Source: Adineta vaga | Taxonomy: Eukaryota > Animalia > Rotifera | DNA length: 64,000 bases | Direction of reading: 5' to 3' | Assembly: GCA_021613535.1 (NCBI GenBank) | Contig: CP075492.1 | Span: 13,268,001-13,332,000 of the forward strand | Shown here: piece by piece, positions 1 through 64,000 of the stretch | How positions within the stretch are numbered: position 1 is the stretch's first letter | Layout of the letters: every line of letters begins with the position of its first letter | Notes under the pieces: model-generated | What the model saw: the letters and a program-made list of their open reading frames with translations, nothing else | Told to the model about the DNA's origin: nothing | Database searches by the model: none | Program-made: the position numbers and the translations under genes

Positions 1-192
1 ATCAATAAGCTTGGACCAAGACCTATTCCTATACGTCAGATGAATGTGAGAAATTTGACGAATGCAATTGAAGATTTATTCAATAATTATACGGAATATC
101 GAAAGAATGCAGAAAAGATTAGTCAATTGATTCAAAATGAAAACGGTCTTGGTTGTTGTATTGAACTAATTGAAAAAGAATTTAATTTATGA
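1..192 (+). CDS. 3' end of a sterol 3-beta-glucosyltransferase-like (GT1/GT28 C-terminal) gene, partial
   Basis: Frame 1 reads INKLGPRPIPIRQMNVRNLTNAIEDLFNNYTEYRKNAEKISQLIQNENGLGCCIELIEKEFNL*. This resembles the GPxPIP...L..AI...A..I...I..E.G C-terminus of UGT51/UGT80-type enzymes. Confidence 0.65.
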   Translation: MNKLGPRPIPIRQMNVRNLTNAIEDLFNNYTEYRKNAEKISQLIQNENGLGCCIELIEKEFNL

Positions 193-235
193 TATTTTCT
201 ATCGATTTTCAGTTTTTCTGTTCTAATTTATTATT

Positions 236-1433
236 TCATAATAATAAACTTAATTTCTTTTCCTCCCAAAACTCAGGATCATCTTTTATAACTTTAATTG
301 AATCATTGACATGAATAGTGCCAGAAACAGAACGATTCTCATCAGTTGGCGCTAAATCAACACCGAATAAAGCATTAGCACCATACGGATCAGGTTTACA
401 ACGAAAGCTAAGATGAAATAGTTCTAATGAAAAGTAAAACTATAAAATAGAATTATTACCTTCGTAATGTTTTCCATGGTTCTAATTTAGGATCTTTGAT
501 ACCCGTCTTTTGATCAACTGTTGGTAACAAGCATCTTGAAAATTGAAATAAGTATTGGAAACGAATCATTAATAGAAAATAAACATACCTAAGACACGGA
601 GCAATCCAAGTTAGTTTAACATTACCAACTTCAATTTCACGCCAATGATCCTACATATCAGATATGAACTTAATTATGGTGTTTCTCTCATATCTAAATC
701 ATAAAACTTACTTCTGCAAATGGTTTTTTCGTATCGGTGACAATAATATTGGGTCGAAAATTATAAACTTCAATTTTCTTCTCTAATCGTGTATTGAGAT
801 CAGACACGGATTGTAATGAACACAAATGCAATGCACTCATATCATGATAGGCAGCTACATCTCCATCTCGAGCAACGTTTGGTACATCAGCATTTTTCGT
901 TAAACGGCCTTCAAATTTCTCATCATCAAACACGACTAAATCGAGTTCATCTTCGGTTTGAAAATAAGTTCGAAGCCAGTAAGAAACATTATCATCATAA
1001 CGTAAACCAAGAATTGAATCATCCCAACATCTAATTAAAGATATTCATTGATAAATAATCTTTTTTTTTCTCAAAAAGGAAGTTATATTTACTGGCACTG
1101 CATCACTTCTTTTGGTAATGTATTTACTGATATAAATAAATCGGGCATATTCGGGGCTCGAAGTACAAGACCATTTTCGACAACTACAGGTTGAATAAGT
1201 GCCATACGTGGTAAAACACGTTGAGTTTGATGTCGACCATTTTTAACGATCATCCATCGTCTAAACAAATAGATCGAAAAGTGTGGATTTAAACTATGTC
1301 AAAAATATACATACCGATCAAATATTCGAGGATTTGATGGAAAAGCTAAACCATATCTTGTTACGAAAGCTTCTTGTACTTTTATACCAGCACAGGATTT
1401 TACGGGATAAATAACTAATTCATGTACGTGCAT
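236..1433 (-). CDS. MOSC-domain molybdenum cofactor protein (mARC/YcbX-like), multi-exon
   Basis: Starts MHVHELVIYPVKSCAGIKV..., then DRRWMIV, FRPNIIV, and CLLPTVDQKTG in a later exon; ends GTIHVNDSIKV...LLL*. Short GT-AG introns. Confidence 0.85.
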
Positions 1434-1860
1434 TTCGTTTTTTACTAAAATTTATATGTGATAGAATCGAATCTACGCGTTAGAAAGAGAAAAAGATGAA
1501 TATAAAGTAGAAAAGATTAGTTATTTTGCGTTCTTACTGTCGATAACCTCAAACGGGAGAAGCACGTGGTATATAACATAATCTAAAGATTTAGTGGAAA
1601 CGCATCGACTTTTCACGCTGATAAGATTCTATCAGTCACTAAATGAAGATAATCGATGTAAAAATATATCAAAAGCATTTAAAGAATATTTATTGAGCTA
1701 AATGTCAACATTAAATCTATCCTTTTTTTGTAAGCAATAAATGATTTGTATATAATAATTGAAAGATATTTTATGACTGTAATCTTTCTTCAACATTTTC
1801 ACAAATATGATCCCTTCTATTCTGTCTGTACGATGTAAATAAAAGATAATTCAAAGAACT

Positions 1861-3736
1861 ATGTTGTTAAGAGCAATTTTGTCTTTACTTTTTGATTTAT
1901 ATGTTCAATCTTGGTCTTACTGTTGATCTCTTACCCTAGGAAAAGTATCTTGATTTAAGAAGCATAGAAAAACCTTTAGATCTAGTTGTTAATCAATCAT
2001 CACTTGCACATCAACATTTTCTCATTGGTTATCTATGTTTACGTTCGTTCCAGTACGAGTTTGTACAAGAAACTTTAGCAATGGCTCTCGAAACAGACAA
2101 TACACTTGTTGAAACTCACGTTGGAAGATTATTGACGTTTGTATCTATAATTGAAAGCTACCTATGATTGATATAATCTGCATTTTAGACATAAACAAGC
2201 ATTATGGCAGTATGTCAATCTGCTTATGATAACATCACAGAAGGCGAAGATGCTTTTCTTGAATCAATGCTCAATCTGACACAAACATTCCCATCAGATA
2301 TCGATGCTCAAACTCAACTTGGTCTCGCTTAACTCATCAAAGCGAAACGTCAAACTGTTGAATTAAAAATATTAGAATCATCTTATATGTCACAAGTAAG
2401 AAAAATCTTACGAGCTGCTTTAGTTCAAGAATCATTACATCCTGGTTGTTTAAATTATTTGATTCATGCTTTTGATATTCCACGAGTTGATATAGTTCTT
2501 CAAGTCACTTCTTTTGCTCACAAATACAGACAAGAAGTAGCTCGTACTGTTTCATATGCACAATATATGTCATCACATATATGGATTTGCAAAGGTTAAT
2601 TTCGAAAATACTAGTTGTTACTGTCAAACAATGTTTATATGTTTATGTTTAGGTGAATGGTCATTGGCACATGCAGATAATTCAAGATCCGTGGAAGTCA
2701 GTTTGATCCTTTGTATAATTATACAAATGTTAGTAATAACGAACAAATTTCATCGTTGTCGTTTTCCGAATTAGTTACTCAATTATATGTGAGTCAATCC
2801 AAAGCTCTAATCGTATGTGATGCTGAAAATCGATCTCATTCACAAGAATGACTCATTTATTCGTATTTATAAACAGGTCGATATAAAATGACTATTAATG
2901 TACTAAACGTTCTGAAACTTTCACATAGAATATTACCATCACATGTTGATTATGTAGCACATTTATATAAAGCACACGTTCATATGGTCATACATGGATT
3001 CTTTTGGATTATACATGATAAAAAAAGAAATCAGAAACAATATGTTCAAGCAATCAATGATATACTTGGAGATATCAATGCTAGTCCTATTGAAATATTG
3101 ATAGATAATACAACAAGTGCACCGTACTTAGCACGAACTGAAGCTCTCATTCGATTTGGTAAGTTATATTGTTCTATTTGACTCTATTTCTTCGTCAATC
3201 AATGGTCTAAGTTTAATTTCATACATTTTAAATTGTAGCGGAATATCTTCGCTTGTTAGTGACCGTTGATAATAGTACTATTCATACAATAGCACTCGTA
3301 GGTCATCTGTCACGAATGACTGCAGTGGCATCGCTCATCGAATCGATATCTAAGTCTATATCAACACGGATTTCAATGCTTTACGATGGTGCTTCAATGA
3401 ATTTGCTTTCTATGTTTTAATCATTCATCAACATTTGCTTCATCTTATGCACTCAATAATAGCATCGTTGCTGTCAATGCACTCGGTATGGTTCGAGCTT
3501 ATGTTCAAATGGGACGAACAAATGAAATCAATCAACTATATGAAAAAATTCTCCAAAGCTGGTCAGATTCATCAAATTCACCTTTTATTGGTGGACTTGT
3601 CGTTCAAGAAGCAAGTGATTATCTTCTAGCTATAAAAACAAATCAAATAAAAAACAATACTCCGAACTATAACTCATTCTGTAAACTAGTTTTTGTATTT
3701 TGTTTTCTTACTTACTTACTTTATTACATTCATTGA
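1861..3736 (+). pseudogene. Decayed TPR-like gene of a bacterial-type family, carrying spliceosomal introns
   Basis: Motifs AHQHFLIGYLCLRSFQYE, FPSDIDAQTQLGLA*L, HPGCLNYLIHAFD, AQYMSSHIW, SHSQE*LIYSYL*TGR. In-frame stops at 2330-2332, 2849-2851 and 2870-2872 fall inside conserved-looking motifs; further frameshifts downstream. Confidence 0.7.
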
Positions 3737-4021
3737 TATTTTTGTTTAATTTACTAATAGATTTTATAGTTTTTTGCGACTAGCCCCTTTAAATAAATTA
3801 GTTAGAATATCATTATTTTGAGATCAGTCGTTGTTTTCTACTGACATCGTCTTTGGTGATTACATAACGAAAAAAAAACACTTTTTTTTCTATTCTGTAC
3901 TCTATCAACTCTTGCAAGTTGTATTTTATTTTATTTTATTTTCGTTCTGTAGTAACAACGTGTTTTTTTTGTCTATACCCAAATATATTTCTGACAAAAG
4001 TACCGATTGTCACTTCACCCA

Positions 4022-7000
4022 ATGACTCTCGTCGAAGAAACAGTAAAATCCAAAAAAGTTCAACGATACTTTTTATTACTTATTTCACCGATAACATGGT
4101 TTAAATGTTTGGCATTAATCTTCTATCGTACTCGTGCACGAACGCGCAGAATTGCATTCTTGCAATATCTCGTTCTTCTATGTGTCGTAGTCCTGATGAT
4201 AAGTTCATGCTATCTCTTCTATGCTGTGACAGCAGATTCTGGTGAATACAATCTGTACCTATCCAATGTCGCTTCAAATAAAACATCAATGATTGAAGGA
4301 AGACAACAATTCGATGCTCTTATCTGGCGAAGTGTACTTAAAACACTTTTTCTTGGTGTTATTTTTGGTCTAATTCAAGCATGTAATTTCTATTTAGCCG
4401 CTCAATGGCGTCAACGATTATGTGATCGATATCATGAACTACTATTCAAATCACCTAATGGGTGTGTTCTATATGAAACAGCACAGATAGATGAAGATAT
4501 ACCGAAAGTCATTACAAATGATATTAAACAATTTACTACTAATCTATGTACAGTTCTATTTGGATCGATATTTTTTGCTGGTATGATTTCGGTTGTTGTT
4601 GTCATTATTATTGCCTGTATCTTTCTCGTACTTGCTGCAAATGGAGATGCCAGTGGTATACTAATCTGTTTTAGTGCATTTATTCTTTGTGTATTGTTAA
4701 TATTACCGAGTACACAATTGTACAATTGGAACTTGATTAAACAAGTTCGTACTTTAATTGTGAATTTCGTAAAATAATCTTTATATTTAGTCGAAATTAC
4801 AAGGCTATTTACGTGGATATATACAACGTATTCAAACAAATGCTGAATGTATTGTATTGTATGGTAGTCAACGTGTCGAACTACAATATATTCTAAGATT
4901 GATATCAAATATTCGAAATTCTATGTTCATTGGTTCAATTAGTTTTGCCTTAGTTAATTTTCCCATTCAATTACTTTGTAAATAAAAAAAAAGCAACTCT
5001 CTTTTCGATTTCTGTGATAAAATTTTATTCGATGTTTTTCTTCTAGCTTCTCTCAATGGTATGTGCACGTATATTATGCCAACTGTCGTTTTCTTCTTTA
5101 TTCGAAGTACACAAACACCTGAATTAGCACAAGCATATTTAAGTAAGAGAAGGTATTCAAATGTGAGAAAGAACATTAAAATTTTATTTTCTAGCGGCAA
5201 TTCCATTGTATTCTTTCTTAATTACAGTACTTGGGCAATTACTGTTAATCATGGAACCAGCTTTGATCACAGTAACTATGGGTGATCATTTATGGACATT
5301 ATTAGATCGTTTGGAAAATCTAACCGAAGAACATCAGAAACGTATTGAATATGAACAAACTCATAATATTAGACAAGACGATGTAAATAGATTCACTCTG
5401 GAACATTTGAATATATCTGTGTCAAGTAAGAAACTACAGAGTAATATCAATTTCGATGCAAACCGCGGTCAATGTGTTCTTATCTCTGGGCCGAGTGGAT
5501 GTGGAAAAACATCATTATTTCGTATCTGCGCCGGACTTCGACCTATCGATGCTGAACGAATTTTATTACCAGAGCGTCGAAATCTTCTCTTTATTCCTCA
5601 AAGACCATACTTACCTCTTGGTAATCTCCGATTTCAAGCACTTTTCCTCTTAGAACAACCACACAATATCAATGATGAAGATATCTATCAATTATTTCAA
5701 GTAGTCAATCTTCAATGTCTACTCGAAAGATATACATTAGAAACTGTAAGTTCTTAAAAGATTTCATTTAAGAATTCTTTTTCTTTCTTAAGATTGTTGA
5801 CTGGTCTAAAATATTATCTGTGGGTGAACAACAACGTTTATCATTTGTTCGTTTATTTGCCTATGTTACTCTATCATCGAATCACGATCAATTAGTTCGA
5901 GAAATTCTAGTTCTTTTTGATGAATCAACTAGTGCCGTCGATGCCAAAACAGAACATGAAATCTATGCACATTTAATTCGATTACAAGTATGGTTTGTAA
6001 CTATATCGCATCGATCATCACTTATTCATCTACATCCAAAATCGTTACATTTATACACGAACAAAACTCTACAACAGCAAACTACAACCATATTGTCCCT
6101 TGAAAATAACGAAGACGTTCACACAAATGAGCTGCCTGAGACGAAAGAATATCAAGTAATGATTGTTCAGGTTGATTTCCATAAAAAGATCCATTATTGC
6201 GTTTTTTAACCTAGATCAAAAATGATTCAGCAAATAATAGAGAGACGACATCAGATACAACCATGAAGAGCAATTTCAAATGGCAACATATAGTTGATAT
6301 ATTTAAATTCATTCATCTACCCTTTCATTCAATTGATAAAAATCTTAAATTACAAGTATGTTATTAGTGTAAATTAAAAATTATACATATACATTCTCTC
6401 TTTTATGCTGATAGACAATCATTGCATGGATTGTCACACTTGTAATACTTGGTGCTAGTACTTGGTGTACATATCGTTTTACTAAACAGACAGCATCTCT
6501 ATACAATGTTCTATCCGATTATAGTAGCAATTTAGTTTCTTTGGATAATGCAAAACAAAAGATAAAATCAGACATTACTAGTTAATTATACTTATGCTAG
6601 CTACACCTGCTCTGTTTTCTTTAACTGTCGGTGGTGGTCAAATAATAGCAACTCTGTACAGTCGTCGACAAATGCTTTATTTAACACACTTTTTCTTAGA
6701 TCGATCAGAGAATGAAAAGGAGAATAATCTCGTATATCATAGTAGACACATGACCGTGATACCCAATTTTCTGTCACATGATATTTCAGAGTTTAATAAT
6801 CAACTCTTTTATTTTATCTTTGGTCATATCTATTACACTGGCGTTATTGGTAAGATTGGCATATAGGCGTATATGTAATGAGTATTGTTTTGATAGGTCA
6901 AATCATATTAGCTATCATCTTAGCTGTTCTACTTGCTGAACAAAGTGGTGGTTCTATTGGTGTTATCGTTATTTATGCATTTGTCTTTGGTTTTTTCTTT

Positions 7001-8287
7001 TTCACAAATTTACTCTCTGTTATTTTCAACAAATGGATTCGTAGGGATGAAACAAAATTCGCTGATTTTGTCAGCGGACATAAACGTGTCGATCTCCAAG
7101 CTGAACAAATTGCACTTTCTGGTGAAAGAGCATGTCGCATCGAAGAAGAAGAACTACATCAAAAATTGGATTCATCTATTCATTCTCAAATGCATTCTGG
7201 CTTTTATATTCGATTATAGTTGGTGTAGTCAGATTATCCGTAGTCAATACTTATCTGGTTAATTATGGTATACCAGCAGCTATTTTCTTTCATGCTTGGT
7301 ATAACGAAGGATTAGCTGATCCAACAAAAGCAAGTCGATTTGTTACTCTAAGTGTATATATGTTTCAATTGTATTCTTCATGGAATTATATTAATTATTT
7401 TGCTGATCCTCTAATACGTATGCAATCTATTGGGATACGTATTATTACTTATATAGGTGAGTTAAAGATGATAGTGGTGAGTTTTGTAATTGAAAATTTC
7501 AGACTATCTTCGACAAATCAAAGAACGAAAACAAGAAAGACGTGAATATATTCGAGCGAAACCCAATGAACCATCTATCATTCTTGAACATGTCGATGTT
7601 TGTATTCCTCAATCATCTCAAGTGTTGATATCCGATATCAATTTGATACTTTCATCCACAGATAATCTCATTATTACTGGTCCATCAGGATGTGGAAAAT
7701 CGTCTCTACTTCGTCTTTTAGCTGGTCTTATTTCAAATGAAAATAATGCAAGGAATTCTAATATACGTATGTGTCCACGTCAAAATACTATCTTTCTCTG
7801 CCAACAATTGTACTTAATCCAAGGTACTCTCAGAGAACAACTTTCTTATCTTCGACAAGTATGAATACGATTTCTGTTTAGAAAAAAAAACACTGATTTA
7901 ATTCAATTCTAGGCACATGGTTTAGGATTGATTACAGACTATCTTCAAGTTCAACAACTACTTGATGAATTTGGTCTAAACCATCTTGTCGAACAATATT
8001 CTATGGATGGACAACAACAAAATTGGTCACAAATGCTTTCGATTGGAGAACAACAAAGATTAATGATGATAACTGCATTACTTGTTGGAAAAGATATCAT
8101 TGATTTGTTGATATTAGATGAAATAACTTCGGGATGTGATCAACAAACAGAAGAAATTATCTATGAATATCTCCAACGATCATCTCTACAGTTTGTATCT
8201 ATCTCACATCGAAAAGAAATTGAAAAATACCACTCATGCAAGATGACAATCAATGCAAATAAACAGGCACATGTAACAATGTTCTAG
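4022..8287 (+). CDS. Full-length (TMD-NBD-TMD-NBD) ABCD-subfamily ABC transporter with two apparent 1-bp homopolymer deletions
   Basis: NBD1: GPSGCGKT, PQRPY, LSVGEQQR, LFDESTSA, ISHR. NBD2: GPSGCGKS, LSIGEQQR, ILDEITS, ISHR. Two TMDs with EAA-like segments (RIQTNAECIVLYG; RVDLQAEQIALSG). Halves are joined in frame by phase-0 introns at about 6156-6214 and 6356-6414. Confidence 0.85.
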
Positions 8288-8329
8288 TTATTTTATTTTT
8301 GATAAAGAAACGATTATTGTTTAGTTCTG

Positions 8330-9070
8330 AGGTACAATCTGAGTTCGACAAAATAATAATCGAATGATTAACTTGAAATTTTTGCGATAATAACTACTGG
8401 TTAATGTATAAATAGAAAATGAATATGCCTTGTTAAATGTATAAAAAATGTGCATATACAGAAAGCAATCACTTGTATAGTAACGATACGCAAAATAGCA
8501 CGTTCATTCGCTGTAATTGCTTTTCTTCTCGTTCCATTCAATTAGTAAGAGCTGAATTATGTTGATTATAACGCAATCGTGCCGTCTTTTGAGCATTGAG
8601 AAACATCCCTCTTATACCAAAGTACACAATAAATACGAGTGGTGTGATTAACTGGAAGATGAAAGTAAAACATGGATTCACTGTATTACATATTGAATTC
8701 TTGTTTGAACACGGTACTATTGGTAGTTTATTTTCTAATTGGAGGCAAATAATAATTTGAATATAGATAATTAGAACCAGACATGTAATTATACTGATTA
8801 TATATTGGGTGATACGTCGATTAACAAACTGACGTTTTGAAATGATCGTTAAGGGTGACATATAACGATCGAAACAACTACCGATCATAAACCATGTTGC
8901 CCGAACATTGGCAGTCGTTGAGATGTAATTGATTGTTTTGCAAAGAATTAAATCGTGTAAATTGAAAAACCGTAGAATGTACCCATCAAAGTATTTGTAT
9001 ACATAATGAGTAAACTAGTGATTGATGGTTCCGAAAGATGAAATATACATGAAGATTGACACCAAATCGA
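8330..9070 (-). pseudogene. Frameshifted rhodopsin-like 7TM receptor remnant
   Basis: LILCKTINYISTTA...WFMIGSCFDRY (TM3 DRY) and a TM6-like RAILRIVTIQVIAFCIC lie in different frames, with stops and no splice sites to rescue them. Confidence 0.6.
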
Positions 9071-9371
9071 TGTTAAGTAAATAGTAGTAATATCAACGTA
9101 CCTGAAAGATAATTCTCTTAATACTTAAACTTCGATTTCAATATATTCAAATGGAAAACTAATAAGTAAGATTTATAAGTCATTTTGTTTAATTGTGATA
9201 TATCTATAAAGAATAATTTATTAACAGAAGAAAGATAGAAATATATACTATTTAAAAAAAAACAACAACATACTAATCCCTTCTTCGTTTTACAAAACAA
9301 AAAATAAATTAATTCAGAGAAATGATATGTAGAAAGAAGAAGGATAAATATAAAGTCGTCTTTTTTTTCTT

Positions 9372-11102
9372 TCATGAAAAAATGTTCGTTTCATCATCAT
9401 CCAATTGTTCATTTTGTGTTGAATGTGAAGAAAATCGATTCCAGAAAATATTAATTTCATTGAAATAATAAACGACAAGTAAATTAAAAAACACCAGAAT
9501 AATAAGACACATTTGAAGAATCATTGGTGAAATGAATTCCTTCTTTTTTGTCGATTTATTCAATATTAAATTTGATTGATTCTAAAGTAAAATTCATACG
9601 AATTTGTCTTCAATGGATGAAATAAATAGTTCGTACTAACAGGCACTTTTACTGTTGTATTATTTGTCCATGATCGTGATAAACGTTGTAATTGTTCATC
9701 AGTTGCACGCATCTTTTCTAATAATCGATCATAACGTTGTAGTTTATTGTTATGTTCAATATCAGATGAATGTGATGGATATCGAATTTCTTCGTATTGA
9801 GAAGTGGGTGTGAGAGAATGATTGGTCATAGAAGAAGTTTCATATGAATCTATGGATGATGATGATGAAGGATGAAACAATGTACGATAACGAACAGATA
9901 TCGGAATCATTGAAGAAGAAGTTCGAAGACAAGGATTACTTGAAGAACGAGTAGATAAAGGAGATGGAATCATCTCTTTTCTGTAAAGAAAAAAAAATAG
10001 AAAATAGAACTTAATAGAAATTCAAATAATTACTTTTTTGTTGATGGTTTAAATGATTTCTCTCTTCCTTGATGAATATATTCTCTAACGGGTGACCATG
10101 ACACATGTTGTCTTCTATTCATCGGTCGACGATATTGATTGGAAAAAGTATGCCAAACAGTAGGTTCTGTTTGTTGTGAGAATCTTTGTCCTGACAATGA
10201 TCTTGATTGTGATTTATTTAGATTTGGAGGAATATAGATATCTCCTCGATAGGGTTTAATATAATATCGAAGTCGAGATGGACGACGTGTATTAACGTTG
10301 GATGAATCAAATATATTTATGGTTGGTTCAAATAAAGAACGATGAGATGAAGAATAAGAATGTACTGGTTGTTTTGCTGTAACACCAGCAAGGTATTGAA
10401 CTTGATTAGATTGATAATCATTTGATTTCTTCTTCAGTGGAGAAGAAGGTGATGGTGAAGGTGAACGAGATCGTGAATGAGGTATTGATATTGTATCTTT
10501 TGTTGACGTTTTCTTTAGAATAGATTTAGTAGGTGAAGAAATATTTCGATCATTCGTTTGATTTCGAAGTGGTTCCTAAAATACTTGGTGATTGAAAAAT
10601 TCTAGAGAAAATTGATTTACTTCAAATGCAATTAAATATTCTTCATCCAGACTATCTGGTTCGCTAGGTGTTTTTGATAACGATTGATTATTCTTTTCGT
10701 CTTTCAATTGATATTCATTTTCATAGAAATGTTTCGTTATTTGATCTTCACAAGAATTCACTTGAAAGCATGGTTCAGTTTTAACAATCGTTGTCTTTGA
10801 TGATGATGATGATGGAAATCGATCATCATCAAATTTCACACGTATACCATGTCGAGTTGTAGTAAGTTCTTTTTCAAGTTCTTCAAATTGACGAATTTCA
10901 TCACGAGCTCGTCGTTCATCATCAAGAAAATTCGTTCCTACACTCGAACTACTTGTTGGAGTTGTAATCATCTGAATAAAGTAAAAAATAAAAGACATCT
11001 TATTTAATTGACTGTAGTGATTACTTCATCATCTTGTTGTTCAACAATAGGTTCGAGTCTTTTTGAATCTCCATAACGTCGACGTTCTTCTTCGTCATAC
11101 AT
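9372..11102 (-). CDS. Orphan Ser/Pro-rich protein with short coiled coil and C-terminal transmembrane segment
   Basis: Exon 1 MYDEEERRRYGDSKRLEPIVEQQDDE|gt, followed by exons matching ORFs 10576-10998, 9566-9973 and 9372-9563. TM segment MILQMCLIILVFFNLLVVYYF lies near the end. Confidence 0.6.
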
Positions 11103-11730
11103 TTTCGTTCCACCGCAAATAACTGATGAAAGAGAAAAGAAACCCGAAAAAGAATATCTGTACAGCTGTTACATTGTTCGTATTCTAAATCATTGGTGGA
11201 CATTTATGAATAGTTTTTCTCTCTGTTAAGACATGTTGTTTATAGGCCTATGTGTGTCACATATGTTGCCAGTGATTTTTATCTATTATCATAAAATTCG
11301 AAAAAAATATTAGTTTTCTACAAAAGTAGTTTTCGTGGATTTGCTTCAGTTATTCTGAAAGAAACTAAAAGAATGAAGAGTGCAAGAAATTATGATGTTT
11401 TGACAACAATTTCTTCATTCATATCGGATTAATAGGTATGGTCACACGTGGAAATGACGATTTGTTATAATATTCAAAAAGATTCATTATACATATTCTC
11501 TATGTGAATATACAATCTGAGCTGATATATGTGATGGTTCATCAAAAATCAATCTCACTACTGTAATAGATGTCACAGCATTCTGAAAGAAAAGAAGATA
11601 TATAATTTGATCGAATCATAACATATACCCATTAAATCCTCTTCTCTTTCTGTACTACAAATATGTATAGAATGAAGATATATCTTCATTCTTTTTTTAT
11701 CTTTCGAATAATTTTGTGTAGAAGAGAAGA

Positions 11731-12930
11731 ATGTCAAGTCCTATGGCTAATGTACCATCATCAATAATTCCCAGCGATTCTCCTTCAACACCAAATAGTA
11801 ATATTAGTCTATTAGATACATCTCAATCTCCTGGTTAGGAAATTTCTATTTTTCGAAAAGAATTAAATCATTAACAAAATCTATATTTGATATAGATGCA
11901 CCAACTCATCTTGTTCCACAACAAACAACACACAATTGGACAAATACATTTGATACATTACGTCAATGGAGTACTCGTACATTTAAATTTACACGTCAAG
12001 TATTTCATGAACGCATAGGACAATGTACTCGAACACAAGATTCAGAACTTGAACAAAAGATTGAAGTTCGTTTTTCTTTCTTTAAGAAATATATACATCG
12101 ATATATCATCGTAGCTTTTTCGAGAGACAAAACGTCAATATGAGTATTTATTAAAAGAAGCTCGTCAAATGTCTATACACTTTGCCGGTCTTCTTCAAAC
12201 TCAACGTTCTCTCAGTACGGGTCACAAAATGATTTTTGTTTTCATAGAAATGTTCAAAAATATTTCAGGTCAATCTTTTATTGAATTACAACGAATATCA
12301 ACAGGAACATTTGATCTGTGTGAACAATTTGCTCGAAATGGTCATTGTCAACAAGTTCTTGGACATAATGGTGATGCTTTATTATGTAAAATAATACTTT
12401 TATCTTAATCAAATGAAATAAAGAATATCAATTAATTTAGATTCAATAAATGCATTCGTTGGAGCTTTACAAACTTTAGTAACAAAAACCATGGAAGATA
12501 CTTTAATGACATTGAAAGCATATGAAAAATCCAGGTAATAGGAATATTTTCGACGAATCATCTTCAACTAAAACTGATTGTAGAATTGAATATGATGCAT
12601 ATCGATATGATTATGAACTTGTCTTAGCACAAAATCCCAGTGGAGGTGTTACATTATCGAATTCTGAAGAATATATTGAACGACAATATCATCATTTTAA
12701 AGATCGTTATGAAAAATTAAAAACGAATCTGACGGTCAAATTACATTTACTTGAAAATAATCGCGTAAGTCTTTGTTCGATGAAATCATATGGTTAATTA
12801 TGAAGAATTCTTTTTTTTTCAGATAAAAGTTATGCAACAGCAGTTGGCCTTATTTCATAATGCAATTGGAAGTTATTATTTAATGATAGGACAACAGCTG
12901 AATTGGCAAAATAAGGAACAGAGCAATTGA
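11731..12930 (+). CDS. ARFIP: Arfaptin (AH/BAR domain)
   Basis: [85 protein letters not shown]. Confidence 0.85.
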
Positions 12931-13343
12931 TTGAGTTATTTATTTTTATCAGTTTGTATTCTATCGTCGATGTTGTAGATTGTTCGAATGTTTTATTTCA
13001 GAATAAAGTTTTTCTTTTTAAGTTGTTGAATTGCAGTCGATATTTTGATTATGATAAGATGATAGATAAACTTATTGAAGAAATATGTCTTCTGTAGTTC
13101 ATTGAGTTAACATTTGTTACTGTTCAACCCTGAGAAGGAAATGATGTATAATACTTGATAGGAATTAATCTGCTTATCCCTTGACTAAATTTGTGTATAA
13201 TCATACTCTTAATGGACTTACTTATGTTTTTATTGCCGCTAATGTATGTAAACAAATTCTTAGTTGACTGACTGAATGAAAGAAATCTCAAAAACCTAAT
13301 GATTTGGATCTGATCAAAAGCGAAATAGTATTGACATTTGTTT

Positions 13344-13370
13344 GATGATGATGATGATGATGATGATGAT
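13344..13370. repeat. (GAT)9 microsatellite
   Basis: Perfect trinucleotide run upstream of the RhoGEF ATG. Confidence 0.9.
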
Positions 13371-13566
13371 CTAGACATAAACACCCGTCGACACTTGCCA
13401 ACAATATATGGCATTTTTTTTTGTCTTTCTTATTTTTTTTCTTCGCGACTAGAAGAAAGATCATCATTTTCATCAGTATCACACATCTGGGTGCTTCTTA
13501 AGTATAGATTCATACATATCTATATAAATATACTGAATAAAAACCAACTGAGATATAGTAGATATT

Positions 13567-16500
13567 ATGGACGATCAACTTCTTATGTCAGACAATACCG
13601 ATGATGATCAAGCCCAAGGTGATGGATCATCTTCTTCGATTAGTTCGGACGACGAAAATACTCATCCATTAGCTAATTCATTAACATCTTTCTTATCAAC
13701 GGAAGATATCGATAAATGTCTTTATGTGACAAATATTAATTGGCGACGACGATTTTCAGTAAGTTTTAAACTTATACTAAAACTCTAATTACTTTTCGAC
13801 ATTGTGGGTGGAAACTAGAAAATGATTTGAAGTACTCGTTAATCATAATTCTTTCTTCGACATATATCCATTTATCTTTTGACTCATGCCTACTCGAGGG
13901 CTAAATATATGCGTCAATTGACAGAAAAATAGAAGGGGGCAAAACAACTTTGCTATCGATCTTTTTGCTTTCCTCTTTGTCCAGAAAAAGACTTGCTAGT
14001 TAATATGAAATCGATTGAATATTTTCTAGTACGAACCTGTTTTATTTAGTTTTTCTCTTTTTAATATGGTTAAAATATGTGACATTGAATCTGATTGATT
14101 TCGTGTTTTTACTCAAGGGATACATTTCGTAGATAGTCGATATGTCTATGTATTTTTTTGCTTTCCATAAGAATTTTCTTTGTCAATAACAACTATCATT
14201 GACGATGTCGACGACCCTGACGAAGAGAGCAAAACAAAAGAGCACACCGCTGCTACTGGCGATTGTATGTTTCCTCGCTTAGCTCATCATTTATAGACAT
14301 ACATACATACATAAGATGACGAACAGATATTAGTAGAACAAGGAAGAAAGAAGGAAAAGAGAAGAAAAGAAAACGAAGTGTTTCTTACTAAATGGCAGCG
14401 ACAGCAGAGTGATGTTAAACCCTCCCCCCCCCTCTTCTCCTCAATCGGTCGTTTTTGACAATGCTCTTGGCTAAGCTATCAGAACGAGCAGCTCGGCATA
14501 TGTATCGACATTTGGTAATCTTTGATGATACAGAACGAACGACAAGAAAACTCTTTCTTCTTCTTTCTTCTTCTTCTTCTTCTTCTTCTTCTCCTTTTCT
14601 CTCTTCTTGTTGATCACATACTGCTTGTACCGATGAGATTTCTCTTTTGTATATGTATGTGTTGATGTAACAACAGGCAGCGTAATTATTTCTATTTTCT
14701 CCTTTCTTTCCTTCTTTCTCTCTGCACCAATTTTCTTTGTACTAAGTAACATTGATCATAAACAAAAATTGTTCTGGATCAATCTGAACAAGTATTTTGT
14801 TATTTGAAAATAACAAATAACTTCTGTATTATTTGTTTTTCTTCTGATTGTTTATATATGTTTTGTTTCTTTTTCTTTGAAAGATTCGTTTATCGAATGG
14901 TCAATTAAATGATTTATCGTACGATCGACGTGAACGAGTCTATTCCGCAAGTTCAACTGATCAGATCAATTTAAATCGAACCAATCCATTATATCTTTCA
15001 CGTTATCGTAATTCTTGTTGGTTTCGTTGTCGAACTTTATCATCATCATCATCCTTTGATGAATATAATTCATCTAATTATAACGAAAAATTTTCATCCT
15101 TTAATTCCACACATAATGCTTATGCTCGTTTGAAACGTTTTACTGAACGATTACTTGAATTAGAACGTAAAGCACGTGAAAGTGTTTTTGAAAATAAATG
15201 TAATTATAAGATTTCAACAGAAACAAATTCATCATTTCAGAAAATTAATCAATCATCGAAAATCAGACGTCATCGTTTTCACAGTTATCCACAATTAACA
15301 AAAAGATCTTCCAATGTTATTAAATCATTACGAAAGATAAAAACTATGTCTGCTATCAATGTATCACCAACGGAATCATCATCATCATCATCTCATCCAT
15401 CTTCACTTGTATCATATCCAATAACAAATGAAAGTGTTCTTCAAGAAAAATCCAATCCGATTGCCAAAGAAAAGAATATATCTTTTCAAGTTAGCACTAC
15501 GAAAATTAATAGAAAAGTTGAAGTGAAAACTAAACAAGAAGATAAAATATGTACAAAAAATAATACTTCATCGCCGGCGATAGTAACCCGAATTGTTAAA
15601 ACAGAACCAGCAACTTCACCACATCGAGTTAGTGTCCAACAACAGCCACGATCTTCAGGTAATTGTGAATAAATTCTTGAAAATTTTCTCTAAAAAGGAA
15701 AATTTATTTATTTTTTTTGTAGTAACAAATAGTTCAATACAAAGTGTTCGAGTTAGCGTCAGTTCATCTCCTCAAGGAAATGAATTGAATCAAAGTGTTC
15801 AAAATCAATTCGTTTTTCCATCTACTTCCAAAACAACTTCAAATAATGAATTATCATCTACCAACGATGATTCCTATTCCAAAATGATCTCAAATTTTGT
15901 TACAGAAAATCTTGCTGAATCATCAAAATTAGATGTAGAAGAAACATTTGATCGTCGGCCATTACTTGATTTGATCAGTGAATTAAATCGTCGACATACA
16001 TTACATCAAGCTCCAATAATTCCTCCACTTGATCGAGCACAATCAATGGAAAGACGAGCAAATTCACCATTACCAAATGAGATTCTTCCACCAAAACCTC
16101 TCAGCCCTTTTCGACCAGTTATTGTTCATAAAAAATATCAGGTAAAATCAGACATTCAATTTCTTTCTATTGTTTGAGAAAAAAACAAATCAATTATCCC
16201 TAGGAACCAATTGGTCGATTTGAATTTGTGGATGGTAGTGGTGATACAACACCAACATTAAGTCGACAGAATAGTCATGGCAAATCTGTGACACGTAGTC
16301 ATACATTTAATACTTCAACAAATAATACGTTGAATTTAATGAAAATGCCTTCAAATGAATTGAAATCGACAGAAGAATCCACATGTCAATCAACGCCTGA
16401 ATTAAGTTGTTCGAATGAAAGAGAACGAGAAAGAAATGAGCCGACAATTCATATGGAAGAAACTTGTGGATTATCAACAAGTGGTACTATTCTAAGTAGT

Positions 16501-19500
16501 ACATCACTCACAGGGTTGACTCCTACGTCGAGTGGAACGATTGACGACAAGAACGAGGTATGCACATGTTCTTTTCTTTTTTTTCTCTCCCTTCTTCTCC
16601 TCTGATATTGCTTTATCATCACATACTCAGCAAAGAAGAAAATTATCAGATAGACGATAGAAATGCTTCCGCCTTCGCCTCTTTTTCTCTTCTTTCATCT
16701 TTTATCCATTGCTTCTGATTCTATCTAACGACAACATAACAAACACATCATATTTATATATATATATGGAATGTCAAATGTGATCTCCATCATGTCGGAT
16801 CAAAAGACATCACATTCACCACCTTTAATTCGAGCAATCACGCCTGTTCCTAATGATCGATCAACACAATCGAATTTTACCTTTTATGGAGTTCGACGTC
16901 ATCATTCCGCACCACAACAAGAATGTCGTTGGCAACAGGTTCTTTCTCTCTCTCTCTCTTCCTCCTTGATTTTCTAATCAATTATTTCATTCTTCAATTA
17001 TTAATTTTGTTTTGTCATTATTCTAGGCTAAACGAAAAGCAATTGCTATGCAAATGTATGATACGGAAAAATCTTATGTTGAAGCTTTGAAAAATCTTGT
17101 CACGGTAAATTCTATTTCTCTAGGATTTTTTGCTTTTTCTTTCTGATTGAATAGGAGATTTCATGTTGACTTTGTAAAATGAGAAATACTCTAATTTGTT
17201 GACATAGTTGATCATATCAAATCCCAATCATGTGTTTTTAGAAATATTATTTACCAATGAAAGATAAAGCCGTTATTTCAAATGATCTTGTCAATGATAT
17301 TTTTTATAAAATTCCTGAAATACATATTCACCATACTGTACGTTCTCTTTTGTTCTTTTGTTCTTTTTCTACAATCATTTGTTCCTTTTTTTTTCATAGG
17401 CATTCTTGATCTCACTGTCACAAAAATTATCTCAATGGGATAATAAACAAACTGTGGGTGATCTTCTTTTTCAGATGGTAAATATAAATGTTTTCTTTTT
17501 CTTCTATCTTATCTGATTAATTTTAGTTTACGCGAACATCCGTCATTGAAACATACACAAGTTTTGTTAATAATTATAAAACAGCTCAAATTGCTATTCG
17601 TCTCTGTCGTGATTCATCCTCATTTAATAAATTTCTTGAACAACAAGCACGAATTCATCGTGGAAGATTAACATTACGAGATCTTATCATACAACCGGTG
17701 CAACGTATTCCAAGATATGAATTATACATCAAAGATTTTCTTAAATGTACAAATTCAAATCATCCCGATTATCAATTATTGCTTAAAGCACAATCAGAAA
17801 TTCATTCATTAGCTGAACAAATTGATCAAGTTCAAAAAGATGTTGGTTCAACGGAATTAGCAGCAACAAATAATTCATTAGAAGTTGTTCAAGAAATGAT
17901 TGAAAATTTAACAGATGTACGTTGATGAAATTTTCTTTCATAATCATATAAATGGTTATATTTCTTCTTCATCGTCTTTAGTTAGTTCATGCCGATCGAT
18001 ATTATATTCGTCATGATGTTGTTACTATTCAATCACCATCAGGATTGAAAAAAGATCGATGTATCTTTTTATTTAATGATTTAATTATTATTACAAGTTG
18101 TAAACGAAGAAGTGGAACGTTAACAAAAAAACCATCATCTTCAGTTATTGTGTATGTGTCATATGATTTGAAGAGGAGAAAAACTTTTAGATTGTTCTTC
18201 GTCATTTAGAAATTCTCCATCAGGAAAACAATATATTGATAATGCAAAACATAAATTAATCATGAAGATTTCTCTTGAAAGTGTTGATTTAACTGCAGGT
18301 AAATGTCTAAAAATATTTGAGAAAGACGTAAAAAAACAACAACAATTAGACATTTTCAATTTTGTATTAAAGACTAATCGTTCTATTGAGTGGATAATAA
18401 TATAACTGCAATTGATATCCAATGTCGTTAGTTATCACAAAGTATCTAAATGATTAGATGTAAATTATCGTATCTCTAATTCGTTGAAAGATTTTTTGCA
18501 GACAAAAACAACGACTTTATCTGGTTTTTATCATTGAATATATTCGAAACTAGGTTTTTGCTTTTGTTTTCAATAGATCATGTGAAAAAACGAGGAACAC
18601 CACCGACGATAGTTAAATCCCATTCAAATGCAAGTGCTAGTGGAGATAAATATCGACATTTAGAAGATGACGTTGTTACTATTGGACAAATGGCTGATTT
18701 AGCTAAAATGATTACTGTTCCTCATCAAGTAAATAGCAGAATTTTGATTTCTTTATTGATCACAACTTCATTTCAAAACTTTGTAGCAATTGGATGAATC
18801 TTTAAAAGAAACTCTTCATACAATTAATAAACATATAACTGATGAGACAACTTCAATAACAAGTGTACGAACAACGACTCCTGAACCAATCACAACAGAT
18901 AATTCTCAACAAAAATCCAATAATATTCAATTAATAATTCATACAACGTATGAAAATCAAATTTTTATAATGATTAATAAGCACTTCGATGATCTTTTAG
19001 AGAACGCACGGAAACAATTGATGTTATATTTTCGTCAACAGAACATAGAGCAACATGGCAAAAGAGTTTTCTTGAAGCAAAGAAAGCTCTTTGTAAGTGT
19101 TTTATGTTTGGAATTGAAAAATCAATTATTATTGTTATTTTAGTTGAAGTTGCTGCTGGTCGACGAAATATCAGTTTTCAACATGTTCTTACACTTCCAC
19201 ACAGTCGCGCAGGAAGTCAAGTATGTGTTCTAAAGCAATAATTATTTACTTCATCTTCTTTTTTTCTTCTAAACATCAATTAATTGTTTAGTTTTCTTGT
19301 GGTGCTCCTCGTTTATCATTAGGTGATATTTGTATTTGTAATTCCGAAGGTCAAGTATGTTTAGTTAACGTTCATCCTAATGTAACAATAAAAGCCTGCA
19401 ATACAGTGATATCATCACGTATTAATTGTGTTGCTTATATTCCATCGCATAAAGGTCGACGAACAGGAAGCAGTATAAAACATCGTCATCATCAACACAA

Positions 19501-21023
19501 ACAAAAACATCCCGAAGAAATCGATGAAGAAGAAGGAGAACGACAAGAACATAAACATGAAGAACATTTGTTAAAGCAAGAAGCCAGTTCATTATTGAAG
19601 AATTCCGATGTACCAACAGCAGTCGAATCATTCTTTGATATTGATTCGAGTGATGAAGAAGATACACCAACGATAAATAATGAAGATATATTTACATTGG
19701 ATTCATCGACACCATCACAACAATGTATTCTTTTAGAAAGTGAACTTAATAATGAACAACAAGATACGAGAGAAGCAACGATGTGGTTAGGTACAGATGA
19801 TGGAATGTAAGTAATGATTGATTGTTTAGAATAAAAATATAGTAAAAAAAATATGATTTAGAATTCTCATCTTTCAATGTACAGAAACAATGAAAACAGT
19901 TGCAAGAAAAAGTCGGATTGTTAAACAACTCGGTTCTCCCATTCATTCCATCTTGTAAGTTTTTAAATTGATAGATATTGTTCGATTTTGATTTCTAAAT
20001 AAAAACAAATGATTATTTTTAGATATACCGATAATAAAGTATTTGTTGCATTAAGTCATGGAGAATTATGTGTTTTTCGTCGAGATTTAAGTAAATATAT
20101 TTCTATATGAATAGGAATCGAACGATAAATTCATTGGATTCTAGGTGGTCGTTGGGATTTAGATTGTCCGGTAATTCGATCGATTGAAGAAGATTCTCTT
20201 CGACATGGTAGTGGACAAAATGAAATCGATGATGGAGATAATGTTGATCCTATATCTGTCATGGCCTTAGCTGCTGGAAGATTATGGTGTGCTATTCGAG
20301 ATCGTATATTTGTTGTTTGTCCAAATTCCTTGACTGTTGAAGTAAAGCGAAGACATTTTTGATCATTCAGAAATCATAGGAAAACTTTCCTTTAGCATTC
20401 ATTTCTTGTGGATGATTGTCATCGTCATGTATGTAGTATTGCTCCAGGTGGTTCATCGATGCATCATGTTTGGATAGCATCTCAAGGTTCACATGAAATT
20501 CGTCTTTATCATGCAACACATTTTGTTTGTCTATTGGAAACAAGTATTCGAACGGTTGTAACACAAAAACTTCAAGGTAACTTTGTCGTTCTGTTTTCTG
20601 AGCAAAAAGAATATTGATCTTTTTTATTTTATTTTGTTTTCTTTATTAGTATGTGATGATATTATTCGAGCTCATAAATTAGGTTGTCTACGGGTCAGTG
20701 CTCTTCATATATGTAAAGAGACTCTTTGGGTTGGAACAAGTGCTGGTGTATTACTTAATATATCTGTTCCGCAATTACTCGATTCTAGTAATAATAAATT
20801 AACTGCAAGTTCACTTCAATTAAAAAGTTTATCATTTGGTCATGCTGGACCTGTAAGATTTATACTTTCAACTGATGCAACAATCGTTTCTTCAACCGAT
20901 GAAAGTACAAGTATGAAAACAGTTGTATTAAGTGTAGGAGATGGTTTTGAAGATTATGCAACTAATGATGAATCGTTAGGTAAAGATGATGCACTTCCTC
21001 ATGTGATAGTTTGGCAACTATGA
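13567..21023 (+). CDS. ARHGEF17: RhoGEF of ARHGEF17 (TEM4) type: disordered N-terminus, DH-PH, C-terminal beta-propeller
   Basis: DH motifs AMQMYDTEKSYVEAL and LRDLIIQPVQRIPRYELYIKDFLK; PH motif KKDRCIFLFNDLIII; C-terminal CDDIIRAHKLGCLRVSALHICKETLWVGTSAGV and GDGFED...GKDD...HVIVWQL. Confidence 0.85.
14555..14591. repeat. (TTC)n microsatellite in RhoGEF intron 1
   Basis: Imperfect TTC run. Confidence 0.8.
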
Positions 21024-21227
21024 AAGAGGACTCGTTTTTCTTTTCTTGTCTGTATATAAAGACAATATGCTGCTGGTCAGCAAAGATTTTTCTGCAAATT
21101 TCTTCTTCTTTTTTTTACAATTGTCTTTGCCTTTGTGTGTGCGTGTGTTTTGTTTGTTTGGAGTACAAAAAAAAAGAACAACCCTTGAAATGATTGCGAT
21201 GCTATTCGTTTCTTTTTTATTAAGAAA

Positions 21228-21584
21228 TTAACATTTACTTTTAAAAATCAAGATTGCAACTTTACCAATATCAAGAATAATACGTTTTTCATTTTCAGAA
21301 GTGATTGAAAGTGCATAATCATTGCCAAGTATACATTGCCACGTTGGTTGATGAAGTTGATCAAATTGAGTACGAATATAATGAGCGATTGATGAACGAG
21401 ATTTACTTGAATAACCATTGTATTTAATAAATGCTTGTTTGCTTATACGTACAGCATCTTGACTCATTGATTGAGTCATATTACTAATACGAATAACTGC
21501 ATTCGGTTGACGAGTATTATTTCCTTCGATTGACAGAAATATAAAGCACAGAAAGAATATTGCGAAGTAACAGCTCCGAATCAT
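21228..21584 (-). CDS. Dynein light chain LC8-like protein with N-terminal signal peptide, intronless
   Basis: AVIRISNMTQSMSQDAV...IAHYIRTQFDQLHQPTWQCILG...IGKVAILIFKS matches the LC8 pattern. It is preceded by the hydrophobic leader MIRSCYFAIFFLCFIFLSIEG. Confidence 0.8.
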   Translation of the reverse strand: MIRSCYFAIFFLCFIFLSIEGNNTRQPNAVIRISNMTQSMSQDAVRISKQAFIKYNGYSSKSRSSIAHYIRTQFDQLHQPTWQCILGNDYALSITSENEKRIILDIGKVAILIFKSKC

Positions 21585-22691
21585 TATTACGATAGAAATG
21601 ATTTTGTTTCAATCAAATAAATGCACTTTATCGTATTGTTATATGATATATGTTCTTATCAAAATCGAATATAAAGTAAAAAGAATGATTGATGTTTCTA
21701 CATCAATCGCATCATTGCCATTGCTTTAGCGAAAATAAACTCTAAAGAAAAAATGAATAAATCAACATGTGTTGATGTAATCTGATGGCACTAACTGTGA
21801 ACATAAACATGATAAACAAAGTTGTATAATCGTATTATTTTTAATACACACAGTTGGTCTATTCTTATCTTCTCTCTATCCGATAGATGTTTATTATAAC
21901 GTTATATACGTAATACAAAATCCTTATACGAGCTAGAAACAAATTCTTCTCCTCATTATACGTAAAAGACAATTGAATGGGAAAGAAAGTGAAATAAGTA
22001 TAGTCAGGCGTCCAAATTCTCTCTTTGCCCACTCAAAATAGACCAATATTTGTATTAAAAGAACTTCATGAACGTTCACTTTAATAAAAGAATTTTTTCT
22101 AATTTTGTCTTTAAATAGAATTATTAACTGATGTTCTTAAGTATTAAATTGTTTTGAAAAATAATTATCGACAACAAATGAACGATGTACAATCGAAAAA
22201 AGTGTTTTCTCTCTTGTGACAAGAAACCTGACTTCGCCATACAGTACTTCATATTTTTAATAGAAATTGTAATTTGAACAAGAGAATGGTTAAAAATTTA
22301 TTTCAATTATTTTGCATGTGAATAAAAAGGATCCAATTCATATCGAGAAATAAATCATAAAACGAATGAAAAAGTCAAATTGGAAAAGATTACATTCGCA
22401 ATCATTACGAATAGTAAAATAGCGATACTAATAGATTTATAAATATTATCTCGTAGATTAAAACAAGCTATTCGCCATTTGAGATATTTATTTAAATATG
22501 AATTATTTTCATGTAGCGGAAGAGTTAACTTCCTCCGATTTTAATAGTTTTTTTTAATGAGAAAATAGTTTTCTCACTTCTTTTCTAGAGTTTACTCATT
22601 CATTATTTTACTTAGAAGCCGAACTTTTATCAAGTTATCTTTTGCATTCGTGAGAAAACAAGAGTTAGTTTGGGATCTTTGAAAAAAAACA

Positions 22692-25600
22692 ATGCATTTT
22701 CCATCAAAACTTTGGTTATGGCAGTTTTTAATGGTTTTCAATTTTATAAAATTATTATCAGGTAAGATTTTTGAAAAATATAAATAAGAAAACGATTCAA
22801 GAAGTCATTTTTATAACATTGATTGATAATTTTATTTAGCCGCTGTTAATTTATCACCCTATGCAGTTTGGGCTCAAAATGCAAGTACCGTAGCAGGTAG
22901 ATCGTCTGGAAACTCTAGTTCATCAAATGGATATCTTGACGCTCCTAGCAGTGTACAAATCTCAACAGATAATATTTTGTACATAACTGATCAATTTAAT
23001 GATCGGCTAGTAGTAGTGAATCTGACTTCGTTAATAATTATACGAAATATTGGGTTAGGAACAGGTTCAACTGTCAATCACCTTGATGGACCTACGGGTT
23101 TATCTCTTATGGGAGCATCACTGTACATTGTAGATACGAAAAACAGTCGAGTACAAAAGTGGTCAATCAATGGAACAAATCCATCCACTGTTATAGGATC
23201 AATTGACTATTCCTTTGATATTTTTATTGATAAATACAAGAATTTATACATTTCTCTATTAAACAATAATACTGTTATTCGGTATTCGGGAAATTCCTCT
23301 ACTTTTAATATAGTTGCTGGAACGGGGGGATCACCTGGGACTCAGGCACATCACTTGAGTAGTCCTCGTGGTATGTTTGTTGACGATAATCTTACACTTT
23401 ACATTGCTGATTATAACAATCATCGAATTCAAATGTGGAAATATGGTGCACGAAATGGCACAACAGTCGCCGGTAATGGAATATCTGGATCTAGTTTATC
23501 AAGGCTTAGCACTCCGTCTGGAGTTTTTGTAGATTCTTCTGATGGATACCTCTATATTGTTGATACTGGAAACGATCGGATTGTACGTTGGGGACCAAAT
23601 GCAACTTCTGGTGTCTGCATAGCCGGTTGCACAAACACTTCAGGGACAAATTCTAATCAACTATACTTTCCAGTTGATCTCGCATTTGATAATGAAGGCT
23701 CACTATATGTGTGTGATAACGGAAATAATCGAATACAGAAATTTCAAATTCTTTATAACCCAAGTAAGTTATTTTATTCTTTGAAAAATGTAATCGTTTT
23801 TTTGTTGTCTGTTCATATAGTTGAAATAACCAGTACAAGTCAAACAACATTACAATCAACAGTTATAACTACTCAAATTCAATCGACAGGTATCTATTAG
23901 AAAAATATTCTGTAATATTTTATCCTCTTAATCTTTAGTTCAAACATCGACTGTGCCTGCAACAACAGAAATACTAACAACTACATTAGGTAGAGAACAT
24001 AAAATTTATGTATTCATCAATATTGATTCCATCTCCTTGTTCTATAGTATCGACTTTTATCTCTTCTACATCGTCGACAACACTAATACAATCAAATTTA
24101 ATGACAAGCACACTACTATATCCAACAACAACAGTAAAACCTGTTGTTACATCATCGACAAGCATAGATATAACTTCACAACAACCATCTACAAAAATGG
24201 ACGTCACCTCAAAAGGACCATCGACGCAGATGGATATCACTTCACAACCAACATCAACGATGGCGAATATCGCTTCACAGCAACCATCTACAAAAATGGA
24301 CGTCACCTCACAAGGACCACCAACGACGGTGGATGTCACTTCGAAGCAACCATCTACAAAAACGACTACTACTTCGCCAGAATCATCAACAATTGGGCGT
24401 GTTCAAACATCACAACGCACAAATCATCTTGCAACACAGAGTTTACTTAAAACTTCACGTATGAGTATAAATCTATTTTGTCATAACTATAGTGTCGATA
24501 GTCATTCTAGAATCAATTTCAACGGCACAATCAACTGTGATTACTACTGAATTGCCAACATCGTGGACTTCAAAGAAGGAGACATCAAGGATTACATCGC
24601 ACAGTAATTATAGAAGAGATATTTTTATCCAAGTTTGACTTTTCTTTTCTTTTAGTACCAAAAGTAACATCAACATCAACCATGACCACATTGAGTAAAT
24701 ATTAGACACATTTTTATATGTCTTGTCTACAATATCATATCTAGATTGTACACATCCCATTATTTCACTTTGGCCATACAATCCATCAATTGCAGTACCA
24801 CGATCAATTCTTCGAAGTCACGATTTCTCCATTAGTTCTACACTTCAATTGCATTGCAGAAAATCTCTAGCTGTAATTGAACAGTGGATAATTGACAAAT
24901 GTTTAGATTCTTCATGCACTCTCAAGAGACCAATCCAAATCTCGTCATTACAGTTGACACTTGCTGAATTATTCATTCCATCAAAAACATTAGATTATGG
25001 TACATATCAAATGACTTTAATCGCAAGAATGAACGCTCCAATAGAATTGATTTCAACAGCTGTAACATATATTGAAATAGTTTCCTCGCCGATTCAAGTT
25101 CAATTGATACAGTTTGGTCCATCGATGATCATTCTAGGGCAACAGCAACCATTGATTCTCAATCCAGGAAGATTTTCAATTGATCCTGACCAGTCTCATT
25201 TCAATTCGACAGTTAGTAGTAATTCACAAATAAACAATAAGCAAAACATTTATCTTTTACATTCTAGAATTGGAATTACACTTATTTCTATGGAATTTAT
25301 AATCAAGTTATATTACCCATTAATATGTCTTTCGGTAAGCGCCATTGCTTCTCGACTATATTCGGCGATCATCTTTATTTGTTTTTGAAAAAGGAAATGA
25401 AAGTGCATGGAACTATGGAACAAATTCATCTCGTTCATCTCTAATCGTATATCCTGGTTCTCTTTCATCCAATCAAACACATCATTTTCGAGTTCAACTA
25501 ACAAATATTTATAATTCTTCGATTATTTCCATTGGTCACCTTTTAGTTCAAGTTAAAGATAACATATCGATGACTATCATCATCAAGTACGTATTTTCCA

Positions 25601-28600
25601 TCACTCATACGAATAATATAGACATATAATATGTATAGATGCACAATCCCAACAATGTGTATATCGATAGGTGGATATCAAATGGTTAATCCTACGACAC
25701 AAATTGGTTTAACATCATTTTGTATTGATAATTGTAACAATTTCACTTCATCGATCAGTATTGAATGGAATATTTATTATGGTACAATCAATCAAACAAA
25801 TAATACTGTTCAGTGGATAAAATTTCAAAATAAAACACAATATATTAATACTTTGTTTTTCGGTAAGCAACAATAAAGTTTTATTTATGTAAATAATAAT
25901 TCAAATCTAGGAATGTATTCAAATAATTTCACTGCAATCAAAGATCTGCTTCTTATATATTCATCAATCAAATATTGGCGATTTGAAGTTATTTATACGA
26001 GTGAATCAGCAAAAAGTATTGGTTTGATTGATTTTCTCATTAATTCACCACCAAGCAATGGAAATTGCTCGATATATCCTTTGAATGGAACTATAACTAC
26101 TTTATTTACTATCGACTGTTTCAATTGGTTTGATTCCGATGGAATCAAAGATTATAGCTACTATAGTATGATACTACTTTTATTTACAGAAACTTTCATT
26201 CTTATTGATCTTTTTTCCAGCATGGACAACTAATCGATCTAATCGTCTAATGCTTGGATATGGCAGTTCAAGTAGTTTTCGAGTTCGTATGCCTATGGGT
26301 CATCACCACCATTCATTCTCATTACAAGTAACTGTACGTCTTCATGATTCATTCGATTGCATTACAGAATTCGATTTGTCACCTATTACTGTCATACCTG
26401 ATTTGGATAATATGAATTCTTTGATACAAGCAATTACATTATCTGATTCTCTCAATGAGATAACATCCAATCCAATTGTGCATATTTTGTATGGTGGTAA
26501 TCAAAATGATGTTTGTCAAATTTTGACATCTGTTAGTCAGTTATTGAATATATTTGCCAATGAAAATCTACAATTAGCAATTCAAAGTATGTTTTATTGT
26601 CTTTAACTTGAAAAATGAATCATATTTCTAGCTTGTTTTTTTTCCGAAGATAACATATCTGCTGTGCGTATTTCCATTGCATCATTGAACGAAAACGATT
26701 CACAAGTAAGAGTATGATAACAACGTTCTTTTACTAGTTATCTATCTTCGTCAATAGTTTAATAATCAATCAAATATATCATTCAATTTCACTTCATTCA
26801 AACATCAGTTGAATACATTTGCCAGTGTTCAAGAATATTTAATGGTATTTATTAACAATTTAACTATAACAACAACCGATAGTATCCTATTACAAGCATC
26901 AGCATTATCTCAATTAACTACTACAACCAATCAACTTACACGAAATGCATTAGTAAGATGTTTAAATATGTTATTTTTATCGACTGATTGAATCTTTGTA
27001 GATCATTGCATCAACAAGATGTTTACAATTATCGGATGTGTTGTTGACAAATACTGAAAGAATTCGATATGAAGATCTACAAACAGCAGCTGAATACATC
27101 GCACAATGTGCTAGCAATGTTTTAACTGTAATGTTTTACTGGATGATTGATTTTTGAAGATTTATCATTGTTCGATTTTAATTTAGGCTGTCAATGTACT
27201 ATTGTATCAGCGAACTATTGTTCTTGATCTGGATATCAATCGAGCTAATAGTTTTCCAACTGATTACGATACAGATCTTGCATTTGTATGGTCTAATCCT
27301 AGTAAAATGATTTTTTTAATCATATCCTTTGTTGATTGAATCCATCTTTATCTAGATTTATTTGCGAATGGTGATGATTTTTCTGAAGAAACGATTAACT
27401 ATAATCGAAATCTTTACTATCAAAAAGAATTGGTAAAAATCGAAAACGATTCTTACCTTTTGTTTTATTGATTATTTCTAGGCTAATATTATCAAAAAAC
27501 AATTTGAAGAAACATTGTCCATAATTACAACTGCACTTTCTATTCATCAGAATATCGGACAATCTAATTTAATGAATACATCTTCAATTATTATGACATT
27601 GAAAAAATTACCAAGTAATTCCACACTCAATCAAACAATTCAATTAAATGACATATCTCATATTCAATTTCCTAATAATCTTTATCTTAATTCTACAATT
27701 TCAATTCGCGTAAGATTCTATTTTTGTATTCATTGAAAACATATACTTTATTGATATTTCAGTGTATTCAAACACCTCTATCCATAGCTGGTGATCAAAT
27801 ACAATCAATCATGAATCTTTCGAATACATTATTTATTACTATTTTTGATGAAAATGGAGAAGAAATACCAATCAATACGAGTACAACTAACAAAACGATT
27901 GAATTGTTCATTCCACGTGATAGAAATATGATCGTTCCATTGATGACATTACAAAATGTTACATCATTAGTTGATAAACTTTCACTTAACAATCATCAAT
28001 TTAATCTTCATTTCATAAATATTAGTCAAACTAATCCGAATCTTTCGATCTCAATTCATTTCGAAATATTTCCATTGAATACATCTCTTGGTTATATGTT
28101 AATCTATAAATTTGATCAAATTCCTCAATTGAATAGTTCATTAATCTTTATTGATGATTGGTCAATGTTATGTCCAAGAAGTAAGATCATCTATGAGTCA
28201 GTAGTCATTTGTTTTTCCTTGGGAACATTTACTTGTAGATTTAAATAATGATAGTACTTTTACATATTTTATTGATAATCAAAAATCAATTGGTCATGAG
28301 TCAGTTATATTCGGTATTCGTGAATTGAATTCAACTGAATTCGAAATGTATTGTGTGAATACGTCAAAGAATATTCTTATCAACAATCGACTTCTAAATT
28401 TTACATCAAATTATGCAGTTCGAATATTTACATCGGGATGTTATTATCTTGATTCGAATAATAATTGGCAATCCGATGGTCTTACAGTAAGTGTAAAAGA
28501 AAATGATCGTTTTGATTGAATGCAGTATGTATATTTAGTATGAACTATCTCTTATTATTTTAAGGTTGGCTCTTTGACAGATCATTTTCGAACGCAATGC

Positions 28601-31600
28601 TATTCAACTCACTTGTCAACATTTGCAGGTGGATTTATTGTTCTTCCTAAACCGATTAATTGGAATTATGTCTTTGCAAATGCTGATTTTGTTAAAAATA
28701 AAACCATTTATTTGACGATTATCGTTGTCGTCGTACTTTTGATTATTCTCTCGGTCTATGCTCGGTATCTCGATAACAAAGATAAACAACAGGTTTGATG
28801 AGGAAATCTTATTTTTGCTTTCATATTAATTTGAATGTTTAGTTTGGAACGACTATTTTACCAAACAAACAACAAAACAATCAATATTTCTATCAAATGG
28901 TTGTATTTACAGGTGTTCGAGGACATGCTGGAACTACTGCTAAGGTAAATAATACGATTAATAACAATACGTTCAATCGATGGTATTCTCTTTTTTATTT
29001 TTTTTATCTAGGTTCATTTTATCCTATCGGGTGATGACTATGAAACCGATCCTTACACGCTTATGGATAGTAAACGCAAAATTTTACAACGTGGATCAAT
29101 TGATTCATTTATATTCGGTGTTCCAAAGTACAGTAGCTACAATTCGATTTTGTTATCTTCTATGAATTTCATTTTTTCTAAATAGATCATTAGGATTGTT
29201 GAATTATTTACGTATTTGGCATAATAATTCCGGTAAACATTCATCACCATCATGGTTTCTCAAGTATATTATTGTTCGGGATTTACAAACTATGGAAAAG
29301 TCTTATTTTATCTGTCAACAATGGTTAGCAGTTGATAAAGGCGATGGAAAAGTAAATGTTTAAATTTCATTCAAAACTCTTGTTTTTTTCAAATGTTATC
29401 TCTTGATATAGATTGAACGTGTTCTTCCTGTTTCGAATTATCAACAAATGCGAACATTAGTTTATTCACTATCACACAAAGCGTATCATCGTTTATCTGA
29501 TGATCATCTCTGGTTTTCAATCTTTTCTCGGCCACCTGCTACGTATTTTACTCGTGTTCAACGATGTATTTGTTGTTTTGTATTGTTATTCACCGTTATG
29601 TTACTCGATATTTTATATTATCAACATGAAGAAGAAAAAAGTCACGAACCAATAACTAATCTATTTTCAATTGGTCCATTTCATTTTACTAAGCAACAGG
29701 TTAGATTACTTGTACTTTATTTAATCTTTTTTTTTAAACTTTTTTTACTTTAGATTATTATTGGTATCATTACTGATGTTCTCATCTTTATTCCAAGTAC
29801 ATTATTAGTTACATTCTTTCGCCGTATTCAACAACGTCGTTCGACGAATCATATTTCGTCTGTTCTTGATATCATTTCCAAATCATCAACTAATCAAACA
29901 TTTGTTGGAAATATAGAAACGACAAATTTTAAGGATGCACATTCAAAAAAGAAAAAGAAAACAAGACGATTTGTTTTTCCATGGTGGTGTTTGTTTATTG
30001 CTTATGGTTTTTCATTTGTTTTGATTGCCATTTCCATTTTGTTAATTATTGCACGAGGTATTGAATTTGGTGATGTTAAAATTCAAAAATGGCTTGCATC
30101 ATTAACTATTGGATTTTTTTCATCGGTTTTACTCTCTCAACCAGTTAAAGTGAGATTTGTATAGAATAATATTTCTTGTTTTTATACTTGTACATTGAAT
30201 AGGTCTTAAGTGTTGCTGTCTTTTTTGTCACAATCAATCGTTGTTCAAAGAATGAAGAACGACCAAAAGATTTTATCGATGAAAATGAAGAGTTTTATCT
30301 GAATGGTGGTGATGATAAAGATCTACAGGCGATCAAAGTTTGTTTGTTTTTCTGTACCTTTAATTTTACGTTCACATTACATTTTTAGAATGATGCTTCG
30401 AATACAGTTGAAACTTTACCAAAAGTTCGTCATCTAAGTAAAACGAAAGTTGCTAAAGCACGAACAAATCGATTGCGAGAAATTCAAATGTGGTCTTCGA
30501 TTCGAGAATTATTTGTTTTTAGTTGCTATTTATCCATACTTTATGCTATTACATATGCAGATCGAAATCCATATTCTCAAGCACAAGTTCATCATTTGAA
30601 GAGTTTTTTCCTCAATTTACATAGTTCGACTCAAAGCTATGTAGAGGTCTGATTAGAATCTTCTATTACTTGTCTTTCCTAGAATATTATTTTAATAGAT
30701 ATTAACAGTTGATGATTATTGGAAATGGTTAGAATACAGTTTTGTCTTGAATATTCGAGCACAATCATGGTATAATGGAGATTCACCTCATCATCTGACA
30801 GGATTTATTAATGATAAAGTAAATCGATTAATTGGTTGGCCAGTAATACGTCAACTACGTATTAAATCAGGTTTGTCTATTCCAAAATTCTATTTGCTAT
30901 CCTATTCATTATCTAATTGTAAATAGATTCCAAATGTCGAGTACCAAATGCAATAGGTAAAATAGTTTCCAAATGTATTGGTGAATATAGTTCTTCAAAT
31001 GAAGATCATCAATCGTGGCATCCCGGATGGAACTCTATGAATGATAATCAATCTTCTTATTCATTATCTATTCGAAGTGCATTTCGTTATCAAACAAATG
31101 ATCATCTTGATTCATATGTATTAAATGGTTTATGGAATCGTTACGACACTGGTGGTTATGTTTATGAATTTCGTGGCCATCTAAATGAAATTCAAACAAA
31201 TATAAGCAAACTTCGAAATCTATCATGGATTGATGCATCCACACGTGTTATTATTATTCAATTGACATTGTATAATCCTAATGTTCATTTATTTACATCA
31301 ATTACGTTTCTTACTGAATTTCTATCGACAAGTGGTGTTTTTCCTCAATTTCATTTTCAACCAATTGATCTACAAGATAATCAATTTCAAGGAATATCAT
31401 CGATTATTCAACTGATTGGAAGAATTATTTATATGATATTTATTATTTACTTTACATACAGTGAGATCCGTTTATTTAGGAAATTAAAGACGAAATATTT
31501 TTATTCATTTTGGTCTTTAATTCAATGTTGTATAATAATTTGTTCATGGATTGGTTTAGGTATTTATATTTGGCGTTTATATCAAATATCACAATTAAAA

Positions 31601-32431
31601 GAATTTCTTCATCAAACAAATGGTTATCAATATTTTAATATTCAATTTATTGTTTATATTGATCAAATTTTATTATTTTGTTTGTCTTTTTCATGTTTTT
31701 TTAGTACAATAAGATATCTCTCATTACTTCATTCTAATCCTCGTTTATCTCAATTTATGAATACATTAAAATATATTCGAAAAGATTTATTTTATTTCAC
31801 ATGGATTTTTCTTATTATTTATGTTGCATTTATTTCATTATTTTATTTGTTATTTCATTCGAAAATTTCATCCTGTTCAGATGTATTTCATACGAGTGAA
31901 ATGCTATTTGAAATATTATTATTGAAATTTGATAGTCAAGATCTATATCAAGCAGAATCCATTCTTGGACCATTGATATTTTCATTATTTATTTATTTTG
32001 CAGTTTTTATTTGTTGTACAATGATGATTTCAATTATTAACAGTGGTTTTCGTCATATTCGATCGATTGATAGAGCAAAGTCGAATGATAATGAAGACAT
32101 TCTTTTATTTTTATTCAAACAAATAAAACACAGTTTGGGTAAATAGAAAAAGTATTTAATTTCATAGAAATTGCATGATTTTTCTATGTAGGTTTTCGAA
32201 GAAAAAGTGAAATAAAGTTGAAAGAAAGTGAAAATTTAGAAAACAAGAATGTGATGGATGAATTAGCCGATAAAATTGATGAACTAGATATGATAATAGA
32301 TAAAGTATGTTTTATGTTGATATTGCGTTACTATAACAAATATAATTTAGTTGCAAATAGTTTCTTCGAATGCGTTGCGAACAACAAGAACTTGCGTGAA
32401 TAGTGATGTCTATATTGAAGATATTGAATGA
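22692..32431 (+). CDS. Polycystin-1-like protein: signal peptide, NHL propeller, Thr-rich stalk, REJ, GPS, PLAT, polycystin channel domain
   Basis: NHL repeats (LYIADYNNHRIQMW, LYVCDNGNNRIQKF); GPS (GCYYLDSNNNWQSDG...TQCYSTHLSTFAGG); PLAT (LRIWHNNSGKHSSPSWFLKYIIV); HLWFSIFSRPP; WIDASTRVIIIQLTLYNPNVHLF. Exons join in frame. Confidence 0.85.
24158..24362 (+). repeat. Coding 33-bp (11-aa) tandem repeat in the mucin-like stalk
   Basis: caaccatctacaaaa at 24182, 24281 and 24347 (spacing 99 and 66). Peptide units resemble TSQQPSTKMDV. Confidence 0.8.
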
Positions 32432-32607
32432 TTGACAACTATGATATCTATTGTATAAATAGAGAATTGCATGGGATTTCATTTGTTTTTTTTTGAATAA
32501 ATAAATTTTCTATGTACTGTATTTTGTAAATGATTTCTAACTGACATGATAAATATTATATACATTTTCTCATATTGGATTTATTTGGAAATGTTTATAA
32601 GAAGTAT

Positions 32608-33543
32608 CTATATACATTCAGCATTCATAATTGGTACAACGCGTGCCTTTATTTTATTAAAAGTTTTTCTCCAAGTTTTTAAAAATCGTACATCAAGTGC
32701 TGTAATAATCATTGGATCAGATGCTAATTCAACATAATTCAATAGTTGAGAGATTGCACCGACCATACTCGATACATAGGTATATTGAGATACAATAACA
32801 TGTGGTGACCATAATAAAAGCCATACACTATAAAATATAAATGATTGTAAGACTAATGATCGATGATGTTTAAGACGAGAATCAGCTATTGTTTGATTAT
32901 GTATTGCTGCAGCTGTCAGACGAACATGCCGAAGACTAAAACACAAGTAGATAAGTGTTAAACAAACAGGAAATGCATAACCAAAGATTGTATTGAATAT
33001 ACGTGTACCAATTGACAAAAAATCTAAATCACAAGAACCACCGAGTCGATAATATGAAACAGCCCAACCAACTTGTATTTCGATAATTAGAACGACTAAA
33101 GGAATGAGATAAATCATGATATGCGCTGCTAACATCAAACGACGATGTGATGTATAAATATCGGCACCACCACGTGTTATTTGATAATGACGACAAATAT
33201 TTAATGCCAGTAATACATAGCCTTGAAGAAAGTTTAAATAAATATCTCCAACACTTTCAAAATAACACACAAATATTCGAAGACCAATAGATACACATGC
33301 TGATGAAGTACGAAGACTATATAAGATAAAGAATCGAATTAAAAGTAGAAGATCAACAACTAAAAAAGCATAAACCCATTGTAATGATTCCCATTGTCGT
33401 AAAGAAGAATAAGTAAAAATTGATAACCAAAATATGGAATGTAATATTGTTGCTATGATACAGACGTAAAATGAAGGTTCAATAGCATCAGTATCATTTG
33501 CTGACCATGATAATGGAACACATGATGATGCATTGTTGTACAT
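32608..33543 (-). CDS. Intronless rhodopsin-like 7TM receptor (orphan GPCR)
   Basis: 311 aa with seven hydrophobic segments; LLALNICRH (DRY-equivalent), WLLLWSPH (TM6), SDPMII (TM7), N-terminal N-glycosylation sequons. Confidence 0.8.
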   Translation of the reverse strand: MYNNASSCVPLSWSANDTDAIEPSFYVCIIATILHSIFWLSIFTYSSLRQWESLQWVYAFLVVDLLLLIRFFILYSLRTSSACVSIGLRIFVCYFESVGDIYLNFLQGYVLLALNICRHYQITRGGADIYTSHRRLMLAAHIMIYLIPLVVLIIEIQVGWAVSYYRLGGSCDLDFLSIGTRIFNTIFGYAFPVCLTLIYLCFSLRHVRLTAAAIHNQTIADSRLKHHRSLVLQSFIFYSVWLLLWSPHVIVSQYTYVSSMVGAISQLLNYVELASDPMIITALDVRFLKTWRKTFNKIKARVVPIMNAECI

Positions 33544-33789
33544 TTAGCTTTTCAAGTGAAATCTTTCCTTTCTAAACGTATATCAACATGTTACAATAGA
33601 ATATTTTCTCAACAAGAAGAAAATGGTAATGATGAGCTTTATATTCTCGCTGACTTATGTAGTTAAAAAGAGAACTCAACTGAATATAAAAACCGAAAAA
33701 ACTTCCTGTCAACTCATTACGCATGAATTAAATAGTATTTCCAACTGTGAAAAATCCTGATGAAAATATCTACTGAAAATCTGAATGTC

Positions 33790-35199
33790 GTAAGGTGCAG
33801 GAAATGCAAAATTACAGTGGATTTTTTTCCTCGTTTGTTTATATATGGGTTCATAGAGAATGAAACGCTGATCACGAATATATATAAATTGTTTCGATCT
33901 GATCGCTGTTTGACTGAGAAAAACGCTAAATACCTTCAATGACTAAAAATGTCATATATCTTGCTTCCTTTACAGAAACTGTTCAACTATGAGAACAATT
34001 ATCACGTTAAATATTTTTAAATATCATATTCTGAATCAGCATGAAAAACTGAATCAGAGAATGCTATTTGATCAGATTCAAAACCAAAACAATTTTAAAA
34101 ATTCTGTGTAACATTCATACCCTCATATGCGAAAAAAGTACATATCCGTGACAAATCGTATAAGTCTATCTAGTTCTTTCTTTTAAGAGATAGAATCAAC
34201 TGTCATATCTCATTCGAACCGCCAGAACGTGGGCTACAAAAGTACTTATTTAGTTTTTTTAAATTTTGTTTTATTGTTGACAAAATTGAATTTTTTCTTC
34301 TGTTGAATACTAATATTAGCCAAATCCATGAAAAATGAGTTTGTTTTAAGCAGTTTTATAACTATAATTCATTTAACAGCAAAATGAATTTCATATTCGG
34401 AATCACCATAAAAAACTATATCGAATAATATAGATTTCATTAGTTTTTATTTCCTATGAAAAATCGACCCTGGGGGACCACAGGCAAAATTTTACAAAAA
34501 AAACGTGAGGGGGGCCACGGATGAATTTTGGGTCAGAAACAGTTTTTACTAAAAGGTGTGTTATTCAATGTAGTTTTTTGTGGTGATTCCGAATATGAAA
34601 TTCATTTTGCTGTTAAATGAATTATAGTTATAAAAACTGCTTAAAACAAACTCATTTTTCATGGATTTGGCTAATATTAGTATTCAACAGAAGAAAAAAT
34701 TCAATTTTGTCAACAATAAAACAAAATTTAAAAAAACTAAATAAGTACTTTTGTAGCCCACGTTCTGGCGGTTCGAATGAGATATGACAGTTGATTCTAT
34801 CTCTTAAAAGAAAGAACTAGATAGACTTATACGATTTGTCACGGATATGTACTTTTTTCGCATATGAGGGTATGAATGTTACACAGAATTTTTAAAATTG
34901 TTTTGGTTTTGAATCTGATCAAATAGCATTCTCTGATTCAGTTTTTCATGCTGATTCAGAATATGATATTTAAAAATATTTAACGTGATAATTGTTCTCA
35001 TAGTTGAACAGTTTCTGTAAAGGAAGCAAGATATATGACATTTTTAGTCATTGAAGGTATTTAGCGTTTTTCTCAGTCAAACAGCGATCAGATCGAAACA
35101 ATTTATATATATTCGTGATCAGCGTTTCATTCTCTATGACCCATATATAAACAAACAAGGAAAAAAATCCACTGTAATTTTGCATTTCCTGCACCTTAC
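33790..35199. mobile_element. Non-coding foldback/MITE-like element: 639-bp inverted arms with 132-bp spacer
   Basis: Left arm 33790-34428 (gtaaggtgcaggaaatgc...) is the reverse complement of 34561-35199 (...gcatttcctgcaccttac). Possible TA target duplication around AGGTG...CACCT. No transposase ORF. Confidence 0.85.
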
Positions 35200-35938
35200 T
35201 TTAAATTGAATGATTCAAAACATTGTAGAATGTTGCTTATTATCTAAAAGTATGACTATTATATATTATTCAGTGATAGAACTGTGCAAAAGATTTTATT
35301 TATTAGGAGACTTTGTACTGAAAAGTTCAATGGAACTTTGATGAGTCCAATAGAAGAAAAAATATAGGAAATAAATCTAATAAATTAAACAACGGAACAA
35401 GATTTTAACTTAACTTATTGAAATCCATTTTTCTAGATTATAGACTTGAAATTTTGAACGTGTCCTACCATGGATATGTCAATAGTTTAAGAAAAAAAAC
35501 AAAATGTACTGTGTTTCAGAAATTGTTAACTCAAATATAAAATCTTGAATGTTAAAATACACTTTTAGTCTATATGAATTAAGTTTCATCGAATATTGAT
35601 GTCACTGATAACGATGATTCTATCATAATATATTGATGAAGAGCTAAAAACTATCCTCATATGTGTTATTAATATTTCATAGACTTTCTATACAAAGAAA
35701 GATGCGACGCAGTTTAATTTGCAATTCACTCTATAAATGGCTCAAATGAAATAGTAGGAATTTTACTTACGTCTGTTCATCAAATTGACTTCTGTTTCAA
35801 CTGGAACAAAGATTTTATTTGCAGATGCTATACAATAGTAAAAAAAGGAAAGAAAAAGAAATGTAATATGATCGAATTGAAGTATGATATAACTCAAATA
35901 CGAGATAGTGTCTAATTTGATTGTAAATGAAAATTATT

Positions 35939-36866
35939 CTAGGAAGATTTTGTATTTTTTGACTTTGAGGAAGAAAAAACTTTTCGGAAGATTAAAATTG
36001 CCCAATAAATATTCAATGCACGTGTTAATATACATAATCCAGCTTGCGTTAATCCAATAACAATGCTTAAATAATCACTTGTATTTATTGCCATTAGAAG
36101 AAATGAAGGTGCAGCTCGAAAAGCATATCCAGTAATAATTGATCCATAGATTAATCGACTTAGAAAGAAACTTAATATAAATAAATATCCAAAAAAGTCA
36201 TGTAAACGAGGACGATGATGATAGATCGCTTTGAGATTCAATGGAATTGTAGATGCTTCTTCCATCAGTAAATAGAAATGACATGGATGACAAATACGAT
36301 ATTTTATACCTAAATAGAATAAAGATTAACAAAAAAGAAATACATCGATAAATTATATATATATATATATATATATTATCACTAACCGGAAGACAATCCA
36401 AGCAAAACAATGATATGATGAACTAATGCTGTTGTGCTTCGTACTGATTTATCAGTTAACATCAGTAAAAAATCATAGATAAAGTATCCTAGTGAATACG
36501 ATATACTATAAATCATAATTTCATCACCGGTTCCATAAACTCCTCCACCAGCAATTCGATTAATTTGCCTTAAATTCACTGAATAACATGCAAAAAAGTT
36601 CACGACACTACCGACACATATAATTGCATGCAATGTTGATACGAGATAACTTTTAGTCAATGCTTTTAATGTATTTGGTAATAAAACAAAAAATAGAATA
36701 TGAATCAATGTTGAAAGAATGACCATAGAAATGATTGGTACATCTGATGACGGAGTATTGCCATGATCTACAGTTGATTTTAAATAGAAAATAATAAAGA
36801 TCTAGTCTTGCCAGTTTTCTTATACGTAAACTTACATTCAAATCGAACATGATTGTCAATCGTCAT
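35939..36866 (-). CDS. TLC (TRAM-LAG1-CLN8) domain membrane protein
   Basis: Three exons. LVSTLHA, SLGYFIYDF, LVHH, LLMEEASTIPLN, FFLSRL and LNIYW are TLC-family motifs. Confidence 0.8.
36354..36376. repeat. (TA)n microsatellite in TLC gene intron
   Basis: Perfect dinucleotide run. Confidence 0.85.
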
Positions 36867-37537
36867 CGATGATAATGATACGATAAAAATCTGTTCTCAC
36901 GGTCTATTAGTAATGAAATGGGAGAGTGAGGGAGAAAAAAAAGGACGCATTTTGTCATTATGAATAATTTTATACACGTGCATCCGAAATTGAAAATGAT
37001 GTGTCGGAGGAAGGGAGAGAAAATGAGGTTGAAAGAAAAAAAGAATTGATCAAATTCTTCCCTTTAGTTTCTTTTTTTGTAATACGATATTGATATGGGA
37101 GAATATGTTAAATTGATTTCCATTTACAAGCACTCGAGTAATGCAGGAAGGGGAAGATTTCAAAATATTCATATATATTTATCGATTAATAACAACACGG
37201 GTTAGAAAGGAATTTGAAATATTCGATGATTAAATATGAAAAGATTCTGATTGACGAACAAGTAAACTTTCATCAAAATCAAAACAATGTATTTTCAAAT
37301 CAAGTTTTTATTATACTCCCATTGTCATTAGACTTTCTGTGAGGTCATGTTAGTCTCAAACCTAAATGCGGTATATTTTTGAGAAAATTACTACGCGTTT
37401 TTCGTTCGTTTTTTTGATTGGATAGAAACGACAAAAAAAACAAAGTGTGTCACAGTCGTCCTTGATAAAAATTCGCAGAAACGAACATTGTTTTTTGTTA
37501 GGGGCACTTCACTAATCGAATTCATACAAATAAAACC

Positions 37538-38026
37538 ATGTTTTATTTCGAAGAATTACCTGATGAAATTTTGTTGGATTTATTTGAAAATTATATTCGT
37601 TTGATTGATGTTTATCTTGGATTTTATTTAACTCATAATCATCGTATAGTAACAATATTAAAATCAGCTCGTTTTTGTATTGATATACCTTCAAAAGATA
37701 TATATCATGCTGTTTCAATTGCTCAATTCGGATCACAAATTATATCCTTAAATTTATCCGTATTTTGCAAAGATTTAGATTTATCAAAACTAGTCAATCT
37801 TCAATTTTTATGTATTAAAAAACCAACACAAACACAACTTCTATCAATTGAACCGAAAGTATTGCCAAATCTTCAGACTCTATCTCTGTATCCATGTTGG
37901 TATCATATGAACGAATTACCAGATCATTTAATTCATATGGAAACATCATGTTCTTTTCAACATCTACGTCGTTGTGTTTTACCTGATAAAAAAATCCTTC
38001 GTTTTCCATTGAAATGGCAAAGCTAA
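37538..38026 (+). CDS. Short F-box-like/LRR orphan protein
   Basis: N-terminal FEELPDEILLDLFENYI (F-box-like), followed by LxxLxL repeats. Confidence 0.65.
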   Translation: MFYFEELPDEILLDLFENYIRLIDVYLGFYLTHNHRIVTILKSARFCIDIPSKDIYHAVSIAQFGSQIISLNLSVFCKDLDLSKLVNLQFLCIKKPTQTQLLSIEPKVLPNLQTLSLYPCWYHMNELPDHLIHMETSCSFQHLRRCVLPDKKILRFPLKWQS

Positions 38027-38324
38027 TGATTCAAAAAGATTGTGAATTACACAATAGATACAATCTGTTTCCTTTTTTTCCTGTGCTCAACAAAAGAATA
38101 AAGAAGACAAAAAAAACAAAATGACAAAATGAATGTTGTGTCTTTCTTTAAACAATAAACAAACAAACAGACAAATATTTTCTTTCTCACAATGTAAAAA
38201 ACCGCGAAGTTGAAGATATGTGACATTCAATATCTAACTTGGTTTTTCTTTACAAACTAATAACGGGAGACAAGAAGGAACAAATGATATGATACAAAGA
38301 GAAGAAGAAGAAAGAAAGAATGTT

Positions 38325-40437
38325 TTAAGATCGTCCTTGATTATTATTATCAAATGATGTTTGACTCATTGATAAATGAATATCATTAACATCTCGAACA
38401 GTTTTTATTCTCGTTAACATATGATCCATCGTTGAAGCAGATAATGGTTGTGATGAAAACCAAAGTGGTGATTCAGGTACACATGTTGCTTCTGGTAAAA
38501 GATAGAGAACATCTGAACGGCATTTAACACTTTCGGGACATTTCGTTAAATAGAATTCAAATAATTTCACTGGACAACGAAGTGGATCATCATAATTTTC
38601 AGCTTGTTCATAGATTAATTGTTGTTCTTCCATACCATGAATAGTTGTTGATGGTGGATAGTATCTAAACAATTAAACATAGACATTGAAAAGTAATCAT
38701 TAAGATCCAATTGGAAAGATTTCATCTGTAAGAACAATACAAAACCTCTCGAGTACAATATTTGAATTCACAATAGAACTATAAATGACAGTGGAACTAA
38801 CCTTAAATAGACCGATTTGCCATATTCTTCTCCATGTGGTCCAACATTTCTTTTATAATGTCGTCGTACATTTGAAAATGACAAAACTTGATGTTCACTA
38901 ACCGTTTTAAGAAAGAAATATTTTGTATTGAAATATAAAATTGTATTTAATAAAACCCATGGTGTATGTGCACCTAATTGTTTCGCTTCCCATAATAATT
39001 CTTCTTCAATACGTGATGGTCGATCGTCAATATTCGATGATGTTGCTCCACGCATTGACAATGGTCGTGATGGATCACGATGATGACAAAATCGAGCAAG
39101 TATAGAATGAAGTTTCAATTGAAATTGTTGAAATGTTGAATCAAAAAACAATGATTCTGTACGATAAAAATGTCCTTCATTTGAACGACGTGTTGATTGA
39201 GATGAGAGTGAACGATTTTCACGTAAATAATGTTGAATACCCAAACAGAGATAATAAATGGAATCTCCATCATATAAATCACGAATTTCTTTGAGAAATA
39301 AACAAAGTGCCGTATTTAATTCATCTGCACGATATAGCAATGGATCCGAACGATAGAGACGTTTTGATAGACGATTTTCTATATCATTTGATGAGGTATT
39401 TCGTGTACGTGTATATTCTATTTGATAAAAAAGTTTTGATTAACAATTTATAAGAATGAAATAATCGAAACTTACGTTGAAGTAATCGTTGTCTAAGTGG
39501 ACCATTTTTACCTTCAATCCATGCACGAAAAAGTTTTACACCAAAATGCCATTTAAGAATATATTTCGCATCTTCTTGTTTCATTAAATATTCGATTTTT
39601 TCTGCTGAATTTCCATTTGTTGCATTTAGATTCTGTTCTCCACCTGTCAAAGCCATAGTTGAAAGATCAAATTCTTCAAAATCGAATACTAATTTATTTA
39701 AAACATTGTCTCCTGTCGTTAATTCTTGTTCGACTTGATTTGGTTCATCCGATGGATGACTCACTAAATGCATTTCATCATTTTCAACTTCATCTAATAA
39801 TGAACTCTAAATAGAAGACAATGAAATTTTTAATTAAAATCAACATAGATATCATATTCATAAATACCTTTGGATTAAACTTTCCTAGACCAAGTAGATC
39901 ATCATTTGGAAAAAGTGATTGTGCATAGGCTAATAATTGTATATCTTCATCGTTCGTTGGTAAGACTTCTTTTAATTTTTGTAAATATGCTTCATAATCT
40001 TGAAATTTTTGATCATTAACAACAAAAAATAATGGCAATGGAACTGGTATTGGTATGGGTACAGGTACAGGACAATCTGTTGTACCTAAAGCTAATGGTA
40101 AAGGTGTTACTAATCCAACAGGTATGGGTAATAAACTAATAGGTGGTGTTTCATCATCTAATAATGTTTGTGTCGCACGATTAAATGTAATTGGTGCACA
40201 TGTGATTGCTTTTGAACGTGTGATTGGTTTACATAATGTCACTTTATGATTAACATAAGCACAGAGAGTTGTTGATGGTAGATTATTTAAACGTAATGCT
40301 TCACGTTTATCAGGTAGTGGATGTTGAATTGCTTGACTACTACTACGTGAAACAATAATTTCACCTTGATTTTCATTTTCTTGATCAATTGTTGAACTGT
40401 ATTCTGTAGATTTTTCTTCAGTCGTTTTATATAACAT
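38325..40437 (-). CDS. WOC/ZMYM2-3-4-like DUF3504 protein lacking MYM zinc fingers
   Basis: PVPVPIPIPVP segment, ELNTALCLFLKEIR, DSIYYLCLGIQHYL, RIEEELLWEAKQLGAHTPWVLLNTILYFNTKYF, EQAENYDDPLRCPVKLFEFYLTKCPESVK. Four exons join in frame. Confidence 0.85.
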
Positions 40438-40480
40438 CTGAAATATAAAAAAGAAAAAAACAAAAACAAAACATTCTGTT

Positions 40481-42275
40481 TTATTCTGTCTGTCGAACAG
40501 TTTTCTTTTCTCGATTTAATCGTATAATACAATTGATATAGTGAATCATTTCTCGTTCTTCTTTCCATGTCACTAATAAAACTCCTAAACCGAAAACAGA
40601 TCCGAAACTGAAATGAAGAAATGGATTATGAAACCATCGTTCACTGTAATAACAAATAAATGATGTAAAACATAGAAATAACAAATAATAGGAAGAAAAT
40701 TGAATTGGTTTTAACCATTGATTTCCATGAAAATATCGATAAATATGAAAAGAATTGGTTATTATACGTGCTGACATATTCAAACAATTCGCGATGATAA
40801 TTCCATGAATACCGAAAAGTTGTATTAAGAAATAGAATGCACTAAGATATATCATAGCAAATATGGCTATTCGATTTTTATATGTTTCTAATTCTTCAAT
40901 GGACATTGTTGCTTGAGAAAATGCTTCTGTAATGCCATTTATAGCAAGAAATAAGATGTAAATACAATAGAGACGAAGCAATGATGGACCTGGACCATCG
41001 GTTAAAGTTGAACCACCATATAGATTAAGAAAAAATCGAGAATATGGAATACCGAAAATAATGACTATGAATGATATAATTATCACACAACGAAGTAAAT
41101 AATTGTAAAATGTAAAAGCATTCTGTTTGATTGTTTGTTGTTCTGAAAAATAAGATTTCTTTTTGTCTTGTCAAATAGACTCCTATACAATTCTATACCT
41201 GTTGATGATGGTGGTGATGGTTCATTTGATTGTTCATCTTTTCTTGGATGTATTAACATTTGATCATCTTGTAGGTGTTGATCATTAGTTGTTTTTGTTC
41301 TCGATAATGTTTGTTGAAAATATGAATAAGCACTTTCTTCTAATGTTGAAAAGATTAATCGTGGTAGAAGTGATCCTAAATTATTTATAATATCAAATAT
41401 TCCTTGATCTTTATATGAAACCAAATTGAATAATGACATGATATATCGTTCACCTTCAGTTAAAATTTTCATCCATACACCTTGTTTGAAAAATGTTTTC
41501 GTTTCACTTGATACTCTTGGATCAACATATGGTGATATTGGTTTGATCATTAAATATTTCAATGATTTAATTAGAAATAAACGTTTACGATCAATTCCTG
41601 AACGAGTTAAGAAAAATAAATAATAACTCGATGTAATCAATGATGTGTATATTATATAGCCGATACCATAGTAATAAAGTGCCGATTGAGGATTTGCATA
41701 GACTAAATATGCTTGAATAGTAAATCCTACGAAGAAAAATATACGTCAAATATGAAATGATCGAACGAACGATAAAATTTACCTAAAGTTGATGCAAACA
41801 TTTCAATATAAATATTAACATGATAATTGAGTGTAACAGTAGCTAGTAAATATAATGGTTCCGATAATAATTCAATGAATGCTGCTAGAGCATAGTAAAA
41901 ACATGCTTGATAATAATATGGATATTTTTCTGCATTATCTGTTCGAAAAAATAATGTTAATGGTAACCAAATTGATATAATGAGTAGTCCAGCAGGAAGA
42001 ACTGCCCATACTAAATTAATATAATGTTGAATTGAACGTATATTATTCAATTTTGGTACTGTTCGACGGAATGCTTCACGTGATAGAAATAATATTGTTG
42101 TATAGAGTAATTGTAGACGAACATTTGCAATTCCAAGTATATTTCCATCGATTTGTCGAAGAATAAGAGCATTAAGAAAAAAATGTAGAAAACGAAATAA
42201 AAGTTTACAGATTAGATTCAGTATTGTACGAGTACCAATGGCTGATAGAACGGTATTTTCATGCGTTGATGACAT
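40481..42275 (-). CDS. RFT1: RFT1 (Man5GlcNAc2-PP-dolichol translocation protein)
   Basis: VRLQLLYTTILFLSREAFRR, IELLSEPLY, KILTEGER, QGIFDIINNLGSLLPRLIFSTLEESAY, YILFLAINGITEAF, ANCLNMSARI. Confidence 0.92.
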
Positions 42276-42817
42276 TTTTTTTGTTTATTGAAAAGAATGA
42301 AGTTCATCTGCGTTTTCTTCAAGCCATTGTTCCAAGTGAATTCAAAATTTATTGGTTTATCTATACCAATGAAAAGTTAACTTGTCATTCAAGTGATCAA
42401 ACAGTTTCAAGAGAAAAATTTTATTGAGAAATTTTCTTAAATAATTTTTTTGGATTATTTTAATGAAAGAGAAATTATTATAAGTTTATAATAAAGATAA
42501 AATCTAGTAGCGACATCTTTTTCATGTTGATAAAATATTCATATTATATTGAAAATAATCTTTAAAAGAAAAGAAAATATTTCTAAAGTAATTTAATACT
42601 GATTTTAAGAAATTTCTGAAATACATTTTCGATTGAGAAATCATTGGTGGAAATGAATTGGAGTACAAGAAGAGTCAGTCATCTTATTTGCTTCATATGT
42701 TGTTTTCTGAAGATATTCATCATTTCGTTGAACAATACACGAAAAATGCAATCGTTTATTTTGTTTTATTTCTAGATTCTTAACTTCCTCTACGGGTTAT
42801 TTATCTAAACAACAAAC
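42276..42817. promoter_or_regulatory. Candidate bidirectional promoter between RFT1 and RPS14
   Basis: Head-to-head ATGs about 540 bp apart; TAGCGACATCT at 42508-42518. Confidence 0.45.
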
Positions 42818-43386
<569 letters not shown>

Positions 43387-43565
43387 AAGTCATCGGAAAT
43401 CCTACACACAATGGAACAATATTCTTTGGAATATTTTGTGTGTTTACTATTGTTTGGATTTTTTATGATAATAAAATAAAAACATCAACGAGACAGAAAT
43501 AAGAAACAAGAGAAAAATTTTCTTCTTCATTAATTTTTCTTACGGTAGGTTTATTTCATTTCTAG

Positions 43566-44572
43566 ATGTCTGTTCATGGACAAGTGAAAGTTCGAACATC
43601 GGCTGAACAAAAAGCTGCACGAGAACGAGAACGAGCCGAAAAATTGCAATTCTATTTAGGAGAATATGAAAAGATTTTAAATAATCGACAAACAAATGAT
43701 TCATTGGATCTTTTAAAATCAACGGAAACGATTCTTAGTGAACATCCTGATTGTTTTACACTTTGGAATATTCGAAGAGAAGCAATTTTGAAAATAGATA
43801 ATGATAAACAAAAGGATTATTTTGAAAAAGAATTACATGTTACACAGAAATGTTTACAATCAAATCCGAAATCATATTCTTGTTGGTTTCAAAGACAATG
43901 GTGTTTAAAACAATTAAAAGAAAGATTTCAAGTAGATCTCTATCAGAATGAATTACAACTATGTAAAAAATATCTAGGTATTCTTTTGTAAAGTAAATCA
44001 TTTGAATTCTTCTTCTTCTTCTACATTTTAAAGAACATGATGAACGAAATTTTCATTGTTGGGCATATCGATATTATCTTCTTGAACGTGTCTGTCCTTC
44101 AACATCATCATCATCATCGTCTGATTTAGAATCATTTTATGATAAGGAATTAGACTTTCTTCGTTCAATTATTGGCATTAATCTTTCAAATTATTCCGCT
44201 TGGCATTATCGTTCGAAATATCTCGATAAACTTCTCGAGCATAATCCATCTCGTCGTTTATCCCTTCTAGCAATCGAATGGCAATTAGTATTAAGTGCCG
44301 TATATACTGATTGTTCGGATCAAGCTGCCTGGTTTTATCTTCGTTGGTTATTATTCAAACAATTGGGTAATGAAGCAATAAGCGAAGATGAACATATCAA
44401 ACCTTTAGAAGAATTAGATGAAATTGATCCAAACAATAAATGGTGTATGTTAGCATTATGTCAATTATGGAAGGAAAAAAAGATGAAAGAAGAGAAGAGA
44501 AAAACTTATTTAGAACAATTAGCAAATGAAATTGATCGTGATCGCGCAGAATTTTATCGAGAACAAATTTAA
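43566..44572 (+). CDS. RABGGTA: Rab geranylgeranyltransferase alpha subunit
   Basis: HGQVKVRTSAEQ N-terminus; PFTA repeats HPDCFTLWNIRR, NPKSYSCWFQRQW, DERNFHCWAYR, NLSNYSAWHYRS, DQAAWFYLRWL. Confidence 0.9.
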
Positions 44573-44830
44573 TTTGTATTTTATTTATTTAATTCGGATT
44601 TGTTTTGAAAAAAAAACAGTACGGTGATTCTTGCACAATTTGTTTTCTTTTATATGGTTACAATAAACAGTTAAAGAGTTTCTTTTTCGATGATAAATAA
44701 ACAAGACTTTATTCTGAATAAGTCTTTCTTTTTTTAACATAGAATCTGATATAAATACATATATTCTTCTTCATTCAATTGTATACAGTTGATGTTCATA
44801 CGAAATTTCATGATATCTATGATATTTTAG

Positions 44831-45450
44831 ATGGCGAGTACAGGTAATGTTGTAAAAACCACTCATTCAACAAATGATGATTTCTTCTTATGTCGTGCTT
44901 TTGCAAAAGCAATTTCGTCTGATAAACTTCGTCAACTTATCGATCAACAACCAACACCGTCCATTGAACTAAAGTAAAACAAATAAGTTTCATTCTATAT
45001 CGAAATTTATTTTGTAGTGTACCATCAATTGAGCCAATTGAAATGACAAATGATTCTCCATTACCAACTGAAAATATTCAATGGAAACTCGGTGATTTAT
45101 GTTTATGTCCGTATAGTGAAGATGGTCTTTTGTATAAAGCAACAATTATAACAATTGAGTCTTCATCCTGTACGGTTTCTTTTGATGATTATGGAAATGA
45201 AGAAATTCATGCATTAACTGATATTCAAGTACGAACAGATGATGAACAACCGGAAATATTATCACCCATGGAACAACAAGATACAACAACAGACATTCCA
45301 CTGGCAACACCACTACCACCACCACCTCCTCCTCCTCTATTTCCAGTTTTAAGTTCTAATGAAGACAATGATACTTTATCGGCTACATTAATGTCATGGT
45401 ATCTAGCCGGTTATCATACAGGGTTTTATCAGGGGATGAAATCTACATAA
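44831..45450 (+). CDS. SMN: Survival motor neuron protein (Gemin2-binding helix, Tudor, poly-Pro, YG box)
   Basis: DDFFLCRAFAKAI; WKLGDLCLCPYSEDGLLYKATI...FDDYGNEE; poly-Pro; LMSWYLAGYHTGFYQG. Confidence 0.88.
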
Positions 45451-46006
45451 TTTTGTTTTTCTTTTGAATAAATGATTTTTCGTGTACTGGTATAGTTAAA
45501 CCAGAGAAAAAAGATATGTTTTCAACAACATTTCGATTACGATATGATTCAAATATCTCTTTTTTAGTAAAAGACTTTTGGATATATGTCATCATAAGTA
45601 CATCAAATAATCATGTACATCATTTTACCTTTTGCGTATATTTCTTTCTTTTTCAAAAATAAATAAATAACTATATTGCATTCATCATCATCGAAAGAAA
45701 ATATACAATCGGAATTAGACAAATAAAATTTGAATAATAAGCAATACTATTCGTTACAATGACAACGTATATTTAGTGAAAACATCATCAATGATGAGTA
45801 TCGATGATTACGGTTATACTTTTTAACCGGGCGTATATAATAATGACGAATGTATTTTGATCATTCTCCCTACATATCGAATAAAACAAAAGAGATGAGA
45901 TACAATAGTAAAATATTACCACATAGTACACGTGAATATTTCAAAACGAGTTTTATTTCGTACTAATAATCATTTGATTTATTCAAAAATTGACGTGAAT
46001 TTAAGT

Positions 46007-48055
46007 ATGACATGCAACAAAGTAAGTGATGATATTGAAGAAGAAGTCAAAGATAAACATGGTGATTATAAAGTTAACGCACCAAATCCAGTGAATAGTG
46101 ATCCTCAATTTATGGGTGATTATCCTGAACCGAAACCAACCACATCAAAGATTCCCGACTTACCTCCATCGACTGAAGCACCGACGGAATCACCTGCCCT
46201 CAACCGGCCTCCTAAACCTCCTGGACCTGCGTTAGGTCCTTATTTTAATTTTATTACGACAGATTTAGACAAAATGTTATGGATGGGTAGTGCATTGATC
46301 TTTCGACAAATATCTTTTGATCGACCACATATTGAATTTATCTGTGATGTAAATGTTGACTATGATTGGGAAATTTTATATGAAAATCTTTTCGATATGT
46401 GTGCTTATCGTATAAATATGTCCATTGAATTACGTTCTGGTGAAGGTAACGAACGTATCAATTGGAAGGTTGATTGGGGTGATAAACAAACAAATGGTTC
46501 ATTTCATGTCGCTCGTCTTGATGGAAAATGGCGTGGAGGATTTTTTTCATGTAATGGATTTGATGCCACTGTATCGGAACAAACCGCATCAAATTTAACG
46601 TACTCAGATGTTTGGGATCATTTACTTTCTATTCATGACGAAGATCCATTAAATCTATTAATATGGGGTGGAGATCAGAATTATATTGATTTTATATTTG
46701 AAGATGTTCCATATCTTCGTGCATGGACTAATATGGAATGGAATGAAAAATGGACAACTGATTTTCGAGATGATGTCAAAGAACAAGTTGAACAATATCA
46801 TTTTTATACTTATGCAGAAAATTGGCAACGTCGATCAGAAGTCAGACGAGCTTTAACATCAATTCCTAGTATTATGATGTGGGATGATCATGATATTTTC
46901 GATGGTGCTGGATCTTATCCACCGTTATTACATGATAGTCCAGTCATGATGGGAATGTTTTTAGCAGCACAAAAGATGCGATTATTATTTCAACATCATA
47001 CAACATTTGATAAAGCTCGACAGCATCAATTATTTGGACATCAAGGACATAATTTTTTTGCACGTTGTGGTCGTAATCTAGCAATTCTTGGAGTTGATGG
47101 ACGAACAGAGCGAAATACAGAAATAATTCATCACGAAGAAACTTGGAACTTGATTTTTAATAAACTTGAAAACAATCTCGATGGTATTGAACATTTAATT
47201 GTCATCTTTCCTGTTCCATTTTCGTTTATACGTGTTCGTATTGCTGAAACAATTTTTGAACATATGAAAAATCTTCCAAATAAATGGAGAAAATTATCAC
47301 CGATAAAACGGACAAATTCAATTTTTGGTTTACCTGAATTGTATGACGATCTTCTTGATGAATGGGTTCATGAGAATCATATTGAAGAACGAAATAATAC
47401 TCTTCGTCGTTTTCAACAATTAGCAGAGGAGAAAAGAGTTCGAATAACTTATCTCAGTGGTGATGTTCATTGTTGTGGTGTTAGTCGATTTCAAACGAGA
47501 GGATCTCTTCGATCACCACCTATTAATGATGCTAAATTGATGTATCAAATCATTTCATCAGCGATCGTTAATATACCACCATCAAAAACGGCTATTCGTG
47601 TTGCACATCTATTTAAAACAAAATGGAATCCAGTTCCGGATACGATTGAAGAAATACTTGATTTTTTTGAACGACGAGCTGAAGATGGTAAAAAGGCATT
47701 CCATAAAAAGTTTCGTCCAAATCGAAATTGGTGTCTTTTGGAAGAATGTTCAAATGTAGCATCAACAACAATGACTGTTATGAAGAAAAAACGACTTCGT
47801 GTCTTACATCACAAAGACCAACTGATCGCACCAGCTGAATTAGGTCCAACTTCGAATAAAAAAGGTGAAGGTGATCAAGAACCTCCCATTCATTCTCATT
47901 CTCAAAAAGGATCATGTCGTGAAAGAATTCAAGTAGATCAACAATATATCGGAACTTATGATTTAAAAATTCGATTTTGGTTAGAAAGCACACAAAAACA
48001 TGAGGAAGGAAGACAGTTTGTTAGTTATGATTTATTGATTCCAGATCTAAAATAA
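46007..48055 (+). CDS. PhoD-like metallophosphatase (fungal/protist PhoD_2 type), intronless
   Basis: FFSCNGF, WGGDQNYID, WDDHDIFDGAGSYP, DGRTER, YDDLLDEW, LSGDVH, QIISSAIVN. First ATG at 46007. Confidence 0.8.
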   Translation: MTCNKVSDDIEEEVKDKHGDYKVNAPNPVNSDPQFMGDYPEPKPTTSKIPDLPPSTEAPTESPALNRPPKPPGPALGPYFNFITTDLDKMLWMGSALIFRQISFDRPHIEFICDVNVDYDWEILYENLFDMCAYRINMSIELRSGEGNERINWKVDWGDKQTNGSFHVARLDGKWRGGFFSCNGFDATVSEQTASNLTYSDVWDHLLSIHDEDPLNLLIWGGDQNYIDFIFEDVPYLRAWTNMEWNEKWTTDFRDDVKEQVEQYHFYTYAENWQRRSEVRRALTSIPSIMMWDDHDIFDGAGSYPPLLHDSPVMMGMFLAAQKMRLLFQHHTTFDKARQHQLFGHQGHNFFARCGRNLAILGVDGRTERNTEIIHHEETWNLIFNKLENNLDGIEHLIVIFPVPFSFIRVRIAETIFEHMKNLPNKWRKLSPIKRTNSIFGLPELYDDLLDEWVHENHIEERNNTLRRFQQLAEEKRVRITYLSGDVHCCGVSRFQTRGSLRSPPINDAKLMYQIISSAIVNIPPSKTAIRVAHLFKTKWNPVPDTIEEILDFFERRAEDGKKAFHKKFRPNRNWCLLEECSNVASTTMTVMKKKRLRVLHHKDQLIAPAELGPTSNKKGEGDQEPPIHSHSQKGSCRERIQVDQQYIGTYDLKIRFWLESTQKHEEGRQFVSYDLLIPDLK

Positions 48056-48234
48056 ATTTTTTATGCAAAAATCTTCTAACAATTCAAACTTTTATATAGA
48101 TTTGCTATACTTTTTTTTCGTGTTTAGTGATAACTAGCGAACCCTTTATTCAACTCATTGTATGTCTGTTACAAGATCCATATTATATCAGTGATTATAA
48201 ATCGAATGAATAATATCATTGAAAGAAAAACAAA

Positions 48235-49423
48235 ATGCCTCGAAATATTGAAATCAAAGCACGCATCGATGGTGATCTGAATGATCTAATTAACCGAATT
48301 CAACCATTGGCTGATGGTCCTCCACGTCACCTTACTCAAAGTGACACATTCTTTAATTGTCCAACTGGTGGTAGACTTAAATTACGAATTGAACAAGTAG
48401 AATTTTAGTTGAAAAGTCATCGTTAAAACGTTTCTCGCTTTCCATAGGATTCTCCTGCTCAGTTAATTTACTATGAGCGAAATGATGTTGCATCATTATC
48501 AGTTCCTAAACTTTCCAACTATTCGATTGCACCTATTTCTCATCCGAGTGAATTAAAGGTGAGCTAATTAAGTTCTATTTTAGATAATGACTCGTTCAAC
48601 ATGTTTTCAATGGGGATTTTATGATCCTCAAATGTCCGGCTCAATTGATGGAACTGATTTAGTTCCACATGATCGAGCAATAACTCGTGCTTACCAATCA
48701 AAATATCAACCTCCACATCAATCTTCATCATCTATCTTCGTTGGACATATTCCACCAACATGTACTGAAGATGATTTAACTCAAATATTTCCTTCAGCAA
48801 CTCGAATTGAGCTTATTCGTGATATTGTAACACGAGAATCAAAAGGTTACGCATTTCTTGATGGAAAAATTGACCGAAAAAAACAATATAAATTCAATGG
48901 CCATTTATTATTAATTGAAGATGTTGCTTCCAAAAAACTTGTTGGTTGGAAACCAAGACGATGTGGAGGTGGTTTAGGAGGAAAAAAAGAATCGGGACAA
49001 TTAAGGTTTGGAGGAAGTCAAAGACCATTCAAACAACCATATCATCTTAATGAAGAAGTTAAACAACGATGGAAATATTTAGAAAAACAACGAGATCGTA
49101 ATAAATAAGATCTCTGTATGATTCTTTTTCTATTCGTTTAGAATGTTTTAACAATGGCATTGGGTGGAATTCGTGGACAAATTGATAAAGATCGAACATT
49201 ACTTTTAACCGGTCATGGACAAACACGAATACATCTTGATCAAGTGAAAGGTTTAGAATCAACGATTTTCATTGAACTTGAAGTTGTCTTACGAGATGAT
49301 CAAACAGTTGAAGAAGGACAAATTATTGCCAAAGATTTATGTCAGAAAATTGGAATTGAAGAGAAAAATCATATCAAATGTGCTTATATTGATCTATTAT
49401 TAGAAGAACAAAATAAACAATAA
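48235..49423 (+). CDS. CYTH-domain protein (class IV adenylate cyclase-like); exons 48235-48396, 48448-48558, 49142-49423
   Basis: MPRNIEIKAR (ExK), QSDTFF, GRLKLR, LIYYER, KDRTL, TRIHLDQVKGL, FIELEVVL, AYIDLL. Phase-0 join gives ELK|NVLTMALG. Confidence 0.9.
48587..49108 (+). CDS. SNRNP35: U11/U12 snRNP 35 kDa protein, nested in CYTH intron 2
   Basis: YDPQMSGSIDGTDLVPHDRAI, RRM-like IFVGHI and RDIVTRESKGYAFL, GWKPRRCGGGLGGKKESGQLRFGG.QRPFKQP. Confidence 0.9.
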   Translation: MTRSTCFQWGFYDPQMSGSIDGTDLVPHDRAITRAYQSKYQPPHQSSSSIFVGHIPPTCTEDDLTQIFPSATRIELIRDIVTRESKGYAFLDGKIDRKKQYKFNGHLLLIEDVASKKLVGWKPRRCGGGLGGKKESGQLRFGGSQRPFKQPYHLNEEVKQRWKYLEKQRDRNK

Positions 49424-49607
49424 CAGATACGCTCTAACTATTTCTATTGTATTCAAATAAAAGTATTTTTTATCACTAAAAAAAAGATCAATACATCTGC
49501 GTGGTGTAACTTTACTAGATGAACGATTTGGTCATGTAAATCGATAAAATGAACTGATTGTATAAACGACTAGGTGTAATATTTATTCGATTCAAGAATT
49601 AAAACAA

Positions 49608-50638
49608 TTAAACCGATTTATTTCTTTCTGCCCATATACGATTTACATACTTATCAATTTGTTTCGTCGTCGGTAATCTACCCATGGTAGTTAATATATT
49701 CACAAAATATTCAATTTTAATCTCTTGTTTTTCTAATGTCTGTTCTGTATGAAGTTTTTCTTCTTCTAAAATAACTTTTGCTTCTTGAATTTTTCTAATT
49801 AGTAAGCGATTTTTCAATGTTATCGAATGTGCAACAGCATGAATTGCTCGAACAATTTTCCATAAACGTAAAATAACAATTGCAGCCGCTGCACGTCCAG
49901 CTCTACCGATATTTCCATAATGAAAATATAATTCCATAATAAAAGATGCACATACAATTAGACCATCAAGTAAATACAATGGATTTTTAAAGTATTTCCA
50001 ACCAAATGCATAGAACGATATGAAAACTTCGAGAACAAATAAACTTAATAATAAAACAGAAAAATAGAACAGAAATAGATCAGCACGAACTAAACTCGGC
50101 GAATGTTCAAGTAAACATGAATCACGTTGTTCAGTTGTGTTGTACTGTTCCATTTCGTCATCAGTTAAACATGGTGAAGATAATTGTGCTAAGAAAAAAA
50201 GTATAGAAGATAAAGAAAACTATTCATCATTTATCACTTACCGAGAACTAAATCGATGAGAACAATAATAAGATCTGTAACAACTAATAAAATAATGATA
50301 TAATGAAATGGTGGCTGTTGAAGATGATGTAGTAAACGTCGACGAAATAATCGTAAAGGATTCCATGAAGTTGTTGCCGTTAATTGTTCATCTTTAGAAG
50401 CGACTTCTTGTTCAATAATAGCAATTGATTTAAGTTCATTGATAATATTATCTAATTTTATTTCTCCTTGTGATGTTCGAGGTAAAATACGACGATTGAT
50501 TGCTTTCAATTTAGCCCATTTACTTGCTTTTATAGATGTAATTTCATTTTCATCCGTGCTAAGTACATCTTCGACATGTACCGATGGATTAACAAGTGAT
50601 GTTGGAGTAATGTAAATATCCGGTTCGTCAAGTATCAT
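49608..50638 (-). CDS. HVCN1: Voltage-gated proton channel (Hv1-like voltage-sensor-only protein)
   Basis: S1 LLVVTDLIIVLIDLVL, S2 LSLFVLEV, S3 LLDGLIV, S4 ILRLWKIVRAIH, C-terminal coiled coil, no pore domain. One intron at about 50190-50241. Confidence 0.8.
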
Positions 50639-52030
50639 ATGCTAGAAATTGAATAAGAAGAAATTTAGTGCCATATGATGACTCATTTCGTAGGCTACTG
50701 AATAATTTCTTAAGTTACAATGAAAACTATAATTTCAAGAATAGAATGATTTCCTTGATTTTTAACATTCTATTTTAATTTTAGAAACAAGTATTCCCGT
50801 AGACTATATTTATTCACGAGGATTGTATTCAACAATACACAGTTATTCGCATTTACTTGTACTTGTCTTCTTCATTGTAGACATACATTTTAAATAACGA
50901 CTCGTTCTCAATATACCAGATGACTCCAGTAAACTATTCCAAGATATGAAAACAATAGCAAGAACAATCAGTCATCTTTATAGATTCAGTAAACAGCTGT
51001 AATACTATTACCGTTAGTAACGATCTGCTATATTGAATAAGAATGTTTGTTAGATTCTCTCCAACATACTCACCGATATTATCTATGTAATCTTTTCTCA
51101 TATGAAAACTAAAGAAGAAAAAAAAACACGAAGAAATGTGATATAACAAATATCAAAGCTCATTATATTGAATTGAGTCTGTTTTTTAATGATCTGTAAA
51201 TAGACAAATTTTCATTTCTATCTACCAGATCTAGAAAAACATCTACACGACAACGAACGATATACATATTGATCTCGTTAAATAAATTCACAGAAGAAGA
51301 GTATACAAGGACATTTGAAATAAATAGAATACTGATTTATAACATTTATTGAAACTCACTTGTTCTTATTTTCACTCTTTAGCATTTCTATTAACTATAG
51401 TTTGTTTGTTGAAACAAACTTTTTTTTTCTTCTTTTGTTAGTTACGGTCTCTCTTCTAACATCCATTGTCGGAAGGGTGTTTTCTTCTTTTTCTTTTTGA
51501 AAAAACAGACGCATAATATTTTTATATTCATTTAAGAAAAAAGAAAAAGGAAATCTTGTTGAAAAAGAATTTAATTAAACTTGAGTCATATCTTTCTATC
51601 TGAAAGAAGTAAAAAAATTAGCTATCAAAGTGAAATTTTCAACATGGTAAGGCAACAATTGGATACGTCTGAATAATATTCTTGTTATATTACTTAAAGT
51701 ATATAGACATACAAGATGATAGTTAATGATTCTATTGTTTTGATATTATTTCAATTAAAACGAAAAGCAAAGAAGTGTTATTCTTTTCCTTTTCTTCAAT
51801 CACACACATCTCGCCATTTTATTGAATGTATATATTTTCACTGTCGATACAGTTGCATTCCATTTCATATCTAAAGCGTAAAAGCTCGAAGAATAGAAAG
51901 AGAGAAAAAGATAAAAAAAGAAACAGTTTCGTTATATGAGCACGAAGGTCGACGCCCGGCATGTTTGTACGTACATTGTGTGTTCGATTCGTTTTGACAT
52001 TCTCTTTTCATTCTCCCGTTTTTCAATCGA

Positions 52031-53340
52031 ATGATGGAAGTGTTCAACCTCGATCAACAAAAACAAATCTATCCTCTCGTTGATATTATTTCAGAAAATT
52101 CACAACAATGTAAGTAATTTTATTGTTTTTTTTCATTTGTATTCGTTCTTTTCTTAGTTAATCCAGATATTGATTATGATTGTTTACAAAAATATGGTGA
52201 AAATAATACACATTTTACAATGGCTTTGATTCTAAAAAGTAGAGAAGATGAAGAAGAAGTAGCTGTTGGTTATAATTGTATTTATCGATATGATAAACAT
52301 CGTGTAAAACTTGAATATACATTTGATATTCGACGTTGGAAAACTATTCCCGAAGAACTATCGAGTATTCTATTGAATGATATTCAATCTTTAACTCTTG
52401 ATGAACAAATTCAAACGATTATTAAACGATTAGATCAACAATTTTTTGGTTCGAATAAATGATATATAAAAAAAAGATTTTTATATAAGAAAAGTCTCTT
52501 TGTAGATTTAGAACAACATCAATATCAAACCAAAATCTCTGTACCTCCAGCATATCGAGAAGAACATATTGAACTATCAACATTAGCAATTCCTGAAGAT
52601 GATGAAAGTCAAAAATATACGAAAGATGTAGTTGATTATGGTTTGCACACATTAGTAACTGGTCAACGTTCCAAGTTTAGTGGTCTTCCACCACCACCAG
52701 TTGCACCACGTCGTAGTCGACAAAATAGTGCCTGTAGTACACAAAGTAGTGTTCGATATGCTGTGTAAGCTATATATCATTCTTTATTTATTTCATGTAA
52801 TATTCTTGTTATTTGATAGATTCACTCCACCATCACCTTTACCAACAGCACCTGTTCGTCGACGACGTGTTATAGAATCTATTCATCTACATGTTGAGCG
52901 AAAGTAAAAGCAATATCTTGTTTGAACTAATTTTATTTGTCTATCTATTTCAATAATAGAAAAAAGACATTTGAGAAGATAGTCGATGCAATGAGAAGAA
53001 CAGAATCTGTTACAATGTATGATTTGGGTATGGAATTTCTTCGTGTTTATGATGGACGATTTAATTACCATGCAGGACATGTAGTAAGTAATTGTTGATA
53101 TTGAATAAAATACAGTGCTTATATTTGATATTATCTAGTTTGTCATGTCGTATCGGAAAAAGACATGGTATTTAACGATTGATAAGATCACATGTAAGTT
53201 AATAATAGAACGAAGAAATCATTTATTTATACACCACCAATCTTTTTTTTGTAGGTGTTGATTGTGCAGTTGGTGAGGTTGGACCACGATCGGTATTGAT
53301 TCTTGATTATAAACACAAATATACGAGTGTACATGTTTAA
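52031..53340 (+). CDS. Orphan protein, tandem paralog A (7 exons)
   Basis: Exons join in frame: IDYDCLQKY..., LTLDEQIQTII, VRRRRVIESIHLHVE, YDLGMEFLRVYDG, KKTWYLTI, ...KYTSVHV*. Confidence 0.7.
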
Positions 53341-53977
53341 TTTATCGTATACATATATGGTCAATACGGTTCGAAATGAAGTTTCGTGTCTTTTTCTTTG
53401 TTTTGTGTTCATTAATAGAATTTAATCTCTTGTTTGGTTTCTATGTATAAAATATTAATAAAGCGATAGTATTCTTCTTTTGTCTCTTCAAATAAATTCA
53501 AATAATTCAAGAATAACTATAGACTACTTGATTTTATGTATGGTATTCATTTTCTCTCTATTTACTTGTATTATTTACTACACTATTTGATAGATTTCAC
53601 TCATTGCTTTGACCGATTCATTGAAAACTTTTCGAACATAAATTTACTGATCATTAACTGCATATCAAAGAATGTTCTATCTGTTGGTATATGATAAATT
53701 TTCCAAAGTATTCTTTTTGGCAACTAATATCCATCTGACCTATCGAAGAATATGAATACTATAGCTACTGTTGCTAATGGAACAGAGAAGAATGAAAAAC
53801 AAAGATAGAATGCTAGATTGATTATATCGATCATGTTGGCTGACGGGTATACATGCACGGAGAAGTGTTCTATATAGATGCAACAATGAGTTCGAAATTT
53901 CATTTATTGATCTATTGTAAGTCCTGGAAATGATGACACATGTATGTAATGTTAGAGTCAATGAAAAAGAAGATGCA

Positions 53978-55193
53978 ATGGATTATGTGGAACGTTTATT
54001 TAAAGAAATATCGGTACAAGGTAGATATTTTGTTTTCTTATAGAATTTATTCAACAAATTATTACTATTTAAATATAGATCAAGAACCCATTGATTATCA
54101 ATGTTTACAGAAATACAAGAAAACCAATAAACATTTCAATATGACAATGATTATTGAAGAAGGACTGCATGTGGCTTATCAATGTGCATATCATTATAAA
54201 ACACATGAAATTAAACTCAATTATGATTTAGTGACTGAAACATGGGAAATAGAATCAGATAAATATGAAATGGAGAAAACAACATATTTAAATACAATAT
54301 TAATTGATCTTGAATATCTTCAACAACACGATAATTTAACACTAGATCAACAAATTCAATTTATTATTAAAGAATTTGATTGTTATTTCCTTGGTAGGAT
54401 TTTCTCAGTTAGAACGTCGAAATTTGAAATGAAAGATATATTTAGGTTTTACAGATTCCTAATTTTGTTACATAAGTATGGCATTGTTATTTAATATCTT
54501 TTGTTTATGATAGAAACGGATCAGGCAAACTCAGTCAAACAAAAGAATGCCATAGATCTTCATCGAACATTGAGTTGTATTTGTCCACCACCCATTCTAC
54601 CAGTTATAGTCAGCGAAATACTTCGTAAGTTAATTGATTCATTATATCGAATGTATATTTTCCTTTTTGAAGAGTTGTTCCATCATCATTCGAATTAGTG
54701 CCTATCCGACAGCGACGTGTTATTGAGACAGTTTTATTACATGTTGAAAAGAAGTACGAAGATGAAAATAATATGATATCTGTATTTATATTTTTGCTGT
54801 TGTAGAAAATCAACATTTAGCCGATTGATTAATACATTAAAAAGAACAGAACCGATAACAATGTTTGATTTAGGCTTAGAATTTTTACGTATATATAATG
54901 GAAAATTTATTTATCAAGAAGGACATAAAGTATGTAATATCTTCTTTTTCCCATCGATTGAAATCAGATATCTATGGGTACATTGTTGATTTAGTTTGTC
55001 TTGATTTTTCGAAAAAAGACCTGGTACTTAACAATTGAACAAATCAAATGTAAGTTTTCATTTAAAGATTGGTAGATTCTTTTGTTCAGACAATTTTATG
55101 TATATAGATATTCATTGTTCGATGAATGAAAATGGACCAAAATCCATATTGATCCTTCATTACAAAGGTCAATATACAAATGTACATGTTTAA
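53978..55193 (+). CDS. Orphan protein, tandem paralog B (start uncertain)
   Basis: IDYQCLQKY, LTLDQQIQFII, IRQRRVIETVLLHVE, FDLGLEFLRIYNG, KKTWYLTI, ...QYTNVHV*. Most intron positions match paralog A. Confidence 0.68.
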
Positions 55194-57015
55194 TATATGA
55201 ATAGTTCTTGTTTTTTCTGTGTTTAAATATTTACTTCAACTTATATTTTGAATTTCTACTAGAAATAAAAAGAATTCTACAGTCTAATTTACTGATTCCA
55301 ATTGATCAATCTATTTTCTAGTTTAAGTAATATGAACAAGTCGAAAAGAAATGTATGCTCTTCAATTATATCAAGAAACTGAATAATGAGTGTGCAAACT
55401 TCAGATTATTTTCTAGCGATATATGATTGTGTCATCCTTTTCTTTTTAGTCTTACAATGCAAAGCGGAGAATGTTTTAAAATATTAAGATTGTTTCAACG
55501 TACCATTTCGAATGTATGTTACGGATGATATTCATACATAAGGTTTTTGATACCGAAATAATTGAGTCTTCGATTTATTGTGATAGAATTAAATTTGATT
55601 CATATCCGACCTTCAGTAAGCAACATATACTGTGATAATGTCATTTAATACTACCGAAAAGGCGGTTTTCATCATTTTCGCTAATAACGTTTTATGAATA
55701 AAGTGTGCCGTTTATTTCATACACACTATGCAACTAATTGTTTCGATCTTGCTGTTGGTTGACTATAAAAGGAGAGATTGCAACTTTTTCCATTGATGGT
55801 GTACCATTAGAACAAAACACTAATGCTTTTTCGTGATTACTATAATATATGTGGTCATACAAGGAATCGTTCACTGTTGTTTTTTCGTGTGTACCTTGAA
55901 ACTAATACATCTTCCGAAATAAACTTAATCTACTAATGCATAATGTATCCTTTGAATCAGTTCACTCATCGTCATCTAAAATATTTTATACAAACTACTA
56001 TATTAATATTGTGTTGAAACAAAGCCCTTTAGGATGATATTGCAACGAGAGATGAGAGCATCGCTTAATAACTATGGTATTGAAATGTGTACGATGTAAA
56101 TATTGATGGTAGATAAATATTTGCGATGTTTGTCAAATGATTTACGTTTCAGCTATTTAGAGAATCACTTCCATTGTTTTATTAAAAGGTCATATGCTTT
56201 AAATTCTCGTATAATTATTTCTTCTCTTTGTTAAATTTACAGATATGTAATATATATTGTTTCGATTAATGTACTGTTTCGTTCGTTCGTTTCTTTTATA
56301 AAGTCTGTCAAATATATTTAAATTGATAAACCGTCAATTTTTCTCGTTTTTTGCTTTTCATCCTAATTCTATATACATTTTTGAAGTTTTTCAACATCTG
56401 TGATAAAATCATCAATGTCATAGCATTGTCTTACAATAAAATGTACTCAAAAACCTTTCTTTCTTCGTCTAAATTATTTCTATCCCAAGAACATAACCTT
56501 ACTGTCACTCAATTACAAATAATATACTTCTCGTACGTAATTGTACTATTTTGGCAGAGAACAAGTAGAGTACCGAAGACGACAAGAATAGACAAAATAT
56601 AAATATCTTCATAAACATATTTTTCCATCAGCACTTGTATTTCTATGGCAACATTAATATAAATGATTGAATATTTCATTAAACCGTTGTTAGTCCGTGC
56701 CTTTTATTTCTCTTTCCATCGCACATTACACTTAATAATAGAATTTTATTGATTGTGCAAAAAAGTAATTAATTAAAACCTGAACATCCAATATTACACA
56801 TTTGGATTAGGAGAAAAACGTTCAAAATAGTTCTTTTTAAAAAATTGAATCGATTCTATTAAACAAATTTCAAGTGACAATATTCGAAACTTTCCTTTCT
56901 TTGTAAAAGATTTTCAATAAGGTAACAAACAAAACTCTCTCTCTTGATTGAATAATAGAAAATAATGTACAGAGACATGAATCTATTTACAGAAAAAGAA
57001 GGAAAACGGTTAAGT

Positions 57016-58138
57016 TCAAGAAATAATGCATGTAGATTTTGTTGTTGGATCTTTTGACGCCGTGTTCCCATTAGATTTCCGATTAAAACCATTTCGAGAC
57101 AATGACGATGATGATGTTGGAGCATTAGTTCCAGTTGGATGTACTTTTATTGGATTTTCTTCATTATTATTGTCTGTAGGATCAATATTATTCATCGATT
57201 GAATACTTTTTTCGAACATTTTCTTCACAGCCTATTAAACATTAATTATCTATAGATTTAGTTTCTTTAATGAAAGAAAATAAATTTTTTACCTCTATAT
57301 CCCTCGCTGATGCTTCGATAAAATGAACATTCCATGCACGAGCTAATGCACGGCCTTCCTCCGTTGAAACAACTCTAAATGATGCAATAGAATATTTTAA
57401 ATATTCAACGTCTTTTCAATATTTATATTAATCGTTTATAATTCATTGAGTAAAAATTTGCATTTTTTATTACATTTTTCTAGACTATTCTGTTTTTCAG
57501 ATTTCATGAGAGCTACTTCAAGAGAACAACTTGCACATTTTAATGTTCTTAATCAATCAATTAAATCTTACCGTTCATCTTTTCGATCGATTTTATTTCC
57601 AACTAGCACTAGTGGTATTCTAAAATTTGAAGAAGAGAAAAAAGAAATGATACATTCAATCATTTATGAAGTAACTATTTTCTTACCGAAGAACAGCACT
57701 CGTTGAAATAATTTTTTCGCGAATTTTTGATACCATTTCAAAGCTAAACATACGAAATCAATATGAAATGACAAAGAATAAAGTAAAATAAACAAACCTT
57801 TGACGATCATCAATCGCATAGACAAGAATATAAGCATCACTATTATCAAAATCACTATGATTTATTGTATATTGATCGGATCCAGCATTATCAACAATGA
57901 CTAAATCATATTGTTCACCTCCAATCACACATTGATGTTGAAGATCTAGTTAAATAAAAATAATATTTGTTTGTTTTTGTTATATAGAAGTTAGAAAAAA
58001 AAATGGATGTTTTTTCTTACTTGTTTTTATATTTGGATCATATTCATCATAAAATTGGCTGTAAACAAAATGATGAGCAATTGAAGATTTTCCCACACCG
58101 GGATATCCGAGTAAAGCTATTTGTCGATGTCGACGCAT
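57016..58138 (-). CDS. Atypical Rheb/Ras-family small GTPase (6 exons)
   Basis: RQIALLGYPGVGKSS, YDPNIKT, DNAGSDQY, LVGNKID, EASAR, CAAX box CIIS. Confidence 0.8.
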
Positions 58139-58337
58139 ATTTGTTTGTGTTTTGTTTTTTTTCTACAACAAAATATTCAATTATCACTTAAAATGAATTA
58201 AAACACCACACAACAATGTTCTCAATTTTTTTGTCGAATAAATATATATGAAATGAATTGTTTTGATTAGCAATTTATAACAGAAAGAAGCAATAAATGG
58301 AAAAAAAATCGAGATTCAAGAAAATCAACAGTTTGTT

Positions 58338-60778
58338 TTATAATTCATTACGAAATGAATAACGTTGACGATTTGGTGATAATCGAACGAAAACTGATTC
58401 AGGTGGTGATGTTGGATCATTCCCATGTTTCAAAAATTGATTGGCAGCATTTGCAGATGTATCAGGATTTGAACTTGACGATGTTTTTGGAATATGTTTA
58501 CTTTTTGAATCGCCACCTTCCTACAAATAGAAATGGATATCTTAAGAAAAATGAAGAAAAATGGAAATTTCCTAGTGATAGAACGTGGGAATAGCGGACG
58601 AATAGTTAAATAGTGATTCACACAATGGGATAAGCCCATTCTCAAGAACAGATGAATCAATGAGTTATCTCATATTTCGTAATAAGAAATTTAAAAAGAA
58701 AAACAAAATCTACCGCAACTGATGGAACAGTGGTTGTTGGTTGTTTTTGAGTTGGTGGTGGTGGATTATGAAAATCACGATGAAGTTTTTCCGAATGAAG
58801 ATCTTTCACAAATTGTAATAATTTTCCGTCTTTCCTGAAAGAAAAAGAATTCATTTAACGTTTTGCTTTTTCGCTTTCATTTGTAAAACTTACGATATTT
58901 CATTCATGTCCGGAAAGAGAAACATATGTTTAAAACTATCAATTGCTAGTAAAGGTAAATCAGCAAGTGATTTGCCTAAATGTTGAAGTGGATGAAGGAA
59001 TTGAGCACCATCTGCATGTAAACAATTAATACCAGCTATAGAAAAAAAAGAACGAAACATTCATCATTAAGAGAAAGTTTTGATAAAAAAACGAATATTT
59101 ACATCTTTCACCCATTAGTTGTTTGGCAACTTCACGTTCGAATGCAGCAACAGATTCATGATCATCCGCTTTATGAAATAGAATAAGAAATGGTAAACCT
59201 TCTTCTGTTAATTCTTCAGCATTGGCAAAAGTTATTTCACGAACTAATGGAATACATTTTTCACGAGACCATGTGGTTAATGATTCTTGTTCATTGATCG
59301 AACCAATATAATATGCTTCTTTTCATTTGAAGCTTGTGGTGAACGATAATAAACAACATCAGTCAACGGACGTTCATTCTTAAAATCATCTCTAAAAATA
59401 AACAAGATGATAAAAATAGATTGTGTCTCAGTATTTGTAAAATGAGAAGCGCGTATACAAGAAGACAACAGTTCTTTTCTCATAATTATGAGATAGTATG
59501 TATCTGATTTGGTAGGATATTAAATGATACTTGTTGACTATTTTTTTAGTAGAAAACGACAAGTAATTAACAGAATGTTTAACGAATTGGAACGAAGGCA
59601 AGGTGACCTCGATAGTTTATACTCATAAAAAAAATATTTGTATTATGAGTTAATAATATCGAAATAAAACTAACAAATATAGAAACACAGAATGTCCTTG
59701 GTATGTCTAGAGGAAGCTGTTTATAATAAATGTAAGAGAACTATTCTGTTATATACTTTGATTCTCTTGTTTCGTAATAATTATACAGAACTCGTCGACT
59801 TCTACCAAACATTGTAACCAATGTTTGCATAGGTAAAATGATTCTCACTGTATTTGATTATTTTGAATATATATTCTGTCAGATAAGTCATAAGAATTTC
59901 AATTTGTTTTGTCAAAATCACTTTTGTGCTTTTAGTTTAGAACGTACTTATTTGTTGAGGCCACGAAATTACATTCATCTCGTAATAAACTTGCAATTTT
60001 GATAAATGTTTTATAATTTTCCGAATTTTCATCATCAAAATGTCCAACAATATAACGTTTCTTTGTATCCAATGTAAATAAATCACTTGGAGATGACAAT
60101 TTTGTTATTGATGTTTCAACTTGTTTTCGAATAAAATCCATAAAAGGATCGACTTGTCTACAAAACAAACGATATCGATCAATCATTTTAAAAATACAAA
60201 AAAAAAGAAACACGTTTACCGTGCACCACGATATTCTCGTTTCGTCATGACACCATGTCGAAACAATTTTAATGTTGGATATTTATTCACATGATATTTA
60301 ACGGCAATAGCATTGTCAGAATCACAATCAACTTTTCCAATAGCAATAAGACCATGTTGCTAAAATTATTCATTATCAATAATTTTCTATTAGAAAAAAG
60401 TTTTTTTTTTTAAATATACCGGAAATTCTTTTGCTACTTTATCAGCTAATTCATTATAAATTGGATCAAGCATTTGACTAAATCGACACCAATTTGCATA
60501 AAAATTGATAAATACTACTTCATGTGACGCTAAACAAATAAAACATCTCGTGATTTTCTTTTCTTCATTTATCTTTTTTGAAAACTTACAAAGAACAGAA
60601 TCAATATTACTACTTGTTAATTGTATAGCACCACCATTCACATAAGTTAAATAAGAGAAAACCTAAGAGAAAGAAAAAAAAAACATGATTTCTATTTTTC
60701 TATTTAAACACAACAAAAGTCAAGTTTTTTCCTTACGAAAAAAAGAATTGATCTCGATTGTTTATTCCACATTGGCAT
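58338..60778 (-). CDS. ERP44: ER-resident thioredoxin-family protein ERp44, with one apparent 1-bp deletion at 59320-59323
   Basis: Signal peptide, FYANWCRFS, KYPTLKLFRHG...REYRGAR, KCIPLVREITFANAEELTEEGLPFL, C-terminal RYSFRNEL*. Confidence 0.92.
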
Positions 60779-61192
60779 TGCGGCTTAACAGGAGAACGAA
60801 TAACGAGTATTTCTATGATCTAAAACGAATGCTTTTATCTTAATTATTATTTATCGAAATCATAACGATAACGAATCGAATCAGTTGCTATTTCGTCGTA
60901 GACAAAAGAAAACAACAACGCTGGCAAAGTTCATCATCCAATAAATATAATGGCGCTAGTAGTCATCAAAATCAATTCGATTTCTCTTTTTATTTCAAAT
61001 TCTGAAATATTTTTAAAACAAATTTTTCAATTTCTAAAAATTTAAATCCAAATGCATTATCATCTTAATTTTCATAAAATAATGAAGTTATCAATGTCGG
61101 AACACAACCACAAGACATCTTCTCTTCTTCTCACATGTTCGATTACGATCAAATTTCGATATTCATCATCTAAAAGTTCTAGTCAAACAAAG
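60779..61192. promoter_or_regulatory. Candidate bidirectional promoter between ERp44 and CCDC6
   Basis: Head-to-head ATGs 414 bp apart; ATGGCGCTA at 60950-60958. Confidence 0.45.
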
Positions 61193-62755
61193 ATGAGTAA
61201 TGAGAAGTATGTTCGAATATGATTTCCAAAACATTCTTATCTATTCCTTTCTTACTTTAGTATGATTCAATTAATTCCAAATGATAGTGAATATGAATCG
61301 GATGTATCATCTATCGCTGATTCTTCAACGGCAAATGTTAATGAATCAAAAATGAGTTGTGAACATTTAACAAAACGAATGGATTCATTATCTCAAGAAA
61401 ATCGTGTTCTTCAAGTTGAAGTTCAAACATATAAATTACGTTTAAAATCGGCACAACATGAAATCAAACAATTGAAACAGTTTGTTGAAAAACGAAAATT
61501 TTTCGTTTCTAAATAAAAGAAAATTTTGATTTCAATTTAGTGCAAGTGTTAATATGCAAGTTAAAACCGAACAAGAAGAAGAATTTATTTCAAATACATT
61601 ATTTAAAAAAATTCATGAATTAAAAAAAGAAAAAGAAACATTAGCAAATAATTACGAACGTGAAGAAGAATTTCTTACAAATGATCTAACTAAAAAATTA
61701 CAACAAATTCGAGATGAAAAACATTCATTAGAACAATCATTAGAATGTGAACAAGCTTCTCAAATTAGTCAATTAATGAAACGAATCAATCGTTTAGAAG
61801 CTGAAACAACAAATAAACAAAATACTCTTGTAAATTTGACGATTATTTGAACTATCTATTTTCAAAACTCATTTATTTTCTTAGGAACAATTGAAACGTG
61901 AAAAAATTGAATTAGAAAATACTTTAGAAAAAGAACAAGAATCACTTGTAAATCGTCTTTGGAAACGAATGGAAAAATTAGAAACAGATAAGAAATTACT
62001 TCAATTACAAATTCAACAACCTCATTCGGTAAATATTTATCTAAAAAGAAAAACTTTCAAATTTTCCTTTTCTAACTCGATCAATTTAAAAGAAAGCAAT
62101 GTAAACTATGTCTAAAGATAAAATTGTTATTCATGAGAAATATTTTTTTTCCGATGTAAAATGTATATCGTTATCGATGTGAATAATTTCTAACGTGAAA
62201 AAATGTCTATGATTGTTTCTTTAGACTGATAATCCATCATCTTCAAATGATTTAAATGAACGAACAAATCTTCGTTCACATTCCTTATATGAAATGATGA
62301 GCAGTACGAATCGTCCTGTCTCATTAAATGTTGATCATGCTGAACAATTAAAACGTGAAGTTGAACGACTTCGTCAAGAATTAGTTCTTCAACAAGATAA
62401 ACATCAAAAGAAATTGAAAGATATTCTTCAAGATGATCAAAATGCTCGAAATGAAAACTTACGTTTACAAAGAAAATTACAAGTTGAAGTTGATCGTCGT
62501 GAACAACTCTATAGACAATTAAGTGAAAGTGAATCATCGTTAGAAATGGATGAAGAACGTGCTTTAAATCAAAAAATTAAATCTAATTCAAAATATGAAC
62601 CATCAAGAATTAGTTCGTCATCATCTTCATCATCTCAACATAATCTCGCACGTTCAAGAACAGCATCTAGTCCAGCATTTACACTTCATCAAAGTAACGA
62701 ATATCTTCAAAGAACAAGATTACCATCCAATAGTTTAGATAATAATATGGAATAA
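61193..62755 (+). CDS. CCDC6: Coiled-coil domain-containing protein 6
   Basis: [83 protein letters not shown]. Confidence 0.92.
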
Positions 62756-62987
62756 ACAATCAATGCTTTTTCTTTTCAATGTACATTGTATCTTTTTCAT
62801 TTTATTTGGATAAGAATTCCAATTGAATCGAATAAACTGTAAAGAACTTCTTCTTCATCATCTATCTATACGGTCTTTTATCACAGATTGATCCGAATGA
62901 TACTATCTATTTGTGAACTAATAAATATATGATAAAATTGAAGAGAAGACAACAACAACAAGAAGAACGTGTCAATGATAATTCTAG

Positions 62988-64000
62988 ATGTGTGATATTC
63001 TATTAATTGAAGCATTTTATGATGGTTCACATCGTTGTTTGATTGATTTATTACATCGAACATTATCAGCTCGTTCGATCTTAGTAACATTACCGGGTAC
63101 AAAATGGCCATGGCGTGCGAGATGTTCTGCATTGATTCTATCAGATTTAATACCGAAAAATGAAACGAATACATTGAAATATCTATTCAGTTCATCGATC
63201 GTGAATTTAAGTGAATTAATTTCACTTCGATCTGATCTTCGTTCATTAAAAACGATTATTTATTTTCATGAAAATGATTTAGCTTATCCAAAACAGAATG
63301 AACAACAAGAACAACGAGATTTTCAATATGGTTATAATCAAATATTAACAGCATTAGTGGCAGATATTTGTTTATTTAATTCGCTTTATAATCTAAATAC
63401 ATTTCTGGATAAACTTGGACCATTTCTTAACCGAATACCGTCACCAAAAGCAAACATTCAAGATATTCGACAGAAAATTCAACAAAAATCTCAAGTATTC
63501 TACTATCCATTAGAGAAATCATTAGTACCGATTCAGGTAAATTGATTGATTTGATTTTTTTTCAATGTAAATAAACACAAAGCTTTTAAAGACTAATACA
63601 CAAAGAACAGGTCCATTATGTATTGTTTGGCCTCATCGTTGGGAACATGATAAAGATCCTGATACATTCTTCTCTGTTGTCCTTGAACTTTATCAAACAC
63701 ATTCATTAATCTTTTCATTAATCATTCTCGGTCAATCCTATGGTGAACAACCTGCTATTTTTAGTGAAATTCAATCGAAATTACCATCAAATTATATTCG
63801 TCATTGGGGTTTTGCACAATCAAAAGTTGATTATGAACAGTTATTACTCGAAGGTGACGTAGTTGTATCAACAGCTCAACATGAATTCTTTGGCGTAGCA
63901 ATGTTAGAAGCATGGCCGAGCGGGATGTGTACCACTCGTACCTGATCGATTAGCTTATACAGAACTTTATCCTAATGAACATCATCGATATAGAACACGA
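62988..64000 (+). CDS. GTDC1: Glycosyltransferase-like domain-containing protein 1 (GTDC1/QTMAN), runs off the window end
   Basis: ILLIEAFYDGSHR, LPGTKWPWRARCSAL, YFHENDLAYP, RDFQYGYNQILTALVAD, WPHRWEHDKDP, VSTAQHEFFGVAMLEA. Confidence 0.9.

What the first reader, a model, noticed from the sequence alone, without database searches (positions are those of the whole stretch)
48235..49423. SNRNP35 nested on the same strand inside an intron of a CYTH enzyme gene
Seen: CYTH intron 2 (48559-49141, 583 nt versus about 50 nt typical) is almost entirely filled by the complete SNRNP35 ORF. An acceptor (ttttag, 48583) sits 3 nt before its ATG and only 25 nt after the host donor. AATAAA (49100-49105) immediately precedes its stop, about 35 nt before the host acceptor. 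Splicing 48558 to 48584 would give an in-frame CYTH(N)-SNRNP35 fusion. Inference: one pre-mRNA yields mutually exclusive products, either CYTH by cis-splicing or SNRNP35 by SL trans-splicing or a micro-intron plus intronic polyadenylation. This could be a splicing-sensitive switch controlling a spliceosomal protein. Same-strand nesting this tight is rare.
Basis: partly seen in the sequence, partly recalled or inferred. Interest (0 to 1): 0.85.

Follow-up and report, generated by a model that had tools for sequence, protein, structure and literature searches.

The report
SNRNP35 gene filling a CYTH intron
In bdelloid rotifers, the gene for a minor-spliceosome protein (SNRNP35) sits on the same strand inside, and almost fills, an intron of a CYTH enzyme gene. 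Both genes are expressed, the layout is old and conserved, and one species has pulled the two genes apart again, which makes it a tidy example of two genes sharing one transcription unit.

Summary
A three-exon CYTH gene (48235-49423, +) has a 583-nt second intron holding a complete intronless SNRNP35 ORF (48587-49108).

Shown:
- Transcriptome-like contigs from three or four studies carry both CYTH junctions, 48396>48448 and 48558>49142.
- The SNRNP35 body is covered at exon-like depth, while the 51-nt intron 1 is absent.
- Contigs run unspliced from exon 2 into SNRNP35, and from SNRNP35 into exon 3.
- The nesting recurs in all 22 fetched loci from other bdelloids that carry both genes, including Adineta steineri and Rotaria. 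All four coding segments have dN/dS of 0.06-0.45.
- An AG lies 0-4 nt before the SNRNP35 ATG in every locus.
- The stop-to-acceptor gap can be as short as 16-20 nt with no AATAAA.
- Adineta ricciae is un-nested (SNRNP35, then whole CYTH). Each of its genes carries a copy of a 16-mer that is unique in this genome and conserved upstream of CYTH exon 1.

Inferred: one promoter and one pre-mRNA. Cis-splicing gives CYTH. Spliced-leader trans-splicing at the internal AG gives SNRNP35, with CYTH exon 3 as its 3' UTR.

Not supported: intronic polyadenylation, the micro-intron fusion, and a regulated switch. No SL-joined read was seen. The scan has noted the same layout twice elsewhere in this genome (MAK16/COA1, RNASEH2B).

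The parts
48129..48144 (+). Conserved upstream element GATAACTAGCGAACCC, about 90 nt before the CYTH ATG. It is a candidate shared promoter or regulatory element.
   Evidence: It is unique in the 100.8-Mb genome. It is an island of conservation upstream of exon 1 in all 11 aligned bdelloid sequences (A1). In A. ricciae it occurs twice, upstream of SNRNP35 and upstream of CYTH.
48235..48396 (+). CYTH exon 1 (54 codons).
   Evidence: Pfam CYTH profile 2-58. The 48396>48448 joint is in all four runs. dN/dS is 0.10-0.27.
48397..48447 (+). CYTH intron 1 (51 nt, GT..AG).
   Evidence: It is skipped in contigs of X1, X2, X5 and X6. It is absent in the L007 lineage.
48448..48558 (+). CYTH exon 2 (37 codons, ends in phase 0).
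   Evidence: RNA contigs join it to exon 1 and to exon 3. It is conserved at 78-92% in relatives.
48559..49141 (+). CYTH intron 2 (583 nt, U2-type GTGAGC..TTTAG). It is almost entirely filled by SNRNP35.
   Evidence: The joint skipping 583 nt is in X1, X2 and X6. The loose end AATGTTTTA at 48558 is in X1, X2 and X5. There is no U12 donor or branch motif.
48559..48586 (+). Donor, short pyrimidine run, AG (48582-48583), then ATA. This is the candidate spliced-leader trans-splice acceptor of SNRNP35.
   Evidence: A YAG lies 0-4 nt before the ATG and 21-38 nt after the donor in every nested locus. It is also kept in un-nested A. ricciae. No SL-joined contig was seen.
48587..49108 (+). SNRNP35 (U11/U12-35K) ORF, 173 aa, intronless.
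   Evidence: RRM_1 match. Named SNRNP35 relatives at 40-49% identity and bdelloid orthologues at 63-88%. RNA contigs cover 48529-49005, 48976-49091 and 49062-49150. dN/dS is 0.11-0.34.
49100..49105 (+). AATAAA abutting the SNRNP35 stop codon. It is probably not the main poly(A) signal.
   Evidence: It is not conserved: L010, L017, L018, L025, L029 and L030 have none at or just after the stop. Contigs read through into exon 3.
49142..49423 (+). CYTH exon 3 (93 codons plus stop). By inference it also serves as the 3' UTR of the SNRNP35 mRNA.
   Evidence: Pfam CYTH profile 112-179. Contigs 49062-49150 (X1, X2) and 48980-49169 (X6) cross the acceptor unspliced.
49412..49461 (+). Candidate shared poly(A) signals: AATAAA at 49412-49417 and at 49456-49461.
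   Evidence: Positions. RNA contigs end at 49390-49454, and there is no coverage from 49546 to 49679. The poly(A) site itself was not mapped.

Best explanation
This is a conserved two-gene transcription unit of bdelloid rotifers.

- A promoter region upstream of CYTH exon 1, marked by a locus-specific conserved 16-mer, drives one pre-mRNA that runs through CYTH exons 1-2, the SNRNP35 ORF and CYTH exon 3.
- Each pre-mRNA molecule can give only one product.
- If the exon 2 donor is cis-spliced to the exon 3 acceptor, SNRNP35 is removed in the lariat and CYTH mRNA results. This step is shown.
- If the AG that ends 3 nt before the SNRNP35 ATG receives the 22-nt spliced leader, exons 1-2 are discarded as an outron. 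The mRNA is then SL-SNRNP35-exon 3, ending at the CYTH poly(A) site, with exon 3 as 3' UTR. This step is inferred.
- The AG lies only 21-38 nt after the donor, too close for cis-splicing, so it can only be used in trans.
- Both genes are functional. SNRNP35 serves a minor spliceosome that this genome still has.
- The either/or outcome is structural. Nothing shows that it is regulated.
For: RNA evidence:
- Both CYTH junctions are present in RNA contigs of several studies.
- The SNRNP35 body is covered at exon-like depth while intron 1 is absent, so the coverage is neither DNA contamination nor bulk pre-mRNA.
- The 48529-49005 contig starts 30 nt inside exon 2 and crosses the donor unspliced, which shows co-transcription.
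- Contigs 49062-49150 and 48980-49169 cross the acceptor unspliced at depths like the ORF body.
- In X2, exon 1-2 depth (13.4) is close to spliced-junction depth (13.6). Exon 3 depth (25.5) is close to spliced (13.6) plus unspliced (12.4). This is suggestive only.

Comparative evidence:
- The nesting is present in every other two-gene locus fetched (A. steineri, Rotaria sp. Silwood1, metagenome and Logan contigs), in 22 loci in all.
- Purifying selection acts on all four coding segments.
- The YAG before the ATG is conserved in all loci, and in A. ricciae where no CYTH exon lies upstream.
- Stop-to-acceptor gaps of 16-33 nt are usual, and some lack AATAAA.
- The 16-mer is unique in the genome, conserved upstream of exon 1, and duplicated before each gene in un-nested A. 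ricciae.

Context:
- There are 59 SL exon copies followed by GT.
- More than 50% of bdelloid mRNAs carry a 23-nt SL (PMC1925144).
- U11 and U12 snRNA genes are present.
Against: - No contig shows the SL joined at 48584 and no loose end lies there. Contigs drop short tips and rare forms, so this is no proof of absence, but the key step is unshown.
- Depth figures of contigs are means and cannot rank parts of genes reliably.
- Poly(A) ends were not mapped, so a fraction ending at 49110-49140 cannot be excluded.
- The 16-mer lies inside some RNA contigs (X2 starts at 48111). It may be an RNA-level or 5'-UTR element rather than a promoter.
- One X1 contig runs from the upstream PhoD_2 gene into CYTH, so the transcription unit may begin further upstream.
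Confidence: 0.6

Rival explanations
1. SNRNP35 is an independent nested gene. It has its own promoter, overlapping CYTH exon 2 or the first 25 nt of the intron, and its own 3' end. It merely resides in the intron, as most nested genes of flies and mammals do.
For: - It is a complete intronless ORF, and AATAAA lies at the stop in this genome.
- No SL-joined contig was seen.
- SNRNP35 is stand-alone and intronless in outgroups.
Against: - Only 21-38 nt separate the host donor from the ATG, so a promoter would have to sit in conserved coding sequence.
- An RNA contig is continuous from exon 2 into the ORF.
- When un-nested in A. ricciae, the gene carries a copy of the element that otherwise lies upstream of CYTH exon 1.
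- In several lineages there is no room or signal for a poly(A) site.
- There is read-through into exon 3.
Confidence: 0.15
2. SNRNP35 is made from an intron-2-retaining CYTH mRNA (exon 1, exon 2, SNRNP35, exon 3). It is translated by reinitiation or leaky scanning after the truncated CYTH reading frame, which stops at 48565-48567.
For: - Contigs cross both intron borders unspliced.
- The upstream frame stops 2 codons into the intron, 19 nt before the ATG.
Against: - Reinitiation after a 93-codon ORF is inefficient (general knowledge).
- The spacing and frame between the upstream stop and the ATG are not conserved.
- In X2, exon 1-2 depth equals spliced-junction depth, leaving little room for an abundant retained form (suggestive).
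- The conserved AG before the ATG would be unexplained. It persists in A. ricciae without upstream exons.
Confidence: 0.1
3. This is a regulated cis/trans-splicing switch. The cell tunes SNRNP35 output, and so minor-spliceosome capacity, against CYTH by shifting the choice between the two splicing reactions.
For: - The architecture makes the two products mutually exclusive per transcript (inference).
- It has been conserved for a long time.
Against: - Intron 2 is U2-type, so SNRNP35 cannot feed back on it directly.
- A. ricciae lives with the genes separated.
- D. carnosus has the long intron without SNRNP35.
- Other unrelated housekeeping pairs show the same layout in this genome, which suggests a general by-product of SL trans-splicing and genome compaction.
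Confidence: 0.1
4. A CYTH(N)-SNRNP35 fusion protein is made by splicing out a 25-nt micro-intron (48559-48583). The 257-aa A. steineri gene model implies this.
For: - The join would be in frame in this genome.
- A public annotation has such a model (P0004).
Against: - No 48558>48584 joint appears in four runs.
- The frame is broken in L013, L015 and L018, where 4 nt lie between the AG and the ATG.
- At 21-38 nt it is far below the roughly 50-nt introns seen here.
- Half a CYTH barrel fused to an RRM protein has no precedent among the relatives found.
Confidence: 0.02

Closest known systems
Cholinergic gene locus (C. elegans unc-17/VAChT inside the first intron of cha-1/ChAT) and the unc-60 locus
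   Same: A gene lies on the same strand inside an intron of another gene. Both are made from one promoter by alternative, mutually exclusive pre-mRNA processing (PMC3875643).
   Different: - There, the two genes share a non-coding (or one-codon) 5' exon by cis-splicing, and each has its own 3' end.
- Here, the upstream host exons encode half the CYTH domain and must be discarded.
- Here, the nested gene's 5' end is probably made by SL trans-splicing.
- Here, the nested gene fills the intron to within 16-38 nt of each splice site and appears to share the host's last exon as 3' UTR.
- The two products are functionally unrelated.
SL-resolved operons / polycistronic pre-mRNAs (nematodes, tunicates, and others)
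   Same: The downstream ORF is preceded by an acceptor a few nt before its ATG. The genome has SL RNA genes, and the ORF is co-transcribed with an upstream gene.
   Different: - In operons the upstream gene is completed and polyadenylated before the downstream trans-splice site, so both mRNAs can come from one transcript.
- Here the 'upstream' gene continues after the 'downstream' one, so each transcript yields only one mRNA.
- Operons in bdelloids are not documented in the papers I could search.
Ordinary host/nested gene pairs (Drosophila, mammals)
   Same: A protein-coding gene lies wholly inside an intron of another gene. The nested gene is short and intronless (PMC3814207 and PMC5174743, listed; abstracts only).
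   Different: Those nested genes usually sit in long introns with their own promoters and terminators. Here there is no room for either.
Other same-strand nestings noted by this scan in the same genome (MAK16 in a COA1-like intron; RNASEH2B)
   Same: A same-strand housekeeping gene sits in a host intron with an acceptor just before its ATG. A follow-up note states SL trans-splicing for MAK16 (AI notes, not checked by me).
   Different: The gene pairs differ. I could not compare their anatomy or conservation.

Membership tests
SNRNP35 (U11/U12-35K) | A single RRM flanked by the conserved N-terminal YDP..GSIDGTD..PHDR block and the C-terminal GW.PRR.GGG.GGKKESGQLRFGG block. | tested here: met
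   RRM_1 scores 28.7 bits, above the cut-off, though only the first 44 of 70 profile positions match because the RRM is shortened. Both blocks are visible in the ORF. The N-terminal block recurs in every bdelloid orthologue printed and in both outgroups.
SNRNP35 (U11/U12-35K) | The closest named relatives are SNRNP35 rather than U1-70K or other RRM proteins. | tested here: met
   557 hits. Wherever a functional name is given among the 120 listed, it is U11/U12 35 kDa protein/SNRNP35 (one is called only 'RNA binding protein'). Identity is 40-49% over 81-98% of the query.
SNRNP35 (U11/U12-35K) | The organism has a minor spliceosome (U11 and U12 snRNAs). | tested here: met
   U12 scores 78.1 bits and U11 scores 81.7 bits, both over Rfam cut-offs, in G000. 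Bdelloids keep a few minor introns (PMC10639083).
SNRNP35 (U11/U12-35K) | The protein is part of the U11/U12 di-snRNP and contacts the U12-type 5' splice site. | not testable with these tools
   This needs biochemistry.
CYTH domain (PF01928; CyaB-like / triphosphate tunnel metalloenzyme) | A full-length CYTH domain across the spliced product. | tested here: met
   - Exon 1 matches profile 2-58 (18.4 bits, below the cut-off alone).
- Exon 3 matches profile 112-179 (26.4 bits, above the cut-off).
- The unspliced L007 exon 1+2 reads open for 92 codons.
- Full-length relatives P0134, P0126 and P0130 score 55-76 bits over profile 2-179.
- The exons were searched apart.
CYTH domain (PF01928; CyaB-like / triphosphate tunnel metalloenzyme) | The N-terminal ExExK metal/triphosphate motif, and enzymatic activity. 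| tested here: inconclusive
   The N-terminus reads NIEIK, that is N.E.K instead of E.E.K, and this is conserved in relatives. The substrate is unknown. The nearest solved structures are archaeal hypothetical proteins and class IV adenylyl cyclases at E 2e-5 to 2e-3.
SL trans-spliced downstream gene of a polycistronic unit | SL RNA genes are present in the genome. | tested here: met
   59 copies of GCTTATTACAACTTACCAAGAG (up to 2 mismatches), against 0 for the reversed control. A GT donor follows in the copy inspected (L020).
SL trans-spliced downstream gene of a polycistronic unit | A 3' splice site lies just upstream of the ORF with no usable cis donor. | tested here: met
   A Py-rich run plus YAG lies 0-4 nt before the ATG in all loci. 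The only upstream donor is 21-38 nt away. The site is kept in A. ricciae.
SL trans-spliced downstream gene of a polycistronic unit | RNA molecules with the SL joined to the acceptor. | tested here: inconclusive
   No such contig or loose end appears in four runs. Only contigs were available, not raw reads, and these lose short tips.
SL trans-spliced downstream gene of a polycistronic unit | Co-transcription with the upstream gene. | tested here: met
   The contig 48529-49005 crosses the exon 2/intron border in X1 and X2. The shared upstream element is duplicated in A. ricciae.
U12-type intron (would allow direct autoregulation by SNRNP35) | A donor of the form /RTATCCTT and a TCCTTRAY branch site. 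| tested here: not met
   The donor is GTGAGCTA and no branch motif occurs in the intron. Relatives have GTGAGT or GTAAGT.

The most novel reading that the evidence does not exclude
Bdelloid rotifers may have a so-far undescribed class of 'interleaved' two-gene units.

- A housekeeping gene fills an intron between coding exons of another gene.
- It borrows the host's promoter and the host's last exon as its 3' UTR.
- It is freed by spliced-leader trans-splicing at an acceptor placed too close to the host donor to be used in cis.
- Every transcript is therefore a forced choice between two unrelated proteins.

The SNRNP35/CYTH pair would be an old, well-conserved example. It would come with a natural reversal in A. 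ricciae, where duplication of the unit and complementary loss left each gene with its own copy of the promoter element.
Probability: 0.3. Interest if true: 0.7.

Novelty: new variant of a known kind. Interest (0 to 1): 0.55.

Why it matters
**Compaction under SL trans-splicing.** The locus shows how far gene packing can go in an animal with SL trans-splicing. The host intron consists of a donor, about 20 nt, a whole gene, about 20-30 nt and an acceptor. Even so, both genes have stayed under purifying selection at least since Adineta and Rotaria diverged.

**A testable cis/trans-splicing system.** The donor-acceptor distance of 21-38 nt appears to be the design feature that keeps the internal acceptor for the spliced leader. 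That makes the competition between cis- and trans-splicing directly testable.

**A natural experiment.** In A. ricciae the genes are separated and each kept a copy of the upstream element. This is unusually direct comparative evidence for a shared promoter.

**Annotation.** Public gene models at this locus are wrong in some genomes. One example is the 257-aa 'fusion' plus an 87-aa CYTH fragment in A. steineri.

It does not by itself show regulation of the minor spliceosome.

Tried and rejected
1. **CYTH as a disrupted pseudogene: rejected.** Both junctions are in RNA, dN/dS is 0.06-0.45, and no locus has a stop.
2. **Intronic poly(A) at 49110-49140: not supported.**
3. **Micro-intron fusion: not supported.**
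4. **Search for SL-joined RNA: nothing found.**
   - All fetched relatives (L008-L018, L025-L031) proved to be genomic DNA. Intron 1 is retained where it exists.
   - None holds the SL.
   - The one reads call gave contigs only.
5. **Recent horizontal transfer of CYTH: not supported.** The family has members in a mollusc, a tunicate, a fish and bacteria.
6. **A decayed SNRNP35 relic in the long, empty intron 2 of Didymodactylos carnosus: not significant.**
   - A few colinear peptide bits appeared.
   - The DNA local alignment is no better than shuffles.
   - The profile search did no better: 9 of 300 shuffles reached the observed score.
7. **Remnants of exons 1-2 or exon 3 around the A. ricciae SNRNP35, or of a shared 3' UTR: none above shuffles**.
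8. **SNRNP35 trees to polarise the A. ricciae state: poorly resolved.**
   - The protein tree and the codon DNA tree both had low support. GC-rich lineages distort the DNA tree.
   - I rely on taxonomy instead. Rotaria and two Adineta species are nested, so the A. ricciae state is derived.
9. **Rfam scan of 47900-49700:** nothing near any gathering score.
10. **The bacterial promoter/terminator scan** is not informative for a eukaryote.

**Procedural notes.** The CYTH exons were searched one by one by reference. The joined spliced protein was not built, searched or folded.
Full report
**What is there**

The window is G000:C3:13268001-13332000 of a 100.8-Mb genome in six contigs. It is 30.5% G+C with introns of about 50 nt. 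The closest relatives of its proteins are from Adineta and Rotaria, so it is a bdelloid rotifer of the genus Adineta. The species is my inference.

On the + strand lies a three-exon CYTH gene:
- exon 1, 48235-48396
- intron 1, 48397-48447 (51 nt)
- exon 2, 48448-48558
- intron 2, 48559-49141 (583 nt)
- exon 3, 49142-49423

Pfam CYTH matches exon 1 (profile 2-58) and exon 3 (profile 112-179). I searched the exons one by one by reference. I did not build, search or fold the joined protein.

Intron 2 contains the ORF 48587-49108 (173 aa). It has an RRM and the sequence blocks typical of U11/U12-35K. Wherever the relatives listed carry a functional name, it is SNRNP35 (one is called only 'RNA binding protein'), at 40-49% identity across animals.

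- TTTTAG ends at 48583.
- ATA follows, then the ATG at 48587.
- AATAAA is at 49100-49105.
- A join of 48558 to 48584 would be in frame.

Both genes are single-copy in this genome. U11 and U12 snRNA genes are present, so SNRNP35 has a job here. Bdelloids are reported to retain a few minor introns (PMC10639083).

**RNA evidence (contigs of four public runs, three studies; the only reads call allowed)**

The runs behave as cDNA. Intron 1 is skipped in all four (joint 48396>48448), and an intron of the neighbouring gene is skipped in X6. Coverage stops after 49454.

- The CYTH junction across the nested gene is present. A joint skipping 583 nt (GT..AG) is in X1, X2 and X6. A 9-nt loose end at 48558 that reads as the start of exon 3 is in X1, X2 and X5. 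The refutation condition 'no 48558-49142 junction' therefore fails.
- The SNRNP35 body is covered by contigs (48529-49005, 48976-49091, 49062-49150) at depths equal to or above the CYTH exons. The 51-nt intron 1 is not assembled at all. The SNRNP35 RNA is thus neither DNA contamination nor bulk pre-mRNA.
- The 48529-49005 contig begins 30 nt inside exon 2 and crosses the donor unspliced. Transcription is therefore continuous from CYTH into SNRNP35.
- Contigs 49062-49150 (X1, X2) and 48980-49169 (X6, depth 35) cross the exon 3 acceptor unspliced.
- In X2, exon 1-2 depth (13.4) equals spliced-junction depth (13.6). Exon 3 depth (25.5) is about the sum of the spliced (13.6) and unspliced (12.4) forms. 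This fits SNRNP35 mRNAs that lack exons 1-2 but include exon 3. Contig depths are means, so I treat this as suggestive only.
- No joint 48558>48584, no SL loose end at 48584 and no end at 49110-49140 was seen. Contigs lose short tips and rare forms, so these absences are weak evidence.

**Conservation**

I fetched relatives through the SNRNP35 protein and mapped the four coding pieces on each locus by tblastn.

The order exon 1, exon 2, SNRNP35, exon 3 on one strand is found in 22 fetched loci. Several of these are duplicate assemblies or near-identical contigs of one lineage:
- A. steineri (L005, L006)
- Rotaria sp. Silwood1 (L017)
- two large ENA contigs (L007, L018)
- nine metagenome contigs (L008-L016)
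- five Logan contigs (L025-L029)
- two further contigs (L030, L031)

Rotaria and Adineta belong to different families (general knowledge). The nesting therefore predates their split.

All four pieces are open everywhere. Against the window they show dN/dS of 0.06-0.45, so both genes are under purifying selection.

Two outgroups have a stand-alone intronless SNRNP35 with no CYTH nearby. These are an acanthocephalan (L033) and an unidentified contig with 49% identity (L032).

In Didymodactylos carnosus the CYTH gene has an 898-nt intron at the same position but no SNRNP35 ORF in it. Hints of a decayed copy were not significant.

**Conserved anatomy of the intron**

In every nested locus the host donor (GTGAGT or GTAAGT) is followed by a short T-rich run and a YAG. 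The YAG lies 0-4 nt before the SNRNP35 ATG, usually as TAG-ATA-ATG. The donor-to-ATG distance is only 21-38 nt.
- That is shorter than any intron seen here, so the AG cannot serve the adjacent donor in cis.
- The frame a micro-intron would give is not conserved (4 nt in L013, L015 and L018). This argues against the fusion.

At the other end, the SNRNP35 stop is 16-33 nt from the exon 3 acceptor in most loci.
- L025 and L028 have 16 nt and L029 has 20 nt, with no AATAAA.
- An intronic poly(A) site cannot be the conserved mechanism. In the tightest loci the branch point of the host intron must lie at or inside the end of the SNRNP35 ORF (inference).
- Together with the read-through contigs, this makes exon 3 the likely 3' UTR of SNRNP35 mRNA.
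- Candidate poly(A) signals are at 49412-49417 and 49456-49461.

**The A. ricciae exception and the shared upstream element**

In A. ricciae (L003, L004) the genes are in tandem:
- SNRNP35 is at 3001-3522.
- A complete CYTH follows, with exons at 3785-3946, 3998-4108 and 4172-4450.
- Its intron 2 is an ordinary 63 nt at the same position.

The SNRNP35 ATG there is still preceded by TTTCAG plus 3 nt, although no CYTH exon or donor lies upstream. The AG therefore belongs to SNRNP35 expression, not to the host intron.

About 90 nt upstream of the CYTH ATG in the window lies GATAACTAGCGAACCC (48129-48144).
- This 16-mer occurs once in the whole genome, even allowing one mismatch.
- It is the only conserved island in otherwise unalignable upstream DNA of all 11 aligned sequences, including Rotaria (A1).
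- In A. ricciae it occurs twice, about 115 nt before the SNRNP35 ATG and about 100 nt before the CYTH ATG.

The simplest reading has three parts:
- In the nested state one upstream element serves both genes.
- A. ricciae arose by duplication of the unit followed by complementary losses.
- Each gene had to keep a copy of the element.

I found no further remnants of that history, so the route is inferred.

**Spliced leader**

Bdelloids trans-splice a 23-nt leader onto more than half of their mRNAs (PMC1925144, citing Pouchkina-Stantcheva and Tunnacliffe 2005). The leader sequence I recalled matched 59 places in this genome, against 0 for the reversed control. It matched with its first base differing, often in head-to-head pairs. 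A GT donor follows the copy I inspected, in L020. The machinery is therefore present. Its use at 48584 is not shown.

**Most likely mechanism**

- One promoter drives one pre-mRNA.
- The exon 2 donor cis-splices to exon 3 and gives CYTH mRNA (shown).
- Alternatively the SL is spliced to the internal AG, discarding exons 1-2. This gives SL-SNRNP35-exon 3 mRNA (inferred).
- The two outcomes exclude each other per molecule.
- I put about 0.6 on the whole model, more than 0.9 on 'real, expressed, conserved nesting' and about 0.7 on the shared 3' end.

Rivals are an own promoter (0.15), intron retention with reinitiation (0.1) and a fusion protein (0.02). A regulated switch (0.1) is not excluded but has no support:
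- Intron 2 is U2-type.
- A. ricciae manages with the genes apart.
- The scan's own notes list two more same-strand nestings in this genome (MAK16 in a COA1-like intron, said by a follow-up to be SL trans-spliced, and RNASEH2B, unchecked AI notes). This points to a general consequence of SL trans-splicing in a compact genome.

**Comparison with known systems**

- The nearest described systems are the C. elegans cholinergic locus (unc-17 inside the first intron of cha-1, with a shared 5' exon) and unc-60 (PMC3875643).
- SL-resolved operons are also close.
- This case differs in four ways. The nested gene lies between coding exons. It fills the intron almost completely. It probably uses the SL instead of a shared 5' exon. 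It shares the host's last exon.
- I found no paper on this locus or on such units in rotifers. The library is limited.
- I class it as a new variant of a known kind.

Noticed in passing
window 45043-45447 (+) and 45932-48055 (+): An SMN (Tudor/YG-box) gene lies upstream on the same strand. SMN directly precedes the CYTH/SNRNP35 unit in A. steineri, L018 and L029, so two snRNP-related genes are old neighbours. Here a PhoD_2-type phosphatase gene sits between them. In A. ricciae a PP-binding gene does.
   Followed up: partly
window 47000-48558: One 2523-nt RNA contig of run X1 runs from the PhoD_2 gene through the 179-nt spacer into CYTH exons 1-2, with intron 1 spliced. This could be read-through or a longer polycistronic unit. 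In X2 and X6 the contigs break in the spacer.
   Followed up: no
window 47304-47734: Several RNA contigs match only parts of the PhoD_2 ORF. They have non-GT..AG 'joints' and long loose ends (tables 5 and 7). They probably come from transcripts of a paralogue laid at 88% likeness.
   Followed up: no
G000 C1, C2, C4, C5, C6 (e.g. C5:9884356-9925969): There are 59 copies of the spliced-leader exon. Many are head-to-head inverted pairs about 154 nt apart and clustered in arrays.
   Followed up: partly
L034:4326-5223 (Didymodactylos carnosus): CYTH intron 2 at the homologous position is 898 nt long but holds no SNRNP35 ORF. No D. carnosus SNRNP35 appeared among the 120 best hits. Loss, relocation or a missed annotation are all possible.
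   Followed up: partly
L007:2649-2924: In this GC-richer bdelloid lineage CYTH exons 1 and 2 are one open 92-codon stretch. Intron 1 is absent while the SNRNP35-bearing intron 2 is kept.
   Followed up: yes
L005/L006 (A. steineri), gene models 3001-3872 and 3921-4184: The public annotation fuses CYTH exons 1-2 to SNRNP35 (257 aa) and calls exon 3 a separate 87-aa gene. This is an annotation artefact of the nesting.
   Followed up: yes
window 49142-49420 versus relatives: Synonymous divergence of exon 3 is lower than that of exons 1-2 in several pairs. Against L017, dS is 0.33 for exon 3 versus 0.45 and 0.85 for exons 1 and 2. Against L013, it is 0.48 versus 0.94 and 0.87. This could reflect an extra constraint as a 3' UTR of SNRNP35, or be noise in about 90 codons.
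   Followed up: no
window 49608-50323 (-): The convergent downstream gene encodes an Ion_trans-domain protein. It is conserved in this position in A. ricciae and A. steineri. Its 53-nt intron (50189-50241) is spliced in run X6.
   Followed up: partly
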